Origin: a virus
Taxonomy: Duplodnaviria > Caudoviricetes
Length of the DNA stretch: 64,000 bases
Reading direction: 5' to 3' (one strand)
IMG/VR virus record: IMGVR_UViG_3300037249_000709
Location: 64,001 to 128,000 of that record
Part shown: in pieces, positions 1 to 64,000 of the stretch
Layout: each line of letters begins with the position of its first letter
Numbering within the stretch: position 1 is the first letter of the stretch
Notes under the pieces: generated by a model
The model's input: the letters and a program-made list of their open reading frames with translations, nothing else
Databases searched by the model: none
Told to the model about the DNA's origin: nothing
Program-made: the position numbers and the translations under genes

Positions 1-15
1 TTAAATGGTTTACTC

Positions 16-189
16 TTACATTCTTTTTAAATAGTCCTGCCGTTCCTTTACCGTCTTAAAGCTCAGCACTTTGTTAAGATGTGCGTTTATATCTTCCGAC
101 TTAATAGCAGGCTTCGGCGGCATTAAACTTTCTTTAGCTCCGATGATTGCCCATACTATAAGGATTCCTACTATATATAAAATTCCCAT
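16..189 (-). CDS. small membrane-anchored hypothetical protein
   Basis: N-terminal hydrophobic helix; ATG at 189 follows a GAGGGTG RBS. Confidence 0.6.
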   Translation of the reverse strand: MGILYIVGILIVWAIIGAKESLMPPKPAIKSEDINAHLNKVLSFKTVKERQDYLKRM

Positions 190-205
190 TTTATTCACCC
201 TCTGT

Positions 206-233
206 TATAATGTAATTACTTGCATTGTTTCTT
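206..233 (-). promoter_or_regulatory. conserved 28-bp pre-RBS motif, copy 1 (AAGAAACAATGCAAGTAATTACATTATA)
   Basis: 27/28 identical to 6296-6323 and similar to 11958-11984. Confidence 0.7.
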
Positions 234-276
234 ACGCTTTATTTTTTAGGGCGGGAGACCGCCCTTTAGCTTGTTA

Positions 277-522
277 CTACTTATTTTTCTCTAAAAAGTC
301 ATCTATTGCTTCTTGTAAAATCGCACCATAAGAAATGCCAAGCTCATCACATTTTGACTTGTAATTTTCTGCTATTTCTTTCTTAACGCGAACAACAATC
401 TGTGTGTATGTTCGCTTGTTATAGTCGTTGTTTGCCCTATAACTTGTGCGTTTAGCATACTCTCTTTGCCTTGCGTTTTTTCGTTCTCGTGCTTCTTCTT
501 CTGTATATTTCCGCTTTGCCAT
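277..522 (-). CDS. ribbon-helix-helix-like small DNA-binding protein
   Basis: C-terminal TQIVVRVKKE..YKSKCDELGISYGAILQEAIDDFL RHH pattern. Confidence 0.6.
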   Translation of the reverse strand: MAKRKYTEEEARERKNARQREYAKRTSYRANNDYNKRTYTQIVVRVKKEIAENYKSKCDELGISYGAILQEAIDDFLEKNK

Positions 523-537
523 TACATTAATCTCCAT

Positions 538-966
538 TTACTCAGGTATTCGTGTAGCTCCGTCTGGTAAACTGTCTACCCAATCGGATAACAGCTTTAG
601 TTTTTCAAATTTGATTTTTTCTGCTTCTTCCAGTGTAACATTTTTAGGCGGTTCAAATAGAATGGCACGTTTCTGTTCTAACCATTTAAAACCATCTGGC
701 AAATTTTCCGTGTCGATTTGGTCGTACTTCCATGCAAAAGAAATATACATTGTAGTTGGTTCAGTTGCATCATTATGAGATTCGCAACAGCTCCATGTTG
801 TATATCCCTTATCATTAAGTCGTATTATCATATCTTGCATATTTATGTCAAGCCAGATAAGGTCTTGCGGCGGATAATATTCGCATACACATTTGTTAAT
901 CTGTCGTAGGCATTGATGACAAACATAATTTTCCAATAGCTTTTTTGACCTTCGTAAATTCCTCAT
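538..966 (-). CDS. hypothetical protein, Cys-rich N-terminus
   Basis: ORF with GAGGGG RBS; CxxC and LNDKGYTTWSCCESH motifs. Confidence 0.7.
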   Translation of the reverse strand: MRNLRRSKKLLENYVCHQCLRQINKCVCEYYPPQDLIWLDINMQDMIIRLNDKGYTTWSCCESHNDATEPTTMYISFAWKYDQIDTENLPDGFKWLEQKRAILFEPPKNVTLEEAEKIKFEKLKLLSDWVDSLPDGATRIPE

Positions 967-978
967 AGATTTTCCCTC

Positions 979-1443
979 CTATCTCGAATTGTATTGATTG
1001 TATTCTGTGATGTTATCAATAGAATGCTTCGCAGCGTCATATAATGGTGTAATATCAATTCCGTTTGCTCTGTAACCATCTTCGATTACATTGAAATAAT
1101 AAACATCAGGCGGATAAATACCTTTTCTCTCATCCGTCATAACATAAACCATAGCTTTCTTAACTTCGCCGCTGCAATCCATTGTAACGGGAATTGTTAT
1201 CCTTTTATAGTATAGCGGATAACCTTCATATCTGTCAAGGTTTTCTTTATCTATTTTATTTGTTAAATTCCAAACAACGACCGGTACAAAATCCTCCTCG
1301 TTTCCAGTATGGATTATGTCAGCATGATAATTAAAAACCAACTTCCAGCCGTGCAGTTTTCCGTTGCCGACAACCTTTGTATGTGGGCATCTACTTCTCA
1401 TCTGTTCAATATTCATATTGCTTCCATAGCTAATGTATAACAT
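979..1443 (-). CDS. gamma-glutamylcyclotransferase (AIG2-like)
   Basis: YISYGSNM, GWKLVF and LDRYEGYP motifs; AAAGGAG RBS before ATG 1443. Confidence 0.85.
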   Translation of the reverse strand: MLYISYGSNMNIEQMRSRCPHTKVVGNGKLHGWKLVFNYHADIIHTGNEEDFVPVVVWNLTNKIDKENLDRYEGYPLYYKRITIPVTMDCSGEVKKAMVYVMTDERKGIYPPDVYYFNVIEDGYRANGIDITPLYDAAKHSIDNITEYNQYNSR

Positions 1444-1486
1444 ACCTATTCTCCTTTCTGCCAGATTTTTTGATTTTTGAAAAATG

Positions 1487-1687
1487 CTATTTTTTAATAT
1501 TACGATTTTTTGATTTTCTTTCCTGTTCTTCAATTTCTTCGCCAAATAGCCATACAATATTTTTCAATTCTGAAAAATCCTTTTCGCCGCGATAAACAGC
1601 CTCGCATAACTTTCCGTTTTTCTGTCTTATTTCCTCTGCTTTTTCCTCTGTAACCTCTGTTCCATTGTGCAAATACCATTTCTTCAT
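1487..1687 (-). CDS. hypothetical protein
   Basis: ORF with GGAGG RBS in co-oriented cluster. Confidence 0.6.
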   Translation of the reverse strand: MKKWYLHNGTEVTEEKAEEIRQKNGKLCEAVYRGEKDFSELKNIVWLFGEEIEEQERKSKNRNIKK

Positions 1688-1704
1688 TTTATTATTCCTC
1701 CCCC

Positions 1705-1896
1705 TTATGATTCGACTGTTATGTGTAATGTATAATCATTTTCCTTGTTGCATAGATTATTTAGCTCCATTAGTTTATCTCTAAGCCGCTCGTTATCTTC
1801 TTTTGTCAAAACGCCGTCGGCTCTATAATGGATTAACGCTATATCCAATAACTGAATATCATATGTGTGAAGTTTAAATTCCATCTTCATTTTCAT
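1705..1896 (-). CDS. hypothetical protein
   Basis: ORF with AAGGAGG RBS. Confidence 0.65.
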   Translation of the reverse strand: MKMKMEFKLHTYDIQLLDIALIHYRADGVLTKEDNERLRDKLMELNNLCNKENDYTLHITVES

Positions 1897-1905
1897 TTCC
1901 TCCTT

Positions 1906-2256
1906 TTATTTAAGACTTCTTGCAAAGTCAAGCATCCATTTTTCGCTAACATAGCCAGCAAAAATGTTTTCTATGTCTGCCATAATAGATTTCAAATTGT
2001 TGTAAATAAACAAATCCTCAAACGCTCCGTTATTCAAATTGCCTTTAATCACTTCCGAAAGATTTACGGTAACGCCTTTGTTCCAATCTTCCGCTACAAT
2101 GGTTAGCTTTTTTGCGATTTCGCGCATAGCTTCATCCCATTCGTCAGCAGGATTTACGCAATCGGGATAAAAGTAAATTTCCACATCATAGTCCTTGTCC
2201 CACACTGTCAGCTCGTCAATATCTTGATGTTTCCGAATAAATTCAAAAAGTGTCAT
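1906..2256 (-). CDS. acidic hypothetical protein
   Basis: ORF with AAGGAGG RBS. Confidence 0.75.
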   Translation of the reverse strand: MTLFEFIRKHQDIDELTVWDKDYDVEIYFYPDCVNPADEWDEAMREIAKKLTIVAEDWNKGVTVNLSEVIKGNLNNGAFEDLFIYNNLKSIMADIENIFAGYVSEKWMLDFARSLK

Positions 2257-2349
2257 AACTAATTCCTCCTTATTTGTTAGCGTACCAGGTACTTTAGACT
2301 TCCTGTGTGTAGCCTTAACAGACGGATTTTCCGTCTGCCTATCGGTCGT

Positions 2350-2673
2350 TTACGCTCTTTCTACTTGACTTGCCGAAAACCAACAAGCGTCTTTCAAGAA
2401 CATTCTCGACTTGTCGATTTCTTCTCCGTTCTCGTCTATTCCTTTTCGTGTTGTGTATTTCCATATTGCGAATTTAGCAACCGCCTTTTCTCCTTTTCTT
2501 ACGGAATAGCCTAAACTTTTCCACATTGCAAAGGTGTGAATTTCTTCCGGCTCTGCGATTTCCTTTTTGCCGCCGTGTCCGTCATCAACGACGAATATTC
2601 TGCCGGTCGTTCCTATCAAACCTTCCTCCATCAACCTTACTTGCTCGTAAAGGATAATCATTTTGTTAGTCAT
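2350..2673 (-). CDS. ArdC N-terminal-like ssDNA-binding/antirestriction domain protein
   Basis: TFAMWKSLGYSVRKGEKA...F..SQV signature; AAGGAGG RBS before ATG 2673. Confidence 0.65.
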   Translation of the reverse strand: MTNKMIILYEQVRLMEEGLIGTTGRIFVVDDGHGGKKEIAEPEEIHTFAMWKSLGYSVRKGEKAVAKFAIWKYTTRKGIDENGEEIDKSRMFLKDACWFSASQVERA

Positions 2674-2686
2674 TGAATATTCCTCC

Positions 2687-3175
2687 TTATCCGACTTTTC
2701 TGTAAACCGCTTCGCCGTTACTAAATCTTCCGACACATATTATCATATCGTAACCGTATTCCGATGTGATTTTCTGCAACCATTTTTCAATTTTTCTCAT
2801 TTCCGACTTTTCCGCCCTCAATGCCTTGCTTCTACACATATCAAAGTAATAGTGTGCGTCGTCGTTGTCCATTTCCTCGTAGTCGTCAAACCATATGCCG
2901 CTTACAAAGAATTGAAAGCCTTCGTAATATCCGCCGATAACTTCCACTTTGTAGAATTGAAGGCTCTCGTTAAAATCTTCCGCCAGCGATGTTGCTTCGG
3001 CAAAATCATCTTCTGCATACATCTGAAATTCGTATTCAAGTTCTCCTTCCGTCATGTCCTTGCCGTACTCTGCACGGTATTCATTTTTCCAATGCTCTAT
3101 TGTATCGCTGTCATATACTCCGCCGATAACCAAAGGTAAATCATAATCCATTGTTCTAAAATTCGCTGTACTCAT
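2687..3175 (-). CDS. very acidic hypothetical protein
   Basis: ORF with AAGGAGG RBS, first gene after promoter 3205-3233. Confidence 0.75.
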   Translation of the reverse strand: MSTANFRTMDYDLPLVIGGVYDSDTIEHWKNEYRAEYGKDMTEGELEYEFQMYAEDDFAEATSLAEDFNESLQFYKVEVIGGYYEGFQFFVSGIWFDDYEEMDNDDAHYYFDMCRSKALRAEKSEMRKIEKWLQKITSEYGYDMIICVGRFSNGEAVYRKVG

Positions 3176-3204
3176 AAGATTTTCCTCCTTGATTTGTTTT
3201 CTTA

Positions 3205-3233
3205 ATTATATCATACTTTTATAAGTATGTCAA
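3205..3233 (-). promoter_or_regulatory. consensus sigma-A promoter with palindromic spacer
   Basis: TTGACA-17bp-TATAAT with extended -10 TG; CATACTT/AAGTATG inverted repeat; identical to 6365-6393. Confidence 0.9.
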
Positions 3234-3268
3234 TACCTTTTCTAAAAATTCTTGAAAAATTTTTCCTT

Positions 3269-3874
3269 TTATCCTCTCGATATTACGGTATAGCCGGTTG
3301 ATTTAATGTATGAAGGCGACATATAACCTCTTTTTCCGATACACAACCACCAATTACGCTTGAATTGATACGCCGGTAACATTTTCTTTAATCTTTCGCC
3401 GTTGCACTCGATAATCGAACCAACGGGTAGATTTTCCAAACTGTCCGGATTCTTCTTTGCTTTTTTCTTTTCCTCGTGCCGCTCTTTGCAACGTCGTCTC
3501 CACTCTTTCGCATTCTCACTTTCCGTTTCAGTTAGCAGATTTAGAATGCTAATAGGGCAGTCGTAATAATATGGATGCATATCTTCTGACATATCCTTAT
3601 AACCAAAGGTGTAGCCGGTAAAATATCCATATGCTTCCTTGCCCGTTGACGTGAGAATAACTACAGCAGAAACATCTTGTTTTTCCGTTGGTATCATCTC
3701 TAATTCCCCGTCAACATATTTTCCGATTCTGCGAATTGCAGCATAATAAACCGCACCAACCATAGCGGATTTTTCCACTCTAAAAACAGTGTCGGTACAA
3801 AGTGCGTCGCACTCTGCCTTTCTATCAACTTTTCCGTTTTTAAAATATCGTGCGCTTCCTACTGTCCATCCCAT
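3269..3874 (-). CDS. DUF6927-like protein
   Basis: MGWT, VYYAA, FGYKDMSEDMHPYYYDCP and AKEWRRRC motifs. Confidence 0.65.
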   Translation of the reverse strand: MGWTVGSARYFKNGKVDRKAECDALCTDTVFRVEKSAMVGAVYYAAIRRIGKYVDGELEMIPTEKQDVSAVVILTSTGKEAYGYFTGYTFGYKDMSEDMHPYYYDCPISILNLLTETESENAKEWRRRCKERHEEKKKAKKNPDSLENLPVGSIIECNGERLKKMLPAYQFKRNWWLCIGKRGYMSPSYIKSTGYTVISRG

Positions 3875-3896
3875 AATATAGCCTCCTTTATCTTTC

Positions 3897-4229
3897 TCAA
3901 CAAAACATCAACAGTTTTTTAATATTAAATCTTTTTGATTTTTCCAGAACATTTTCCGTTCTGTCTCTTGCGATTTGCCAGTTCTCGCCGTTCTTTACTC
4001 GTGTGTAAATTTCCTCGCAGTATTCGCCGCTTCCGTCATAGTGTTTGAAATACGATACTCTGCGGTATGTTTCCGTTGTTTCGCTCTCCGAAATTTTCTT
4101 GATAAATGACGGATAGTCATAATCATATGACGGATTGTAAATGTAGTTTGCCAAATCGAATTTATAGCCGTTCGGCGCTTGAATTTTCCGCAGCTTGATG
4201 ATGTATTCCGGTTTCATATTCCTTGACAT
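3897..4229 (-). CDS. hypothetical protein
   Basis: ORF with GAGGAGG RBS. Confidence 0.7.
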   Translation of the reverse strand: MSRNMKPEYIIKLRKIQAPNGYKFDLANYIYNPSYDYDYPSFIKKISESETTETYRRVSYFKHYDGSGEYCEEIYTRVKNGENWQIARDRTENVLEKSKRFNIKKLLMFC

Positions 4230-4241
4230 AATAACGCCTCC

Positions 4242-4472
4242 TCAAAAATCCTTATCAAAGTAAACTGTTACACGATTATCCGCGATGTCATAGTCATTCC
4301 CGATAAACTCGTAGACGTTGCCGTCGGGATATTGGATTATTACCCGCGCTCCCGTTTCTGCCGGTATGATAACGGAATTTTCCGTTACCGTTGTTTCGGG
4401 CTTGTTGGTAAATCCAACTATTGCCGCCGATGCTGCCAGTATTGCCATAGCTATTGCGATTTTCTTTTTCAT
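4242..4472 (-). CDS. small secreted/membrane protein
   Basis: MKKK plus hydrophobic signal-like N-terminus; AAGGAGG RBS. Confidence 0.7.
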   Translation of the reverse strand: MKKKIAIAMAILAASAAIVGFTNKPETTVTENSVIIPAETGARVIIQYPDGNVYEFIGNDYDIADNRVTVYFDKDF

Positions 4473-4485
4473 TGTAAAATCCTCC

Positions 4486-4824
4486 TTAATTTTCCGTAAA
4501 CAAGTCGATTATTTTCTGAATGCGATTATATACGGTATTGTAGTTGTTGATGTTCGGTAACAAGTAAATCGCCGTAAATTCCGCCGTGTCCTTGACTATT
4601 CGTACATTCTCCGGCTTCCATTCGTCGGTACAAGCATAAAAAGCAATGCTTGATAACGCGCCGCCGATAATTCCCGTTAAAGCTCTGCGTTCTTCTTCTG
4701 TTGCCTTGCGTTCTTCTAAATCGTGAGTGATAACTGTTGATGAAAAATCTCGTACCGCTTCGGCTCTGATGTTTTGGTCAAAGAAATTATCCGATAAACC
4801 TAATGTGTTAATAAATTTTTTCAT
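4486..4824 (-). CDS. hypothetical protein
   Basis: ATG 4824 overlaps upstream stop (ATGA); AAGGAG RBS. Confidence 0.7.
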   Translation of the reverse strand: MKKFINTLGLSDNFFDQNIRAEAVRDFSSTVITHDLEERKATEEERRALTGIIGGALSSIAFYACTDEWKPENVRIVKDTAEFTAIYLLPNINNYNTVYNRIQKIIDLFTEN

Positions 4825-4952
4825 TCTGCATTCTCCTTCTGCATTTCTTCCCATAGTGTTTGAATTGTTTTGTCTATCTTGTCAAGCGTGATTTCGCCGT
4901 GTTTGTACATATCCATTGCAAGGTTAAAAGCATCTATTATGTGCCATTCCAT
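4821..4952 (-). CDS. 43-aa hypothetical protein (not in ORF track)
   Basis: AAGGAGG RBS; MEWHIIDAFNLAMDMYKHGEITLDKIDKTIQTLWEEMQKENAE; coupled to next gene. Confidence 0.6.
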   Translation of the reverse strand: MEWHIIDAFNLAMDMYKHGEITLDKIDKTIQTLWEEMQKENAE

Positions 4953-4964
4953 TGTATAGCCTCC

Positions 4965-5264
4965 TTAATAGTTGATGTGCATTTTTGCGTGTTCTAATGC
5001 TATTGCGACTATCTCAGCCGGAAAATTCCCTTCGGGATAGTATCTCTTGATTTGTCCTGGGCGTGCTATTAACTTTGTAACAAGTCTGTTTGTCCTTGCA
5101 TTATAGATGATTATTATTCCGTTCGTTGTGAGAATGTGACGTTCTGCGCCGTTCTTGTGTCCATTATCAACGATAAATTCTGCATATGTAGTGCCTTCGC
5201 CGATTTCCTGGATGTGGCGTTCTCTAAATCTGCGTTCTTTTGCATAGTGTAGACTTTTTCTCAT
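4965..5264 (-). CDS. hypothetical protein
   Basis: ORF with GGAGG RBS. Confidence 0.7.
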   Translation of the reverse strand: MRKSLHYAKERRFRERHIQEIGEGTTYAEFIVDNGHKNGAERHILTTNGIIIIYNARTNRLVTKLIARPGQIKRYYPEGNFPAEIVAIALEHAKMHINY

Positions 5265-5283
5265 CTTTGCCGCCTCCGTTCTT

Positions 5284-5520
5284 TTAAACCACCATTAAAA
5301 GCGCTTTTGTCCTCGCTGATATTGCGTATGTAACGCCGGTGTCCTTGTCTCTGATGATGCAGCCGTTCACGCCGAAAATTCCGGTACTGTACATTATTCT
5401 CGTTACTCTGCGTTCACTAAGAAAACGCTTCATTGTGCCGGTGTCGTAGTTTGTAATGTTGACTGCTTCGCCGTCTTTAATCCATCGTCTGATGCGTGTG
5501 TTCGTCACTTTTTCAAGCAT
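5284..5520 (-). CDS. phage hypothetical protein
   Basis: ORF with AAGGTGA RBS. Confidence 0.65.
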   Translation of the reverse strand: MLEKVTNTRIRRWIKDGEAVNITNYDTGTMKRFLSERRVTRIMYSTGIFGVNGCIIRDKDTGVTYAISARTKALLMVV

Positions 5521-5605
5521 AACATATCACCTTTTAAATTTATTACACTAATTTTAGTGTTGGGATGGAGTTGCTTCGGGCGCAGCTCCTCAAAAGCCCT
5601 TTTTG

Positions 5606-5863
5606 TTACATTTCTGTAACTCCCTTGTATACTATTCGCTTCATATCGTAATAGCACAAATCGGGCGCGTATTCCTTCAAAAACCATCCGATTTGTTTAA
5701 TCGTCGTCATCGAATATGTGCCGGTACACTCGATAAAGCGGCGATTATTGATAATCTGAATAGTGATAACGCGCGTTCTATAGCTGATGAAGTCAACGCT
5801 ATTGTCGTCGTTGATGCAAACATAGCATTGTGCATAGGGATGATTCTTCAAAGTCTTTTTCAT
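5606..5863 (-). CDS. phage early hypothetical protein
   Basis: GGAGGT RBS before ATG 5863; ISYRTRV and YSMTTIKQ motifs. Confidence 0.65.
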   Translation of the reverse strand: MKKTLKNHPYAQCYVCINDDNSVDFISYRTRVITIQIINNRRFIECTGTYSMTTIKQIGWFLKEYAPDLCYYDMKRIVYKGVTEM

Positions 5864-5958
5864 AATGGAATACCTCCGATATTTAGTATTTGCAGTTACG
5901 GGCTTGTGACCGTCAACGGCTGCATTACCGGCAGCGGATTCGCCGCCGTCACTCTGCA

Positions 5959-6282
5959 TTAAATGAATTGAATGTTTGCGTAGTTGACACGCTCGTACAT
6001 TATCGACTCTTGATTCAGCTTGACCTTCAGCGACTTGATAATCTCGCAGATTTTTCCGTCAATAACATCATCTGATGCAATTTCGATTCTAAATGATTTT
6101 TCCTTTACGATTTCGCCGTTCTCGTGTCTGTAAACTCCGTAGCACTCGAACATTGTAAAAGCGTAGATATCAAAATCAATCAGCAGCGTGTCCGCGATAA
6201 TCTCGTGTGCGTTCTCTGTGTTGATGAGCTGCGTCTTTGTGATTTTGTCGTTTAATCCGACTGTTAATGTGTACTTTGTCAT
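5959..6282 (-). CDS. DUF3574 / SAM-lyase-like protein
   Basis: GVYRHENGEIVKEKS...LKVKLNQESIM pattern. Confidence 0.5.
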   Translation of the reverse strand: MTKYTLTVGLNDKITKTQLINTENAHEIIADTLLIDFDIYAFTMFECYGVYRHENGEIVKEKSFRIEIASDDVIDGKICEIIKSLKVKLNQESIMYERVNYANIQFI

Positions 6283-6295
6283 TGTGATAACCTCC

Positions 6296-6323
6296 TATAA
6301 TGTAATTACTTGGATTGTTTCTT
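6296..6323 (-). promoter_or_regulatory. conserved 28-bp pre-RBS motif, copy 2
   Basis: AAGAAACAATCCAAGTAATTACATTATA abutting GGAGG RBS; GC hairpin 6324-6345 just upstream. Confidence 0.7.
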
Positions 6324-6364
6324 GGGCGGCTCGTTGTCGCCGCTCGTGTTTCTGTTGTGTCTAT

Positions 6365-6393
6365 ATTATATCATACTTTTATAAGTATGTCAA
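6365..6393 (-). promoter_or_regulatory. consensus sigma-A promoter with palindromic spacer
   Basis: exact copy of 3205-3233. Confidence 0.9.
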
Positions 6394-6654
6394 TGAAATT
6401 TCAAAAACTTTTTTCAGTTTGTAGCATTGCACAAAATCATAACATTACATTTGGCTGATACGTACAATGTCAAGCAAATTTTCCTTTTCCTTATTTATAT
6501 ATAGCTTGTAGCAGCTCCGCCAACGCTCCGGATATTCCTTTTTTTGTTTTCTCCGTTTTGTTTTTTAATATTGGATTTTTTGTGATGTTCTGAAAATTTC
6601 CTATTGTTTTTTAATATTCCTATTTTTTGTAAATCCATCACGAAATTTCCTGGT

Positions 6655-8424
6655 TTTTTAAAATTGCTTTTTTCTGTGATGCCTTGCCAGTTTTCCGTAA
6701 TTTTGAAAAATGGTAGATTTGCTTTCCATCTTTCCGAATATTCTCGTTTTTCAAAATTCAAATTTTTTGTTGGTGTACAGATTTTCCGAATTTTTAAAAA
6801 TCATTTATCAAATTGTTCTTGTTTTTCAAAATGCAGATTTTCCGGTATGCAATACCAATTTTTCTATATTTTGAAAAATCTTCTTTTATGTTCTGATTCT
6901 CCGAAGAATAACCATTTTTCAAAATTCCGTTTTTCTGTTTGTGTTGTGCGGATTTTCCCAATTTTGAAAAACGCTTTTTTCTGTTCTGACTTTCCAAAGA
7001 ATGAATATTTTTCAAAATCGAATTTTCTTGTTGATGTTCTCCAATTATTTTGAATTTTGAAAAATCCTTTATTTCCGAATAGCTCCGGCAATTTTCCGAA
7101 GTTTTGAAAAATAGATTATTTCCGCACAAAAATTTTGATTTTGAAAAATTCTGAATTATTATAAATCTTCTGCAAATTTTCTTAATTTTGAAAAATAAAC
7201 ATTTCTGTTGTTGGTTTTCCAAAAATCCGAAGTTTTGAAAAATCCTTTTTAATAATCCATCATAAATAATTATTGTTTTTCAAAATTCCGTTTTTCTGTT
7301 GTGCCTCTCCCGTTTCCCGTAGTTTTTCAAAATTAGATTTTTCTGTTTGTTCTGTCCAATTTTTCTTGATTTTGAAAAATTCTATTTTGTTGGTCTGATT
7401 CTCCGACAAAATTCTATTTTTCAAAATTGCTTTTTTCTGTCCGGCAATTCCAATTTTTTAAAATTTTGAAAAATCCAAATTATCCGTGAACGATTCCAAA
7501 AAATCAGCATTTTGAAAAATTCTAAAACAAAACAAAAAAATCCTCGTTTTATTTTCTTGTCCAAAATTTCGAGATTTTGAAAAATTGAAATATCCTGAAT
7601 AGCTCCGCCAAAAATCCGAAGTTTTAAAAAATGATAAATTAATTTCTGATTTACCAAAAAAACAAATTTTCAAAAATGGTTTATATTTGCTCTTTTGCTC
7701 CAATTATTCAAGATTTTGAAAAATGATTTATATTTGTGATGTACTGCCAATTTTTCGGAATTTTGAAAAATTATTAATTATCGAAGAATTTAATTTGTTA
7801 TCAAATTGTAACCAAATTGTAATTATTATTTTCAATAATTCTGAATTTTGAAAAATGAAAAATTATCAACCAAATATAAAATTGTAATCAAATTGTAACT
7901 TTTATATTTAATAAATTTGAATTTTGAAAAATAAGATTTTGCCGGTGAATATATACAAAAAATAATGATTTTGAAAAATTGGGCGCTCTTTATTCTTGAT
8001 TTTTCAAAATTAGAGTTTTTTGTATTTAGTGTGCAATTTTGCATATTTTTCAAAATTGAATATTTTTGTAGATGATTTTTCAATATCGGATTTTTTTCGG
8101 AGTGAATAGCAAATAATCAGAATTTTGAAAAATGATATTTTGATTTTTTCGCTGTTTTTCAAAATTGCTCTTTTTTTGTTTTCGTAAGCAAAAAATATTG
8201 ATTTTGAAAAATGTTTTGTTTGCGGTCGTTGTTTTTCAAAATTGGGATTTTTTGAGCGGTCAATGCTGATTTTGCCGGTTTTTCAAAATTGAGGAAATTT
8301 GTAAACCAATACAAAAAAATTGAATTTTGAAAAATGTAAATTATTGGGCGGTCAAATACAAAAAAGTCGAATATTGAAAAATGGATTGATGCAGCATTCA
8401 AAGAAATTTGATTTTTCAAAATTG
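6655..8424. repeat. non-coding periodic array of about 37 (A)TTTTGAAAAA(T) boxes in mixed orientation, modal pitch 46-47 bp
   Basis: box centres counted by hand, e.g. 6827, 6873, 6920, 6966, 7013, 7059, 7106; spacers non-identical. Confidence 0.9.
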
Positions 8425-8436
8425 GATTTTTTGGTA

Positions 8437-8470
8437 GACAAAAAGTAAAGCCGGGATTACTCCCGGCGTG
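8437..8470 (-). terminator. intrinsic terminator after amidoligase gene
   Basis: GCCGGGA-GTAA-TCCCGGC followed by TTTACTTTT on minus strand. Confidence 0.7.
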
Positions 8471-8477
8471 TTGGTGT

Positions 8478-9320
8478 TTAGATTTCGATTTCGGCGATTG
8501 CCTTTTCGTACAATTTAACAATTTTGTTTGCGGTAACGTCTGCCTTGTGTTTGCGGTACTCTTTGATTGTTGGATACCGTCTTGTGTCAAACTCGGAGTC
8601 GTTGAAATGCTTGATAAAGTTTTCAATGATGCAGTTGCCAACAGCTTTTATAAACCTTGCGACACGCATCATTTGTGTTGCGTTCTGGTACTTTACGAGT
8701 CTAAATTCAATCGTGTTGGAGTGTTGCAGGTTGATGAAATTCTCGTGTGTCGTTGCGTTCGTGTAGCTATATATTGGAGCTGCCCAATGATTGAAGTCGC
8801 GTCCCCAAAATGCAGCGGTCTTGTCGCTATGTTCTCTGATTGACTCGCAAAGAGGAATAAATAAAGAGTGATAAAAGCGGCGGATATAATCCATAGTTTC
8901 ACGGTTGATGTATTCTCTGTTGCCATAGTGTGTGTGCGTGCCGCAGTCGTCATTGATTTCTAAATGTCCTTCCGCGATGAGCTTATCAAAAGTTGTGAAT
9001 GTTTTGCTGATACTATTCAAACCGTTGTAAATGGGCGACTTGTACTCAACATTCACGGTACAATCGAAAGTCGGGAGAAATTTTGCGGCGATTAATTCAC
9101 CTCTTGCGATTTCGTCAGAATAACTTGTTTCTAATTCCCATCCGAATGTGTCTTTACTAACTTTTGTTTTGCCGTGTCTCTTGTTGTTATCTGCTGAATA
9201 GCTTGCTTTTTCGTATGCGTGAAATTCGCACATATAGGCGTTACGCCCGCCGCGTCTTGCTAATGGTGTTTTGATTGTTGCCGGTGCAGTGCAGCCGGGG
9301 AAAGTACATTTACACATCAT
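8478..9320 (-). CDS. putative amidoligase (COOH-NH2 ligase, Amidoligase_2 type)
   Basis: FGWELET, EYKSP, CGTHTH, INL and TIEFR motifs. Confidence 0.8.
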   Translation of the reverse strand: MMCKCTFPGCTAPATIKTPLARRGGRNAYMCEFHAYEKASYSADNNKRHGKTKVSKDTFGWELETSYSDEIARGELIAAKFLPTFDCTVNVEYKSPIYNGLNSISKTFTTFDKLIAEGHLEINDDCGTHTHYGNREYINRETMDYIRRFYHSLFIPLCESIREHSDKTAAFWGRDFNHWAAPIYSYTNATTHENFINLQHSNTIEFRLVKYQNATQMMRVARFIKAVGNCIIENFIKHFNDSEFDTRRYPTIKEYRKHKADVTANKIVKLYEKAIAEIEI

Positions 9321-9376
9321 AAAAATGCCTCCTTAAATTCACGCCGTCGGCGTGTGTTTGTTTTGTTGACATCTTT

Positions 9377-9405
9377 ATTTTATCATACTGTTAACAGTGC
9401 GTCAA
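9377..9405 (-). promoter_or_regulatory. sigma-A promoter of amidoligase gene
   Basis: TTGACG-17bp-TAAAAT with extended -10; ACTGTTAACAGT palindrome in spacer. Confidence 0.8.
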
Positions 9406-9686
9406 TATGAATTTTTAAAAATTTCGATTTTTTGGTGATATTCGTAACTTTTGCACAAATTATTATTTCTGATTTGTTGGGTTTTTATGTATATTTTCGT
9501 GATTTTAATTCTTTTTTAGAAATAAAAATCGGATAGAGCTGCACCAACTTTTGAAAATCGCCTATTGTATTATTATATTCTTATATAGGCAAATTTTGAA
9601 AATTTTTGCAAGCATTTATTTTCTTTTTGAGAATAAAGGGAATTGTTACATTTTGTAATTGTTGTTACATTTTTGAAGTGTGAATT

Positions 9687-9707
9687 TGAAAATGATTCTC
9701 ATTTTCA
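9687..9707. promoter_or_regulatory. Fur-box-like palindrome
   Basis: TGAAAATGA-TTC-TCATTTTCA; 15/19 match to GATAATGATAATCATTATC. Confidence 0.4.
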
Positions 9708-9900
9708 TTTTTGAAAATTTCGGCAATAATAAGCATACCGAAATATTTTCTCGAAATTCTATATTATAAAAAAATTCAATTTTGAAAAATCATCATTTTT
9801 TAAAAATAAAATGTTCGTTTTATTGCAATGCTATACAAAACTAAATAATCAAAAATAGGCGGCTTCAAGTCCGAAAAATGCACAATTACGGACTTGTACC

Positions 9901-10260
9901 CCTCAATTATTGGTACTTTAAATCACTAAAGCATTGACGGGGGTACTTTTACACTTTAACTCATTAAAGCGATGCGACTCATACCCCTGTGTGCTTCCCC
10001 TCACTCTTTGCTCAAAATTTCCCGAAAATTAAAAAAAGTTCAAAATTCTCAAATTCCCCTCAATAATTGAGGCATTACCGAAATTTATCTCGAAAATAAA
10101 AAAATCCTCAATTTATGAGAGTTTTCGTAAATTTCCCGAAATTCTTTTTGATTTTATAAGTCCTCAATTATTGGTAACTTTTTCGGTATTTTTTAAAATT
10201 ATAAAAATTCGTTAATCAATGCCGGACTTAGATATAAAAAAGTTCTCAATTTAAGGGAAC
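9901..10260. repeat. five CTCAATWWWTGRG-type operator-like palindromes
   Basis: copies at 9901, 10058, 10106, 10162 and 10242 (degenerate); sixth copy at 15643. Confidence 0.65.
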
Positions 10261-10398
10261 TTTAATTTATTAGCAATAACTATCAAATATATGTTTTAAC
10301 TAATATAACCCGAATTTTAATAGATTTTCGCGACTTAATATTAGCGAAATTTTATAGGATTTTTCTTTAAAAAAGACGATTTTTTAATAAACGAACTC

Positions 10399-10864
10399 AT
10401 ACTAATACATTATTACTATTATAATACTTATAAGAATCTTAATAGTATTAGTATGTTCTTTTAAGAATCTTATATTTATTATTATAGTAATTATAATAAT
10501 ACTATTACTATAATATATATAAGGAAGTGCAATTTCTTAACATTTTCATTGTGGGAGCTGCTACTTATATGCCGCAAAGTATTATTTATATTTCCCTATT
10601 GCTTTAAAATTGCCTACAAGCCTTTCTAAGCCACGATATATTTATGGGGTATAGTTTCACATCTTAATTGCATTTCGTTGAATACAGGGCATTCTGGGGC
10701 ATTTTAGAGCTATTTTTAGAAATCATCTTAGGTTTCACATTATAATACTAATACATTATTACTATTATTATCTTTATTAGAATCACAATAGTATTAGTAT
10801 TTAGATAGTGAGAATCCTATTACTATAATATATGATTAAGGAAATGCAGTTTCTTAACATTTTT
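10399..10864. repeat. imperfect duplication of a 120-150 bp AT-rich unit with internal inverted repeat
   Basis: 10399-10546 vs 10745-10864; each has ATACTAATAC...GTATTAGTAT and ends AAGGAAnTGCAnTTTCTTAACATTTT. Confidence 0.8.
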
Positions 10865-10887
10865 TGAAAACACACCCAAATAACTAC

Positions 10888-10916
10888 TTGACTAATTTTA
10901 ATTTTTATGGTATAAT
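10888..10916 (+). promoter_or_regulatory. sigma-A promoter for the RNA polymerase operon
   Basis: TTGACT-17bp-TATAAT with extended -10 TG. Confidence 0.8.
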
Positions 10917-10945
10917 TATAATAGGATAATATAAGAGGTGGTTTA

Positions 10946-11623
10946 GTGGAATTTGTTAAAGTGCCTCGAAGTTTAATTTATAATATTGGACTTGGCGACA
11001 AGAGGGTTATTGCTTATCTTTCAATCTTGTTCTCTGGGTGGGATGGCAAGAAGGTGTCAGACCTTGCCGCCTATTCCCTATATTCATCTTTTAGAGGAAC
11101 AGGAGGCGTGATAAGTAATTTTAAAATATTGGTTTCTAAATTGCTTTCTTTGGGCGTTCTTGCCAAAACCGAGAAAGGAATTTTTATAGCTCAAACTTGC
11201 GAACAGTTTGGTATAGTGTATCAATCAGAGTTTAATAAAATACTTGCATATAGAAAGGAATGTATGCAACTCGGCAAAAGAATAAACCACGCTCATCTCC
11301 TGCTTCTACTCGCTTATATCCGCCTGCATATGATACATATGCAAGGGCAGCCCTGCTTTTACTCTAATCTACTTGTCCGTATATCAGAAAGCACAGGCTT
11401 ATCCGTTCGTTCAATATCGGCTTGTTTAAATGTATTGGAGCAGTTGGAGATAGTACATAGTGAGGAACTTGCAAGATACCAAACCAAAGATGGTGTGTGG
11501 CATTCAAACGTAAGAATAATAGTAAATATGAAGATTCAAGGAAACATTAAATATGATTGGAAAAGTGAAGCACAAAGAGCAGCATTTTATATTCGTTCTT
11601 TAAGCAGACAAAATGGAGGATAA
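10946..11623 (+). CDS. winged-helix DNA-binding protein (possible replication initiator or regulator)
   Basis: LLVRISESTGLSVRSISACLNVLEQLEIV wHTH pattern. Confidence 0.55.
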   Translation: MEFVKVPRSLIYNIGLGDKRVIAYLSILFSGWDGKKVSDLAAYSLYSSFRGTGGVISNFKILVSKLLSLGVLAKTEKGIFIAQTCEQFGIVYQSEFNKILAYRKECMQLGKRINHAHLLLLLAYIRLHMIHMQGQPCFYSNLLVRISESTGLSVRSISACLNVLEQLEIVHSEELARYQTKDGVWHSNVRIIVNMKIQGNIKYDWKSEAQRAAFYIRSLSRQNGG

Positions 11624-11631
11624 ACATAATT

Positions 11632-11952
11632 ATGGATAAATTATATTCGCAAAAACTTGAACAAAGAGTTTTTAAAACACTATCAGATTCAGAGTGGCAA
11701 ACATATTTTCAAATATTAAAAATATTATCGTCGAGTTATATGCAGCATAGTTCATATTACGACAAAAGGTCGGATGATATTCGCAAACACGATTATTGTA
11801 CATTTATTGATAGTGTGCTTTGCTCTTTGAGAGGTGGCAAAACCGATTATTGCTATCACATATATCAAATCGTGGATTTGCTATATTTTGAAAAAGATAG
11901 GTTAAAAACTCGGTGGTTGCCAGAACATAAGTGTTTCGAGGTTTATTTTTAA
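11632..11952 (+). CDS. hypothetical protein
   Basis: ORF with GGAGG RBS. Confidence 0.65.
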   Translation: MDKLYSQKLEQRVFKTLSDSEWQTYFQILKILSSSYMQHSSYYDKRSDDIRKHDYCTFIDSVLCSLRGGKTDYCYHIYQIVDLLYFEKDRLKTRWLPEHKCFEVYF

Positions 11953-11957
11953 CCTGT

Positions 11958-11984
11958 AAGAAACAACGCAAGTAATTATATTAT
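11958..11984 (+). promoter_or_regulatory. conserved pre-RBS motif, copy 3, upstream of RNA polymerase
   Basis: AAGAAACAACGCAAGTAATTATATTAT, 2 mismatches to copy 1. Confidence 0.7.
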
Positions 11985-11999
11985 GTAGAGGATGGTTGA

Positions 12000-14741
12000 A
12001 TGGAGCAAAAAAAATGCTTGCGACTAATTTATAAAATACATAGCAAGCAACTAAAACAATCGAAATGGGAGTTAAACTTGCCTCTTGAAACGGCATTAAG
12101 CGACTGTCCGGAAGTTGTCGTGTCGATAAGCGATAACCAGATGCTAAGATTTATTGACGAGCTAAACGGTGTTGGGGATTTAGACAACCAAATCAAGTCG
12201 CTTCAAAGGAAAATAAAGGTTGAAAAGAAAAAGCCACGCAGCAAAGAAACAAAACTAAATATTAAGAGTTATTATAAAGAGTTATATTGCAAACAGTTTT
12301 TATCAGATTATGTTTGTGTGATTATGGATAGCAACAAAGACTATGACAGAGCTAATTTAGGATTCTCAATCAACGGGAAAAGATATAGGCGTTTTCTTGG
12401 AACTAATGGTGGTATTAAAAATTCAACCATTGTGTATGTTAATGCAGATTTATATGACGAGCTTAAAAGAAGATTGGATAACGGTCGCAATATGAATAAA
12501 TTACTCGTTCCAGCAAAGTTAGAAGCCTATCAAGCATTAGTATGTTCTGGTTCTACCCCTATCCCCCAACCTAACGGAATAATCGTGGTCAAAGATTGTA
12601 TTACTCACTTTCAAGAAGATGTAATACTGATAACAGATGAAGATGAGGGTGAACCTAAACTTACATATCAAAAAGGATATGATATTGAACACAATGATTC
12701 AGATGGATATGGTTTAATGTTGCCACAATATTCAACTCGTGTCAATGAATTTTTAACGGGTAATTCAACTCCATTATCGGGTATGAACACAAGGTATGCG
12801 TGGACTAAGGGTATGGTTTATACTTTTGATTTTGTTGAGTTTGCAGAAAAGATTGCAGGTACTTATGAGATAGAAGATGTCTGGGGTGACAAGCGAGATG
12901 TTCGGGATGCGGAAGTAATTCTGACAGAATCAATGTTGAAGCTGTGGAACTGCTATGATAGTTGGGAAGATTATTATGAGAACTGTCAAAAGAATCATTA
13001 TCAGTTTTCAACGCCAAAAATCACGCCAGAAGAATTAGAAAACAATCGTGATATGAACTATCAGTTCTTGCAAAGTTATGATTTCACTGATGATGATATT
13101 CGAGATATTTGCCAACCAACAATTAATGAAATTGATGATGTTGTTGGTATGGATTACCGAAAGACTTTGGCGTATCTAATGGGTTCAGGTGTGAATGAAG
13201 GAAATGTATGGATAGACAGAGAAGATTATATCAAGGCTTTAATGGTTGAACCTTCTCTAATTAACGATACATTCATTCGCAAAAAAATCTATTCAATGAT
13301 AAAAAAACGAATGGATTGTGCAAAAAAAGGTTCAATTAAAGTTGATGCAAACTTCGCTATGATTTCTGGCGACCCTTACGCATTAGCTCAAAATATGTTC
13401 GGGCTGCCTGTGAGCGGTTTATTAAGCAAGTGGGAAGTTTATCATAAGTATTGGATTGATAAGGGTGCAAATGAAATCGTTTGTTTTCGTGCGCCAATGA
13501 CTTGTCATAATAACATACGCAAAATGCAGCTACACAAGTCCGAACAGGCACAATATTGGTATAGGTATATGAATACTGTATTGATATATAATGCTTGGGA
13601 TTCTGCTTGTGAAGCAATGAATGGTGCAGATAAAGATGGTGACACAAATATGTGTAGTGACAATCCAATTCTTTTGGAGCGTACACAAAACTTGCCAACT
13701 ATAATTTGTATGCAGCGTTCGGCAACAAAGTGTGTGCCAACAGAGGAAGCTATAATAGCCGCTAACAAGCTGGCGTTCAATGACGATATTGGTGTTGTTA
13801 CAAACTATGTTACTTCAATGTTTGATGTACAGGCTAAATTTAAAAGGGGTACACCTGAGTATAATGAATTAGAAAAGAGGATAATGTGCGGGCAACATTT
13901 TCAGCAATTAACGATTGATAGAGCTAAAGGTATAATTGCAAAACCAATGCCTAAATATTGGTATAGTTTACGAGATGTAAAGAACACAGATGAAATTGAT
14001 AAAAATTTTAACGAGCGTATAGTTGCCGCATATAAACCATATTTTATGATTTATGTTTACCCGCACCTTAAACAAACATATAGCCAATATGAGAAAAATA
14101 GCAACAAAAAAGCAATTCGTTCATTCAGAAAGTATAAAATTGGAAGCGTTAAAGAGTTAAAGCAGTATGAGCCGAAAACCCACGAAATGGTAGATTTTTT
14201 ACATTATTACGAATTGAAGAAAAAGGTTAGCAATAATTCTTGCGTAGTTAATCGTATATGTGATGTGTTTGAAACAAAATATCCCAATTATAGCGCCATA
14301 AAAACTATTGGAACATCTTTTGACTACACTATATTGAAATGTGGCGTGGAGTATCTCAAACAGGATTATGATGAATTATCTAAACTGTTACAAGAATATC
14401 GCCACGAATATGATAGTTATAGGGAACAAGCTCGATATAGAAAGAATGAAGATGATAATGACACTTATTCACAAGAAAATTTTATTAACAGGTTCAAAAT
14501 GCGCAGTTTATTAATATGCAGCAACGAGCAAGAATTGTGTGATATTGTTTTAGACCTATGCTACAAGACAGATGGATTAAAACAATTTGCGTGGGATATT
14601 GCGGGCGATACAATAATTCAAAATTTACTTAAACGGAATAATTATACAATCACATATCCCGAATGTGTTGGAAATGAATTTGAATTTGGCGGAAAGACGT
14701 TTACAATGCAAACGATAAAATTGGAAGGTGAGAATGTATGA
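12000..14741 (+). CDS. YonO-like single-subunit double-psi-barrel RNA polymerase
   Basis: catalytic GADKDGD (DxDGD at 13629-13643), FRAP and SDGYG motifs; 913 aa; upstream of the morphogenesis cluster as in SPbeta. Confidence 0.85.
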   Translation: MEQKKCLRLIYKIHSKQLKQSKWELNLPLETALSDCPEVVVSISDNQMLRFIDELNGVGDLDNQIKSLQRKIKVEKKKPRSKETKLNIKSYYKELYCKQFLSDYVCVIMDSNKDYDRANLGFSINGKRYRRFLGTNGGIKNSTIVYVNADLYDELKRRLDNGRNMNKLLVPAKLEAYQALVCSGSTPIPQPNGIIVVKDCITHFQEDVILITDEDEGEPKLTYQKGYDIEHNDSDGYGLMLPQYSTRVNEFLTGNSTPLSGMNTRYAWTKGMVYTFDFVEFAEKIAGTYEIEDVWGDKRDVRDAEVILTESMLKLWNCYDSWEDYYENCQKNHYQFSTPKITPEELENNRDMNYQFLQSYDFTDDDIRDICQPTINEIDDVVGMDYRKTLAYLMGSGVNEGNVWIDREDYIKALMVEPSLINDTFIRKKIYSMIKKRMDCAKKGSIKVDANFAMISGDPYALAQNMFGLPVSGLLSKWEVYHKYWIDKGANEIVCFRAPMTCHNNIRKMQLHKSEQAQYWYRYMNTVLIYNAWDSACEAMNGADKDGDTNMCSDNPILLERTQNLPTIICMQRSATKCVPTEEAIIAANKLAFNDDIGVVTNYVTSMFDVQAKFKRGTPEYNELEKRIMCGQHFQQLTIDRAKGIIAKPMPKYWYSLRDVKNTDEIDKNFNERIVAAYKPYFMIYVYPHLKQTYSQYEKNSNKKAIRSFRKYKIGSVKELKQYEPKTHEMVDFLHYYELKKKVSNNSCVVNRICDVFETKYPNYSAIKTIGTSFDYTILKCGVEYLKQDYDELSKLLQEYRHEYDSYREQARYRKNEDDNDTYSQENFINRFKMRSLLICSNEQELCDIVLDLCYKTDGLKQFAWDIAGDTIIQNLLKRNNYTITYPECVGNEFEFGGKTFTMQTIKLEGENV

Positions 14742-15634
14742 TTATTTTAGATGAACGTAAATATGCAGAAGAATGTTTAGAAAGCGGCGAATTAGATAAA
14801 AAGCCTGCAATTACATTACATATACTTGCGAAATATCTTTACCATATCAAAGGTTTTAGAAAACGGAAAATATACTTATTCTTAATTGAATATATAGAGA
14901 ATAATTATCCGCGTTATAGTAAAAGCAAAAGTTCTTGGAACAAAAGTATTGAAAAAATAGCCACGAAAGCGGGCAAATTTCCTTTATACGAAACCCCAGA
15001 GATTTGGATAACTGAAGACGAGTTAAGAGCTATTGATGAGGTTCAACTAAGTAAAAATCACAAAACCATCGCGTTTACGCTTCTCTGTCTTGCAAAATTA
15101 AGAAATCTAAGAAATCCCAAAAATAACGGGTGGGTTAATAATAGTTCATCGGAGATTTTTAAATTAGCCCATATTGCCACCACATCATCTCGACAAGAAG
15201 AAATATTAGGAGACCTTCTAATACATGGTTTAATTGAGGCGGCGAAAAAGATAGATAATCTTAGCAACCGTGTAACTTTTATCGACAATAATAGTAAAAA
15301 AATACTCCAAGTTGACGATTTTCGAGAACTTGGTTATAAGTATCTTCAATATATTGGAGAAAATATAATATCGTGCCAAAACTGCGGCGTTTTAATTAGG
15401 GGCAATAAACACAACACGCGCAAGTATTGTTCTGGTTGTGTTTGTGGGGAATCCAAAGAATGGAAAACAGTCAGATGTATTGATTGTGGAACATCATTTG
15501 ATGTGCATCCCAAAAATAATAGAACGCATAGATGTGCAGAATGTCAAAAAAAATATCGAGCCAAATATCAAAAAACACTAATGAGAACAAAAAGAGCTGG
15601 AAATGTTAGCACAACAAATCAAAAACCAACTTAA
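14738..15634 (+). CDS. hypothetical protein with C-terminal zinc ribbons
   Basis: four CxxC pairs; ATGA overlap with the RNAP gene. Confidence 0.75.
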   Translation: MIILDERKYAEECLESGELDKKPAITLHILAKYLYHIKGFRKRKIYLFLIEYIENNYPRYSKSKSSWNKSIEKIATKAGKFPLYETPEIWITEDELRAIDEVQLSKNHKTIAFTLLCLAKLRNLRNPKNNGWVNNSSSEIFKLAHIATTSSRQEEILGDLLIHGLIEAAKKIDNLSNRVTFIDNNSKKILQVDDFRELGYKYLQYIGENIISCQNCGVLIRGNKHNTRKYCSGCVCGESKEWKTVRCIDCGTSFDVHPKNNRTHRCAECQKKYRAKYQKTLMRTKRAGNVSTTNQKPT

Positions 15635-15904
15635 AATTTTGCCCAATAATTGAGTTAAATTTCGGCACTTCAATTTTGTGTTATATGGTATATATAGTAA
15701 ACTCTATATTACTAAATTCTCATTTCTTTATCTTTCTCTTTTCTTTGTGGGGGCTGGTGTGGCAATAGTCACACCAGTTGCAAAGTTAAAGTCGGCTATC
15801 AAAATCTTCCTTCTATTTTGTTTTAATATATTTGGTAAAATAATAGATTTTGAAATTTCCGAACTGATTAGAATTTGAGAATGGTTTAACAAAAAATAGA
15901 TTAC

Positions 15905-15994
15905 AACGCAAAAATAGGACAAAGGATAGCTACCTCTTTTGTTGCTGCAACAACAAATTACTATTTTTGTGTTATAAATAACTTTTGCAGGAGG
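15905..15994 (+). ncRNA. candidate cis-regulatory RNA with RBS-proximal pseudoknot
   Basis: 13-bp stem 15905-15917/15961-15973; loop CTGCAA (15945-15950) complementary to TTGCAG (15985-15990) at the SD. Confidence 0.5.
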
Positions 15995-16001
15995 TATATT
16001 T

Positions 16002-16760
16002 ATGATTGGTATTTATAAATTCACAAACAAAGTTACAGGCGAATCCTATATAGGGCAAAGCACCAATATAAGAAGAAGATACTTGCAACACAAAAATAGA
16101 CATCAAACGCTTAAAGAATCAGGGAAAGCTATTGAAGATACATATTTTCATAGTATGTTAGAACACTATGGTTTTTCAAATTTTGATTTTGAAGTAATTG
16201 AAGAATGTAGTATTGATGAATTAAACGACAAAGAAATATATTATATATTATTATATCAGACACACTATCCCAAAGGCTACAACTTATCGGAGGGCGGGCA
16301 TTTGTCTGGTCATTTTAAATTAGACAAGGAAACTATTGATAAAATATATGAAGATTTAGAAAATTCTGAATTAACAGAACTACAAATTGCAGATAAGTAT
16401 TCTGTTCATCTTAACACTATTTGCCAAATTAACACTGGAAATGCAAGAATAGAAGAAGGCAGAGATTACCCTGTCAGAAAAATCGAAAAGGCTAAATATT
16501 ATTGCAAAAAATGTGGAGATAAATTATATAGCAAAACAAAAACAGGTTTATGTTTAAATTGCTATTGTGAAGAAAAAACATCTTATATTCCAAATAAAGA
16601 GACGTTATATAAACTTTTGTTACATAATTCATTTGTTGCAGTTGGGAAAAAGTACGGCGTTTCAGATGCGGCAGTTAGAAAATGGTGTGTAAAATATAAT
16701 ATTCCGAAGCATAGTTCTTACTATCGAGCATTAAGAATAGACAACACAAAAGTTGCATAG
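16002..16760 (+). CDS. GIY-YIG homing endonuclease-like protein
   Basis: GIYKFTN...YIGQS, GYN, C-terminal Zn finger and HTH. Confidence 0.9.
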   Translation: MIGIYKFTNKVTGESYIGQSTNIRRRYLQHKNRHQTLKESGKAIEDTYFHSMLEHYGFSNFDFEVIEECSIDELNDKEIYYILLYQTHYPKGYNLSEGGHLSGHFKLDKETIDKIYEDLENSELTELQIADKYSVHLNTICQINTGNARIEEGRDYPVRKIEKAKYYCKKCGDKLYSKTKTGLCLNCYCEEKTSYIPNKETLYKLLLHNSFVAVGKKYGVSDAAVRKWCVKYNIPKHSSYYRALRIDNTKVA

Positions 16761-16795
16761 CAAAATTAAAAACAATTTAAAGGTGGAGAAAAAAA

Positions 16796-16978
16796 TTGAA
16801 AGAAGTAAAGAAGCAGGAAATGAGTGTATTGGTAAATAATGGAGTTATTAAAAATACATCACAAGGATTTATTGATGGTAGAGGTTATCCAGTTGGATTT
16901 TATAGAACAAGGAACAAACGATATTTAGAGGATAGATATGTGGATATGGCTAAAAATCTTTTGCAAGAAAAGGCATAA
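16796..16978 (+). CDS. hypothetical protein
   Basis: TTG start with AAGGTGGAG RBS. Confidence 0.6.
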   Translation: MKEVKKQEMSVLVNNGVIKNTSQGFIDGRGYPVGFYRTRNKRYLEDRYVDMAKNLLQEKA

Positions 16979-16993
16979 AGAAAGGAAAGCCGT

Positions 16994-18433
16994 ATGAGCA
17001 AAAAGAAAATCAAAAACGATGGAATTTACTTTTTGGGCAAAGCATCAGATGATGTAACAGGTTCTCAATACTTAGTTAATTTTGGCGATTACAAAATTTT
17101 ATTAGAATGTGGACTCCATCAATCATCTCGAAACGATTATCTTGATAGTTACAAAATCAATTCCGAAAAATTCAAATTCAAACCGTCAGAAATCGACTAT
17201 GTGTTTGTCAATCACACTCACATAGACCACATTGGGTTGCTGCCGCGACTTGTAAAAGAAGGATTTAAAGGAAGAATTATAGCGACTCAAAAGACGGCAA
17301 TGGTTATGAAACCATTATTGCTTAATTCTTGTTTTATAGTGAATGAAGAATGTCGCATTATTTCAAGAAGATATAAAAGAGAATACAAACCATTGTATTC
17401 AGAGGAAGATGTTTATAGTACACTATCTCTTGTTGATGTTTATGATGAATACAAGCATATATATAAACTAAATGACAGTATTAAATTCCAATGGTTGCCA
17501 AATTCTCATTGCGTTGGCGCTGCGCAGTTGCAGCTTATTGTGTCCAATGCAGATAAAACAAGGAAAATACTTTATACATCAGACATTGGTGCATTAAAAT
17601 CAAAAAATCATTTTGTGCCAGATACATATATTCCCACGACCTTTAACGATGTTGTGATAATGGAATCAACATATGGGTTAAAGCGTGTAAATAAAAAAAC
17701 AAGAAAATTTGATGTTAAGCATTTGGAATCTGCAATAAACACCGTGTTAGAACGTAATGGGTCAGTCATTATGCCGTGTTTTAGTTTCAGCAGAACGCAA
17801 GAGTTATTAGTGGCTTTGTATAGCATATATGGTAAACGAGAAGATTTCACAACCGCAGTATGTGTAGACTCGAAATTAAGTTGTGACATTTGTTCTTTGT
17901 ATTTTAATCTTCTGCAAGATGAGGATTTAGAGTTATGGAAAGATATTATAAACTGGAAGAATCTCAGACTGATTACTGATAAAGAAGAGTCTCAAAAGAA
18001 TGTTAAGGATAGCACACCGAAAATCGTGTTATCATCTTCCGGCTTTTGTACTAATGGTAGAGTAATCAGTTACCTGAAAGAATATATTAGTGACTCCAAC
18101 AATATGGTGATATTTTCAGGATATAGCGGAGATAACCCGACCTATCTCTCCTATCGCATTAAGCATTACAAAGATTATAAAACCATAAGCATAAACAAAG
18201 ACAAATATCCAAATAACGCAGATTGTATAAGTCTATCAACATTTAGTTGTCATGCAGATTACAATGATTTGATTAAATATGGAAGCAATCTAAATACAAA
18301 TAAATTAGTATTGGTTCACGGAACAAAAGAGAGCAAAGAATGTTTGGCTGATGGACTCCGTGAAGCAATTTCCAAGAACGATAAAACATATCGAGTTTTA
18401 ACATCTGTAAAAGATATGAGAATCAGCTTGTAG
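16994..18433 (+). CDS. MBL-fold beta-CASP nuclease
   Basis: HTHIDHIG, SHCVGA, MESTYG, FSCHAD and LVHG motifs. Confidence 0.9.
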   Translation: MSKKKIKNDGIYFLGKASDDVTGSQYLVNFGDYKILLECGLHQSSRNDYLDSYKINSEKFKFKPSEIDYVFVNHTHIDHIGLLPRLVKEGFKGRIIATQKTAMVMKPLLLNSCFIVNEECRIISRRYKREYKPLYSEEDVYSTLSLVDVYDEYKHIYKLNDSIKFQWLPNSHCVGAAQLQLIVSNADKTRKILYTSDIGALKSKNHFVPDTYIPTTFNDVVIMESTYGLKRVNKKTRKFDVKHLESAINTVLERNGSVIMPCFSFSRTQELLVALYSIYGKREDFTTAVCVDSKLSCDICSLYFNLLQDEDLELWKDIINWKNLRLITDKEESQKNVKDSTPKIVLSSSGFCTNGRVISYLKEYISDSNNMVIFSGYSGDNPTYLSYRIKHYKDYKTISINKDKYPNNADCISLSTFSCHADYNDLIKYGSNLNTNKLVLVHGTKESKECLADGLREAISKNDKTYRVLTSVKDMRISL

Positions 18434-18442
18434 GAGGAACAA

Positions 18443-19105
18443 ATGAGTATAGAGAAAGAAATAGAGATTACGAATGAGAATGATAAGGCTAATATAGCCG
18501 AAGAAAACGAAAAGATTGTATATAGCTATTGTTATGAAGATAGATTTCAAAGCGAAGATTTAAAAGAAAGAAAACTATTTTTGTATGGAGAAATTGATGG
18601 ATGTGCAATCGACAATGTTGTATATCATATTTTAAGGTATAATCGACTTGATAAAGATACTCCTATTAAAGAAAGAAAACCCATCGTTGTATTTATCAAT
18701 TCCCCCGGAGGCAGCGTGGTTGACGGATTTGGTGTTGTAGATGCCATTCTTACAAGCGAAACGCCTGTATATACTGTTAATGTTGCTTCATGTGATTCTA
18801 TGGGGTTGTTAATATATCTTGCAGGTCAGAGAAGATATAGTATGCCGCATAGTGAATTTCTGCTTCACGAAGGGTATTCGGGTGCTTTTGATAGTTCAGG
18901 CAAAATTCAAGACCGAATTAGGTTTGAGGGTGAGCAGGTCGAAGTAATGGTAAAAGATTTTGTTATAAAGCATTCAAATATTGCCCCAGAAGAATATGAT
19001 AAAAACCTACGCCGCGAGTGGTATTTCTTACCAAAGGAAGGTAAGAAACTTGGTGTAGTTGATTATATTCTCGGAGAGGACTGTCCTCTAAAGGAGATTT
19101 TATAA
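18443..19105 (+). CDS. clpP: ClpP-family protease
   Basis: FINSPGGSV, catalytic Ser (CDSMG) and His (LLHEG). Confidence 0.85.
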   Translation: MSIEKEIEITNENDKANIAEENEKIVYSYCYEDRFQSEDLKERKLFLYGEIDGCAIDNVVYHILRYNRLDKDTPIKERKPIVVFINSPGGSVVDGFGVVDAILTSETPVYTVNVASCDSMGLLIYLAGQRRYSMPHSEFLLHEGYSGAFDSSGKIQDRIRFEGEQVEVMVKDFVIKHSNIAPEEYDKNLRREWYFLPKEGKKLGVVDYILGEDCPLKEIL

Positions 19106-19126
19106 TTTCAAGAAAGGTGAAAACTA

Positions 19127-20335
19127 TTGATACAGAGATTGGAAAACGAAAACGAAGAACAATTCCTGTGGCGGCTCGGACAAGCAAAAGATAAAGGTGA
19201 GTTAGATTTAAGTTGGCAAGAAATTGCTGATATTATGAATAAAGAATTTCGAGATGATGTTTCCGAATATTTATCTGAGGCTGCATATCGTAAGCCATAT
19301 CAACAATCTGCACGTTTTTGGAATGCCGGAGCATTCTCTAAATTATCCGAAGATATGTATATTGCGGAATTAAGAGAGGCTAAACACGAATTAAGAAAAG
19401 AAAAACAAAAACTTTTCGATGAGCGGACGGCACTTAACAAAACACTTAGAGAGCAGAGTAGGCTTGAATCAACCTTTGATATAGTCAAAAGAGCTATTCA
19501 AGAATACAAACCAACCAAGTTCAATTATGAATACCATAAAAATATTGAGAGCGACAATGATTTAATAATTCACCTAACGGATATTCATTGTGGCGTAGAT
19601 ATAGATTCAAAATTTAATATTTTTAATTTTGAGATTTTGAAAGAGCGTTTAAAAAAATATATTACTGAAATATTAAATATCAAGTATTTATATAAATCGG
19701 AAAACGCCTATGTAATTATAGGTGGAGATTTAATACAAGGTCTTATTCATGTAAATTCGAGAATTGAAAGCAAAGAGAATGTGGTTGAGCAAATTATGAA
19801 AGTTACTGATTTGGTCAGTAACTTTCTTTTTGAATTAAGCCAGCATTTTAATATGGTAGAAGTACATACGACTGCTGGTAATCATTCTCGTTCCACTGCA
19901 AGCAAAGAAGAAAGTGTTAGAGGTGAAAACTTCGATTTACTTATTCCGTTTGCTGCAAAGAAAGAACTTCAAAATATTACCAATATACACTTTAAAGACA
20001 ACTATCTTGAATGCGACGTTGCTACATTTACGGTTAGAGGTCACACTATTTATGCCACACATGGAGACAAAGACACCCCTCGTAATGTGGTTTATCATAT
20101 GACACAATTTGCAAGAAAAGCTAAAATGCCGCTACCAGATATTTGTTACTTAGGGCATAGACACAAAAACGGTTTATCCACTGTAGACGATGTTAAGGTC
20201 ATTGAAAGCGGCTGTGTGGATGGTATGGATTCTTATGCTATTGATAAACGCTTAGTGGGAACGCCGGAACAGACGGTCACAGTAATTACAGAGAAAAATT
20301 GTATTAAAGCATTATGTGATATTCAAATAAATTAA
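19127..20335 (+). CDS. calcineurin-like metallophosphoesterase (YonJ-like position)
   Basis: TDIH, GGDL, GNH, HGD and GHRH motifs. Confidence 0.8.
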   Translation: MIQRLENENEEQFLWRLGQAKDKGELDLSWQEIADIMNKEFRDDVSEYLSEAAYRKPYQQSARFWNAGAFSKLSEDMYIAELREAKHELRKEKQKLFDERTALNKTLREQSRLESTFDIVKRAIQEYKPTKFNYEYHKNIESDNDLIIHLTDIHCGVDIDSKFNIFNFEILKERLKKYITEILNIKYLYKSENAYVIIGGDLIQGLIHVNSRIESKENVVEQIMKVTDLVSNFLFELSQHFNMVEVHTTAGNHSRSTASKEESVRGENFDLLIPFAAKKELQNITNIHFKDNYLECDVATFTVRGHTIYATHGDKDTPRNVVYHMTQFARKAKMPLPDICYLGHRHKNGLSTVDDVKVIESGCVDGMDSYAIDKRLVGTPEQTVTVITEKNCIKALCDIQIN

Positions 20336-20371
20336 AAATATAAAGGGAAGTTTGGGAGAAGAAATATAGAA

Positions 20372-20674
20372 ATGACGAAAGCAGAAATTATTACAAATAT
20401 TACACAGAAAATCAATTCATCAAAATTAGACGATAATAGGATAACTAAAACGGATTGCGAAGCTGTGATTGATTGCTTAATAGATGAAGTGAAATGCTGT
20501 CTCGTAAAAGGTGATAAACTAACTATCAAAGGATTCATCGGGTTAGAAGTGTATGAACGTTCCGAACGAATGGGGCGTAACCCAAAGACGGGTAAAATTG
20601 ATACATTTCCGGCTTCAAAATCTATAAAATGCAAAGTTAGTAAAGCTATAAAAGATGCTGTTAATGGGAAATGA
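20372..20674 (+). CDS. HU/IHF-family DNA-binding protein
   Basis: MTKAEII, GRNPKTG and KDAVN motifs. Confidence 0.9.
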   Translation: MTKAEIITNITQKINSSKLDDNRITKTDCEAVIDCLIDEVKCCLVKGDKLTIKGFIGLEVYERSERMGRNPKTGKIDTFPASKSIKCKVSKAIKDAVNGK

Positions 20675-20684
20675 GGAATATAGT

Positions 20685-21215
20685 TTGAGAAGATTATTTT
20701 TTGATACTCACGAAGAAGTGAGTGAATATATGGTTTCTATGGCAAAAGATGGAAAATGCGTTGAAGCCGTAGTTTATTATGATGAAGCAATAAAACTAAT
20801 ACGTGATTTTGCTCAATTTGACAATGTAGAATTTGAGGCTATTAGTGTAAAGCCTTATGATTTTGTGGGATATGACAAAGAGTATCTCGTTTATCTTGCC
20901 TCGGATATGGTTTTAAGTGTTGAGCCAGCAAAGATGAATGGCGTATATTTAAATTCGGAAGCAGACATTCATTTGATTGATGCTGATGCGAGTTCTTCAA
21001 TCCTAAAGTCACTTTTAGGTGGAGAGCAGATAGAAATGTATATAGGCAAAAATGATGATGTAGATAACAACATAGATAATGTGATTGATAAATTAAATGA
21101 GATTTTTAGCAAGGCGAAAATCACAAAAGATAAAATGGGAAACATTACAGGTATTGAGATAAACAATAAAGATTTAAAATTTTATTATAAAAAGAATTTT
21201 ATAGATTGGTTTTAA
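20685..21215 (+). CDS. hypothetical protein
   Basis: in-frame TTG after GAGGA RBS (track start 20655). Confidence 0.7.
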   Translation: MRRLFFDTHEEVSEYMVSMAKDGKCVEAVVYYDEAIKLIRDFAQFDNVEFEAISVKPYDFVGYDKEYLVYLASDMVLSVEPAKMNGVYLNSEADIHLIDADASSSILKSLLGGEQIEMYIGKNDDVDNNIDNVIDKLNEIFSKAKITKDKMGNITGIEINNKDLKFYYKKNFIDWF

Positions 21216-21263
21216 TTATTCCCTACATAATTGTAATCGATATTTTTAGTTGAAAGAGAGGAT

Positions 21264-22166
21264 GTGATAGGTATGGGACGAAAACCAAACAATAATGAAG
21301 TAAGTGTTTGTTGCTATTGTCAAACACCTCTCCCCCTTTCATCTTCTTTTATAAAAGCCCGCCATAGCTTATATAGCTCAACGGGATATTTGCCTATTTG
21401 CAAAGAATGCTTTGAAACTCTCGTGTATCGTTATAGCAAAAAATATGGAGATGATATACGCAAGGCAATTATTAGAGTATGTATGTTATACAATCTTTAT
21501 TATAACGACAAGATATTTAATTCTTGCAATGGCGAAGTTGGTATGTACATACGACAATTAAATATGGTTCAATATAGCAAAAAGTCTTTCGATGATACAA
21601 TCTCGGAAGGCTTTTCTTTTTATGAAGAAAATGCGGAAAGCAAAGATGAAAAAGTAGAAGATGAAGATACGCAAGAGTATAGCATTAAGAAAGTGGACAT
21701 CGAAAGATGGGAAGTTGGGTTTGAGCCAGAAGATTATGCGCTTCTCAACAAACACTATAAATATTTAAAAAACGCAAATCCTAATTGTGATAGTAACCAA
21801 GAAATTTTTATTATGGATTTGTGCTATACAAAAATGCAGCAAATGAAAGCTCTGCGAAACGGAGAAGTTGATAGCTTTAATAAATTGACGGAATCATATA
21901 GAAAGTCTTTCCAACAGGCTGGACTAAAAACCACAAGAGATGATTCTGTTGTTGAAGAAGAATCTTGGGGCAAATGGGTATCTCGAATATCTCAATATAC
22001 TCCAGAAGAATACTACAAAAACAAACAGTTGTATAAGGATTATGACAAAATAGACGAGTATTATCAAAGACACGCAGGTCGTCCATTGGATAACATAATG
22101 AATGGAACGGATGTTAGAGATAAAGAGTTCTATATTCACGAAGGTGACGAAGATGAAAACAAGTGA
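21264..22166 (+). CDS. Zn-finger protein, probable terminase small subunit (YonG-like)
   Basis: CCYC...PICKEC; overlaps the terminase large subunit start. Confidence 0.55.
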   Translation: MIGMGRKPNNNEVSVCCYCQTPLPLSSSFIKARHSLYSSTGYLPICKECFETLVYRYSKKYGDDIRKAIIRVCMLYNLYYNDKIFNSCNGEVGMYIRQLNMVQYSKKSFDDTISEGFSFYEENAESKDEKVEDEDTQEYSIKKVDIERWEVGFEPEDYALLNKHYKYLKNANPNCDSNQEIFIMDLCYTKMQQMKALRNGEVDSFNKLTESYRKSFQQAGLKTTRDDSVVEEESWGKWVSRISQYTPEEYYKNKQLYKDYDKIDEYYQRHAGRPLDNIMNGTDVRDKEFYIHEGDEDENK

Positions 22167-23976
22167 ATATAGCATAAAAGACCTTGCAGATAAACAACAA
22201 ATGGAATTATACAAACAATTTCCAGCGTCTCATTCATTAAGTAATCCCACAATACTGGATAATTTCTTTAGATGGAATACTTTCTTTAGAAGAAATTTTC
22301 ACAGGTATGCCATTGATTACTTGGGTATCAATTTATACGAATACCAAGCGTTGACGTTGTATGAACTGGGTGCTAACCAACACGTTGCGATTGTGGCTTC
22401 TCGTGCTGCGGCAAAATCGTTCTTAATTGCCCTATATGCTTGCATTAGATGTATTCTATATCCAAATACGAAAATTCTTTTAAGTTCAGCCACAAGAGGG
22501 CAATCTGAACTTATTGTTACAGATAAAATACAAGCGGAGCTAATGAATTGGTCGCCAGTATTAGCAAGAGAAATTATTAGCATTAAAAGCAATCAAAACA
22601 ATAGAACTGTTGTAAAGTTTGCAAGTGGCAGCCAAATTACAGTTGTTGTTGCTAATGATAACGCAAGAGGTTGTCGTTCAAACGCTATTGTTCGCGAGGA
22701 ATGTAGACAAATCAACAAAGCTATAGATGATAGCGTTCTTTCGCCTTGTCAGGTATTGAGGCAAGCACCGTATATGTTGAAAGAGCCATATTGCAATATG
22801 CCAGAGTTAAAAGAAGAACCCGTCGATGTGTATATCACTTCAAGCTGGTTCGATGGACATTGGATGTGGCAAATTGTAGACACATACTATGATGAAATGA
22901 AGGCTGGCAAACCATCTTGTGTATTAGCTTTTGATGAGTCTGTTATTTTAAAGCATAATATTAAATCACAAGAGCAGTTGATAGGTGAGCGTAAGAAACA
23001 GGACAAGATAACGTTTTCTTTGGAGTTCTTGAATTTGAGGCTTCGTGAGAATAGCGCTGCCTTCTTTACATATGCTATGTTGCAGCAAAACCAAATCGGA
23101 AAGCAGCCCTTTTATCCTCGTAAAAACGAAGATGTATTGATGAACAAAAAGAATCCGTATGCTATACCCAAGCAAAAGGGCGAAATTAGAATAGTGGCTT
23201 GTGATATAGCTTTTGTTACAAGAAAAGGAAATGATAACTCTATATTTAGTTGTATGAGGTTATTACCCGAAACCGAAACCCATAGTGGTAAAGACCAAAA
23301 AAGTATTGAAATAGACACTGGTTATCGTAGAGTTGTAAGTTGGATTGAAAGTCGTCAAGGTGGAGACATTGATGCACAAGCATTAAGAATAAGACAGTTA
23401 TTTAATGATTGGGATGCCGATTATATTGTACTCGATATGCGTAATGGTGGCGTAACAATTTATGATAAACTTGCAAAGATAATGTACGATGAAGAACGCC
23501 GGCTGGAATATTCGCCGCTTACTTGTATGAACGATGAAACAATAGCTTCTCGTGTAAAAAGTAATGGTGCAGTACCTTGTATATATGTTGTTAATGCAAC
23601 TCAAAAGTTAAATAGTGATATAGCTATGGACTTTCATAGAGTTCTTGAACAGAAGAAGATAGATTTCCTTATACCTTTTGAAACAGCAAAAGAAGAAATC
23701 CTATCAAAGAACAAAGATTACTTGGCTGCATCCGACGCTGAAACTCAATTATTCTTTGAAAGACCGTTCCTTGAAACTCAGGCTTTTATTAATGAAACAA
23801 TAAGTTTAACATACGAAAAGAAAGAGCAAACAGGATTTATCGTTATTCATGAGCAAGGAACTAATAGGAAAGACAGATACACGAGCTGTAGCTATGGCTC
23901 TTATTTTGCAACCTTGTTAGAACAAGATTTATTTTCAAATAGTGAAGATTATGAATTTGTAACATTTATTAATTAA
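22153..23976 (+). CDS. terL: terminase large subunit
   Basis: Walker A-like ASRAAAKS, Walker B IVREE, nuclease ACDIA and KDRY motifs; likely start ATG 22153. Confidence 0.9.
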   Translation: MKTSEYSIKDLADKQQMELYKQFPASHSLSNPTILDNFFRWNTFFRRNFHRYAIDYLGINLYEYQALTLYELGANQHVAIVASRAAAKSFLIALYACIRCILYPNTKILLSSATRGQSELIVTDKIQAELMNWSPVLAREIISIKSNQNNRTVVKFASGSQITVVVANDNARGCRSNAIVREECRQINKAIDDSVLSPCQVLRQAPYMLKEPYCNMPELKEEPVDVYITSSWFDGHWMWQIVDTYYDEMKAGKPSCVLAFDESVILKHNIKSQEQLIGERKKQDKITFSLEFLNLRLRENSAAFFTYAMLQQNQIGKQPFYPRKNEDVLMNKKNPYAIPKQKGEIRIVACDIAFVTRKGNDNSIFSCMRLLPETETHSGKDQKSIEIDTGYRRVVSWIESRQGGDIDAQALRIRQLFNDWDADYIVLDMRNGGVTIYDKLAKIMYDEERRLEYSPLTCMNDETIASRVKSNGAVPCIYVVNATQKLNSDIAMDFHRVLEQKKIDFLIPFETAKEEILSKNKDYLAASDAETQLFFERPFLETQAFINETISLTYEKKEQTGFIVIHEQGTNRKDRYTSCSYGSYFATLLEQDLFSNSEDYEFVTFIN

Positions 23977-23995
23977 AAAAGAGAGGAGGATTATA

Positions 23996-25636
23996 GTGTC
24001 AGATTCAAATAACAAACCACAACCCACTAAACAGAAACATTATAATCGTCCTCGTGGAAAGAGGACTGTTGAACAAAATACCCAACAAAAACAGGTTAGA
24101 AACGAGTTTAACACATACCATAGTTCAGTAGCTTATTCAGATTATTATTTTGGTTTAAATATATTTGATTTATATAATCCGCAGGAGCTTGCCGAGTTAG
24201 TAAAAGACCCGATGGCGAACAATGAAATGCTCCGCGAAATATCTTTAATACTATATGGTACAAACGGTGTTTATACAAACACTGTTGATTATATGACTGC
24301 TATGCCAACATTGGACAAGGTTGTTGTCACTCACGGTAGGAATGCAAAGAGAAAAGAAAAAAATAAAAGTTTAATGGAGTCCACACTTCGTACAATCAAA
24401 GACAAAGAAATAATTCGTGATGCTTTATTTCGAGGAATGATTGAAGGTGTGGCTTTTTATTATTTTGAAACAACCACAAGACCGCAATCATTACAGAAAA
24501 ATCTAATGGACTATGAGGTTGAAAACATTATTGAAATCAATGAGGCTGGAATTAACGCAAGCGTAATCTCTTTGCCCGCCAAATACACAAAAATTGTCGG
24601 TATTAAAAATTCATCGTATGTAATTGCTTTTAATCTTGATTATTTCGATATAGCAAGTGGCGAGTCTTGCGAGAAAAAGTTAAAGAAATATCCAAAAGAA
24701 ATTAGGGACGCTTATACGAACAGAAAGAAGAATAATACCAGCGGTAATTGGCTTGTATTGGATAATACGAAAACGATTGTCCATAAAATTCGTTCTAAGC
24801 GAGAAGAAAAATACGGTAGACCACTGGTTCTTGCAGCCATAACAGATATTCTATATGGAGATTATTTCACCAAAACTAAGCGCAATGTATTGGATGAAAT
24901 CAACAATAGGATTATTTATCAAACATTTCCAGAAGGAAAAGAAAAGGGATTATCGGCACTAACAAGTAAACAACAGGAACAACAACATACTTCTGTTAAG
25001 AATGCCGTAATGAATAAAAACAATCGTGGTGGCATTTCGTTTTTCTCTGTTGCGGCAGGAACAAAGATAAATGCGTTAGAAGCTGCAAATACCGACATTT
25101 TTGATGATAAATATGAATCTAATTTAAATGACAGAATATCGCTGGATATGGGCATTGCTTCTTCCCTATTGAATGGTAGTTCGTCTGGTAGTTATTCCGC
25201 ACAAGAAAACAACCTCGAATTAGTAACTGCTCAAATTATGCAATGGGTAGGACAAATTGAAGAAGAATTAAATAAGTGCATATCCCACAATGTAATAAAA
25301 GATAATACGAACTGGGTTGAGTGTAGGTATTTACCCATTACCCATGTAAACAAGAGTAAAATGGTGGGCTATGCAAAAGACTTGTATTTACAAGGCAAGG
25401 GTAGTCTATCATTGTGGTCATCGGCTTGCGGCATTTCCCCAGATATATTTTTTGCTTTATTAGACCAAGAGCTTGAAGCAAATATTGAGGATAAATACCC
25501 TGTTCATAAGACAAGTTATGTTTTATCAAGTAAAGATGGAAGTCAAGGTAGACCAACAACTGATAACCCAACAGAAAATACTATAAAATCTCGTGAGGGC
25601 GGAAAGAACTCTATACCTTCTCCGAGTGATACATAA
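23996..25636 (+). CDS. portal protein
   Basis: 546 aa directly after terL; YGRP motif. Confidence 0.75.
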   Translation: MSDSNNKPQPTKQKHYNRPRGKRTVEQNTQQKQVRNEFNTYHSSVAYSDYYFGLNIFDLYNPQELAELVKDPMANNEMLREISLILYGTNGVYTNTVDYMTAMPTLDKVVVTHGRNAKRKEKNKSLMESTLRTIKDKEIIRDALFRGMIEGVAFYYFETTTRPQSLQKNLMDYEVENIIEINEAGINASVISLPAKYTKIVGIKNSSYVIAFNLDYFDIASGESCEKKLKKYPKEIRDAYTNRKKNNTSGNWLVLDNTKTIVHKIRSKREEKYGRPLVLAAITDILYGDYFTKTKRNVLDEINNRIIYQTFPEGKEKGLSALTSKQQEQQHTSVKNAVMNKNNRGGISFFSVAAGTKINALEAANTDIFDDKYESNLNDRISLDMGIASSLLNGSSSGSYSAQENNLELVTAQIMQWVGQIEEELNKCISHNVIKDNTNWVECRYLPITHVNKSKMVGYAKDLYLQGKGSLSLWSSACGISPDIFFALLDQELEANIEDKYPVHKTSYVLSSKDGSQGRPTTDNPTENTIKSREGGKNSIPSPSDT

Positions 25637-25643
25637 CCAATAT

Positions 25644-25678
25644 TAAGAGAATCAGCAAGTCTGTTGGTTCTCTTTTTA
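25644..25678 (+). terminator. intrinsic terminator
   Basis: AAGAGAATCAGCA/TGTTGGTTCTCTT stem then T-run. Confidence 0.65.
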
Positions 25679-25712
25679 TATATATTCGCACGAAAGGCGG
25701 TGAAAAAGAAGT

Positions 25713-26885
25713 ATGAGACGATTTGAAATTTCAAGTAAAAAGTCAAAGAACGGCAGGAGAAAATTCAAGGCTATTTTGTACACAATTTTTCCAGACTCTT
25801 GTGTAGATGAAGAAAATCAAGTTGGCACTGAGTTCAATAGGAACGGTATAACGTGGATAAGAGAGTATTGTGAAAAGGCGCTTTCAAGTATTGAGGGTAT
25901 GAGTCTAAGAGTTGAATTTACAGATGATGAGCGTACCGAAATATTAGGTCATGGAGAAACAGGAATAGTAGATAATGAACCTACTTATGAAAACGCTGTC
26001 CAGATAGGTACTTTTACAAAAGGATATATAGATGAAATTGAAACAGATGAGGGAATAATCACTGCTTGTATTGGTGAAGGAGAAATAGATGCTCAATGCT
26101 ATCACAACTATGTAACAAAATTAGAAAATGATGCCGCACAGGGCATTTTCCCAAATGGTAGTGTCGAGATAATGCACTCCGAAAATAATAAATATATCAT
26201 TTACAAATACGGTTTCAAAGAAGAAGGCAGAATACCTATGGACTTTATTCACTCAGGGTATGTTCTTTTAGGTGTTGCACCGGCTGACGATAATGCTAAA
26301 TTGATTGAACTTAATAACAATAGTAACAAGGAGGATTTAGACAAAATGACAGATGTTGAGATGAAGGCACTTATCACTCAGGCAATCGAGGAATTTTCTA
26401 ATCAGACTGCCGAGATGAATAAATGCAAAGAGGAATGTCAAGCAAAAGTTGACGCAGTAATTGCAGAGAAAAACGAAATTGTAGCAAGTTCGGCTGAAAT
26501 TCAGGCTGCTCTGGATAAAGTTCGTGCCGAGTACGAGGCTCTTGATAAGAAGTATAACGAACTTTGGGCAGAAAGAGAAACACTTAGTAAAGCTCTTGCC
26601 GAAGCAAAGGCAAAAGAAAGAATAGGTGAACTCAATAAGGCAATTAGCGATTTCTCTGAGGACGAAAGAAAATATGCAGAAGCAGAAATTGAGGCATTTA
26701 ATGATGACCCAATGTCTTGCGAAATCAATACTGTAGTAGACAAGATTTGGCAGGAAATTGGAAAGAATGCAAAAGCTACCGAAAAGAAAGTGGCAGAGCA
26801 GAATAATGATACCGTTGCAGTTGAAGATATTTTTAGCGAGGTAATTGACACTGCGGAAGCTGCCGAGGATGTTAATATCTTTTAA
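25713..26885 (+). CDS. prohead protease/scaffold protein
   Basis: between portal and capsid; GSVEI motif; acidic coiled-coil C-terminus. Confidence 0.65.
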   Translation: MRRFEISSKKSKNGRRKFKAILYTIFPDSCVDEENQVGTEFNRNGITWIREYCEKALSSIEGMSLRVEFTDDERTEILGHGETGIVDNEPTYENAVQIGTFTKGYIDEIETDEGIITACIGEGEIDAQCYHNYVTKLENDAAQGIFPNGSVEIMHSENNKYIIYKYGFKEEGRIPMDFIHSGYVLLGVAPADDNAKLIELNNNSNKEDLDKMTDVEMKALITQAIEEFSNQTAEMNKCKEECQAKVDAVIAEKNEIVASSAEIQAALDKVRAEYEALDKKYNELWAERETLSKALAEAKAKERIGELNKAISDFSEDERKYAEAEIEAFNDDPMSCEINTVVDKIWQEIGKNAKATEKKVAEQNNDTVAVEDIFSEVIDTAEAAEDVNIF

Positions 26886-26906
26886 TTAAGAAAGGAAGGA
26901 AATAAA

Positions 26907-27359
26907 ATGATTAAATTTGAAACTATCGGAATGTTTGATACTGCTAAGAACAACCCTGTAATTACTTCTACAGGTGCAGTAGCAAATTACTCTTTTATTA
27001 CTTATGATGGCGACCTTTACTTCATTAGCAATATCGTAACAGGCGATGCAGCTTATGTTGATAATACAACATTCGCAGCAGGCGAAAAGTTAAGAGGTTT
27101 CCTTGTAAAATCGCTCGAAGGTCAGAAACTTGTAGCAGACGAAAAGCATATCAAGTACGGTGATTCCCAGACGTATGCAAGCATTACTGCTGGCACAACC
27201 CTAATGGGAGTCGATTCAACAACTGGTAAATTGCAGATTATCAATTCTGCACCTACTTCTGGTATCTATTTTAAGGTTACAGATAAAACGACTCTCACAG
27301 GCAACGCTGTTAAGATTAAGGTTATTGTCGTTGACAAGGACACCGTATCAGAAGGCTAA
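26907..27359 (+). CDS. head decoration/structural protein
   Basis: beta-rich protein just before the major capsid gene. Confidence 0.55.
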   Translation: MIKFETIGMFDTAKNNPVITSTGAVANYSFITYDGDLYFISNIVTGDAAYVDNTTFAAGEKLRGFLVKSLEGQKLVADEKHIKYGDSQTYASITAGTTLMGVDSTTGKLQIINSAPTSGIYFKVTDKTTLTGNAVKIKVIVVDKDTVSEG

Positions 27360-27390
27360 TAAAACAATAATGAAAGGAAGGACGTAAATT

Positions 27391-28512
27391 ATGGACGCAA
27401 TTTTTGAAATGAATAACATCCGCAAGGACGCAGATTTTGCAAACGGTAAAATCACAAAACACTCTCCTGTTGTAGAAGTTTTTGCAGCTATGTCCAACGG
27501 TGAATCTCTTGATAGATTTGGCAAGAAAGCAGATGTAGCAGTTAAATATATTCAGAAACTCGGCGAGAGAGCTGAAATGGGTGATTTCTCCGCAGTTGCA
27601 GAGCTTAACACAATTAGACGCTTTGTAATCGAAACACCTATTATGGAGGAAATGAAACTACTTTCCATTTTCGGCACATATCAGAATGTCGGATATGATG
27701 AAACAATCGAGCGCGAGATTTATAAGCACGTTGGCGAACGTTCTCGTGAGCAGGCTGATGGCGGCGATGTAGTATTCCCTGCTATCGAGAAAGAAGTATA
27801 TCCTGTTGCAACGTTTAACATTTCTGGTGGTTATGCAGTAGATTATCGTAGAATCCAGAAGGGCGATATGACAAAGGAAAATGAGGGTATGAATCAGGTT
27901 AAGATTGATATTCTCAATAGAGCAAAAGCTGCCATCGTTAGAAAGGTTTATAATGCTATTAAGAACGCAGTTGGCATTAAATATGTGTTCGAGGGTGCAG
28001 GTCTTACAAAGTCTGGTGCAGACGGCGTTATCAACGCTGTTCGTAGAAACGGTAAACCTTCTGTAATTGGCGACTATGCTATGCTTGCACAGTTTACGCC
28101 GTGGCAGGGTTATGTAGGTACAATCGGTGCTAATACAATTACCGGTATTTCTGATGACATTATCAATCAAATCGCACAGACTGGCATTCTTGCTTCTTAT
28201 AATGGTGCAATCCTTGCAGAGATGGAGAATCCATACAACGAGTACGATATGACAGGTTCTTGGACTGATGGTACTAACACATATACTAACTTTGGCACAA
28301 TGCTGCCACAGGGTCTTGCATTTGTTATTCCAAGCGGCGCTAAGTCGCCTATCGCTACATATACTCGTGGCGGTCTAACATCTATGACTGGCAATGATGT
28401 CAAGACTGGTAAGGTCTTAACAAGATTTGACCTTGCTGTTGGTGTTGATGTTGCCAAAGGTCAAGAGCATAGAATCGGTATGCTAAGAGACACAAATCTT
28501 GGCTCTCTCTAA
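27391..28512 (+). CDS. major capsid protein
   Basis: size, position, strong RBS, followed by a terminator. Confidence 0.75.
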   Translation: MDAIFEMNNIRKDADFANGKITKHSPVVEVFAAMSNGESLDRFGKKADVAVKYIQKLGERAEMGDFSAVAELNTIRRFVIETPIMEEMKLLSIFGTYQNVGYDETIEREIYKHVGERSREQADGGDVVFPAIEKEVYPVATFNISGGYAVDYRRIQKGDMTKENEGMNQVKIDILNRAKAAIVRKVYNAIKNAVGIKYVFEGAGLTKSGADGVINAVRRNGKPSVIGDYAMLAQFTPWQGYVGTIGANTITGISDDIINQIAQTGILASYNGAILAEMENPYNEYDMTGSWTDGTNTYTNFGTMLPQGLAFVIPSGAKSPIATYTRGGLTSMTGNDVKTGKVLTRFDLAVGVDVAKGQEHRIGMLRDTNLGSL

Positions 28513-28525
28513 TATGTGATTTAAG

Positions 28526-28561
28526 ATAGGTTGCTTTACATTCTGTAGGGCAACCTATTTC
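28526..28561 (+). terminator. hairpin terminator after capsid gene
   Basis: ATAGGTTGCTTTACA/TGTAGGGCAACCTAT stem. Confidence 0.6.
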
Positions 28562-28586
28562 AATTAAGAAAAGGGATTGAAGTTCA

Positions 28587-28775
28587 ATGAGTGATAAATC
28601 TAATTTTTATTGCTACTCCTTCAAACTATATCATTTTTTATGTGCGTTTGGAGAAAGTTGCAAATTAACAAAGAAAAATCCCACAAGTGGCAATCGTTAT
28701 TGGGTATTTGCAAAATCGAAAAAACTCGATGAGATTATTTCGCTTTATAATAGCGTGAAACATAAGATTAGTTGA
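28587..28775 (+). CDS. small DUF5659-like protein
   Basis: FYCYS..L...L...G......NP.....YWVF pattern; paralog at 36364. Confidence 0.6.
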   Translation: MSDKSNFYCYSFKLYHFLCAFGESCKLTKKNPTSGNRYWVFAKSKKLDEIISLYNSVKHKIS

Positions 28776-28807
28776 CATCTAAAAGTTTTAATTGAAATTG
28801 GAGGAAT

Positions 28808-29308
28808 ATGAAAATGACAGATATAAGCAAAACAGAGGTTGTAGAGCAAGAATTAAATCTTGATAAAAAGGTAGTTGTTAAAAGTATAGCCGGCTGGACA
28901 GTGGGTTTCGCCCGGCTTGATGGATTTGGGGATATTTCTATTGCACCAGAAGGCAGGACTTCTTTATCAAGGAATGAGATAATTGCACAGGTTCAAAGTG
29001 GAAATAAACTTTTTGCTGGAATTGATGGAATGGGAAGCCACGCAACAATTTATATTGAGGATGCTCCCACTCGTAGGGAAGTTGACTTTGAAAGCGACGA
29101 TGGTAAAACTAAACAGGTGTTTTTCTCGGATAATGCAATTAAGAAGATTTTCGATATTAAATCACAGGATGCTTTTGAGGAAGCGTTTAAGAAAACAATC
29201 GTTACAAGAGCAGAAAAATACGCAGCCTCTAAAGCTATCAAGAGATTAGGAATAAGCGATTATTCTAAGATAGTGTTTGCAGTAGATTACACGGGTTATA
29301 AAATTTAA
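28808..29308 (+). CDS. virion morphogenesis hypothetical protein
   Basis: ORF with GGAGG RBS in the head-tail region. Confidence 0.65.
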   Translation: MKMTDISKTEVVEQELNLDKKVVVKSIAGWTVGFARLDGFGDISIAPEGRTSLSRNEIIAQVQSGNKLFAGIDGMGSHATIYIEDAPTRREVDFESDDGKTKQVFFSDNAIKKIFDIKSQDAFEEAFKKTIVTRAEKYAASKAIKRLGISDYSKIVFAVDYTGYKI

Positions 29309-29328
29309 TAGATTGGTGGTGAGCCGCT

Positions 29329-29721
29329 ATGAGCGTAACAAGCGCACAAGATATATACCAAAGTTTTGAGGCATCTTTTCGTGATAAGACCGAAATACCC
29401 GAAAGTTTGGAACACGAATGGCTCTTAAAGGCGATAGCTCGTTATTCCGTTGAATTGTCCACATTGAATTTTGATGAAGAAAATTCCGTGTTTGATATTA
29501 AGCTCGATAGATATGTAATAGATTCGCTTGCGGCATTTATGAAGCAAAGCTACCAAGAAAGAGAAGTATCAAAGGCGAATAAGCGAGTTTCTATTGTGGG
29601 CAAAGACATTAGCATAAATTCTGGTGGACACGATAAAACCGCTGCCCGTAACGAAATGGAATATGATAAATCTAAGTCCTCACAAATGATACAAAACCAA
29701 AAGCAAACCGCTTATGTATAA
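29329..29721 (+). CDS. putative head-tail adaptor
   Basis: position and size only. Confidence 0.5.
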   Translation: MSVTSAQDIYQSFEASFRDKTEIPESLEHEWLLKAIARYSVELSTLNFDEENSVFDIKLDRYVIDSLAAFMKQSYQEREVSKANKRVSIVGKDISINSGGHDKTAARNEMEYDKSKSSQMIQNQKQTAYV

Positions 29722-29733
29722 GGTGGTGGATAA

Positions 29734-30804
29734 ATGTCAAAAGAATGGTATTTAATGAAGTCACCATATGACCAATTAAGTGGATTTGAAGATGATGCCT
29801 TATTGGATTTTGCACAAGAAGGGTTTGAGGAAATTCAAGCATCGGAAATGGCGGAAACGGTGGAGTTATATAACTATGATTTATCAGAGTGTCAACAGCT
29901 TAGAGTTGTAATTCAAGATAAGGTAACAGACACAAAATTGAAAACCTTGTCAAGATTGATGCTGGCACGTATAGGTAGTTGCAAAGCCGGTATGTATGTT
30001 AAATATAAAAACCGCTTTTGGCTTATTGTTGGTTTAGTCGATGATAATAAGATGTATGAAAAAGCCGTTTTGTCATTGTGTAATTACTTGCTCACATGGA
30101 TAAATAAAGAAGGCAAAATTATTCAGCGGTGGGTGAATGCTGTTTCTGCTTCTCAATATAATAATGGCGAGACAAGCACAAGATATTATTATTTAAGAAG
30201 TGACCAGCTCTTGATTATAGCTCCTGATGACGACGAGTGTATATTACTCCAACAAGGCGATAGATTTATTATTGATAAACGGTGCAAGATATATGAAAGG
30301 GCTATGCCGGAAGATGCAACTTTTGATACAAGCAATCCTGTTATTACATACGAAATTACACGTGTTGACTCTGTATTATATGATTATCAAGACAGCGGAC
30401 ACTCCGAATTTATGGTTACTGAAACCGAACAGCATAAAGAAGATGGCTTTTATAGAATAGATGGAAAAGGTTATTGGCTATGCAAGTGTCCACAAATAGA
30501 TGATAAAACCGCACTTTTATCGACAAAAATTAAATACGAGACGAATGAAATTTGCAATGGTCTTGAACCCTGCGTTTTTGTTGCAAGGTTTTTTGATGAG
30601 AGCGGGAAAATAGTCGAGGGCGTTGAAGCGGAATGGTCTATCGAGTGTGATTTCAAAGATAAGTTGGATATTGAGCAAACAGACAATAGCATTTCTATTT
30701 TTGTTGATGATAAATCGTTGCTGAACAAGTCGTTAAAAATAACGCTTTCAGCAGACGGATATGAGCCTTCTACCGTCACTGCATATATTCGAGCATTTTT
30801 GTAA
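29734..30804 (+). CDS. putative head closure/neck protein
   Basis: position; CNYLLTW and QGDRFII motifs. Confidence 0.5.
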   Translation: MSKEWYLMKSPYDQLSGFEDDALLDFAQEGFEEIQASEMAETVELYNYDLSECQQLRVVIQDKVTDTKLKTLSRLMLARIGSCKAGMYVKYKNRFWLIVGLVDDNKMYEKAVLSLCNYLLTWINKEGKIIQRWVNAVSASQYNNGETSTRYYYLRSDQLLIIAPDDDECILLQQGDRFIIDKRCKIYERAMPEDATFDTSNPVITYEITRVDSVLYDYQDSGHSEFMVTETEQHKEDGFYRIDGKGYWLCKCPQIDDKTALLSTKIKYETNEICNGLEPCVFVARFFDESGKIVEGVEAEWSIECDFKDKLDIEQTDNSISIFVDDKSLLNKSLKITLSADGYEPSTVTAYIRAFL

Positions 30805-30816
30805 GGTGGTGATTGA

Positions 30817-31308
30817 GTGAGAGAAAGGCAAAAAGATACATCAGAACTTGGCAAGTTTAAAGACGAAATACACTCTACGCTTTATAAAAGCAAAGATATA
30901 ATTGAACTCTTGCTTGGAGATACAAGTGGACTGAGTGCAGCAGAAATTCGTAAAGAGTTTAAAAATCACGTTAAGTCACACCTTTTTATAGACGACACAA
31001 TTCAGGAAACGGAAACGTTTATTTTTTATGATGTCACTCTCTCTAAGATACGCTCTAATACAAAATCCTGCAAGGTGGTTATGTACTTAATAACACACGC
31101 TGATTTGCTGGATAATTATTTCAAAGAAGGTTATTACGGTAACAGGATAGATATTCTGGTGGAGATGGTTGAAAACGCATTGATAAATGACGAAGAAGTT
31201 TCAAGGAGTTTTGGAATTGGAGAACTTTCATTGGACAGCGTGGATATTTACAATTCCAAAAGGTTTTATGGGCGCATAATGATTTTCGATGTGCCTAATT
31301 TCCGATGA
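30817..31308 (+). CDS. putative tail completion protein
   Basis: position; NRIDIL motif. Confidence 0.45.
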   Translation: MRERQKDTSELGKFKDEIHSTLYKSKDIIELLLGDTSGLSAAEIRKEFKNHVKSHLFIDDTIQETETFIFYDVTLSKIRSNTKSCKVVMYLITHADLLDNYFKEGYYGNRIDILVEMVENALINDEEVSRSFGIGELSLDSVDIYNSKRFYGRIMIFDVPNFR

Positions 31309-32123
31309 ATAGATTAGATTACGGAACACAAATTAGCTTCGCCCCTATTAGGCTGTCTATTGGTAATATAAGGAAGCCCACTTTGGGAGAGATTGCTGAT
31401 ACTGAAAAAATGGGCTTTGATAAATTCTACTTTATGGAGTTTTTGGCTAAAATGACTCCTAAAGATTATTTTACCAAATTATTAAAAGAGGCGGATGGCG
31501 TAGAAAAATGGGAGAGTATTCCCCAATCCACAAGGAATAATCTCGATATTTTTAATTTAATTATTGCCGATAAACAATTACAAAAGTTGTATTTAGAATT
31601 GCTCAACTTTTTCTTTGAGGAAACCGTCATATATGCGAACGGATATTTTTTTATACTTCAAGATGGAAGTGAAAACAAATCTATTGAACAACTACAACAA
31701 GAAGATATAAAGGGGCTTTTGGGAAAAGAGTTTTTACCAAAAGTTCTTTTTATTATACAACAAATTTGCGGCATTTATTCGGAAGAAGATGATGTCGAAA
31801 ATATGGTGTTCAAAAACGAAAGAATAAAACAAAAATACCTTAAAGCGCAACAAGAAGAAAGAGAACAGAATAGAAAGTCAGACATCAATATGACTATTCC
31901 AAATCTTATTTCATCTGTCAATGGCAAACACCCTTCATTGAATTATACAAACATTTATAAACTAACAATATATCAATTATTAGATACATTTAGTCGTTTA
32001 CAAAATAATACAATATTTGATTTAGATTCCACGAGGGTTTCTGTATGGGGCGATGAAAAGAAAACGTTTAATTACGCTCTTTGGTATAAAAACATTTATG
32101 ATAACAAGTCAGTTGAAAATTAA
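31305..32123 (+). CDS. hypothetical morphogenesis protein
   Basis: ORF overlapping the previous gene, before the tail tube gene. Confidence 0.65.
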   Translation: MNRLDYGTQISFAPIRLSIGNIRKPTLGEIADTEKMGFDKFYFMEFLAKMTPKDYFTKLLKEADGVEKWESIPQSTRNNLDIFNLIIADKQLQKLYLELLNFFFEETVIYANGYFFILQDGSENKSIEQLQQEDIKGLLGKEFLPKVLFIIQQICGIYSEEDDVENMVFKNERIKQKYLKAQQEEREQNRKSDINMTIPNLISSVNGKHPSLNYTNIYKLTIYQLLDTFSRLQNNTIFDLDSTRVSVWGDEKKTFNYALWYKNIYDNKSVEN

Positions 32124-32135
32124 GGAGGAAAAAAT

Positions 32136-33140
32136 ATGGCAAATTTGAACAAGGCTAATCGTAAAGTTTGCGATGTGGATATTAGGATTCTCAAAACCAA
32201 ACTTCCATTTCTATTTTTTAACACAGCAAACACAACCACGGCTGGATTAAGTGGCGACAGCGTTTATGCTATGGCTAAGGGTTCTCGTAAAATTGCATTT
32301 CCTAACCCCGTTACTGGTACAATGACAATCGAGGCACAGGTAAAACCTTTCAAGTTCTATGCTTTGCTTTCTAATGGAGTAATTGAGTCTAACGCAACTT
32401 TTGCGGACAGAAAGGTTGTTACAGCAACAGCCGATGGCACACTTACAATTCCGCTTACAGGAGGCACAGTTGTATCTGGTTATACTTTTGTATATCCAAA
32501 GGGTGAGTTTGGCAATGAAGCGGCAAGAATTGCGACCACTTCTGTAACAACCGCAGGTGTAATTACAGCGGCAAGCGTTGTTGCTAATAAAGAATATGAG
32601 GTTGGATATATCGTATCTCGTACAGCCGGCGTAAATAGAATTTCTTTTAACAATAACAACATTCCACAGGATTACTATATTACAATGACTACTTTTGACA
32701 AAGACGAGTATGGTGTATGGACAGAGTTCCGTATGACGGCATATAAGGCTTCTATCCAAAGAACTTTCGACCTTTCATTTAGTTCAGAAGGAGACCCTGC
32801 ATCCGTGACACTTACCTTTGATTTACTCGAAGATATGGATGGCAATATTCTTGATATGGTCGAACTTGATGATGAATATACTATGGGTGTAAGCCTTGGT
32901 GCAATTAGCATTGTAAAGGGTAAGTCTGCACAGGATGTAAAGATTAGTAATGCGGTTGGTACAGTTACGGCTACGGCTTCTAACGAGAAGGTACACGCTA
33001 TAGTTTCTGGTGATAATGATACTGTAATTATCTATGCAGATGATGATGCAACGGCAGGTACATATACAGTTACCTTGACTGATAGTACAACTGGCACGGC
33101 ACAGACAGCAACAATTAGTGTTACAGTAACTAACTCGTAA
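32136..33140 (+). CDS. major tail tube protein with C-terminal Ig-like domain
   Basis: FDLSFSSEGDPASVTLTFDLL; Thr/Val-rich C-terminus; followed by a terminator. Confidence 0.75.
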   Translation: MANLNKANRKVCDVDIRILKTKLPFLFFNTANTTTAGLSGDSVYAMAKGSRKIAFPNPVTGTMTIEAQVKPFKFYALLSNGVIESNATFADRKVVTATADGTLTIPLTGGTVVSGYTFVYPKGEFGNEAARIATTSVTTAGVITAASVVANKEYEVGYIVSRTAGVNRISFNNNNIPQDYYITMTTFDKDEYGVWTEFRMTAYKASIQRTFDLSFSSEGDPASVTLTFDLLEDMDGNILDMVELDDEYTMGVSLGAISIVKGKSAQDVKISNAVGTVTATASNEKVHAIVSGDNDTVIIYADDDATAGTYTVTLTDSTTGTAQTATISVTVTNS

Positions 33141-33154
33141 TTCTATATTTAATT

Positions 33155-33186
33155 TAGGGGTAGGAACTATTTTCTACCCCTATTTG
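33155..33186 (+). terminator. hairpin terminator
   Basis: TAGGGGTAGG/TCTACCCCTA stem. Confidence 0.6.
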
Positions 33187-33201
33187 ATTGGAGATGAATA
33201 A

Positions 33202-33471
33202 ATGGTCAAGATTTGTAGAGTGTTGCTCAACAATGATGTTGCAACCGTGATAGAATTTGACGGTGCAGAAATTCAGCTATCTCCCATTCATCGAAATACA
33301 GAATATGTGCGAGTTCAACTTAAAGATGGTATTTATAGAATCGTTGATAATAACTTTAAAGAGGAAATAGCTGCTCCGGAAAAAAGCAATAAAAAAGTGG
33401 AGAGCAATAAGAAAACAACTAATGAGAAAAATCAAATAAAAAAGATTTTAGATAAGAAAGAAAATGCTTAA
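33202..33471 (+). CDS. hypothetical protein
   Basis: ORF with GGAG RBS. Confidence 0.6.
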   Translation: MVKICRVLLNNDVATVIEFDGAEIQLSPIHRNTEYVRVQLKDGIYRIVDNNFKEEIAAPEKSNKKVESNKKTTNEKNQIKKILDKKENA

Positions 33472-33493
33472 AGTTGTATTATGTTTAATTATA

Positions 33494-33537
33494 AGGGATA
33501 TTACTCTTACGACTTTGAGTAATATCCTTGCTTTTTT
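33494..33537 (+). terminator. intrinsic terminator
   Basis: GGATATTACTC/GAGTAATATCC stem then T-run. Confidence 0.7.
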
Positions 33538-33569
33538 GCGCTTTAAGCTCGATAAAGAAGAAGAAAACA

Positions 33570-33803
33570 ATGAAACACTTAAATTTTAATACACTCGAAG
33601 AAGTGTTTGAGTGTTATGGGCGAGGTAATCTTGTTGCCATTGATTATCTGCCTCAAATATTATTTTACACAAGGCACGGTTGTCAGCCTAAATTTGTATA
33701 TGAAAGTGAAGTAAAGCAAAACAAACTAACTGGTTGGTTTTTAAAATCAGAAACCGAGTGGGTTTACAAGAAATGGCTAACTGCCAAATCGGTCAAGGGA
33801 TAA
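33570..33803 (+). CDS. small hypothetical protein, distantly DUF5659-like
   Basis: QILFYTRHGCQP...WF...T..VYKKW. Confidence 0.55.
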   Translation: MKHLNFNTLEEVFECYGRGNLVAIDYLPQILFYTRHGCQPKFVYESEVKQNKLTGWFLKSETEWVYKKWLTAKSVKG

Positions 33804-33806
33804 CAC

Positions 33807-34319
33807 ATGAGTAAAAATATAGGAAAAATTTTCGAGGAACAAATAATAAGTTCTTTACCAGATTATGTTTTACCTTACCGTTTACCGGATGCTGCACAAT
33901 CTTTTGGTAGCAATGAAAAGCTGCGATTTAGTCGTAAAAGTCCCTTTGACTACCTTCTTTGGGATTCGCATAAGCACATATTATATGCACTTGAAATGAA
34001 AACGGTCGAAGGCAAATCTATTTCATTCGAGCGTGCAAAAGAAGAATCAAGAGAAATTCATTATCATCAAATTGAGGGGCTAAACTATTGGAATACTTTT
34101 GATGGTATTGTGTGCGGATTTGTTATTGAGTTTCGGAAAATAGAAACCACCGTGTTTATTGATATTAAGAGTTTTAATAGTCTAATAAATCAGATAGACA
34201 AAAAGAGTTTTAATTATAATGATTTGCAAAATAGCGGACTACCCTATATTATTATTCCGCAAAGAAAAAAGAGAACACGATATGTATATGATATAGAAGC
34301 ACTATTAAAGAACTATTAG
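33807..34319 (+). CDS. recU: RecU-like Holliday junction resolvase
   Basis: GKIFEE, SPFDY, ALEMKT and HQIEGL motifs. Confidence 0.8.
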   Translation: MSKNIGKIFEEQIISSLPDYVLPYRLPDAAQSFGSNEKLRFSRKSPFDYLLWDSHKHILYALEMKTVEGKSISFERAKEESREIHYHQIEGLNYWNTFDGIVCGFVIEFRKIETTVFIDIKSFNSLINQIDKKSFNYNDLQNSGLPYIIIPQRKKRTRYVYDIEALLKNY

Positions 34320-34333
34320 ATGGAGGAAGATAT

Positions 34334-34870
34334 ATGAATATTAAGGTCAAGGAAAATTTTGATGTTGTCGATTATGTTGCCATAGTAAATGTAATCGCAC
34401 AAGAGTATTTTGATGAATATGGAAACTATACACCACAAATTGGGCTATTAAACGCTATTAGGGTGTTTTATAACGATTGTGTAGTAGAATCTAAGTTTGA
34501 CATTCCGCACAATATTACAGAAGCCGAAGATATGCAGTCGTTTATAAATGACACAGAATTTATTGAAGCCTTTAATGCAAATATAGCCGACAATGGTATT
34601 GTCAAGTTGAATTTTGCCAATGCGTATAAAGACGCTATGGATATTGTGAATTACAAAAAGAATGCGAACAATGAGTTGGTTACAACAATTAAGCGAGAAA
34701 TTTCTAATCTTACAGAATGGCTTACAAATTTGGCAAGCAATGATAATATTGAACGAATTGAAAAGATTGCAAATGATATATCGAGCGGAAAGTTGAGCAG
34801 CGAAGCTATAGCCGATGCCGTTGGCAACTCTGATTATATTAAAAGACTATTAACCGAAGCAGGTGATTAA
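34334..34870 (+). CDS. hypothetical protein (possible tail assembly chaperone)
   Basis: ORF with GGAGG RBS; function from position only. Confidence 0.55.
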   Translation: MNIKVKENFDVVDYVAIVNVIAQEYFDEYGNYTPQIGLLNAIRVFYNDCVVESKFDIPHNITEAEDMQSFINDTEFIEAFNANIADNGIVKLNFANAYKDAMDIVNYKKNANNELVTTIKREISNLTEWLTNLASNDNIERIEKIANDISSGKLSSEAIADAVGNSDYIKRLLTEAGD

Positions 34871-35302
34871 ATGGTTGCAAAAAATATGGGTGAGTTGGAA
34901 CGAATGCTTAAAAAAGAATTGCTAAAGGCTATGAATGAAGCTGCTGGCAGAATTTTATTAGATATGCAAATCAGTATTAAAGAAGATTTTTATGCTGATA
35001 CCCACCCCCAAGAGTACAAGAGAACATATGCAATGGAAGATACTCCAACTATTAGCGAAATCAACGATGCAGGAAAGACGATTTCATTTGAGGCATATCT
35101 TAAAGCAGAACATCAATATACAACTGGAAAGCAACCCAATATGATGCAGGTGTTATTGCTTACAAATGATGAAGAAACCAATCAACCGAACATTGGATAT
35201 TTAAGAAAAGCAGTGGGCTATCCTAAATATTGGGAAAAGGCTTTAGAAGAAATGAAAAAAACTTATTACAATGTGTTAAGCAGATATTTTACAAGAATTT
35301 AA
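34871..35302 (+). CDS. putative tail component
   Basis: FYADTHPQEYKRT motif; position. Confidence 0.5.
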   Translation: MVAKNMGELERMLKKELLKAMNEAAGRILLDMQISIKEDFYADTHPQEYKRTYAMEDTPTISEINDAGKTISFEAYLKAEHQYTTGKQPNMMQVLLLTNDEETNQPNIGYLRKAVGYPKYWEKALEEMKKTYYNVLSRYFTRI

Positions 35303-35316
35303 GGAAGTGATGTTTA

Positions 35317-36363
35317 ATGGCAAAAGAAGGTAGAAGTACCGTTTATAATCAAATAACTTCCGAAGAAAAGTTGAAAGAGATAAATATTGAGAATAAGCAA
35401 TTAGAAGATGATTTTTTAGAGTATCTGATTTCTACCGACAAAGCAAAAACTACGCTAATTCAATATCGCGCTGTTTTGCATATCTTCTGGGTATGGAATC
35501 TGGAAAGCAATAATAATAAATCATTTTTCGATTTGACCAAGAGAGAGATTACAAGATTTCAGAATAACGCATTGAATAATTGGGGCTGGTCGCCAAGCAG
35601 AATCAGAATGGTTAAAGCAGTAATGCGCAGTTTAGAAAACTACATAACCGATATTCTTGATGAGGAATATCCCGATTACAAGAAAATATGGAATAAGATT
35701 GAGTCCCCCGTGAACGAACCTGTTAGGGAGAAGTCGGTTTTTACAATGGAAGAATTGCAGCCACTATTAGATTATTTGGTCGAGAATAAAGAGTATATGA
35801 AAGCGTGTGTTTTGTCATTGGCGATAAATAGCGGTAGGCGCAAGGCGGAGCTTGTAATTTTCAAAGAATCATATTTTAAAGATGAAAATTTAATATGTGA
35901 AGGCGCATTATATAAATCTCCAGAGAAAATAAAAACAAAAGGCAGAGGAAAAAGAGGAAAACCACTATATGTCTACACTTTGGCAAAACCGTTTAAACCG
36001 TATTTAGATTTATGGTTAGAAGAACGCCAGAGGCTTGGAATAACAAGTGATTGGCTTTTCCCAAAATATAAAAATGGTGAATGGATAGATGAGCCAATTC
36101 CTACATCTACACTTGATTCGTATGCAAGGGGATTTACAACATTTCTTAATAAACCTATGTATTTTCATATGTGTAGACACACTTTTACCACCCATTTAGC
36201 TGCCAGCGGAATACCAGACAGTGTAATCAAAGATATAATTGGGTGGTCGTCGGTAGAGTTAGTTTCTGTTTATAACGATGCGGAAGCAGAAGATACTTTT
36301 GATAAGTATTTTGGAGCAGAAGGTATTAAGCGAGTTGAAAAGAAAGGCATTGAAGATTTATAA
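35317..36363 (+). CDS. tyrosine recombinase (YomM-like position)
   Basis: R (SGRRKAEL), K (KTKG), HxxR (HMCRH), W (IIGWSS), Y (SVYND). Confidence 0.9.
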   Translation: MAKEGRSTVYNQITSEEKLKEINIENKQLEDDFLEYLISTDKAKTTLIQYRAVLHIFWVWNLESNNNKSFFDLTKREITRFQNNALNNWGWSPSRIRMVKAVMRSLENYITDILDEEYPDYKKIWNKIESPVNEPVREKSVFTMEELQPLLDYLVENKEYMKACVLSLAINSGRRKAELVIFKESYFKDENLICEGALYKSPEKIKTKGRGKRGKPLYVYTLAKPFKPYLDLWLEERQRLGITSDWLFPKYKNGEWIDEPIPTSTLDSYARGFTTFLNKPMYFHMCRHTFTTHLAASGIPDSVIKDIIGWSSVELVSVYNDAEAEDTFDKYFGAEGIKRVEKKGIEDL

Positions 36364-36537
36364 ATGAAAACAATATACTGCTGTTATAGCGTAAGACTTC
36401 GAGATTATTTATATAAACACGGAATCAAATATGAAATTTGTGCATTAAACCCCAATAGTAAACATATGTTCTGGGCTTATATAAAAAATGAGAAATTGGA
36501 TAATTTACTAAAAAAGTGGACTAACCGAGAGTGTTAG
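36364..36537 (+). CDS. 57-aa DUF5659-like protein (not in ORF track)
   Basis: MKTIYCCYSVRLRDYLYKHGIKYEICALNPNSKHMFWAYIKNEKLDNLLKKWTNREC; paralog of 28587-28775. Confidence 0.65.
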   Translation: MKTIYCCYSVRLRDYLYKHGIKYEICALNPNSKHMFWAYIKNEKLDNLLKKWTNREC

Positions 36538-36571
36538 TCTGTTTTTTATTTTTTGTTATATTTTAGGAGGT

Positions 36572-37585
36572 ATGAAAATGAAGGAAGTTGTAAGAAAATG
36601 CGATACCGTAGAAATCGGAGATATGTACAACGAACTAACGGTAATTGCAGAGGATGTCAAACGAGAAGAAGAATATTGGAGTAAATATCCAAAACGCAAA
36701 CATCAAAAATTTTATAAATGTAAATGCAGTTGTGGCAATGAAAAATCGGTCAATGTGTACCAATTAGTTAATGGCAAATGCAAATCTTGTGGACATCTAC
36801 GTCGGGATGGAGCATTAGGAAAACATTATAAACACTTGGAAGGTCAAACTATCAACAACTTAACAGTTATTTGTTTAGATGAAACCAAACCAAGCAGTAG
36901 TGGCAAGCATACATATTGGATTTGCAAATGTCATAAGTGTGGAAAACAAAAGTCTATTAGAAGCACTTATTTAATGGATGGGAGTGCTATAGATTGCGGT
37001 TGTGGAACATTTGAAAGAGTTTCTAACTCAATAGCCAAAGATTTGAGTGGTAAAAAATTCGGGCATTTACAAGTTATAGAACGCGATTGGGATAGTGCTA
37101 CAAGTGGCGGTGGAAAACACGCTCGATGGCTATGCAAATGTGATTTGTGTGACAGAATAGAAAGCGTGTCATCAGATATTCTTATAAAATACGGCAAAGA
37201 CCGTTGCAAGCGTTGTTCATATGTGTCAATGGGTGAACAGAAAATAATTGAATATCTTGAAGCAAACAATATACCTTTTGTTCACGATAAGCCATATTTG
37301 GATTTGCGCTACCCCGATACTGGTGGCACACCGAGATTTGACTTTCGCATTACTCAAAACTCAGACTGTGATTACATAATCGAATTTGACGGAGAACAGC
37401 ATTTTAGGCAAATACCGAGGTATGATGATAGAATTGCATTTGAAACCCGTGTTAAGCGTGACAACTTCAAAAACGAGTGGTGTGCAGCCAATAATATACC
37501 TATCATAAGAATCCCATACACAAGACTAAACAAACTTGAAATAAACGATTTAAAACCAGAAACAACAAAATATCTTCATACATAA
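36572..37585 (+). CDS. free-standing homing endonuclease-like protein (Cys repeats plus PD-(D/E)xK/Vsr-like domain)
   Basis: three CKCxC repeats; SMGE, RFDF, IEFDGEQHF and IIRIPY motifs. Confidence 0.8.
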   Translation: MKMKEVVRKCDTVEIGDMYNELTVIAEDVKREEEYWSKYPKRKHQKFYKCKCSCGNEKSVNVYQLVNGKCKSCGHLRRDGALGKHYKHLEGQTINNLTVICLDETKPSSSGKHTYWICKCHKCGKQKSIRSTYLMDGSAIDCGCGTFERVSNSIAKDLSGKKFGHLQVIERDWDSATSGGGKHARWLCKCDLCDRIESVSSDILIKYGKDRCKRCSYVSMGEQKIIEYLEANNIPFVHDKPYLDLRYPDTGGTPRFDFRITQNSDCDYIIEFDGEQHFRQIPRYDDRIAFETRVKRDNFKNEWCAANNIPIIRIPYTRLNKLEINDLKPETTKYLHT

Positions 37586-37667
37586 TGAGGTGATTGTATG
37601 GCATTTTTATTATTCGCTCCCTTATGGAACGAATACCAAATTAAGAACAAAAAGGTGGTGAGATAAA

Positions 37668-39563
37668 ATGGCACAAGATTTTAGAGCGTCTATACTTGCG
37701 CAGTTAGATACAAGTAACATTCAAAAGGATATAGATGCTATTGGCAAAAGGAATATAAAGTTTAATGATATATCTTTTGATACAACGCAACTTGTAAATT
37801 CTATTCAGGCGGCATTAAGCAACCATAGATTCAATGTAAATCTTGGGAATGTAAATATAAATTCCCAAAGTTTCAATCAGCAAGCTCAAAGTATGGGAAG
37901 CGGCGCAGGACAAAACTTTACGAGCGGCTTTAATAGAGCAATTCAAGGAATCAATCTATCCAACTCTATAAACGAGATTAACAGGGTAAAAGATATATTA
38001 AAAAGTTACAAGTTTGATACAAGTTCAATTACTGCTGTAACAAAAAGCCTTGAAACAATGAGATTGCAAATTGATAGTGTTAAGACTTCTATTTCTTCTG
38101 GAAGCAACGGTAGCAATATTCGGCTAACAATTCAAGGCACTGACGAAATGAAGCGGGCGGTACAGGTTGTCAGAGAATTGAAAGCAGGGGAAATGGATGT
38201 TGTTGAGGTTTCAAGAACATTTACACAAAATTTTGCGCAACAAGAGAGACAGGCGCAAAAGAACGCCGCCGCAATAACTCAATATATCTCCAAACTCAAT
38301 GAATTAAGGACAAGTGCTACAGACCCCAATTCTGCGAGGTCTATCAGCGCCGATTCTCTACAATCAGCTTATGATGGTGTGATTTCTAAAATACGTCAAT
38401 TACAAAATGCAAATTCAGAATCCGCTATTGTAATAAAGGCTGAAATAGATGCGGAAATATCCAAATTCAAATCTTTAATTTCGGTTTTGCAAGAAGCCAA
38501 TTATTCTGCAAACCAAATGCGTACAAAATCCGTAGAAGTAATAAAAAGCGAAGAATTAAACAAATTAAGTGCATTTGAAGCGGAAATTAGAAAAAGTGGA
38601 ATTGCCTTTTCTTCATTCAAAACAGATGTAAGTGGATTAAGAGATATTCTAAACGGGGTAACTAATTCTTCTCAGTTAGAATCTTATTTAAACACACTTT
38701 CTGTTGCCAAAAGCGAATTTAAGGCATTAAAGCAAGAAGCTGCCCAATATGCAAGTGCGGCAGATGTCTCCATTCTTAAAAGCAAAATGGAGGCTTGGCT
38801 TACTAAAAACACAAAAGCCGCAAAAACTTATGGTGCAGCCATTAAAGGACTTATCTCCGAATTAGACTCTATGGCTGCAAAGGGCGGAGTTTTAGCCACT
38901 GAGAACAAACGCATTGCAAGTAGCTTTAAACAAATTGATGCCGCTGCCGGAGCTGCTGGACTTAAAGGAAGAACATTTTTTCAATCAGTCGGAAAAGCTG
39001 CTCAAAGTCTTGGGAGATACTTTGGAGTATCAACGCTTATTTATCGCTCGATTGCGACATTAAGACAAGGAATTAACGATGTCATTGATTTGGACACGGC
39101 GTTGGTGGACTTGCAGAAAACGGCAAAAGCTACGAGCGAGGAATTGTCAAATTTTTATTATGATGCTAATGAGCAAGCAAAGGAATTTGGAGTAACAACA
39201 AAAGAAATTATTCAGAGTGCAGCGGACTGGTCACGTCTTGGTTACTCTTTGAATGATTCTAAAACAATGGCGCAAGTTTCATCTATATTCAAATCTATTT
39301 CTCCTGGAATGGATATTGATACAGCAACAAATGGACTTGTTAGTACAATGAAGGCTTATGGTATAGAAGCGAACGATGCGCTTGATGGAATTGCAAGTAA
39401 AATTAACGCAATAGGTAATAGTCAAGCGTTAAGTAACAATGATATTGTTGATTTCCTAACAAGGTCATCATCGGCTATGGCAGAAGCAAATAACTCATTG
39501 GAACAAACTATTGCAATAGGTACGGCTGCAACAGAAATAACTCAGGACGCAGCAAGTGTCGGT
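37668..39563 (+). CDS. tape measure protein, exon 1
   Basis: LDTALVDLQKT and ADWSRLGYS TMP motifs; ends ...ASVG at the 5' splice site. Confidence 0.9.
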
Positions 39564-40871
39564 AAGTAGCGTTGCCGACAATAAAAATAGCTATATCGGT
39601 TAAAATCCTGCGGAGGGCAAGACCGAGGAAAGACTTTTTTAGATGTTTATTTATAAAATTCGGAATAAGGGAAGTGAAATATGAAGAAAAATAGAGTGAT
39701 ATGTAATTGCGATAATTGCGGAAAAGAGATAAGTAAAAAGAAAAGTGAATACGAAAAATCAAAACATCATTTTTGTAGTGTAGAATGTCATTCAAAATGG
39801 CAGGATAAAAAACTGATGGTTGAGTGCGAAAACTGCGGTAAATCAGTTATACAAACATTCACTCAGTATAATAGAGCAAATCATCATTATTGTAGTAATA
39901 AATGTCAACGAGAATTTCAACACAAACAGAAAACCGAAAAAAGAGTATGTGAAATATGTGGAGTGGAGTTTGAGGTTAGCAAACTTTCTAAGCAAAAACT
40001 ATGTTCAGTAGATTGCCAGCACGAATGGCAAAAACTACAAATCGGGGAATTAAGTCCACATTACAATAGAGAAACCGTAAAATGTGAATATTGTAATAAG
40101 GAATATGCAGTGCCACAACACAAAATAAAAAATGGGCAACATTTATTGTGTTCTGTGGAATGCAAACGAAAATGGTATTCAGAGGTGTGGTCGCAAGACG
40201 AAGATTGGAAAAAAGAGTCCAGACTTAGAGCAGTCAGAATATTACAAGATGGATTGATTAACACAAACACTAAACCACAAAGAGATGTGAATGCTATATT
40301 AGATAATTTAAATATACCATATATTAATGAAAGTTCATTTAAATATTACGCCGTTGATAACTATTTGCCTAACCAAAATTTAATAATTGAAGTAATGGGA
40401 GATTATTGGCACGGAAACCCCTAAGATTCGGTTATAATTATAATGAAATACAGGCTAAAAGAATACGGCAAGACAAAGCTAAACACACCTATATTAAAAA
40501 ATATTATGATATTGAAATTTTATATCTTTGGGAAAAGGATATAAATGACAATCCAGTTCTATGTGAAAAGATTATTAAAGAATACATAGATAATCACGGT
40601 ATATTAAACAATTATCAATCTTTTAATTATCGTATTGAAAATAATGAATTGAAGCTAAATACAGATTTAGTTAAAGCATATTTTGAACAATAACATCTAA
40701 AAAGAATCCGTAGAGACTGTAATACTCACTATGGCAACATAACGAGTTCCGCTATTGACAGAAGATACAGTCCGAACTGCAACTATAACCTAAATGAAAT
40801 TGCAGAGTTAGCCAGAAATGACTAACCGCCGCTTATGCGGTCAGTACCGAAAGGGAAAGTAACAGATATTG
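39564..40871 (+). mobile_element. group I intron 1 in TMP, endonuclease ORF in L6a
   Basis: P1 TGTCGGT/GCCGACA with U-G; P10 AGCGTT/AACGCT; P7 GACTGT (40715-40720)/ACAGTC (40767-40772); J8/7 GAAGATA; terminal G 40871; in-frame G|N junction. Confidence 0.9.
39681..40693 (+). pseudogene. intron-encoded Zn-repeat plus Vsr/DUF559-like endonuclease split by a -1 frameshift
   Basis: CxxC...FCS repeats; IEVMGDYWHGNP* then QDKAK and ILYLWE in the -1 frame. Confidence 0.75.
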
Positions 40872-41445
40872 AACGCTTTAAAAACAATAAGTATGCGCAT
40901 CCGCGGCTATGACGAGGAAACTTCGGAGTACATAGGTGATGTCGAAGTCCTAAGCGGTAAAATCGCAAATGTTACAAAAACAGCGTCAAGTCCAGGTGGT
41001 ATCTCACTATTTACAGATGCAAGTAAAACCGAATATAAATCGACTTATGATTTATTAAAAGATATATCCGAGATATATGATGAACTTACGGACAAGCAGC
41101 AAGCAGAACTTCTTGAATTACTTGCAGGCAAGAGACAAGGAAATGTAATTGCGTCAATTTTAAATAACTTTGAAGCCGCAGAAAACTCAATGACAACAAT
41201 GGCTCAAAGTGCTGGTTCTGCAATGAACGAAATGGGCATCATTGAAGAATCGCTTGAATACAAACTTAATGCCCTAAAAGAAACAGGCGTTGGTGTGTTC
41301 CAGAATCTCTTTGATAGAGGCGATTTAGGAGCAGCCATCGAATTATTAACAGGCGTATTAGCCGCCATCGACAAAATAACCGAAAGTCTTGGTCTATTCG
41401 GTACGACCATAGCAACTATCGGAATTGTCAAATTCATTAAGAACT
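40872..41445 (+). CDS. tape measure protein, exon 2
   Basis: NALKTISMRIRG, KSTYDLLKDIS and LAGKRQGN TMP motifs. Confidence 0.9.
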
Positions 41446-42027
41446 TCGATTAACTCATCAGGGTTACATTATACACTTCCCAGAGTGTTTAATTGGTCTA
41501 TTATGGGGGAGAAATTGTCATAATGGCGACAACATTCAATTCCATAAGAAGTAAAGTTCTAAAACTAAGCAAAAGGAGAAATTGCCTGAACCTATAATGC
41601 TCACTACACCATATATTGGTAGCCGAAAAACAAGGCAAATAAGTCAAACCGATGCACACGGGAGTGAGATTTCTACGGCTAAAAAATAATGCCGGACAGA
41701 TATATAATTAGGAACTGGCAGCGAACCTACCACCGTTTAGGAGTACAGATAATCCGATAGGGTCAAAAGTTGCGCAAGCAATGTCGGGATAAGGGTCTAA
41801 CTGGTAGGAACGTTCAGAGAGCATTATTCCTTGCAGTGAATAAAAGCCATATTTTATTCGCTGTTAATGTATGTTCCAAAGTGCAAAAATAAATTCACCG
41901 TCGAAACGTTTAGCTTTGTTGTATAAGTTGGTGTGGAGGTGCTGGAAAGGTTTGTAGTGACCCCGTTTACAACTATGTCTTTAAGATATAAAACTACAAT
42001 CACAATAATGCTAATGGAGGGAAAATT

Positions 42028-42207
42028 ATGAACGATAATAAAGAAATTAAAGATAATAAAGAGTCCTTAAATAAGGTCGTAGACTTGATATGTGGGTATA
42101 TTACAAAGAACACCGATGAAACAAAGGACTATAACCGTTTTGTCGAGGATATGAAAAATGACGAGAAATTTCAAGAGATAATTAAAGAGATGACAGAACA
42201 CATATAA
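42028..42207 (+). CDS. 59-aa intron cargo protein (not in ORF track)
   Basis: GGAGG RBS; MNDNKEIKDNKESLNKVVDLICGYITKNTDETKDYNRFVEDMKNDEKFQEIIKEMTEHI. Confidence 0.6.
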   Translation: MNDNKEIKDNKESLNKVVDLICGYITKNTDETKDYNRFVEDMKNDEKFQEIIKEMTEHI

Positions 42208-42234
42208 AAAAGCTGTAGCCACGCGACTACAGCC
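42206..42234 (-). terminator. intrinsic terminator of the antisense cargo cassette
   Basis: 10-bp stem that pairs fully only on the minus strand (G-U pairs), then TTTTT. Confidence 0.75.
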
Positions 42235-42261
42235 TTATGATTTGAAATAGAAGGGATATAT

Positions 42262-42450
42262 ATGGATAACAAATACCATGCACAAGTGTACATCAAAATT
42301 TTAGACAAATGGGAAGAATATATTGCCAAACTAAAAGAAGAAAAAGGCGATAGCGATATTTCTCTTGAAAAAGCTATGGATTATGAAATCGAATTTGGAG
42401 TAATCCCGTTTGGTTGGCGACTTATGAATCATAGAGATGACATTGAGTAA
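42262..42450 (+). CDS. 62-aa intron cargo protein
   Basis: ORF with AAGGGA RBS. Confidence 0.55.
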   Translation: MDNKYHAQVYIKILDKWEEYIAKLKEEKGDSDISLEKAMDYEIEFGVIPFGWRLMNHRDDIE

Positions 42451-42466
42451 TTATAAGATTCTATTT

Positions 42467-42934
42467 TTAGCGAAACCTTTTTACGCACCTCTCAAAAATT
42501 AAAATTGTTTCTTCGATAGTTGCATTTGAGCCAAAGCCAGCAATAGATGCGGCATTAACACCCAATTTATTTGTAAAAGTGTTTACTAAACGCCAGCCTT
42601 CCTGTCCGCGTCTTTTTAACTCGTAACATAAAGTGGCAGTATCTATTTCTCCAGTGGGTTTATCACGAATAACGACAACATCATATTCGTAAAGGTCATT
42701 TATTTCAAGTTTTTTCGCAAGAGATGAGTCTTGTGCTAATTGGAAATTTCTATGAATGTTCTCTCTTTGTCTGTTATCAATACTTTGTTGTTCTAATCTT
42801 GTTGTTCTTTGTTGTTCGCGACGTTTGATTGTAGCAGGAGATATAACCTTTCTGTAGTTATAGTCATAATTACAATTAAAGCAAACATCTGCATTGTCGC
42901 CAATCCACTCGTTGCAATTCGGACATCTTTTCAT
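42467..42934 (-). CDS. zinc-ribbon plus DUF4177-like intron cargo protein, antisense to TMP
   Basis: CPNC..CFNC; YEYDVV...GQEGWRLV...LIFER; GGGTGGTGA RBS. Confidence 0.8.
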   Translation of the reverse strand: MKRCPNCNEWIGDNADVCFNCNYDYNYRKVISPATIKRREQQRTTRLEQQSIDNRQRENIHRNFQLAQDSSLAKKLEINDLYEYDVVVIRDKPTGEIDTATLCYELKRRGQEGWRLVNTFTNKLGVNAASIAGFGSNATIEETILIFERCVKRFR

Positions 42935-42956
42935 ACTATCACCACCCTTTTATACT

Positions 42957-42985
42957 ATTTTAATATATTTAAGCATTTATGTCAA
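42957..42985 (-). promoter_or_regulatory. sigma-A promoter inside the 3' end of intron 2
   Basis: TTGACA-17bp-TAAAAT. Confidence 0.8.
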
Positions 42986-43000
42986 TATGATTCCTCCTTG

Positions 43001-46000
43001 TTGATTTGCAATTAAAAACTCTGGGACTTCAAGGTGCAAACAGTATTGACATAGTAAGAATTGCTACCCAAAATATGTCAAACGCAGATTTTGCGGCAGC
43101 ATTATCGACTACTGCTCTAACAGAAGCAGAAAGGTTACAGCTTATAGCCGGACGGCAGCTCACAGATGCAGAGTTAGAAAAAGCACTGGCAACCAATACA
43201 TCGAGTGCTGCAAATGTTGGAGCTACCGTAACCACATTTAGCTTGGCAGGAGCATTTAATAGTTTAAAGACAGCTATTAAGGGCGTGGGTATTGCAATGA
43301 TGAGCAACCCTATAACTGCCATTATCACAGTTGCTCTTACAGCTATTACCGTTATTTCGCGAGTAAAAGCCCATATAGATAACGTTGCCACTGAAATTAA
43401 AGAAAAATCTGAGGAAGCAGCAAACTCAATACAAGAAGTTAGCGATGCATTTCAAAAAACGACAGAAACTGTGGATAACATTGGAAAAAGATTTGCAGAA
43501 TTAGCACAAGGAGTAGATTCGCTAACTGGAAAGAATATTTCTTTAACCACAGATGAATATTCTGAATTTTTGAATTTAAGTAATCAGTTGGCAGAATTAT
43601 TTCCTTCCTTAACAAGACATTATGACGAGAATGGAAATGCCATTGTAAATTTAAGTGGAGATGTAGACACTATTGTTGGTAGTCTAAAGAATCTTGTAGA
43701 TGTTCAACGCCAGGTTGCCAACCAAAATATTGCCGAGCAACTTCCCGATTTGTACGCAGGAACTATCCAAAAATCAAGAGAATATCAAGCTGATGCAAAA
43801 ATGTATCAAGATGAAATTCAGGGTACACTTTCCGCATGGGAAGGGATAAATGGTGGATTTATCAATGGAAATATGCTAACAGTTCGTGCGCCTGTTGATA
43901 CATTGGAAGAGCTTGAAAAAGTTGAGCAAATATATCTATCTGTATTAGATGATTTAGGTATTGCCTATCAATATGCAGACAACTTAGATGGTATAAGATA
44001 TAAAATCAATTCCTTTAGTAATATGAGTGCAAGTGAAATTTCAAATATGACTTCTCAAATTGAGAGTAGCGTAAAAGAGGCTTTACTTGCCGATACATCG
44101 TTAAATAAATATTTTGATGATTCATATAGGGATATTGAAAAATATAGTGGTCTTGTTGAGTCGAGCATTAATAAGAACAAATCGAATTGGGCAGGTTTAA
44201 CGCAAGCGCTCACGTCTTGGTTGTCTACTGATACCACCTATCAGGCATTAAGCGATGAAATGCAGTCCATTGTTCAGATGATGGTAAACAATGTGGATTT
44301 TGCTGAACTCGACTTTGATACTTGGGAAGAAGCGTCGCAGTATATTATAGATAGCATCATTGTTCCAATTTCTGAGGCTTCTGACGAAGTGCAGCAAGCG
44401 TATATCGACTTATTTAGTTTAGACTCCAATCTTTCTTATTCTACATATATGGCAAATGCGCAAAAGGCAATCAGTGCCATTGCAAGTGGTTTAGGAAAAT
44501 CTTATGAAGAAATCGCCAAAGCAGTAGGATATGATAATACCCTTGATGATTTGCAAAAGAAAAGGGATAAAGTTTTAAATAGCTTATTTTCATACGGCGA
44601 AATTCGTTGGGGTGGCGGAGCAAATAAAGCAAACTCGCTTTCCGCTGCGCAAATCAACCAAGCATATAGTTATATCACTAATTACGGTGTTAAAACTTGG
44701 AAAGAACTCCAATCCGCTTTTGCTAATAATACTTATGGGCAGCTTATAGACCTTGAATCCGAAACGGAAAGTTTAAAGAACTTTAATACGGCAATTAGCG
44801 AGTCGGCATCTGCAACTGGTATGAGCGCAGATTCTCTAACTAATTTAAGCGAAAGATATAAAGACGTAGAAGGTCACGAAGCTGCTTTATCTAATCTTTA
44901 CACTAAAACTTCAACAGGCATTCGTGTTAATGTTAAGTCCGCTCGTGAGCTTGAAAAAGCATATAATAGTCAGAAGAAAGAACAGCAAATCAAGCAAATA
45001 GATTCCTTGAAAAAGAAATACAAGGAATTAACGGACGAAATGCGAGGAACGACCGATGCAACGAAATATGCTGAGTTGTATAATCAACGGGCAAACATTG
45101 CTGCTCAAATAGATGATGCTACAAGATTAGCCTCACAATACCAAGCATTAGCCTCTTATTATAATGCTTGGCAAGCGGCAATGAGTTCAAGCAATCCCAG
45201 TGACCCATATAGCAACATTCAGTCTGGTTATGATAAAATTGGGGAACTAATCGAGCAAGGCTGGGCATACAAAGATGAGGTTGACACTTATTTAGACCTA
45301 TTACTAAATCCAGACGTTCGCACAAATGATAATGTGGCGGATTATGATAAGTTGGGAGAAAAAATAGGTAATACAAATTTTTCAATCAAAGATTTCTTTG
45401 TTACAGATGACGATGGAAATCTGGTGTCTGATGGAGTATTCAATTTTCTTGATGCTATCAAGGAAGGATTAGGAGAGGATTATGTAAAAATTCTTTCTGA
45501 TGGAACATATTGGTGGGATTTAACTGGTGACAAAGCAGAAGCTGTTGCGAAGTATTTAGGTGTATCAACTGAGTTTGTTGATTGGATGCAACAAGCATTA
45601 AAAGATATAACCGGGGACTTTACCGAAGAATCAATGTTCGGTGATTTAGTTATTGATGCGAAAGATGCGGAGGAAGCTCTGTCGGGTCTTTTAACAAAAA
45701 TAGATGATTCCAAAAACAAATATAATCTGGGTAATATTTATTTAAACTCCAATAATTTAAAAGATGTTAATCAGTATATTGAAAATATCGGAAACCTTAT
45801 AAAGGACAACTTTTTAGGAAAAGATGGCAAAATCGACATCTCGGTAAATGGTGCAGAAGAAGCTACCATTGTTTTAACGGCACTAATTCAGCAAAAAGCC
45901 GAATTGACTGCTCCTGCTATAATGTCTATTGATACAGAGGCATTAGACTCCACGGACGTACAGCTTGCAAATGCTATCGAGTTATTACAACAATTTATTA

Positions 46001-49000
46001 CTTTGTCTGTACAATTAGAAACACAAAAATCGCTCGGTTTAGATACCACTAATACACAAACACAGTTGGTTAATGTGTCTAATACTCTTAATGGTCTACC
46101 CAAAGAGATAAAAACAAAAATAGGTATTGATGGAGAAGATGTTTCTAAATCTATTACAAATATTGCCAACACTAATGTGACTGCCGGGGTTAAACTAAAA
46201 GACGGAGATATTGATACCGTAAAGAAAACCATCGCAGGAATTGACCCAAAGACCATTGAATTGCTTACCAACTCCGATGATACGATAGATGACCTTAATG
46301 AGGTCGAGAAATTCACGATTCACGACAAGCCGTTTAAGGTAAAGATGAGCGGTTATTCTGCCGCAATGGGAAATATGCGTAATCTGGATTCATTCCAATT
46401 TGATACCAAAGTTATTACTATTAGAACAGAATATATTGATGGTGACATAGATGGTTCTGGCAGAGCGCAAGGCACAGCTCATGCAAGAGGAACAGCATTT
46501 GTGTGGGGGTCTGCATATCAAAGTGGAGATTGGGGAGTCAAGAAAGATGAAGTTGCGTTGGCATCTGAGGTCGGCACTGAAATAGTTGTACGAGATGGTC
46601 ATTTCTTTACAATCGGAGAAAATGGTGCAGAGTTCTTCCATTTCAAGAAGAACGATATTGTATTTAACGCTGAACAGTCAAGACAACTTTTGGAGAATGG
46701 TAAAATAACAAATGGCAAAAAGCGTGGAGTGGTATATGCAAACGGCACAGCCTATGCAAACGGAACTCCATATGCAAGTGGTGGCGGCAGCACTGGAACA
46801 GCCAGCAGACGAAGAACTACTATTGAACAACAAGTCGAAGAAGCTACGGCAGAGGAAGTTTCAAATGTCATTCCAGATGTAGATGATTATAATGCCGATG
46901 ATAGCTTTAAATACATAGACCGCGTAGAGATTTTACTTGACAGAATACACCGAAAAATCGACGCCGTTAAGGATGCAATTAGTGACGTATTTAGTTTGTG
47001 GAGTGATAGAGGTGACAATATCACAAAACAAATTGGAAATATAACCGATGAAATTGGAACACAAGAAGCCGCAGCAAAACGATACCTTGAAGAAGCTCGC
47101 AAACAAATTGACAAATACGGATTAGACCCTGACTGGGTAAAGTCTATAGAAGAAGGCAATATTGGTTTTATTTATTTAACCAACCTTGATGAATTACACG
47201 AGGGCTACGAGGAATACAAGAAATGGTACGAAAAGTATCTCGATGCTCGTGACACGATTCAAGGGTTAAACAATGACTTATCTCAACTTTACAAAGATGA
47301 GTTTGATAATATAAAGAGTAATTATGATAATCAAATTGACCTCAATGAATATTTGCAAGATTCAAACGAAAAAACATATACTCAAAGCACAACTTACTTT
47401 GATGATATGCGCAATATTTATCAAGGGAATTTAGGTTTACTAACAAAGGAAGCGCAAGAACTCGAAGCTCAACTACAAAAAGCAGTAAATGAAGGTAAAA
47501 TCGAGGAAGGCTCGGAAGCATGGCAAGAAATGCGGAAAGACATCAATGATGTCAAAAAGGAAATAGCTTCAACTAATGTAGAACTTGCCAAGTTGTATAC
47601 AGAGCAATTTGAATATATTGAAAATAATTATAAAAACCAGATAGACTCTTATCAGAGTCTTAACGATGCCAACGAAAAGAATTTTACCGCAACCACTAAT
47701 TACTACAAAGAAATGCGGGAAATATCGAAGAAAACATTGACAGCACAAGAGGATGAGCTTGCCGAGCTTGAAGATGAATTTGCTAAAGCTATGGATTCCG
47801 GCAGAATAGAGGAAGGCTCAGAAGCATGGTACAAAATGCGCAGTGCTATTGATGATACTAAGCGAAGCATTGCCGCAACCCGTGTAGAACAAAAGCAGCT
47901 ATACCTGGATGAGTTCAACTATATGCAAGACAACTATAAAAATCAGTTGTCGCTATATGAGCATACCGCAAATATGTATAGTAAACGAGCGACTTCTATG
48001 GAAACACGTGGCTATGTAACAAGCAGTACGCTTTTAAACAAGCAAGCCGAATTACAGCAAAAGAATTATTCGCTTTTGAGAGAAGAACTTATTTCCTTGG
48101 AGGACGAATATGCAAGAATAATGGCAACTGGCGAAATTGAGAAATATAGTGCAAAATGGTATGAACTAACCAATAGTATCAATGCCGTTAAAGAAGCTAT
48201 GTACGATTCGAGAATAGAAGCCGAAAAACTCTTTAAGGCTATGGAGCAAGTTGACGAAGATAAATTTGCTTTGCAGCAAAGTATGATTTCGCAACAGCAG
48301 GATGAGAGCGACTTCTTTATAAATCTAATGAGCTTTACCGATTTGCACAACAAAAAAGGAACGCTCACAGATGCCGGGCTTGCAACGCTTGGACTTCACA
48401 ATTACAATGTTGATGTTAATAGCACGCTAAAAAGGGGTTATGATGAAGAAATTGCTCGTGTTGACGAACGGTATAGACTTGACCCATATAATATAGATTA
48501 TTTGAAGTACAGACAAGAGCTGGTTCAAAATCGTCGCGAGGCTGTTATCGCCATTGAGAACGAAGAAAAAGCAATGATTTCTCTTGCTGAAAATGGCATT
48601 AAATTGGAACTCAACAAATTAAAAGAGCTTATTCAAACATACAAAGATGGTATAGACCAAGCAAAAGACTTGTATGACTATTCCAATCAGATTTCCGACA
48701 AGACGAAGAAAATTACCGACTTGCAGAAACAAATTTCTGCTTATGCTGGCGATACCTCAGAGGAAACAAAAGCCATCGTTCAAAAGTTGCAGGTGGACAT
48801 AACCGATGCACAAAAAGACCTTAACGATACAGAATATAGTCGTATGGTGACAGACCAAAAGAAGCTATTAGATAGCCTTTATGACGAATATGAAGCGTTT
48901 TTAAATAGTAGGCTTGATGATAGAAACGCACTTCTTAATGACTTGAAAAATTCTGTTAATAGTGTCCCTGGTGCAATCCACGAATCTCTCACCGAAGTGG

Positions 49001-50127
49001 CTAATGCGGTTGGCGTTCCGCTTTCAGATGGTATGAAAAACACTTGGGAACAAGCGGCAAAAAACATTGAAGCGTGGAACGCAACTCACGTAGCAGACCA
49101 ACAAATAACTGAGCAAGCACTATTAGATACCTCTAATTCGTGGGCGACTTTTGGAGAAGGACTGAACACTCGTCAGGACTTCTTGAATACGCAAGAGGGC
49201 GAAATTGTACTTGCTACAAATAATACCACCCAAGGTATCAACAAGGTGTGGGGCGACATTGGCGTAGCCGGCGGTCAAACGCTCGTAGAAAAAGCCGATG
49301 AAGATTATGTAAAAATGCGCGGTGATATGACCAATGACAAAAACGATATTGTTGGAGATATTACTACGGGTATAACCAATGGTGTGTCCGATATTGATGG
49401 GAATGATAGCAATATAAATTCTAATCTAAGCACGGCAAATGATACTTTAAAGGATATTAAAGATTTTGTTGAGAAGATACAAGAACGTGCAGAAGAAGCA
49501 GCTACTCCTTATATGGGAGATGTTAATTTGGATGATAATGTTGACTCTGCCGATGCATTAAAGGTGTTGAGAGGCGCTGTTGCTCTGGAGAGATTAACGG
49601 AGAGTGAAAAAGCTCTTGCAGATGTTAATGGTGATGGTCAGATTGATAGCGCAGATTCACTAATGATATTAAGGATGGGTATTGGACTTGAAGATAAAGT
49701 CAAGGTAAAAGCGTTTAGTACGGGTGGACTAAATGATACCCCAGGATTAGCAATGCTTCACGGAACGAAAGAAAAACCCGAACTTGTTTTAAATGCTAAC
49801 GACACAAAGAATTTTATCAATTTCAACGATACATTACGCGAGATGGAAAGAAGTCAAACACTTGATTTTATGAGTGGTTATGCGGGCATCGAAGCACCAC
49901 CGCTTCAATTAATAAAGTTGCCATCTTTTGCATCGGGTATGAGTAGTCCAACAATGAGTCAAGATGTTAGCATTACTAATAACTTTGCGATTGAGCGTGT
50001 GCTTGATTATAATGATATAGTTAATAAAATGCGAAACGATAAAAAGTTTGGAAAAGTAATACAAGATATGAATATGAGTCAATTAGGTTATGGTAGCGAT
50101 ATGAGCAAAAATAAATATAGGTGGTAA
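43001..50127 (+). CDS. tape measure protein, exon 3 (spliced product 3198 aa)
   Basis: long helical repeats (IEEGSEAW), no RBS before TTG 43006, C-terminal dockerin. Confidence 0.9.
49516..49689 (+). other. type I dockerin-like domain within TMP
   Basis: duplicated Ca-binding loops GDVNLDDNVDSADAL and ADVNGDGQIDSADSL. Confidence 0.85.
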
Positions 50128-50130
50128 CTA

Positions 50131-50166
50131 AAAGTGCGGAGATACATTATCGTGTTTCCGCACTTT
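50131..50166 (+). terminator. hairpin terminator after TMP
   Basis: AAAGTGCGGAGATAC/GTGTTTCCGCACTTT stem. Confidence 0.65.
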
Positions 50167-50188
50167 ACTTATCCGAAAGGAAATAAAA

Positions 50189-50509
50189 ATGAATCAAGAT
50201 AGAAAAATCAAACAACAAAGGCAGCGATTGCAAGACCTTTCTCGGCAAATTAAAGACCTTGAAGATGAAAATAATTCGCTTAACAAAGAAATTGATAACC
50301 TGTATGCGATAAATGATATAAGGAATAAAGAGTTAGCCGAAACAAGAGAAGAATGTGAAACGGCAAAAAGAAATTATAAAGAATGCGCCGAAAATTTAAA
50401 GGAATTGCAGGAGCAGTATAAGACAATATTACAGCTTATGACACGAACAAAAGAACATTACGAAAAGGCTGTTAAAGAACTTATTGAACAAATAAAAACG
50501 GATATTTAA
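50189..50509 (+). CDS. coiled-coil hypothetical protein
   Basis: heptad-rich ORF with AAGGA RBS. Confidence 0.7.
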   Translation: MNQDRKIKQQRQRLQDLSRQIKDLEDENNSLNKEIDNLYAINDIRNKELAETREECETAKRNYKECAENLKELQEQYKTILQLMTRTKEHYEKAVKELIEQIKTDI

Positions 50510-50529
50510 AAATAGCAGGAGGTGATTCG

Positions 50530-51351
50530 ATGTTTGCAACAGACTTTATTTATGACAATATCCAACTTTCTTCAAAAGGGTATATTGTATGTGATTTTGA
50601 CGCGCCAAACGGAGTAAATGTGGTTGATATTGGTTCTAATATTACATTCAATAAAGTCAAAAGAGATGGCGGACGAATTTATACTCTTGCAAGCGCAACC
50701 TATGAGGAATGTGTTACTGCAACCTTTGATATATGTAAAGATGATGAAAATTTCGACAAAAGTGATATGGGGTTATCAACAGAAGAATTTAGAGAGATAG
50801 TACAATGGTTAAATCGTAGAGAATTTCTGCCGTTCAGAATTATTGACAATAAAGATACTGTTTGTTGGTATAATGCAAGTTTTAATGTAGATAAGATAAT
50901 TGTCGGCGACAAAATTTGCGGGGCAAGACTGACAATGGAAACAGACAAACCATTTGGTTTTGGTGATACTTATACAGAAAGTCATACATATGGCAGCGAT
51001 AAGGCGGTGTGGAAAGTACCCAACAAATCAAACGAAATTGGCTACCTCTACCCTACCGTTAATATTCATTGTTTAGCAAGTGGAGAGTTACGCATATTCA
51101 ACGAAATGGAGCATTGCGAAACGGTTATTAAGAACTGTCAACTTGGAGAGAACATTGAAATAAACGGTGCAACTCAAACAATTAGTTCAGATGTAGCAAG
51201 TCATAAAATAAATAATGATTTTAATTGGGAGTTCCCTCGTTTGGGAGTAAGAATAAAAGATGGACAAGTGCAGCGCTATAATAACATAACCGTTAGCCAG
51301 ATATGTAGTATCACTATTGTTTATACGCCCATAGTTAAAGATTTACCATAA
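50530..51351 (+). CDS. distal tail protein (Dit)
   Basis: position after TMP; IVQWLNRREF, TDKPFGF and DFNWEFPRL motifs. Confidence 0.75.
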   Translation: MFATDFIYDNIQLSSKGYIVCDFDAPNGVNVVDIGSNITFNKVKRDGGRIYTLASATYEECVTATFDICKDDENFDKSDMGLSTEEFREIVQWLNRREFLPFRIIDNKDTVCWYNASFNVDKIIVGDKICGARLTMETDKPFGFGDTYTESHTYGSDKAVWKVPNKSNEIGYLYPTVNIHCLASGELRIFNEMEHCETVIKNCQLGENIEINGATQTISSDVASHKINNDFNWEFPRLGVRIKDGQVQRYNNITVSQICSITIVYTPIVKDLP

Positions 51352-51369
51352 GAAAGGAGGGTGTGTGAT

Positions 51370-54300
51370 GTGGCAATAAAAATTGATTTTGATTCATCGT
51401 ACAATGTAATCTCTCCAACACTTGTGTTGGCTACAAGAAACGGCGAAAAACTTGGCGGTATTATTTACCACAATCTTATTGCAAAAGATGCTATAAGAAA
51501 TTCGATGGAGATGTCTTTTTCTGTTTACAAGAGCGACTATTCGGAAGCAAATCATAACTCCAACTTGTGGTCTGCTATTACCGATTTTAAACTTGTATGG
51601 GTTAAAGAATGGAATAGTTTTTTTGAGATAACTGTTAGCATAGACGAAGAAGAAACAACTATAAAAGAAATAACAGCTGTTTCGTTGGGCGAAGCAGAAT
51701 TGTCACAAATCAATTTATATAATACTGAAATTAACACGGAAAATGACATTGCACGAGAGGATTATGAGCCGACTGTTTTATATAAACCAGACAATCCGAA
51801 TGCTTCACTTTTACATCGTATCACAGAGAAAGTACCGCATTACACGATAGCGCACGTTGATTCTTCTATTAGCAATATTCAACGCACATTTACTTTTGAT
51901 GACAAGAGTATATACGATGCTTTTCAAGAAATTGCAGAAGAAATAGAATGCGTATTTGAGGTCGAATGCAAAGGTGAAGATAATCACGGAATACAGCGAA
52001 ACATCTATGTTTATGACTTGAAGGACTATGGCAAAGATACCAACATTTTATTAACTACCGATGTTTTGGCAGATAATATACACTATTCAATAGATACTGG
52101 AGCTGTAAAAAACTGTTTTCGCTTAGAGGGCGGCGATGACTTAATGACCGCAACCATAAGGAACTGCAATCCAAACGGTAGCGGTTATATATGGTATATT
52201 TCTGATGAATTAAAATCGGATATGTCAGACGAGCTTGTTGAACGGTTGCAATCATATAATGATTTCTATGATTATTACCAAAATACATACGACCCTTTTG
52301 CACCATCAACTACAGGTCTTTCGGAAACAGATGCTCAAAAGATTAGTAGTAAAATAACAAGCAATGCTACTTTAAGGACTAAATACAACAACCTTGTAGA
52401 TAAGTATTCTACTTATTCTACTGATTATCAAAAAATCGAATCTCCATTAGTAGGTTATCCAAGCATAATGGAAGCCTATTATAATACGGTGGATTTCTAT
52501 TATTACCTTAATAACAGTCTAATGCCAACGGTTGCTATGTCTGACACGACCGCAAAAAAGGAAGCCGAAAAACTAACATTCCAAAGTTTAAAGAATACAG
52601 CGGTACAGAATTTATCTGGCACAACATCTGTTGCAACCGTATCATCGGCAATTCTGGCTATGGCAAAAGCAATCATTGATATAAGATACCAAACAAAAAT
52701 TGTTGATGAAACCGCAACTTTCACATATTCGGCAACAGGTTCTTCAACTTGGAAAGGCGATATTAAAGTAACAAATTACTCAGATGAAGAAGATACATAT
52801 ACTATTTCTCTAAGAGGCATTACGATTAGTTCAGATTACTCAAATTTTATTCAACAGAAATTGAAAGTTGCATTGGCAAACACAAGAGAAGATACTATCG
52901 CCAGTATTGATAAATTGTTTGAACTTGATGATAGTCAATTTAAAGGTAAGCTAAAAGAATATTCTCTACAACGATTAAAGGCTTTTCACGATGCCTGTCA
53001 AGGTTGTATTGACGTGTTAATTCAGCAAGGTGTGGCTGACAACAATAATACAGAATCTACTTTATATAAAAAAATCTATCTTCCCTATTACAACAAATTG
53101 GGTTATATTCAATCTGAAATGGATGTTAGGCAAGACGAAATATATGTAGTGGCAGGAAAATATGATTCCGATGGCGGATTGGTCGAAGAAGGTATGCAAG
53201 TCCTATTAGAAAGAGAAAGAGATGCCATACAATCTAATTTGGATTTTCAAAAATACTTGGGTGATTCGCTTTGGAAAGAATTTGTAGCATATCGCAGAGA
53301 AGATACATATTCCAACACAAACTATGTTTCGGACGGCTTGGGCAACAATGAGTTGTTTACAAGGGCAATGGAATTTATTGAAACTGCAAAAGAAGAAATT
53401 GAAAAGTCTGCCACTAAGCAACACACTATTGATGCCACACTAAGAAATCTTTTGGTAATGAAAGAATTTGCTCCAATAGTTAAAAATTTTACAGTTGGAA
53501 ATTGGCTAAGAATAAAAGTAGACGGAAAACTATTCAAGTTGCGTTTAGTGGATTATCAGATTGACTTTGAGAATCTTGAAAATATTGATATAACTTTCTC
53601 TGATATTGCCTTAGATAATGGTAACGAGGTTAAGAGTGTTTTAAATCAAGCATCAAGTATGGCAACAAGCTATAATTCTGTGTCAAGGCAAGCCCGTAGA
53701 GCCGACAAAAATTCAGCAATGGTTGAAAATTGGGTGGACGATGGTTTATCCTTGACCACAACCAAAATTGTTGACAAAGCTGACAATCAAGAGGTGTCTT
53801 GGGATAAGCACGGACTGATTTGCCGAGAATACGATGCCTTAACTGATTCTTATAGTGACAAGCAAGTAAAACTAATCAACAAAGGTGTATATATCACAGA
53901 CAATGGTTGGAGAACGGCAAAGGCAGGCATCGGCAACTTCACATTCTTCAACCCTGCGGCTAACAATGGCGACGGTGAATACCAAGAGGCTTATGGTGTT
54001 ATTGCCGATACGATAGTTGGTAATGTTATTTTAGGAAAGAATGTCGGTATTTACAACACTAAAAATAGTATTACTATGGATGAAAACGGTTTCACTTTAA
54101 CGACTGACGGAACTGGCAGCGATGACCCTCAGTCTGTTTTTACTATCCGGCGTAAGACGGTCAATAATGGCGTTAAATCTTTTAAAGATATGTTCTACAT
54201 TGACTCAAATGGTTTTGTCACAATCAATGGTGGCGTGAAAATCGACATTGATGGGCAAAGCGGTAATTCGACTATGGTAGAAATGGTAGATGGGAAAATT

Positions 54301-56757
54301 ACAACACATATAACAGATGAGCTGGCTGATGGTGGGTTGATAGAAAGCTCCATTTCCCAAACAGCAGAAAGTATCACAAGTACAGTTAGTGCAACATACG
54401 AAACAAAAACAGATTCAAATAGCAAAAAGACTGCGTTGGAATCATCTATTAGACAAACTGCGTCTAACATAGCGAGTACGGTTAAAGCCACATCTGGCTG
54501 GGATATTTCTTCTCTTGGTTATACAATAAATCTGATTGGAACTATTGATAGAGGTAACGACCATTCTGCTATTGGTGACTATATAGCGGGAGAACATATC
54601 GGAGAATTTTATCTTAATGATTTGACGGGTCACGTTTATGAGTCAAAATTAGAATCTGGCAGCACCACTAATTATGCTTGGTGGTGGAAAGCAAATTTAA
54701 CAAGAGCAGATTCAAGCATTTATTCACGGATTGACCAGACTGCAAACTCTATTACAAGTACGGTAAGTTCTGCTGTTAGCAAGTATGACACTTCTGGTTA
54801 CACAATTACATTATACGGATATGGTACTCCTGCCGACAATGGTTATGCTGCTTCAAGTTATAATGGAAAATACTATTTAGACCAAAAGACAGGAAAACTG
54901 TACTTGTCAAACGGAAGTGCGTGGAACAATCCCGCAACACTAAGTCTTATTACTGACAATCTTAATTCTCAGATTACGCAAACAGCAAAAGAAATAAAAA
55001 GTACAGTTAGTAAAGCATTGCATAAGTACGATGAATCTGGTTACACAATTACATTATACGGATATGGTACTCCTGCCGACAATGGTTATGCTGCTTCAAG
55101 TTATAATGGAAAATACTATCTGAATCAGAATAATGGTAAATTATATTTATCAAATGGTAGTTCTTGGAGTAATTCAGCAACATTGACTTTATTATCAGAT
55201 GTACTTGACGATTCTATTTCTGAAATCTCACAAACAGCAGACCAAATCAAAATGAATGTATCAACATCTGTAAGCCAATACAATCTATCAAGTTTTAGCG
55301 GTGTAATTTCTGTGTTCGGATATGGTGCGCCCACAGCAAGTAATCCTTCTGCATCAACATATAACAATCAATACTACTTGAATCAATCTAACGGACAGAT
55401 TTATAAATCTAATGGTAGTAGTTGGTCTACTTATGGCAACCCATTAAGTGTTATAAGTGGTAGTTGGCAATCCCAAATTACCGCAAATGCAAATGCAATT
55501 ACTTCAAAGGTAGGCTCTGCGGATGTACATACTATTATTCAGCAAACGCCAGAAGATGTTAGGATAGCTTGGAATAAAATTTCAAAATATGTTTCTTTTG
55601 CAAACGCTGCATTAAATATTTATGACGGTACATCGCAGGGAGTGTCCCACCTACTTATGAGATTAAATAGTGATGGGTTAAGCTATTATGATTACAATTC
55701 TTCTGCGGCGTATTCGTTGCAGGTGCTTGGAACACCTGAGAGTACGGGTTATTCTGCAAGCAACTATGCGGGGAAATACTATCAAAATCTAAGCAACAAC
55801 GATGTGTATTTGTCTGATGGTGTTAATTGGAGAAAAGTAGATGGACTTGGTAGTCGATTTAATATGAGAACGAATAGAAATGGTGCGTTCTATTATTACG
55901 AAGGGCTACAGCTTGGAAAAATTGGTACTAACACAATGGGAACAGACCATGCCAATCACTCAGTAAGGGGATTAGTTTTTGATTTAGAGCCTTATGCTCA
56001 ATATATGACTTGGGCGGCGAGAGATGACGTGTCTGATGGATATGGCATTAAATTTACTTATTTTAGAGAGGGTGTTACATTTACAAGCGGGAGTAGTTAC
56101 TCACGAGGATTTTATTTTGATGACGATGTTTATTTCCGCGACAATGTTCAAATGAATGGTAATACGCTATATCTCAATTCTGCATCAAGTTCGTATATTG
56201 GATTTAATAGTGGTGGTGCATTACAAATAGTAGGCACATCAGATAAGGCTTTAACACTAACTGGATATGGTAGCAAAAGCATAAGCATTGGTGGTAGTGG
56301 AGTCAGCATCAATACAGATGTAACCGTTACTGGAACAGTAACATCAGGCTCGGATGCGCGACTTAAAACAAATATTGTGGATAGTAGAACAAATGCCCTT
56401 TCACTTCTATCCGATATAGAGTTAAAAGAATTTGATTGGCTTTCCGATGGCTCTCATACCAGTGTGGGTATTATTGCACAGCAGTTGAAAGAAGTTATAC
56501 CTGAATTGGTACACGAGAATCCAGAAACAGGAATGCTATCAATCAAAGTAGATAGGTTCATTCCGTTTTTAGTAAAATCCATCCAAGAGTTATATGTTCT
56601 TTGTGGTGGTAAAAAGCAGAAAAATAAAAATGGGTGGACAGATATTTTATCTGACAAAGATAAACGTGCATTTGCTTCGTCTATATTAAACAATAAACCT
56701 CAACAGCCAGTCAAGCCTCCGAAAACAAAAGAAGAAATTATTTTATTAAATAAATGA
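51370..56757 (+). CDS. tail spike/Tal-like protein with internal repeats and C-terminal Peptidase S74 chaperone
   Basis: follows Dit; ITQTA repeats; SDARLKTNI...GIIAQ. Confidence 0.8.
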   Translation: MAIKIDFDSSYNVISPTLVLATRNGEKLGGIIYHNLIAKDAIRNSMEMSFSVYKSDYSEANHNSNLWSAITDFKLVWVKEWNSFFEITVSIDEEETTIKEITAVSLGEAELSQINLYNTEINTENDIAREDYEPTVLYKPDNPNASLLHRITEKVPHYTIAHVDSSISNIQRTFTFDDKSIYDAFQEIAEEIECVFEVECKGEDNHGIQRNIYVYDLKDYGKDTNILLTTDVLADNIHYSIDTGAVKNCFRLEGGDDLMTATIRNCNPNGSGYIWYISDELKSDMSDELVERLQSYNDFYDYYQNTYDPFAPSTTGLSETDAQKISSKITSNATLRTKYNNLVDKYSTYSTDYQKIESPLVGYPSIMEAYYNTVDFYYYLNNSLMPTVAMSDTTAKKEAEKLTFQSLKNTAVQNLSGTTSVATVSSAILAMAKAIIDIRYQTKIVDETATFTYSATGSSTWKGDIKVTNYSDEEDTYTISLRGITISSDYSNFIQQKLKVALANTREDTIASIDKLFELDDSQFKGKLKEYSLQRLKAFHDACQGCIDVLIQQGVADNNNTESTLYKKIYLPYYNKLGYIQSEMDVRQDEIYVVAGKYDSDGGLVEEGMQVLLERERDAIQSNLDFQKYLGDSLWKEFVAYRREDTYSNTNYVSDGLGNNELFTRAMEFIETAKEEIEKSATKQHTIDATLRNLLVMKEFAPIVKNFTVGNWLRIKVDGKLFKLRLVDYQIDFENLENIDITFSDIALDNGNEVKSVLNQASSMATSYNSVSRQARRADKNSAMVENWVDDGLSLTTTKIVDKADNQEVSWDKHGLICREYDALTDSYSDKQVKLINKGVYITDNGWRTAKAGIGNFTFFNPAANNGDGEYQEAYGVIADTIVGNVILGKNVGIYNTKNSITMDENGFTLTTDGTGSDDPQSVFTIRRKTVNNGVKSFKDMFYIDSNGFVTINGGVKIDIDGQSGNSTMVEMVDGKITTHITDELADGGLIESSISQTAESITSTVSATYETKTDSNSKKTALESSIRQTASNIASTVKATSGWDISSLGYTINLIGTIDRGNDHSAIGDYIAGEHIGEFYLNDLTGHVYESKLESGSTTNYAWWWKANLTRADSSIYSRIDQTANSITSTVSSAVSKYDTSGYTITLYGYGTPADNGYAASSYNGKYYLDQKTGKLYLSNGSAWNNPATLSLITDNLNSQITQTAKEIKSTVSKALHKYDESGYTITLYGYGTPADNGYAASSYNGKYYLNQNNGKLYLSNGSSWSNSATLTLLSDVLDDSISEISQTADQIKMNVSTSVSQYNLSSFSGVISVFGYGAPTASNPSASTYNNQYYLNQSNGQIYKSNGSSWSTYGNPLSVISGSWQSQITANANAITSKVGSADVHTIIQQTPEDVRIAWNKISKYVSFANAALNIYDGTSQGVSHLLMRLNSDGLSYYDYNSSAAYSLQVLGTPESTGYSASNYAGKYYQNLSNNDVYLSDGVNWRKVDGLGSRFNMRTNRNGAFYYYEGLQLGKIGTNTMGTDHANHSVRGLVFDLEPYAQYMTWAARDDVSDGYGIKFTYFREGVTFTSGSSYSRGFYFDDDVYFRDNVQMNGNTLYLNSASSSYIGFNSGGALQIVGTSDKALTLTGYGSKSISIGGSGVSINTDVTVTGTVTSGSDARLKTNIVDSRTNALSLLSDIELKEFDWLSDGSHTSVGIIAQQLKEVIPELVHENPETGMLSIKVDRFIPFLVKSIQELYVLCGGKKQKNKNGWTDILSDKDKRAFASSILNNKPQQPVKPPKTKEEIILLNK
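54793..55119 (+). repeat. exact 84-bp direct repeat in the tail spike gene
   Basis: 54793-54876 equals 55036-55119 (SGYTITLYGYGTPADNGYAASSYNGKYY). Confidence 0.9.
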
Positions 56758-56780
56758 GAAGAAAAGAAAAGGGGAAATAT

Positions 56781-57014
56781 ATGAATCAGTCTATTTCTGC
56801 CGCCCTTTCTGCGGCAAAAATGCAATTAACAAGTACACTTAACAAAATTATTAGTGAGGGCGAATTGCCTTCTCAACTTTATGAAAGTGTGCTTTTGGAA
56901 ATGCTATTAGAGATTAAACAACAGAAGGTATCGGAACTTGCGATTGAAAATATTCAATTACATAATCGCATTTCTAAGCTTGAAAAAGGTGAATCCAATG
57001 AAAAGCAAGATTGA
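56781..57014 (+). CDS. hypothetical protein
   Basis: ATG after AAGGGG RBS. Confidence 0.6.
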   Translation: MNQSISAALSAAKMQLTSTLNKIISEGELPSQLYESVLLEMLLEIKQQKVSELAIENIQLHNRISKLEKGESNEKQD

Positions 57015-57270
57015 ATTTAGTAAAGTCTTAGCAATATATCTCTTAATTCTATTGACCGCCATTGTAGTTTTTACAATGGCGGCAATTTGGCATTTTGGGG
57101 ATTTATCATATTTAAATGTTTTAATTACTGATATTGCCGCACAAATACTTGTTTATATGATTTACTGCGTTAAGGCATATCACGGCAAAAAGTCAGAAGA
57201 AAAACTAAAATTTGAGAAAGAGAAAATTGAGAATTGTATTAACACAAATGCAGATGATGAAGTTGGTTGA
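56998..57270 (+). CDS. holin-like two-TM protein
   Basis: EFSK plus two hydrophobic helices, in the lysis cluster. Confidence 0.6.
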   Translation: MKSKIEFSKVLAIYLLILLTAIVVFTMAAIWHFGDLSYLNVLITDIAAQILVYMIYCVKAYHGKKSEEKLKFEKEKIENCINTNADDEVG

Positions 57271-57284
57271 AAGGAGGCTTGAAT

Positions 57285-57647
57285 ATGGGAGTAAAGATAT
57301 TTGAGTTTATTCGTGAGAATTGGTTTGTCATTGTAATTTCTGTGGCTGTTGTTATTTACACGGTCGAAGAATTGCTAATACTTAGCAAAGAAGAAAAAGT
57401 TGCGGCTGCAAAATACATAATTGCAGTTAGCATAGATGCCATTGTTGCCGAAGCTGAATTAAAATTTGCCGACTATGAAAAAGCTGGACATCTCAAAAGG
57501 TCTTACGTTATTCAAACGATTTACGAAAAACACCCTGAACTCAACAAAGTTATCGAACAAGAGGAAATTCTTGACTGGATTGATAAACTAATTGAAAATT
57601 CGGTAGCAAGATTAAAAACAACCATATCCGATATTGACAGAAAGTGA
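57285..57647 (+). CDS. putative holin
   Basis: N-terminal TM; VAEAE..GHLKRSYV..IENSV pattern. Confidence 0.6.
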   Translation: MGVKIFEFIRENWFVIVISVAVVIYTVEELLILSKEEKVAAAKYIIAVSIDAIVAEAELKFADYEKAGHLKRSYVIQTIYEKHPELNKVIEQEEILDWIDKLIENSVARLKTTISDIDRK

Positions 57648-57655
57648 GGTAAATT

Positions 57656-58747
57656 ATGAGTATCACAATTAAAAAGCAGACAAGCTATAACAAGGTAAAT
57701 TATTGCCCAAATAGAAACATCAAATACATAGTAATTCACTATACGGCGGGTTCAACTTCAAGAGCAGGCTCGGCAGTAAACACAGCAAACTTTTGGGCAA
57801 CATCCCCTTACGAGGGTTCTGCTGATTTTGCCGTAGACGATGCAACAATCGTACAATATAACCCCGATTTAAACAACTATTTATGTTGGCATTGCGGCGA
57901 TGGCTACAATAGCGGAACAGGTGGTGGAAAGTATTATGGGGTTTGTACAAACGCCAACTCAATCGGTATAGAAATCTGCTCCAATAATAATAATTATAGC
58001 GCAAGTGACCCGTGGAACTCGCCTAAATGGTATTTTACAGATAGCGAAGTAACCAATGCCGTTGAACTAACTAAGTATCTTATGGCAAAATACAATGTTG
58101 ATGCCGCTCACGTTATTCGTCACTATGATGTTTCTGGAAAAGTTTGTCCGGGCGTTCTTGGTTGGAATACATATAATGGCAGTAACGAGAACAAGTGGCT
58201 CGATTTCAAGAAGCGTATTGGCAGTACAACTTCTACCACAAATACAACTACGAGCAGTAAAACTTCTACGGTTACTGTAACTAATAAGCAGACTACTTCC
58301 ACGAATAGCACGACTATCAAAGCTGGTTCGGCTGTAAAGATTGCAAGTAATGCTACATATTATGACGGCAAAGCTATCCCCTCTTGGGTTAAAGCTAAAA
58401 CTTGGATTGTAAAATCCATTAGTGGCGATAGAGTTGTTATTGACAAATCTAAGGATGGGCAAAATTCTATTATGAGTGCAATCAACAAGAAATATATTTC
58501 TTTGGCAAAGGCAGCAGCAACATCAACTACTACGACAAATAAGTTCACAGAATATAAAGTTAGAGTTACAGCAAGTGCATTAAACATCCGCAAGGGTGCT
58601 GGCACAAATTATGCTATTACAGGAACTATTACAGACAAGGGTGTTTACACTATTGTTGGTGAAGCTACCGGAACGGGTGCTACTAAATGGCTGAAATTAA
58701 AATCGGGGGCTGGCTACATTGCAAGCGACTACACGAAGAAAGTTTGA
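57656..58747 (+). CDS. endolysin: N-acetylmuramoyl-L-alanine amidase plus SH3b
   Basis: IVIHYTA, WHCGD, SIGIEIC, IRHYDVSGKVCPG; LNIRKGAGTNY. Confidence 0.9.
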   Translation: MSITIKKQTSYNKVNYCPNRNIKYIVIHYTAGSTSRAGSAVNTANFWATSPYEGSADFAVDDATIVQYNPDLNNYLCWHCGDGYNSGTGGGKYYGVCTNANSIGIEICSNNNNYSASDPWNSPKWYFTDSEVTNAVELTKYLMAKYNVDAAHVIRHYDVSGKVCPGVLGWNTYNGSNENKWLDFKKRIGSTTSTTNTTTSSKTSTVTVTNKQTTSTNSTTIKAGSAVKIASNATYYDGKAIPSWVKAKTWIVKSISGDRVVIDKSKDGQNSIMSAINKKYISLAKAAATSTTTTNKFTEYKVRVTASALNIRKGAGTNYAITGTITDKGVYTIVGEATGTGATKWLKLKSGAGYIASDYTKKV

Positions 58748-58757
58748 GGTGTAGTCA

Positions 58758-59216
58758 ATGGACACTAAGTCTGTCTGGGATTTACTGTCCAGCATTTCAA
58801 TAGGAACGGCGATAGCGTGGATAACTGTTATCTTCGCTATCATAGCGTTCTTTTGTACTGGAACGGTAAAGACATACCAGTTATTTGAAAAATATAAACA
58901 AGCAAAGGATAAAACTGAAAAACAAGAAAGCGTCATCGAAAGCCACGACAACACTTTAAAAGACATAAACAATACACTTCAAGAAATTAAAGAATCACTT
59001 GACGAGCAGAAAGAGGTTAATCTCAAACAAATAAGACACACCATTGTACATACTTGTGAGGAAGCTCTGGAAAAAGGTCAAATCTCCATAAACAAATTGC
59101 GCTCGTTAGAGGAAATGTACGAAGAATATGTAGGCATTTTTCACGGCAATGGTTATGTCAAAACATTGGTTATCAAGGTGCGCAAATTGAAAGTAGTTGG
59201 CAAATTAGATGATTAG
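58758..59216 (+). CDS. membrane protein in the lysis cluster
   Basis: one TM, coiled coil, Y..Y....GNG motif. Confidence 0.65.
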   Translation: MDTKSVWDLLSSISIGTAIAWITVIFAIIAFFCTGTVKTYQLFEKYKQAKDKTEKQESVIESHDNTLKDINNTLQEIKESLDEQKEVNLKQIRHTIVHTCEEALEKGQISINKLRSLEEMYEEYVGIFHGNGYVKTLVIKVRKLKVVGKLDD

Positions 59217-59233
59217 TAAATAAAAGTGTAGTT

Positions 59234-59242
59234 TTATCCACA
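59234..59242 (+). promoter_or_regulatory. DnaA box
   Basis: perfect TTATCCACA. Confidence 0.5.
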
Positions 59243-59247
59243 TTTCG

Positions 59248-59294
59248 CCACTATATATTGTGTTGTTTATTTGCTATATCACAATATATAGTGG
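59248..59294. promoter_or_regulatory. tandem NrdR boxes
   Basis: CCACTATATATTGTGT (59248) and TCACAATATATAGTGG (59279), 31 bp apart. Confidence 0.75.
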
Positions 59295-59338
59295 AATGTA
59301 GTTGAAATTATTTTATTAAGTTTAATTTAGGAGGATGT

Positions 59339-62300
59339 ATGGATATTTTAGTTGATGTAGTTAATCAAAGACTACATACTGCTACAAGTCTAACTAAATT
59401 CATTGCAGGAACGCAAGAGTTTATTAGATTTGTTTTTAACCTTGATAGTGACTGGGAAAACCTTTTGACTTTTGCTCAGTTCACTCAAAATGGAGAATCT
59501 TACAATCAGCTTTTAGATGAAGATAAGGGTGCATATCTTCCACCGGAAATCTCAGTAGGTACTTGTACGCTTACACTTTATGGCAGCTATGAAAACAAAC
59601 GAGCTACAACAGATTATTTAACATTAGAAATATCTGAAAACAATTTTACCGCAGACGCTAACTCTACGGAAATAACATTATCATTGTATGAACAGTTGGC
59701 AACAGAAGTCCATTCGTTAAGCACATGGAAAAACCAATTTAGAGCTGATTATTCCGAGGCTGATTCGGCTTTACAGCAACAAATCAACACCAAGGCAAAT
59801 CAGGCGGATTTACAAAGCGAAATTTCAACTGCAAGAGCAGCCGAACAAGCAAACGCCTCTGCCCTATTATTAAAAGCAGACAAATCCAAGGTAGCAGAAT
59901 TAGAATCAAAAGTTGACCAACTTGCGAACAATGAAGTAGTTGCAAGTGCAATTCAAGAGTCAGTTCAACAAGAGATTGCCGATTATATTTCTAATGGCAC
60001 ATTAGCGAATATGAGTATTGCGGATGGAAGTATCACACGGTCAAAGGTGGACAGTAATTTTGAAGCAACACTTCAAAAAGCGGATTCGGCATTACAAGAT
60101 TCTGATGCAAGCGACATACGTGCTTATGCAAAAGGACAAGTTGATTTGGTTGCTGATGATTTATCAAATTTGCAAACAGAGGTTCAAGGGGCATATAGAT
60201 TGGATAGTACCCATATTTATGCCAACTTAGGAGATGCCGTTAGAGGAGCTATCACAATATCAGAAACAGATTCTAACGCTTATGCAAGGCAGTTATTGCG
60301 TGATTACAAAGCGTTTACAGTTACCATTGTTGATGAGCTTCCTCAAATAGGAGAATCAATGACATTTTATCTTGTACCAAAAAATTCTGGAGCGGGATAT
60401 GACAAGTATTGGTGGATTACCGATGCAACTACAGGTCTTTCTAAGTGGGATGTGTTTGGCAGTTCAACAACCCAAGTTGTAACAACGCTGCCACAAGCAG
60501 GTGATTCTGATGTGGACTACATTTTGCGGACTAATTCAGGCTGTCTTTTTTATAAGTGGATAGATGGAGTGTGGCAAGTTGTTGCTGGTTCAATAGCAAA
60601 AGTAAGTTCTTCGCTGCCGGCAACTGGAGATGAATACACTGATTATTATGTTCTTAATGAATCCGGAGTCTATGTCCATTATCGCTTTATTAATGGGCAA
60701 TTTCATTCAATCGGTACTGAAACCTATACAAGCGATGAATTAGATACTCTACTTGCTGGGATAAGTGATAGAATAGATGGTGTTGCGGCAGATGTGCAGA
60801 CTAATCAAACCAATATATCTTCTTTAAGTAGAACAGTAGATAGGGTCGCAAGTGACCTTGACAATCTTGATGTTGAAGGTTATACATATAGTGCCGCAAT
60901 TTCTCAAAACGACCAAAGTGCTTATGTTTTTACGCTCACAGAAACAAAGGACAACGTAGATACAATCAAGAGCCAGTTTGTATTGCCCAGTGGCGGCGGC
61001 GGTGGTGGTGCTGTTTCAACAACAACACTTACGGTTGAAAAAATAACTCAATCTCCACTTATCATTACTACTACAGACTCAGCAATTATCGAAATAGATT
61101 ATTCTTCTTTGGATGGAGACGGAGAAACCGTTGATGGTACTTACAGTTGGAAATCTGGCAATACCGTAATAATGTCTGGTGCTTTAACGCAAGGCAGAAA
61201 TATTTTTGATTTATCAGAGTTTTGCTCTATTGGAACACAAAAGTTTACACTTATCATCACTGATGAGGGCGGTTCGACCAATGTAAAAACGTGGACTATT
61301 CAGAAGGTTGATGTAAGAATTGAGTCGGCTTTTAACGATAGATACACCACTGCAATAGGTAGAAATGTAGCATTTACTTATACTCCTTATGGTGCAGTAA
61401 ACAAAACTATCCACTTTAAGATTGATGGAGTAGAAACCACCGAAACAACTTCTGCTTCGGGAACATTGCAATCACATACCATTACAGCACAAGAACATGG
61501 CTCTCACCTGTTGGAAGTATGGGCAACGGCAACAATAAATAGTGTACCGATTGAAACAAGCCATATCTACAAAGATATTATATGGTACAATCCCGACAAG
61601 GATGATAATGGAGATTATCAAGAAGCGGTTATTGGGTGCATTTATAGATATGATTACTATGGCAATGTAACAGCAAGACAATATGATACAACATCTATTA
61701 TCTATAATGTGTATGACCCTACGACCAACTATCCTACGGTTAGAAGGTATGTTGATAATGTCCTTGTAGGCACAGAAACTCTAAGCACAGCACAAAACAC
61801 GTGGAACTTTAAATCCGATGACATTGGCTTGCATACATTAAGAATTGTATGTAGAAATACAAGCGTAACAATTAAAGTAAATGTAACAGAATTGGGTATA
61901 GATGTTAATCCAATAACTGGCGGATTAGAAGTAGACTTTAATCCTACTGGTATTACTAATAGTTCAAATAATAGATTATGGAGCAATGAAAATTATGCCA
62001 TGACCGTCTCTCAAAACTTTGACTGGGCTAATGGTGGTTATAGAACGGACGAAAATGGCGACACGTATTTCTTAATTAAAGCTGGAACAAGAGCAATATT
62101 AAATTATAAAATGTTTTCCGGTGGCATTGATGGAAACCCAAGTGTTGTTGGTGGGGAAATAAAAATAGTATTCATGACAGAAAACGTACAAGATGCTAAT
62201 GCTACTTGGTTTACAAATGTAGAAACAACAACAGCAGAGGTTGACGGAAATGTAGTTACGACCAATATGGGTATTCAGATGAATGTCCATGAGGGCTGGC

Positions 62301-64000
62301 TCAAAACAAATAACGCATCAGACTCTGATGTTGAGTCGGGTGAAGGTGAGGGGACTGAAACGATTGCAGCAACCAATACCTATCTCTATATGCCCTATTC
62401 AGAAGAAGATATCATCGAGATGGACATCAATATTGACGTTCTTGATAGAGAGGATGAAACAGCGAAAGCGTTTGTAATGGCATATGAAGATGGTGTTCCA
62501 AGTAAAGCATATGTATATGATAGTGGAGACAGATTTTATCAGTACACGCCACAAGATATGGTTATCGGTTCTGATTATTGTGATGTTAGAATTTACCGTT
62601 TAAAAATCTATTCTACTTCTCTAACAACAAACGGTATTATGAGAAACTTCATTGCAGATTCGCGCAACTCTGATACTATGTTAGCAAGGTATGACCGCAA
62701 TGCAATCTACTATAACAGAGAAACAAACAAGTACACACCTTATAGTGGAGAAGGTAACCTTGACCCCGAAAAACTTGCTCCAATCATCCCCAATGTAAAG
62801 ATATTAATGTTGGACACAGACCACTTTACAACCTCTAAAAAGACATTTGTGAAATCGAGTCTTAGATGTATTCACGCATCTGGTGGTACAATTTATGAGG
62901 GCGACCCATATTATGATAACTGGTTTTTTGAAAAGGGCTTTCATAGCGGACAAGGAACTACTTCGGATAACTATGGTAATGCTGGTAGAAATGTTGACTT
63001 CTTATTTAACTGTGATGGTGTACATAAACCGAGTGATAAAGTTGCTGCCGAAGCGGGTTATATATCACAGGTTACTCTGGGTTATAACACTGAAAACGCA
63101 GTTACAGAAACCGTTACCGACTGGAAGGGTAATGCAGGCAAGATTGCACTTACAAGGACTTCTGTTCCAAATAACTTCTTTAATCTAAAAGTAAATATTG
63201 CTTCGAGTGAGAACGTAAATAACGCGCTATTACAAAAGAGATATAATGACTATCTTCCCTATATCTCACCCGCAAAAAGTAGAGACTCAAAAGTAAAGAA
63301 TGACATGGAATTTGTTCCTGCAATTCTTTTCATAAGAGAAAATAATCCCGACATTTCTACTCATAATGAGTTTTTAGATACAGAATGGCATTTCTATGCA
63401 CTCGGTAACATAGGGGACAGCAAGAAAACTGACTATACCCGTGCATATGACCCGACCGATATGAATGAATTTACCATTGAGATTTCGGATAACACGAAAA
63501 ACAATGCAACATTTCAGACCGGCGTATATCTCGATGAACATGGAGATAGACAAGTTGAAAGATTCACTATAACTGAGTCCGAGGATGACGGAGAAATAAT
63601 ATACACGCCTGTTTCTATAGACAGACCTTCATCGTTTGTTTATCCCATTACAGAAGCCGAATGGAATAATGAAAACAATATGCGTCACTGGGCAATCTAT
63701 AATGAGGCATTTGATGGCGACCATTCGTTTGAACCCAGATATGCTTGTTGTGGTGATTATCGAGATGGCAAGCTGGTCAATGACACTTCTGGTCGTGGTA
63801 AAGCACAGGTCAAAATCAATAATGATGTGTGGAGAGCTTTTTATCGTTGGGTTATTACGTCAACAGACCAAGAGTTCGTAGATGAATTAGACCAGTGGGT
63901 AGTACGCAGTGCGGCTGAATTTTTTTATGCTTACACGCATATGTACACTATGATGGATAATAGAGCAAAAAATACCTTTTGGCATTTCGCTAAGACAGGA
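59339..64000 (+). CDS. giant protein (>1554 aa, truncated by window): BppU-like N-terminus, fibre repeats, CotH-kinase-like region
   Basis: AGGAGG RBS and ATG 59339; frame spot-checked open to the window end; GQGTTS, LKVNIASSE and DNRAKN motifs. Confidence 0.75.
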   Translation, partial: MDILVDVVNQRLHTATSLTKFIAGTQEFIRFVFNLDSDWENLLTFAQFTQNGESYNQLLDEDKGAYLPPEISVGTCTLTLYGSYENKRATTDYLTLEISENNFTADANSTEITLSLYEQLATEVHSLSTWKNQFRADYSEADSALQQQINTKANQADLQSEISTARAAEQANASALLLKADKSKVAELESKVDQLANNEVVASAIQESVQQEIADYISNGTLANMSIADGSITRSKVDSNFEATLQKADSALQDSDASDIRAYAKGQVDLVADDLSNLQTEVQGAYRLDSTHIYANLGDAVRGAITISETDSNAYARQLLRDYKAFTVTIVDELPQIGESMTFYLVPKNSGAGYDKYWWITDATTGLSKWDVFGSSTTQVVTTLPQAGDSDVDYILRTNSGCLFYKWIDGVWQVVAGSIAKVSSSLPATGDEYTDYYVLNESGVYVHYRFINGQFHSIGTETYTSDELDTLLAGISDRIDGVAADVQTNQTNISSLSRTVDRVASDLDNLDVEGYTYSAAISQNDQSAYVFTLTETKDNVDTIKSQFVLPSGGGGGGAVSTTTLTVEKITQSPLIITTTDSAIIEIDYSSLDGDGETVDGTYSWKSGNTVIMSGALTQGRNIFDLSEFCSIGTQKFTLIITDEGGSTNVKTWTIQKVDVRIESAFNDRYTTAIGRNVAFTYTPYGAVNKTIHFKIDGVETTETTSASGTLQSHTITAQEHGSHLLEVWATATINSVPIETSHIYKDIIWYNPDKDDNGDYQEAVIGCIYRYDYYGNVTARQYDTTSIIYNVYDPTTNYPTVRRYVDNVLVGTETLSTAQNTWNFKSDDIGLHTLRIVCRNTSVTIKVNVTELGIDVNPITGGLEVDFNPTGITNSSNNRLWSNENYAMTVSQNFDWANGGYRTDENGDTYFLIKAGTRAILNYKMFSGGIDGNPSVVGGEIKIVFMTENVQDANATWFTNVETTTAEVDGNVVTTNMGIQMNVHEGWLKTNNASDSDVESGEGEGTETIAATNTYLYMPYSEEDIIEMDINIDVLDREDETAKAFVMAYEDGVPSKAYVYDSGDRFYQYTPQDMVIGSDYCDVRIYRLKIYSTSLTTNGIMRNFIADSRNSDTMLARYDRNAIYYNRETNKYTPYSGEGNLDPEKLAPIIPNVKILMLDTDHFTTSKKTFVKSSLRCIHASGGTIYEGDPYYDNWFFEKGFHSGQGTTSDNYGNAGRNVDFLFNCDGVHKPSDKVAAEAGYISQVTLGYNTENAVTETVTDWKGNAGKIALTRTSVPNNFFNLKVNIASSENVNNALLQKRYNDYLPYISPAKSRDSKVKNDMEFVPAILFIRENNPDISTHNEFLDTEWHFYALGNIGDSKKTDYTRAYDPTDMNEFTIEISDNTKNNATFQTGVYLDEHGDRQVERFTITESEDDGEIIYTPVSIDRPSSFVYPITEAEWNNENNMRHWAIYNEAFDGDHSFEPRYACCGDYRDGKLVNDTSGRGKAQVKINNDVWRAFYRWVITSTDQEFVDELDQWVVRSAAEFFYAYTHMYTMMDNRAKNTFWHFAKTG

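Follow-up and report, generated by a model that had tools for sequence, protein, structure and literature searches.

An array of near-palindromic boxes upstream of an early promoter

A gene-free stretch of 1.9 kb in an uncultured 167-kb phage contains about 45 copies of a 12-letter near-palindrome at a pitch of 46-47 bp. The phage belongs to the large uncultured phages of a gut or rumen Clostridia host group. We analysed a window of 64,000 nucleotides of its genome, to which all positions refer, and in this window the array spans 6561-8422, with about 45 boxes of the pattern ATTTT(GA/TC)AAAAT. All of the following features lie on the minus strand.

6365-6393, minus strand: consensus sigma-A early promoter P6393, TTGACA-17-TATAAT with TG (promoter scan)
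6397-6408, minus strand: box-like GTTTTTGAAAT directly upstream of the -35 hexamer of P6393, its T-tract starting at about -49, the UP-element position
6561-6665, minus strand: degenerate promoter-proximal end of the array, three TTTTTTAA(T/A)ATT boxes starting at 6561, 6607 and 6654 (sequence reading)
6700-8422, minus strand: core array, about 42 boxes ATTTT(GA/TC/TA)AAAAT, 34 with exact 9-mer cores (motif scans, relatives)
8450-8467, minus strand: intrinsic terminator of the upstream gene, 7-bp stem with 6 GC pairs and a T tail, about 25 bp before the array
8478-9320, minus strand: amidoligase-like gene, 280 aa, the first leftward gene (Pfam, alignment, AF2, Foldseek)
9377-9800, minus strand: promoter of the amidoligase-like gene, TTGACG-17-TAAAAT at 9405-9377, with a loose upstream cluster of box-like sites (promoter and motif scans)

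The proximal end of the array lies about 170 bp above P6393, and its units occupy -170 to -2030 relative to this promoter. P6393, whose spacer contains the palindrome CATACT-N6-AGTATG, is predicted to drive a leftward early operon consisting of the gene at 5959-6282, a twister ribozyme at 5898-5958 and small ORFs. The ribozyme (twister-P5, 58.5 bits) is the sole Rfam match in 5500-11500 and lies outside the array, within which there is none. Box-like sites above the promoter of the amidoligase-like gene are found at 9412, 9549, 9594, 9709, 9780 and 9797. The original prediction placed the array at the divergence between early and late genes. This is not directly so, since the amidoligase-like gene and a second non-coding region of 1.6 kb (9321-10945), with palindrome-rich duplicated blocks of its own, separate the array from the rightward genes. 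We found no DNA similarity to cultured phages across 4500-12000.

Number, spacing and polarity of the units

There are a total of 36 exact copies of TTTTGAAAAA in the window, counting both strands, as compared to 2.38 ± 1.70 in 100 dinucleotide-preserving shuffles (largest count 9). Of the 36, 33 lie inside 6701-8421; the whole genome holds 38, of which 34 fall in this 1.8 kb. The centres of the 34 exact 9-mer cores (6705, 6752, 6827, 6873 and onward to 8417) reproduce those listed in the original prediction. Its count of about 37 copies proved too low: at up to two mismatches to the 12-mer ATTTTGAAAAAT or its complement there are about 45 boxes between 6653 and 8416, and the array begins near 6561, where the three degenerate boxes still hold the 46-47 bp pitch. 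Boxes near the promoters of related phages likewise decay to the AATATTTAAAAA type. The GC content of the array, 24%, is the lowest anywhere in the window.

Intervals between exact cores measure 46-47 bp in 19 of 33 cases and 44-48 bp in 22 of 33; if boxes were placed at random at the density of the array (geometric distribution), about 0.5 such intervals would be expected. The remaining intervals are 30-33, 37, 65, 75-76, 85 and 88-92 bp, several of which correspond to 47 bp plus a degenerate box. The predicted pitch is a local property: regular runs comprise 2-9 units each, with phase slips of 30-32, 37, 65, 76 and 85 bp between them, and no register is kept across the length of the array. 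The proposed placement of neighbouring boxes on opposite faces of the DNA is a calculation that presupposes 10.5 bp per turn. The non-modal intervals give a hint of helical quantisation at 10.5 bp (Rayleigh p ~0.02), and a period near 11.75 bp fits them at least equally well. As had been noted, the spacers vary in sequence and carry additional A/T tracts. The periodicity of these tracts is strongest at 15.7 bp, which is 47/3, and is absent at 10.5 bp, ruling out intrinsic curvature by phased A-tracts.

The units have a direction. Read on the minus strand, a CA(G/A)AAAA element precedes each box by about 11 nt, and TTGG or TTG follows it after about 10 nt. What had been described as orientation flipping is mostly a change of the central dinucleotide (GA, TC or TA) within a palindromic 12-mer, and the flanks hold mainly one polarity. 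With a flank-only PWM trained on relatives of the TA type and then applied to the other loci, 26 of 33 units in the window point toward the leftward P6393. In the related loci L093 and L059 the same matrix orients 23 of 25 and 9 of 12 units, respectively, toward the promoters found there.

Recent tandem slippage is ruled out, because Tandem Repeats Finder (TRF) sees a single short 47-bp repeat tract of 2.4 copies at 7664-7775. Internal blocks of 120-150 bp resemble each other at 72-78%. The region is non-coding, as predicted; its longest frames start with TTG, are of low complexity and have no Pfam match. It is not a CRISPR array, in which repeats of 24-48 bp would be wholly identical and accompanied by cas genes and unique spacers: conservation here is confined to 12 bp per unit, the central dinucleotide switches, motifs recur among the spacers and Rfam gives no match. 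RNA folds of 300 nt of the array scored barely better than shuffles (z -2.2 and -1.2), an unconvincing signal accounted for by the inverted boxes. We rejected the spacer motif ATTTTCC as a second site conserved in YonO relatives, where it falls within genes or 5'-UTRs and is on the gene strand.

Boxes at early promoters of related phages

In related phages, clusters of 2-8 of the same boxes precede almost all consensus sigma-A early promoters. Across 19 related loci, one or more boxes lie within the 400 bp upstream of 107 out of 124 near-consensus sigma-A promoters, and around these 124 promoters there are 326 boxes upstream as compared to 62 downstream, with a density peak at -100 to -250. 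The proximal box lies 40 to 230 bp from the -35 hexamer, with no clear helical phase, and this variable distance leaves the geometry of a classical activator or repressor unsupported. Closer in, a box-like TTTTNNAAAA starts at -50 or -49 in 54 of 123 promoters of relatives, and also at P6393. A YonO-bearing relative (L015) has the variant box GTTTTTSAAAAC at a pitch of about 30 bp in the same promoter-upstream placement. The array in the window is homologous to these clusters and, like them, lies upstream of a host-type early promoter in the same orientation.

The central dinucleotide differs by lineage, being GA/TC in the window, L056, L093 and L114, and TA in L088, L067, L109 and L029. From the sequences, this lineage specificity appears to be the outcome expected of a specific binder that co-evolves with its site.

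A look for syntenic arrays of the same pitch had been proposed as a check on the prediction, and we found large arrays at this position in two further lineages with the pitch kept. The layout of amidoligase-like gene, terminator, big array and leftward consensus promoter is common to three lineages, represented by the window and metagenome contig L064 (45 units), L114 (about 20) and L056 (at least 21). L114 is a 150-kb contig that was binned with a Ruminococcus MAG. Between the window and L114, boxes are identical at 135 of 144 positions (94%) and spacers at 197 of 355 (55%), and the GA/TC centre is retained in most aligned units; for L056 the values are 83% and 59%. The motif is conserved while its flanks drift, a pattern that points to purifying selection on the boxes and, as originally argued, to selection rather than slippage. 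In L064 the array is 100% identical to that of the window and the adjacent gene differs by 15.5%, which suggests recombination joints at the array edge.

Relatives of the dispersed type (L088, L067, L109, L093) have small early ORFs in a promoter/terminator cassette layout. The number of sites per genome is about 57-59 in two dispersed-type genomes (G002, G003), about 35 on the L114 contig and 44-68, depending on the pattern used, in the present phage, where nearly all are within one array. Most other early promoters of this genome are without boxes and have a different upstream motif, ACCCAAATAACTAC.

The amidoligase-like neighbour and the search for a binder

The product of 8478-9320 matches Pfam Amidoligase_2 (E 3.9e-6) and is predicted to combine an N-terminal zinc ribbon with a glutamine-synthetase/YbdK-like amidoligase fold. 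Its AF2 model has a pLDDT of 90, and the top Foldseek matches are YbdK and glutamine synthetase (GS). The gene is found in at least 18 box-bearing loci; searches of 22 YonO-relative loci, of which 20 have no boxes (L015, L016 and L024 excepted), did not detect it, and the protein has no match among cultured phages. With a modelled enzyme fold and a small zinc ribbon, it is an unlikely binder of the boxes.

Searches of the neighbouring genes and of Pfam and PHROGs matches gave no candidate binder, and the small early ORFs have no matches to DNA-binding domains. An Xre-like HTH protein encoded beside the L114 array was rejected as a common binder, having no homologue here or elsewhere. To our knowledge, none of the CodY, Fur, Rex, LexA and Spo0A boxes fits the array box; the nearest is that of CodY, AATTTTCWGAAAATT, and it would need a centre 2 bp longer. 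A search for the box sequences returned only irrelevant matches, and no paper in the library searched mentions the box.

A proposed docking array for early transcription

The array is most likely a hypertrophied member of a lineage-wide cis-element upstream of early sigma-A promoters. Judged by the sequences compared here, that element is a phased near-palindromic T-tract/A-tract box, ATTTT-NN-AAAAT, of large uncultured Clostridia phages. The regularly spaced protein-DNA assembly that had been proposed remains the most sensible reading of the array and is borne out in part; the array is most likely a control element on which protein docks, rather than an origin, a centromere or a packaging site.

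More specifically, the array may offer multivalent docking to a dimeric factor specific to the box, or to the RNA polymerase alpha-CTD, in the control of early transcription; to the reading with a box-specific factor we give about an even chance. A sequence-specific factor, encoded by phage or host, would dock on each box as a dimer, and occupancy would spread cooperatively over units at 47 bp spacing. The copy nearest the promoter falls across the UP-element position (-50 to -41), and its occupancy could set the engagement of RNA polymerase (alpha-CTD, sigma region 4) with the early promoter, with activation, shut-off or insulation as candidate effects. In this phage the boxes are concentrated rather than distributed among many early promoters, with roughly 45 units between the terminator that follows the first leftward gene and the promoter at 6393-6365, the first early one. 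Such a concentration would also provide the factor with a reservoir or sink of high capacity. If the boxes acted strictly at their own promoter, the retention of 45 units at a single site would go unexplained.

Control of early transcription in large uncultured gut and rumen Firmicutes phages is almost unstudied territory. The DNA grammar of this clade comprises a 12-bp T-tract/A-tract palindrome, a 47-bp unit, fixed polarity and perfect sigma-A promoters, and is strongly selected. Some phages of the clade distribute the sites among about 14 promoters and others concentrate them in a single array of 20-45 units, a contrast that amounts to a natural experiment in which local action (operator or enhancer) can be tested against global action (sink or antenna). 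The array itself could be used as multivalent bait for pulling down the factor.

Alternative explanations

The boxes could instead be UP-element-like sites for the alpha-CTD (core TTTT-NN-AAAA) which, together with the TTG about 10 nt downstream, form promoter-like units lacking a -10; at a pitch of 47 bp, holoenzymes could be accommodated next to one another, which would raise the polymerase concentration near the first early promoter. We consider this possible, though unlikely. In the E. coli UP consensus, reportedly nnAAAWWTWTTTTnnAAAAnnn at -59 to -38 in the 1998 work of Estrem and colleagues, the core is identical to the box. At actual promoters the box is in UP register, with its T-tract starting at -50 or -49, the units share promoter polarity and the conserved downstream TTG, and the boxes accompany perfect-consensus, presumably very strong promoters. 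However, the centre of the UP consensus is 'n' and should vary freely, whereas here the dinucleotide is almost invariant within each lineage and is conserved unit by unit between the window and L114. TTTTnnAAAA at about -50 to -41 is found for the promoter-proximal copy only; most units lie 170-2030 bp from the promoter, past the reach of the alpha-CTD, and their distal half is unlike the promoters' own UP region. Sigma-70-type promoter-like matches in 5800-12100, array included, exceed shuffles only modestly (43 vs 30.8 ± 4.8). The E. coli rrn P1 promoters have an UP element with a TTTTnnAAAA core at -50 to -41 and upstream Fis sites, and are very strong. They resemble the present arrangement in having an A/T-tract element at the UP position and further sites for an architectural protein upstream, but they have 3-5 sites, as compared to 2-45 here at a fixed 47-bp pitch with a conserved central dinucleotide, and we know of no Fis in Firmicutes.

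It is less likely again, and in our judgement doubtful, that the boxes act globally, an idea akin to the sponge for a host DNA-binding protein in the original prediction. As a multivalent 'sponge' or 'antenna' of DNA they would bind up a fixed pool of a host protein, which could be a nucleoid or defence protein or else RNA polymerase, caught by its alpha-CTD. This global reading draws support from the similar number of sites per genome whether dispersed or gathered. By analogy with T4 Alt and ModA, which act on the alpha-CTD, the zinc-ribbon amidoligase, whose gene is always adjacent, could modify the captured protein.

A replication origin, with the boxes as iteron-like initiator sites in an AT-rich region where two gene arms diverge, is improbable. 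The cumulative GC skew reaches its global minimum at 7500, within the array, which also has the lowest GC content of the window, and three relatives (L003, L004, L022) carry seven DnaA boxes in a neighbouring non-coding gap, which suggests an origin somewhere in the divergent region. The syntenic gap here is 9321-10945, however, beside the wHTH gene and away from the array, and we found no DnaA-box cluster here. The skew switch coincides with the gene-strand switch, so that the two are indistinguishable, and relatives scatter the same boxes in clusters upstream of many early promoters. Iteron origins combine direct repeats of about 17-22 bp, a neighbouring initiator gene and either DnaA boxes or an unwinding element. 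With a 12-bp palindrome every 47 bp, the array does not resemble known iterons, and the wHTH gene lies 2.5 kb off behind another gene; the GC-skew minimum is the one feature that fits.

We assign a slightly smaller probability to an evolutionary by-product, in which recombination among promoter-upstream clusters and segmental duplication led to the loss of genes and the fusion of the clusters into a largely functionless array. The runs of 2-9 units with irregular joints between them approximate the cluster size of dispersed-type relatives, and such an origin would accommodate both the similarity of the internal 120-150 bp blocks and the joints at the edge of the L064 array. A precedent for such mosaic joints is documented in the PeSL of T4-type phages (PMC2839356). 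Against a lack of function, the boxes are nearly perfect while spacers have fallen to 55-59% in two other lineages, pitch and polarity are retained, and large arrays occupy the same position in three lineages.

A centromere-like partition site of a plasmid prophage, one of the originally proposed uses, is very improbable. The array resembles in form sopC of the F plasmid, which has 12 units of 43 bp, near-identical throughout, with an inverted repeat in each, beside sopAB. The units are of similar length (43 vs 47 bp) and each has a short inverted repeat, but in the array conservation is limited to 12 bp of each unit. As N15 shows, centromere sites may also lie scattered close to promoters; the relative c-st is a plasmid prophage with TubZ and ParB-like genes within 10 kb of its YonO gene, and the present genome encodes one protein with a ParB_N domain. 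The gene for the latter is 77 kb away, however, the genome has no tubulin/TubZ match and no ParA-type ATPase (AAA_31 or CbiA), and boxes follow early promoters in relatives. Packaging (terminase/pac) and an injection pause have little in their favour, with the TerS gene 13 kb from the array and the relatives' boxes tied to early transcription.

Similarity to other phage early regions

In T4-type phages, the PeSL comprises small early ORFs between a strong sigma-70-type promoter and a terminator, in modules that are recombination joints (PMC2839356). The dispersed-type relatives match this cassette layout, and a mosaic joint lies at the edge of the L064 array. In contrast, the PeSL has no phased box array upstream of the promoter, and the gene-free 45-unit array, which holds neither genes nor strong promoters, is without a PeSL counterpart.

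The YonO homologue encoded here matches SPbeta-like phages and c-st, which indicates that their families and that of the present phage are related. In SPbeta, a short conserved element, SPBRE, is present in the promoter regions of about ten early genes and is bound by the master regulator MrpR (YopR) (PMC10516654). SPBRE and the array box are both repeated short elements at early promoters of YonO-encoding phages, but SPBRE is a single 15-bp site per promoter with a recombinase-fold repressor as its binder, whereas the array is phased and multi-copy (PMC10516654). The motif ACCCAAATAACTAC, which adjoins the -35 hexamer in about ten promoters of the present genome, looks more SPBRE-like than the array boxes do.

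The box array and its setting

In the window the 10-mer TTTTGAAAAA is found 36 times, where shuffled sequence gives 2.4 ± 1.7, and 34 of its 38 copies in the genome fall between 6561 and 8422. This stretch (the array) contains no credible gene; the frames listed there are TTG-started and without a Pfam match. About 45 boxes lie within two mismatches of the 12-mer ATTTTGAAAAAT or its complement, with three decayed copies at the left end. The intervals between exact cores measure 46–47 bp in 19 of 33 cases, where we estimate that about 0.5 would be expected under random placement. These counts bear out, with corrections, the box array described in the original prediction. Each box is a 12-bp palindrome, ATTTT-NN-AAAAT, centred on GA, TC or now and then TA, and the 46–47 bp pitch between 12-mer frames is independent of the centre dinucleotide. 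The spacers are non-random: read on the − strand, CA(G/A)AAAA occurs at about −17 before each box and TTGG or TTG about 10 nt after it. A global register is absent, and regular runs of 2–9 units meet at joints of 30–32, 37, 65, 76 and 85 bp. A/T tracts in the array recur at 15.7 bp, or 47/3; no 10.5-bp tract periodicity was found there, and we rejected an intrinsically curved A-tract array because this signal is absent.

The phage record holding the window (its bases 64001–128000) is 166.8 kb long with a 141-bp overlap between its ends; three tyrosine-recombinase-family genes are present in the genome, one of them (a 325-aa open frame) in the early arm at genome positions 49169–49711. The window has a GC content of 36%, Firmicute-type promoters (TTGACA-17-TATAAT) are present, and a YonO-like RNA polymerase gene lies at 12000–14741; the closest cultured relatives of this polymerase are in Clostridium phage c-st, Enterocloster phages and SPbeta-like phages.

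Features around the array (window coordinates)
9405–9377, − strand: promoter, first in − strand order
9320–8478, − strand: 280-aa gene, downstream of promoter 9405–9377
8467–8450, − strand: GC-rich terminator between the 280-aa gene and the array
6561–8422: array; in − strand order, after the terminator and before P6393
6393–6365, − strand: perfect consensus promoter P6393, ~170 bp beyond the array
Downstream of P6393, − strand: leftward early operon, twister ribozyme included
5898–5958, − strand: type-P5 twister ribozyme (Rfam RF02684, 58.5 bits, E 1.3e-10)
9321–10945: second non-coding region (1.6 kb), separating the 280-aa gene from the rightward wHTH and YonO genes
10872–10887, + strand: ACACCCAAATAACTAC, upstream of promoter 10888–10916

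The ribozyme is placed between genes 1 and 2 of the P6393-driven operon. A palindrome, CATACT-N6-AGTATG, occupies 6371–6387 in the P6393 spacer between the −35 and −10 hexamers, a sequence feature that would imply a separate repressor at the core promoter.

Relatives with and without the array

The synteny of early genes, non-coding gap, wHTH and YonO is kept in 23 YonO-homologue loci in IMG/VR, most of which have neither the array nor the 280-aa gene; 7 DnaA boxes lie in the non-coding gap of three of them (L003, L004 and L022). Array-bearing relatives were sought with a pattern requiring three boxes spaced as in the window. Locus L064 pairs an array 100% identical to that of the window with a 280-aa gene allele whose DNA differs by 15.5%, the mark of a mosaic produced by recombination. 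L056 carries at least 21 boxes with the same pitch and position as in the window and diverged spacers, and its adjoining genes show 74% DNA identity. About 20 boxes are present in L114, whose 150-kb contig was binned with a Ruminococcus MAG; the neighbour gene there shows 77% protein identity. Many further contigs (L088, L067, L109, L093, L059, L052, L096, L029, L043 and others) share the box, often TA-centred. On these contigs, clusters of 2–8 boxes with a pitch of 47 or sometimes 57 bp recur every 600–800 bp. The array represents the most expanded form of an element found across the clade.

In the alignable part of the array, boxes of the window and L114 are 135/144 identical and spacers 197/355, and the GA or TC centre is kept in most aligned units; relative to L056, boxes are 83% and spacers 59% identical. 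Both comparisons point to selection on the boxes.

The 280-aa gene and the box element co-occur in at least 18 loci. The encoded protein has a GS/YbdK-like amidoligase fold, with a zinc ribbon (CxxC ... KRGGR ... CxxH) on its N-terminal side and an invariant basic helix on its C-terminal side; cultured phages have no homologue of it. The search for a box binder gave no candidate, this zinc-ribbon amidoligase-like protein being the conserved neighbour and the small early ORFs being ORFans. In L114, an inserted 68-aa Xre/Cro-like HTH gene (3457–3663, +) separates the array from the leftward early promoter and reads toward the array; the window genome and the other loci lack a homologue of this gene.

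Boxes and early promoters

Of the 124 near-consensus promoters in 19 box-bearing loci, 107 are preceded by a box at a distance of no more than 400 bp, and boxes around the 124 promoters number 326 upstream versus 62 downstream, peaking at −100 to −250. The cassette order in relatives is terminator, box cluster, consensus promoter, small ORF. The YonO-bearing relative L015 has a variant box at ~30 bp pitch, likewise upstream of promoters. An orientation PWM, trained on flanks of TA-type units only with L093 and L059 left out, points 26 of 33 window units toward P6393; 23/25 units in L093 and 9/12 in L059 face their own promoters. A degenerate box abuts promoters, with TTTTNNAAAA most often starting at −50/−49 (54 of 123 promoters, plus P6393); the UP-element consensus of E. 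coli has this register.

Most other early promoters of the window genome are without boxes. About 10 of its consensus promoters have ACCCAAATAACTAC adjoining the −35 hexamer in place of boxes; their common motif genome-wide is ACACCCAAATAACTAC, directly against −35. Promoters bearing ACACCCAAATAACTAC are a second promoter class, and this motif is a better candidate than the boxes for an SPBRE-like operator. The four promoters nearest the array have a T-tract/A-tract and then GTA before −35, and no ACACCCAAATAACTAC.

Candidate function of the array

The evidence places the array among candidate cis-acting elements that dock a protein and are linked to early sigma-A transcription. We favour a predicted sequence-specific dimeric binder of the boxes: the palindromic arms, together with a centre that is strongly conserved and specific to each lineage, speak for recognition through the major groove. 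Such a factor would dock on the boxes; from the proximal copy, which overlaps the UP position, it could control polymerase contacts directly, and upstream copies might supply cooperativity or a reservoir. The effect on early transcription could be activation, shut-off or insulation. The main alternative, direct docking of the RNA polymerase alpha-CTD, agrees with the register and polarity of the boxes but not with their conserved centre and distances.

Counts of ATTTTKMAAAA, both strands summed, are 59 (control 10) and 57 (control 9) in the dispersed-type genomes G002 and G003, and 68 (control 0) in the window genome. The box total of the window genome is similar to that of dispersed-type phages, even though its other early promoters are mostly box-less. 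A promoter-local role does not account for this, so the boxes might form a global sink or antenna, a role we consider unlikely. New here are the 47-bp three-part unit, the consolidated versus dispersed arrangements among relatives, and the tight linkage of the array with an amidoligase-like early gene; the box sequence is absent from papers of the searched library.

A replication origin would fit the cumulative GC-skew minimum inside the array, but this minimum falls where the genes change strand, the DnaA-box gap of relatives is syntenic with the other non-coding region, and the promoter-dispersed boxes of relatives are not origin-like. The centromere-like partition site proposed originally finds neither a TubZ nor a ParA-type ATPase in the genome, and the sole ParB_N protein is 77 kb distant. 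Box conservation contradicts a pure recombination by-product. Still, cassette-type recombination, for which PeSL cassettes are a precedent, and the L064 mosaic joint suggest a contribution of recombination to the array's assembly; internal blocks 72–78% alike show that it also grew by old segmental duplication. No support was found for a pac or injection signal, also raised in the original prediction.

In the non-coding region 9321–10945, a palindrome-rich block is duplicated (10382–10546 and 10739–10863; ~315–346 bp apart, copies 70–89% alike). It directly precedes the promoter of the wHTH gene, within the gap where L003, L004 and L022 have their DnaA-box clusters, and may be an origin or operator. 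The YonO homologues of L012, L013, L017 and c-st (L111) span 3.8–4.0 kb of DNA for ~900 aa matched, and the c-st annotation splits the gene into an N-terminal and a C-terminal half with another ORF between them, suggesting that in several relatives the RNA polymerase gene carries insertions (intron, intein or mobile ORF).

Follow-up and report, generated by a model that had tools for sequence, protein, structure and literature searches.

In the nrdD (sunY) intron of phage T4 the open reading frame lies 3′ of the catalytic core and encodes a homing endonuclease on the sense strand, and phage morons are autonomous promoter-gene-terminator units located between late genes. The tape measure (TMP) genes of Bacillus cereus-group prophages contain several self-splicing group I introns at defined sites, which belong to IA1/IA2, are canonical enough to be caught by standard models and have no ORF or else (partial) endonuclease genes (Tourasse and Kolsto 2008, PMC2504315). 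In the IStrons CdISt1 and BcISt1 a 5′ ribozyme is joined to an IS200/IS605 or IS607 transposase / TnpB insert (Tourasse et al. 2014, PMC4227781), while nuclear rDNA group I introns harbor eukaryotic His-Cys box homing endonuclease genes antisense within rRNA genes (PMC9548176, PMC3679873). The locus described here lies in a window of 64,000 nt (positions 64,001 to 128,000 of IMG/VR record IMGVR_UViG_3300037249_000709; all coordinates are those of the window) from a 167-kb rumen phage whose host is a member of the Clostridia, Ruminococcus-type. Its TMP gene is split into three pieces that align end to end on one TMP profile:

37668–39563, + strand: TMP exon 1, 632 codons, PHROG 4211 positions 552–771
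39564–40871, + strand: intron 1, a canonical-looking group I intron
40872–41450, + strand: TMP exon 2, 193 codons, PHROG 4211 positions 772–942
41451–43008, + strand: proposed intron 2, 1558 nt, phase 0, with an in-frame UAA at its start and G43008 at its end
43009–50127, + strand: TMP exon 3, 2372 codons plus stop, PHROG 4211 positions 960–1630

Intron 1, read directly from the sequence, pairs GUCGGU (39558–63) with GCCGAC (39574–79) in P1 and AGCGUU (39568–73) with AACGCU (40872–77) in P10. Its ORF is of the Zn-finger/HNH type (PHROG 1271 HNH endonuclease match) and is frameshifted in the window record; in runs X4 and X5 the two pieces are united by one additional C following 40417. Exons 1 and 2 are contiguous in most relatives.

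The second interruption, 41451–43008, is probably a group I-type self-splicing intron placed in phase 0 in the TMP gene and belonging to a family missed by standard models. Its structured and conserved RNA occupies the first ∼430 nt (41451–41879) and comprises the following predicted elements:

41451–41488, + strand: two small covarying hairpins in the P1 loop (41451–56/41461–66 and 41473–77/41484–88)
41488–41498, + strand: internal guide sequence, UUUAAUUG (41488–95) for P10 and GUC (41496–98) for P1 with exon GAU
41501–41547, + strand: P2 with an internal hairpin (alignment helices 4 and 5)
41554–41559, + strand: AAGUUC in J2/3, complementary to exon GAACUU (41441–46) by RNAalifold prediction
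41573–41879, + strand: catalytic core with P3, J3/4, P4-P5 and P6 with their extensions, J6/7, P7, P3′, P8 and J8/7 (alignment helices 6–19)
41573–78/41827–32, + strand: P3
41583–88/41715–20, + strand: P4
41726–32/41802–08, + strand: P6-type stem CCUACCA/UGGUAGG
41819–23/41872–76, + strand: P7 GAGCA/UGUUC (whole P7: 41817, bulged A41818 and 41819–23 with 41872–77)
41833–45/41852–64, + strand: P8, 13 bp
41865–71, + strand: J8/7 UAAUGUA

Searches of viral, metagenome and genome collections show this RNA at the identical TMP position in over 25 further phage or prophage loci. In an alignment of 17 homologues 98.1% of cells pair, double-changed pairs number 41 against 2–11 in slid controls, and 0 of 500 shuffles attain the observed covariation value. 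Helices P3–P8 follow the canonical order with a P3/P7 pseudoknot, each is 92–100% paired and many covary. The P3, P4, P6-type stem, P7, P8 and J8/7 claimed by an initial annotation of this stretch all fit the alignment, and the overall layout it described, a group I-type intron whose 5′ core is separated from the 3′ splice site by ∼1.1 kb of cargo, is supported as well. Conservation, covariation and insertion site are observations, and as judged from the alignment the intron 2 core is under strong structural selection.

P3 and P7 are 100% paired in all sequences, with changes that are one-sided only and include no true double compensatory ones: a G to A change in P3 retains the pair, and the P7 variants GAGCA, GGACA and GAACA each pair with UGUUC. 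Given 10 or more sequences, RNAalifold predicts P7 enclosing P8 unaided. Within P7 the pair G41817-C41877, the bulged A41818 and the pair G41819-C41876 are invariant across the alignment and fit a G-binding site, an invariance without proof value in itself. In a by-eye comparison without a statistical test the P, Q, R and S elements look like the RF00028 consensus (AAAUUGCCUGAAC against AAUUGCGGGAAA, AACUGGCAGCGAACC against AAUCCGCAGCCAA, GUUCAGAGAGCAUUA against GUUCAAAGACUA and UAAUGUAUGUUCC against AAGAUAUAGUC). The two P1-loop hairpins, the second of which was read off aligned sequences, and the possible exon-J2/3 pairing are atypical.

The group I model check proposed in the initial annotation came back empty: the core, submitted as 471 or 120 nt, matched no Rfam family including RF00028, either at the gathering score or at E ≤ 10. 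Likewise, RF00028 run against the complete genome record of the phage gave no group I match and the cores of 15 relatives had no Rfam match, while the same search recovered a canonical intron at L036:263–643 with 74.7 bits. We regard the family as divergent. The wider search for the core, which exceeds 300 positions, was made with an nhmmer profile and not a covariance model; this turned up members neither at other TMP sites nor elsewhere in the window's phage, a DNA search of its own genome gave a single copy, and blastn of 41400–43060 matched none of 50,697 phage records. A gapped metagenome pattern returned 21 loci, nine of which are chance matches (L030, L031, L034, L037, L038, L040, L042, L043 and L047), as are several genome_contigs matches.

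Comparison among relatives places the 5′ splice site directly behind U41450 and makes G43008 the terminal G, which would fuse the exons in frame at GAU(41450)|CAA(43009) to give ...KNFD|QLK.... The splice-site wobble U41450-G41496 is U-G in 17/17 sequences, flanked by A-U/G-U and G-C, and a U ends the 5′ exon in every locus; the 16 loci that include a 3′ end all have G as the last intron base. On the exon side P1 is just 3 bp long. For P10, in which UUUAAUUG meets the first 8 nt of exon 3 (CAAUUAAA), 14 loci show 3–8 contiguous in-register pairs versus 0–3 when the register is shifted as a control; changes in L001, L027 and L022/23 are compensatory, and the covarying versions are CAAUUAA/UUAAUUG, CGAU/GUCG, CAAC/GUUG and CAAAU/RUUUG. 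The last 10 nt of exon 2 (GAACUUCGAU) are invariant at the nucleotide level across all intron-bearing loci. An intron-less allele (L012) has different codons there (AAAAAUUUUGGA); its uninterrupted TMP reads KNFGELK, with spacing equal to KNFD|QLK. The codons AAGAACUUCGRU are fixed in intron-bearing alleles and replaced by synonymous alternatives in L012, which, read from these alleles, is an RNA-level constraint on the exon. AAGUUC and GAACUU are likewise invariant on both sides apart from a single uncompensated mismatch in L022, and are a possible extra exon-binding pairing. Two other guide candidates, GCCGAA (41622–27) and GUCGAA (41891–96), were dropped as lying within a covarying hairpin or not being conserved. 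None of the sequencing runs that contain this stretch is recorded as RNA, and the DNA contigs covering it show no clean intron-less joint at the intron 2 site.

The initial annotation had drawn the boundaries differently, with the 5′ site after U41445 (P1 AACU/GGUU, U41445-G41462) and the terminal G at 43000 through a P10 of ATCAG with TTGAT, for a junction ...AAGAACU|UUGAUUUG... encoding ...KNFDLQLK.... These pairings are present in the window alone and their fusion is also in frame. However, GGGUUA instead pairs with the intron's first bases in the hairpin 41451–56/41461–66 (alignment helix 3), which covaries in the 17 sequences with double changes in 4/6 pairs; the proposed P1 register fails in 15/17 relatives at the window's offset, relatives have neither TTGAT nor a conserved G at the equivalent place, and the product would be one residue longer than that of the intron-less L012. 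We consider these boundaries highly unlikely: the in-frame TMP fusion itself holds, at GAU|CAA and not at AACT|TTGAT.

It could also be argued that there is no splicing, that translation yields the TMP in separate polypeptides and that the 430-nt RNA is a leader, a regulatory RNA or a remnant. Such a model would fit the lack of an Rfam intron match and the AUG found directly before exon 3 in most relatives (UUG in the window). However, L036 ends UAG|CAA, so exon 3 there has an in-frame stop where its "start codon" would be, and in 11 loci exon 3 is never preceded by a Shine-Dalgarno motif, in agreement with the earlier claim that the downstream TMP ORF lacks a ribosome-binding site. The guide sequence moreover pairs with both exon ends and covaries with them, the RNA has the topology and motifs of group I, and a tail-length ruler cut at variable sites among relatives is hard to square with separate pieces. 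We consider the absence of splicing improbable.

Under the self-splicing reading, late transcription would run through the entire element and its 5′ 430 nt would fold as a ribozyme. The short P1 (exon GAU with GUC 41496–98, including the U41450-G41496 wobble) would set the 5′ splice site, and exon GAACUU with AAGUUC 41554–59 may help. Following guanosine attack, pairing of the guide UUUAAUUG with the first 8 nt of exon 3 in P10 would bring G43008 into the G-site, and exon ligation would yield ...AAC UUC GAU|CAA UUA AAA... (KNFD|QLK). We infer catalysis and the exact chemistry of these steps. The predicted window junction is ...UUCGAU|CAAUUAAAA..., also written AAGAACUUCGAU|CAAUUAAAA, and that of the family member carried by the cultured lysogen Ruminococcus sp. 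YE282 (prophage on NZ_FMUV01000001.1, locus L065/L013) is ...AAGAACUUCGGU|CAAUUAAAAC.... With both introns removed a single 3197-aa TMP would result.

The frameshifted endonuclease ORF of intron 1 and an IS30-like transposase within the core of a relative (L062) might instead suggest a decaying, splicing-dead insertion in a defective phage. Against this, CheckV rates the phage record 100% complete, the window's gene arrangement recurs at 88–100% identity in several independent rumen data sets, and decay is at odds with the structural selection acting on the core, so that we give this explanation very little credence.

Between the core and the 3′ splice site of intron 2 lies a cargo region of ∼1.1 kb, which would be looped out and serve as a gene carrier:

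42028–42207, + strand: 'ORF a', 59 aa, a conserved small gene with a GGAGGG ribosome-binding site
42209–42236, − strand: intrinsic terminator (consensus match), 12-bp stem and T run, ending the antisense unit
42262–42450, + strand: 'ORF b', 62 aa, inside the predicted 3′ untranslated part of the antisense transcript
42467–42934, − strand: antisense gene, 155 aa, with an N-terminal zinc ribbon, a long helix and a C-terminal DUF4177
42957–42985, − strand: sigma-70-type promoter of the antisense gene (consensus match), TTGACA-17-TAAAAT, 11/12 matches

The three small genes of the initial annotation did not fare alike. ORF a has 10 homologues at 66–97% identity, all in the same kind of locus, and no family match; in run X5 it contains an in-frame 9-nt insertion after 42045. 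ORF b is doubtful as a real gene, being frameshifted by a 1-nt deletion in a 93%-identical relative (L054), with no clear third-codon-position excess among its substitutions and no family match (including Pfam and PHROGs). The antisense gene, compared with the same relative, shows substitutions mostly at third codon positions; its DUF4177 matches Pfam PF13783 at 29.8 bits, it has 22 homologues, and both of the two with surroundings read lie antisense between TMP halves. The AF2 model of the antisense protein (pLDDT 78) has no Foldseek fold match in the PDB at E ≤ 0.001. The promoter and the 12-bp terminator bracket the antisense gene in the window and in relatives alike, as consensus matches alone; the window's promoter is directed into the intron, its −35 box 23 nt away from the 3′ splice site, equivalent promoters score 10–12/12 in most relatives, and the terminator motif is 93.5% identical in L075 and L076. 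As had been claimed, the cargo ORFs match no nuclease or transposase families, with no hits to LAGLIDADG, GIY-YIG, HNH, His-Cys, PD-(D/E)xK or EDxHD nucleases among the intron 2 ORFs, or to IS200/IS605 or IS607 transposases or TnpB in Pfam and PHROGs.

The carrier would hold a self-contained antisense unit, with a promoter at 42985, the zinc-ribbon/DUF4177 gene and a terminator (42209–36) that would halt transcription just short of the ribozyme, and the small forward gene would also be aboard. Such a unit could be expressed apart from late transcription, for example in a lysogen; the timing of cargo expression and the cargo's role are likewise inferred. No P9.0 or conserved closing stem is definable for the window's cargo, and an RNAduplex search for a cargo-looping stem among the window, L054 and L055 kept nothing.

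Cargo variability is observed directly: the site and core are fixed in related TMP loci while the cargo occurs in five or more arrangements, of which two include toxin-antitoxin or defence-like genes. Most relatives have a single antisense zinc-ribbon gene flanked by a promoter and a terminator of its own, the window has another antisense gene (zinc ribbon and DUF4177) with one or two forward ORFs, and further relatives add a Panacea antitoxin-domain gene (paired in L076) or a PD-T4-9_A-like gene. The claim of a slot with exchangeable cargo survives in this form, though not as free swapping, as one conserved antisense gene is commonest, and that gene may be part of the intron's own biology and not swapped cargo.

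If so, the antisense zinc-ribbon protein would be a new type of mobility, maintenance or splicing factor belonging to the intron itself and only the forward genes would be passengers. An antisense gene adjoins the 3′ splice site in all complete members, and the searches gave no copy lacking an ORF; 12 relatives share one antisense protein family ending QWHCNxCKSDF, in KSDF-type introns a long-range stem with one compensatory change brackets the gene, and the family has spread among very divergent TMP genes with no recognizable endonuclease. One fragment (L070), consisting of the core's 3′ third and the antisense gene, lies outside a TMP gene. However, two unrelated protein families (KSDF-type and DUF4177-type) fill this slot, neither with nuclease motifs or a nuclease fold match (AF2 models; Foldseek, PDB, E ≤ 0.001), and their sole resemblance is to Rpb9/TFIIS-like zinc ribbons, none at E ≤ 0.001. 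The 618-member KSDF family furthermore occurs as tandem arrays in a TMP gap whose RNA is different, and at least one copy lies outside any TMP context. This assignment is possible but stays the less likely one.

Intron 2 looks like a mobile element because its core shares 76–80% nucleotide identity between TMP genes of just 30–38% amino-acid identity, which also speaks against the 'domesticated' intron of the initial annotation. Our broadest reading, offered tentatively and held with somewhat less confidence than a factor role for the antisense protein, is that a single-site mobile intron family of giant TMP genes in phages of gut/rumen Clostridia forms a portable gene carrier. Its ribozyme and antisense 'anchor', perhaps an unrecognised mobility or maintenance factor, would travel jointly, and the loop between them would collect and exchange accessory modules such as toxin-antitoxin/anti-phage genes, which splicing would remove from an essential late gene without cost. 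If this is true, a self-splicing intron in an essential structural gene, apparently carrying genes with their own predicted transcription, would be a new phage location for lysogeny-expressed or defence-related genes and a new route for them between unrelated phages, and the two-part 5′ exon recognition (3-bp P1 and 6-bp exon-J2/3 helix) would be a novelty among group I introns. Standard RNA libraries overlook the whole phage intron family, so that giant TMP genes are annotated as fragments and inferences of tail length and gene content from metagenomes are distorted. The member in YE282 makes the family testable in culture.

With the TMP introns of the Bacillus cereus group the intron 2 family shares the presence of several introns at defined sites of one TMP gene, a site usable by different introns, conserved adjacent exon bases and spread by phages (PMC2504315); unlike them, intron 2 lacks a P7.1/P7.2 insert and escapes Rfam, and its family always has a separately promoted antisense gene and no endonuclease signature. 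IStrons, too, have a complete 5′ ribozyme with a large coding insert ahead of a far-off 3′ splice site, and insert harmlessly into genes; in contrast to them the intron 2 insert lacks IS200/IS605 and IS607 transposases as well as TnpB, the intron sits at a single homing-type site in one gene and not at many T-rich targets, and the cargo consists of accessory genes partly on the opposite strand. The T4 nrdD (sunY) intron likewise has a contiguous catalytic core on its 5′ side and an ORF looped out in the P9 region, whereas the gene by the 3′ splice site of intron 2 is antisense and not a known endonuclease. Nuclear rDNA introns also place a protein gene opposite the ribozyme strand within a group I intron, but here the unit is predicted to be of bacterial type (sigma-70 promoter, intrinsic terminator), lies in a phage protein-coding gene and has a non-endonuclease product. 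Finally, like morons, the intron 2 units are self-contained and lie in the late structural region, with toxin-antitoxin or defence-like genes in relatives; while morons sit between genes, these units lie inside an essential gene and would be removed with the intron at the RNA level.

The window, which carries the tape measure protein (TMP) gene, covers bases 64001-128000 of a virus record 166,766 bp long and complete by CheckV, and bovine gut metagenomes from several studies contain DNA near-identical to the window. Three reading frames match successive stretches of one protein profile, PHROG 4211, indicating a single TMP gene with two interruptions:

37668-39569, TMP frame 1, profile positions 552-771
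40869-41453, TMP frame 2, profile positions 772-942
43006-50127, TMP frame 3, profile positions 960-1630

Each of the three exons comprises an integral number of codons, and the predicted spliced TMP is 3197 aa long. Among 17 related viral loci retrieved via the middle TMP piece, most carry pieces 1 and 2 uninterrupted, pieces 2 and 3 are likewise uninterrupted in one phage locus, L012 (KNFGELKLLG), and in some the gene is broken at additional sites. These further interruptions, of 0.4-1.9 kb, lie in piece 2 near residue 82-95 (L014-L017, L028, L039, L046) and, several times over, within piece 1 of L012, which marks the TMP family as a hot spot for intervening sequences; TMP genes with more than one group I intron have a precedent in Bacillus cereus prophages (PMC2504315). 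Unrelated insertions occur at or adjoining the intron 2 site in L007, L008, L010 (from about 6574 onward) and L011 (from about 6577 onward, where the sequence downstream of ...AACUUCGGU differs), and one TMP site appears to be common to different elements. The C-terminal TMP part of another relative (L075:1997-3760) has a weak precomputed Dockerin_1 match.

Intron 1 (39564-40871) has P1 and P10 of textbook form together with R/S motifs, and had no match in the Rfam search. A frameshift divides the intron's Zn-finger/HNH-type ORF into two pieces (39681-40424 and 40406-40693), and an additional C after 40417 in the contigs of two other data sets (X4 and X5) restores a single ORF. Elsewhere, the window holds a full-length Type-P5 twister ribozyme (5898-5958, minus strand; RF02684, 58.5 bits against a gathering score of 37.6).

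The initial ∼440 nt of the second insertion are 77-80% identical to same-site insertions in seven loci, the remainder being unlike. Pattern scans of viral, metagenome and genome collections added further members, and an nhmmer profile found 36 full or near-full core copies plus two fragments among the stored loci, some of these being duplicate fetches of one contig. All full copies with readable flanks occupy the identical TMP site. Our structure model, built from RNAalifold output plus the P1, P3 and P7 pairings, was scored on 17 distinct sequences: 98.1% of cells are paired, both-sided changes occur at 41 pairs versus 2-11 after shifting the partners 1-3 columns along, and the observed value was reached by none of 500 shuffles.

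The helix order is P1, P2, P3, J3/4 (AAAU), extended P4-P5, extended P6, J6/7, P7, P3′, P8, J8/7 and P7′, with P6 starting directly after P4′ and P3 and P7 crossing. The P3, P4, P6-type stem, P7, P8 and J8/7 proposed in the initial annotation each fit every aligned sequence, and we agree that P7 is a doubly changed form derived from GACUA/UAGUC. Its variants GAGCA, GGACA and GAACA each pair with invariant UGUUC, a local hairpin competing with P7 is disrupted in three lineages, and four sequences have A-U in place of G-U in P3. Comparison of the core with the RF00028 consensus reveals recognisable P, Q, R and S elements. Yet the core matched no Rfam model at any threshold tried, while the same RF00028 detected a canonical group I intron in L036, farther along the TMP strand (263-643, minus strand, 74.7 bits), and within the intron family the P3 and P7 changes are one-sided only. 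As topology and motifs fit but Rfam is silent and P3/P7 vary one-sidedly, we classify the element from its sequence as a divergent group I-type intron, outside membership as the curated model defines it.

The feature is real and its interpretation holds in part, while its splice sites had to be moved. The strand assigned to a P1 with U41445-G41462 instead forms a covarying hairpin with the first six intron bases (AACUC/GGGUU in the window, ACUCC/GGAGU and GCCC/GGGC elsewhere), and neither the proposed P10 partner TTGAT nor the terminal G at 43000 has a counterpart in relatives. Conserved in all loci are the exon end ...AAGAACUUCG(A/G)U, a G directly 5′ of exon 3 C(A/G)A, and an intron segment ...NNNNUUG-GUC-UA immediately upstream of P2. 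Exon G(A/G)U pairs with this GUC, giving a junction U-G in 17/17 sequences, and the bases 5′ of GUC pair with the initial 3-8 nt of exon 3, covarying with the exon: CAAUUAAA/UUUAAUUG in the window, CGAU/GUCG in L001, CAAC/GUUG in L027 and CAAAU/RUUUG in L022 and L023, versus 0-3 pairs in shifted registers. P10 adjoining P1 is the canonical arrangement; it predicts 5′ splicing directly after U41450, with position 43008 as the terminal G. The predicted junction KNFD|QLK has spacing equal to that of the intron-less L012.

Most loci have AUG as the triplet preceding exon 3; the window and two relatives (L054, L055) have UUG, and L036, whose intron is 871 nt long, has an in-frame stop, UAG. This stop, and the lack of a Shine-Dalgarno motif before exon 3 in all 11 loci inspected for one, make independent translation of exon 3 unlikely.

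The exon codons AAG AAC UUC GRU are invariant in intron-bearing alleles even with very divergent TMP, while L012 encodes KNFG by AAA AAU UUU GGA; this fixation points to a constraint at the RNA level. P1 accounts for just 3 nt of it. Exon GAACUU is complementary to invariant AAGUUC (41554-59) in J2/3, L022 having one uncompensated mismatch, and we hypothesise that these segments may pair.

Downstream of P7′ an A-rich stretch is followed by a variable region, which in the window holds:

42028-42207, forward, ORF a, with a strong ribosome-binding site and 10 homologues
42209-36, minus strand, hairpin of a predicted strong intrinsic terminator
42262-42450, forward, ORF b, frameshifted in 93%-identical L054 and lacking a clear coding pattern
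42934-42467, minus strand, antisense gene for a protein with a zinc ribbon, long helix and DUF4177 domain
predicted promoter of the antisense gene, TTGACA-17-TAAAAT, lying within the intron 23 nt from its 3′ splice site

ORF a has an in-frame 9-nt insertion in X5. From the promoter and terminator positions an antisense transcript from ∼42950 to ∼42209 is expected, which would spare the ribozyme and splice sites. The window cargo proteins matched no nuclease, transposase or defence families, a ZorA match of ORF a (E 0.0014) was too weak to count, and the AF2 model of the antisense protein had no PDB match at E≤0.001. Identity to L054 is about 99% upstream of the terminator hairpin (41880-42220) and drops sharply there, to about 88-90% downstream (42223-42720), a pattern suggestive of a boundary at which cargo modules have recombined.

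The initial annotation predicted that core and site would stay constant while the cargo differs, and this is borne out across relatives:

Configuration 1, 14 complete introns (826-986 nt): core and just one antisense gene (98-137 aa)
Configuration 2, L055: core (86% identical), terminator and DUF4177-type antisense gene only
Configuration 3, window and L054: L055-type layout plus the ORF a/ORF b module
Configuration 4, L075: ORF a, 107-aa gene, 211-aa gene, shared terminator, DUF4177 gene
Configuration 5, L076: ORF a, Panacea protein, 142-aa partner, shared terminator, two KSDF-like antisense genes

The configuration 1 antisense genes belong to one family (CPxCG...CxxCG...CPYCxSxNxKKIS...QWHCNxCKSDF) of 618 members, all unnamed; the only resemblance of its protein model is to zinc ribbons of Rpb9/TFIIS type. 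Close to the 3′ splice site every configuration 1 gene has a promoter on the minus strand (score 10-12/12 in 10/13), and an A-run plus hairpin downstream of P7′ reads as the terminator of the gene. A long-range stem brackets the gene. The suggested defence-type cargo is likewise found in relatives, as defence or toxin-antitoxin-type genes: the L075 211-aa gene matches PADLOC PD-T4-9_A (E 2e-9), and the L076 protein matches the Panacea antitoxin domain (36 bits versus a cut-off of 25.7). The L076 core is smaller and divergent, with R/S-type motifs as in the other cores. In a more distant phage (L048:1873-4776) up to five opposite-strand zinc-ribbon genes lie between TMP halves; their number differs between contigs, and the RNA of this gap does not match the intron 2 core.

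The antisense zinc-ribbon gene always fills the slot beside the 3′ splice site, and no ORF-less copy was seen among the members examined, so this gene may serve the intron itself. In loci L021-L023 the RNA is 76-80% identical to the window at the nucleotide level versus 30-38% amino-acid identity for flanking TMP, a difference that is the hallmark of horizontal movement; the intron therefore looks mobile rather than domesticated. One copy (L062:2750-3340) is interrupted in its core by an IS30-like transposase gene, so that nothing but P7-P8-P7′, the antisense gene and exon 3 is left, and is probably dead. In another (L070:1156-1640), which does not lie in a TMP gene, the last (3′) third of the core is present with a KSDF-type antisense gene and the promoter of that gene; the product of an adjoining gene resembles, by eye, a P-loop NTPase of conjugative coupling type. 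The L070 contig has been assigned to a Methanobrevibacter bin, probably in error. A family member also resides in a prophage of a cultured rumen isolate, Ruminococcus sp. YE282 (L065, NZ_FMUV01000001.1; core coordinates and scores exactly equal to those of L013), which is suitable for experiments on this intron family.

IStrons (PMC4227781) are a known case of a ribozyme at the 5′ end and cargo at the 3′ end, and group I introns with antisense genes are known from nuclear rDNA (PMC9548176). What is new here, as read from these loci, is the combination of a divergent core with an obligatory non-endonuclease antisense transcription unit and exchangeable forward modules, all within a phage structural gene.
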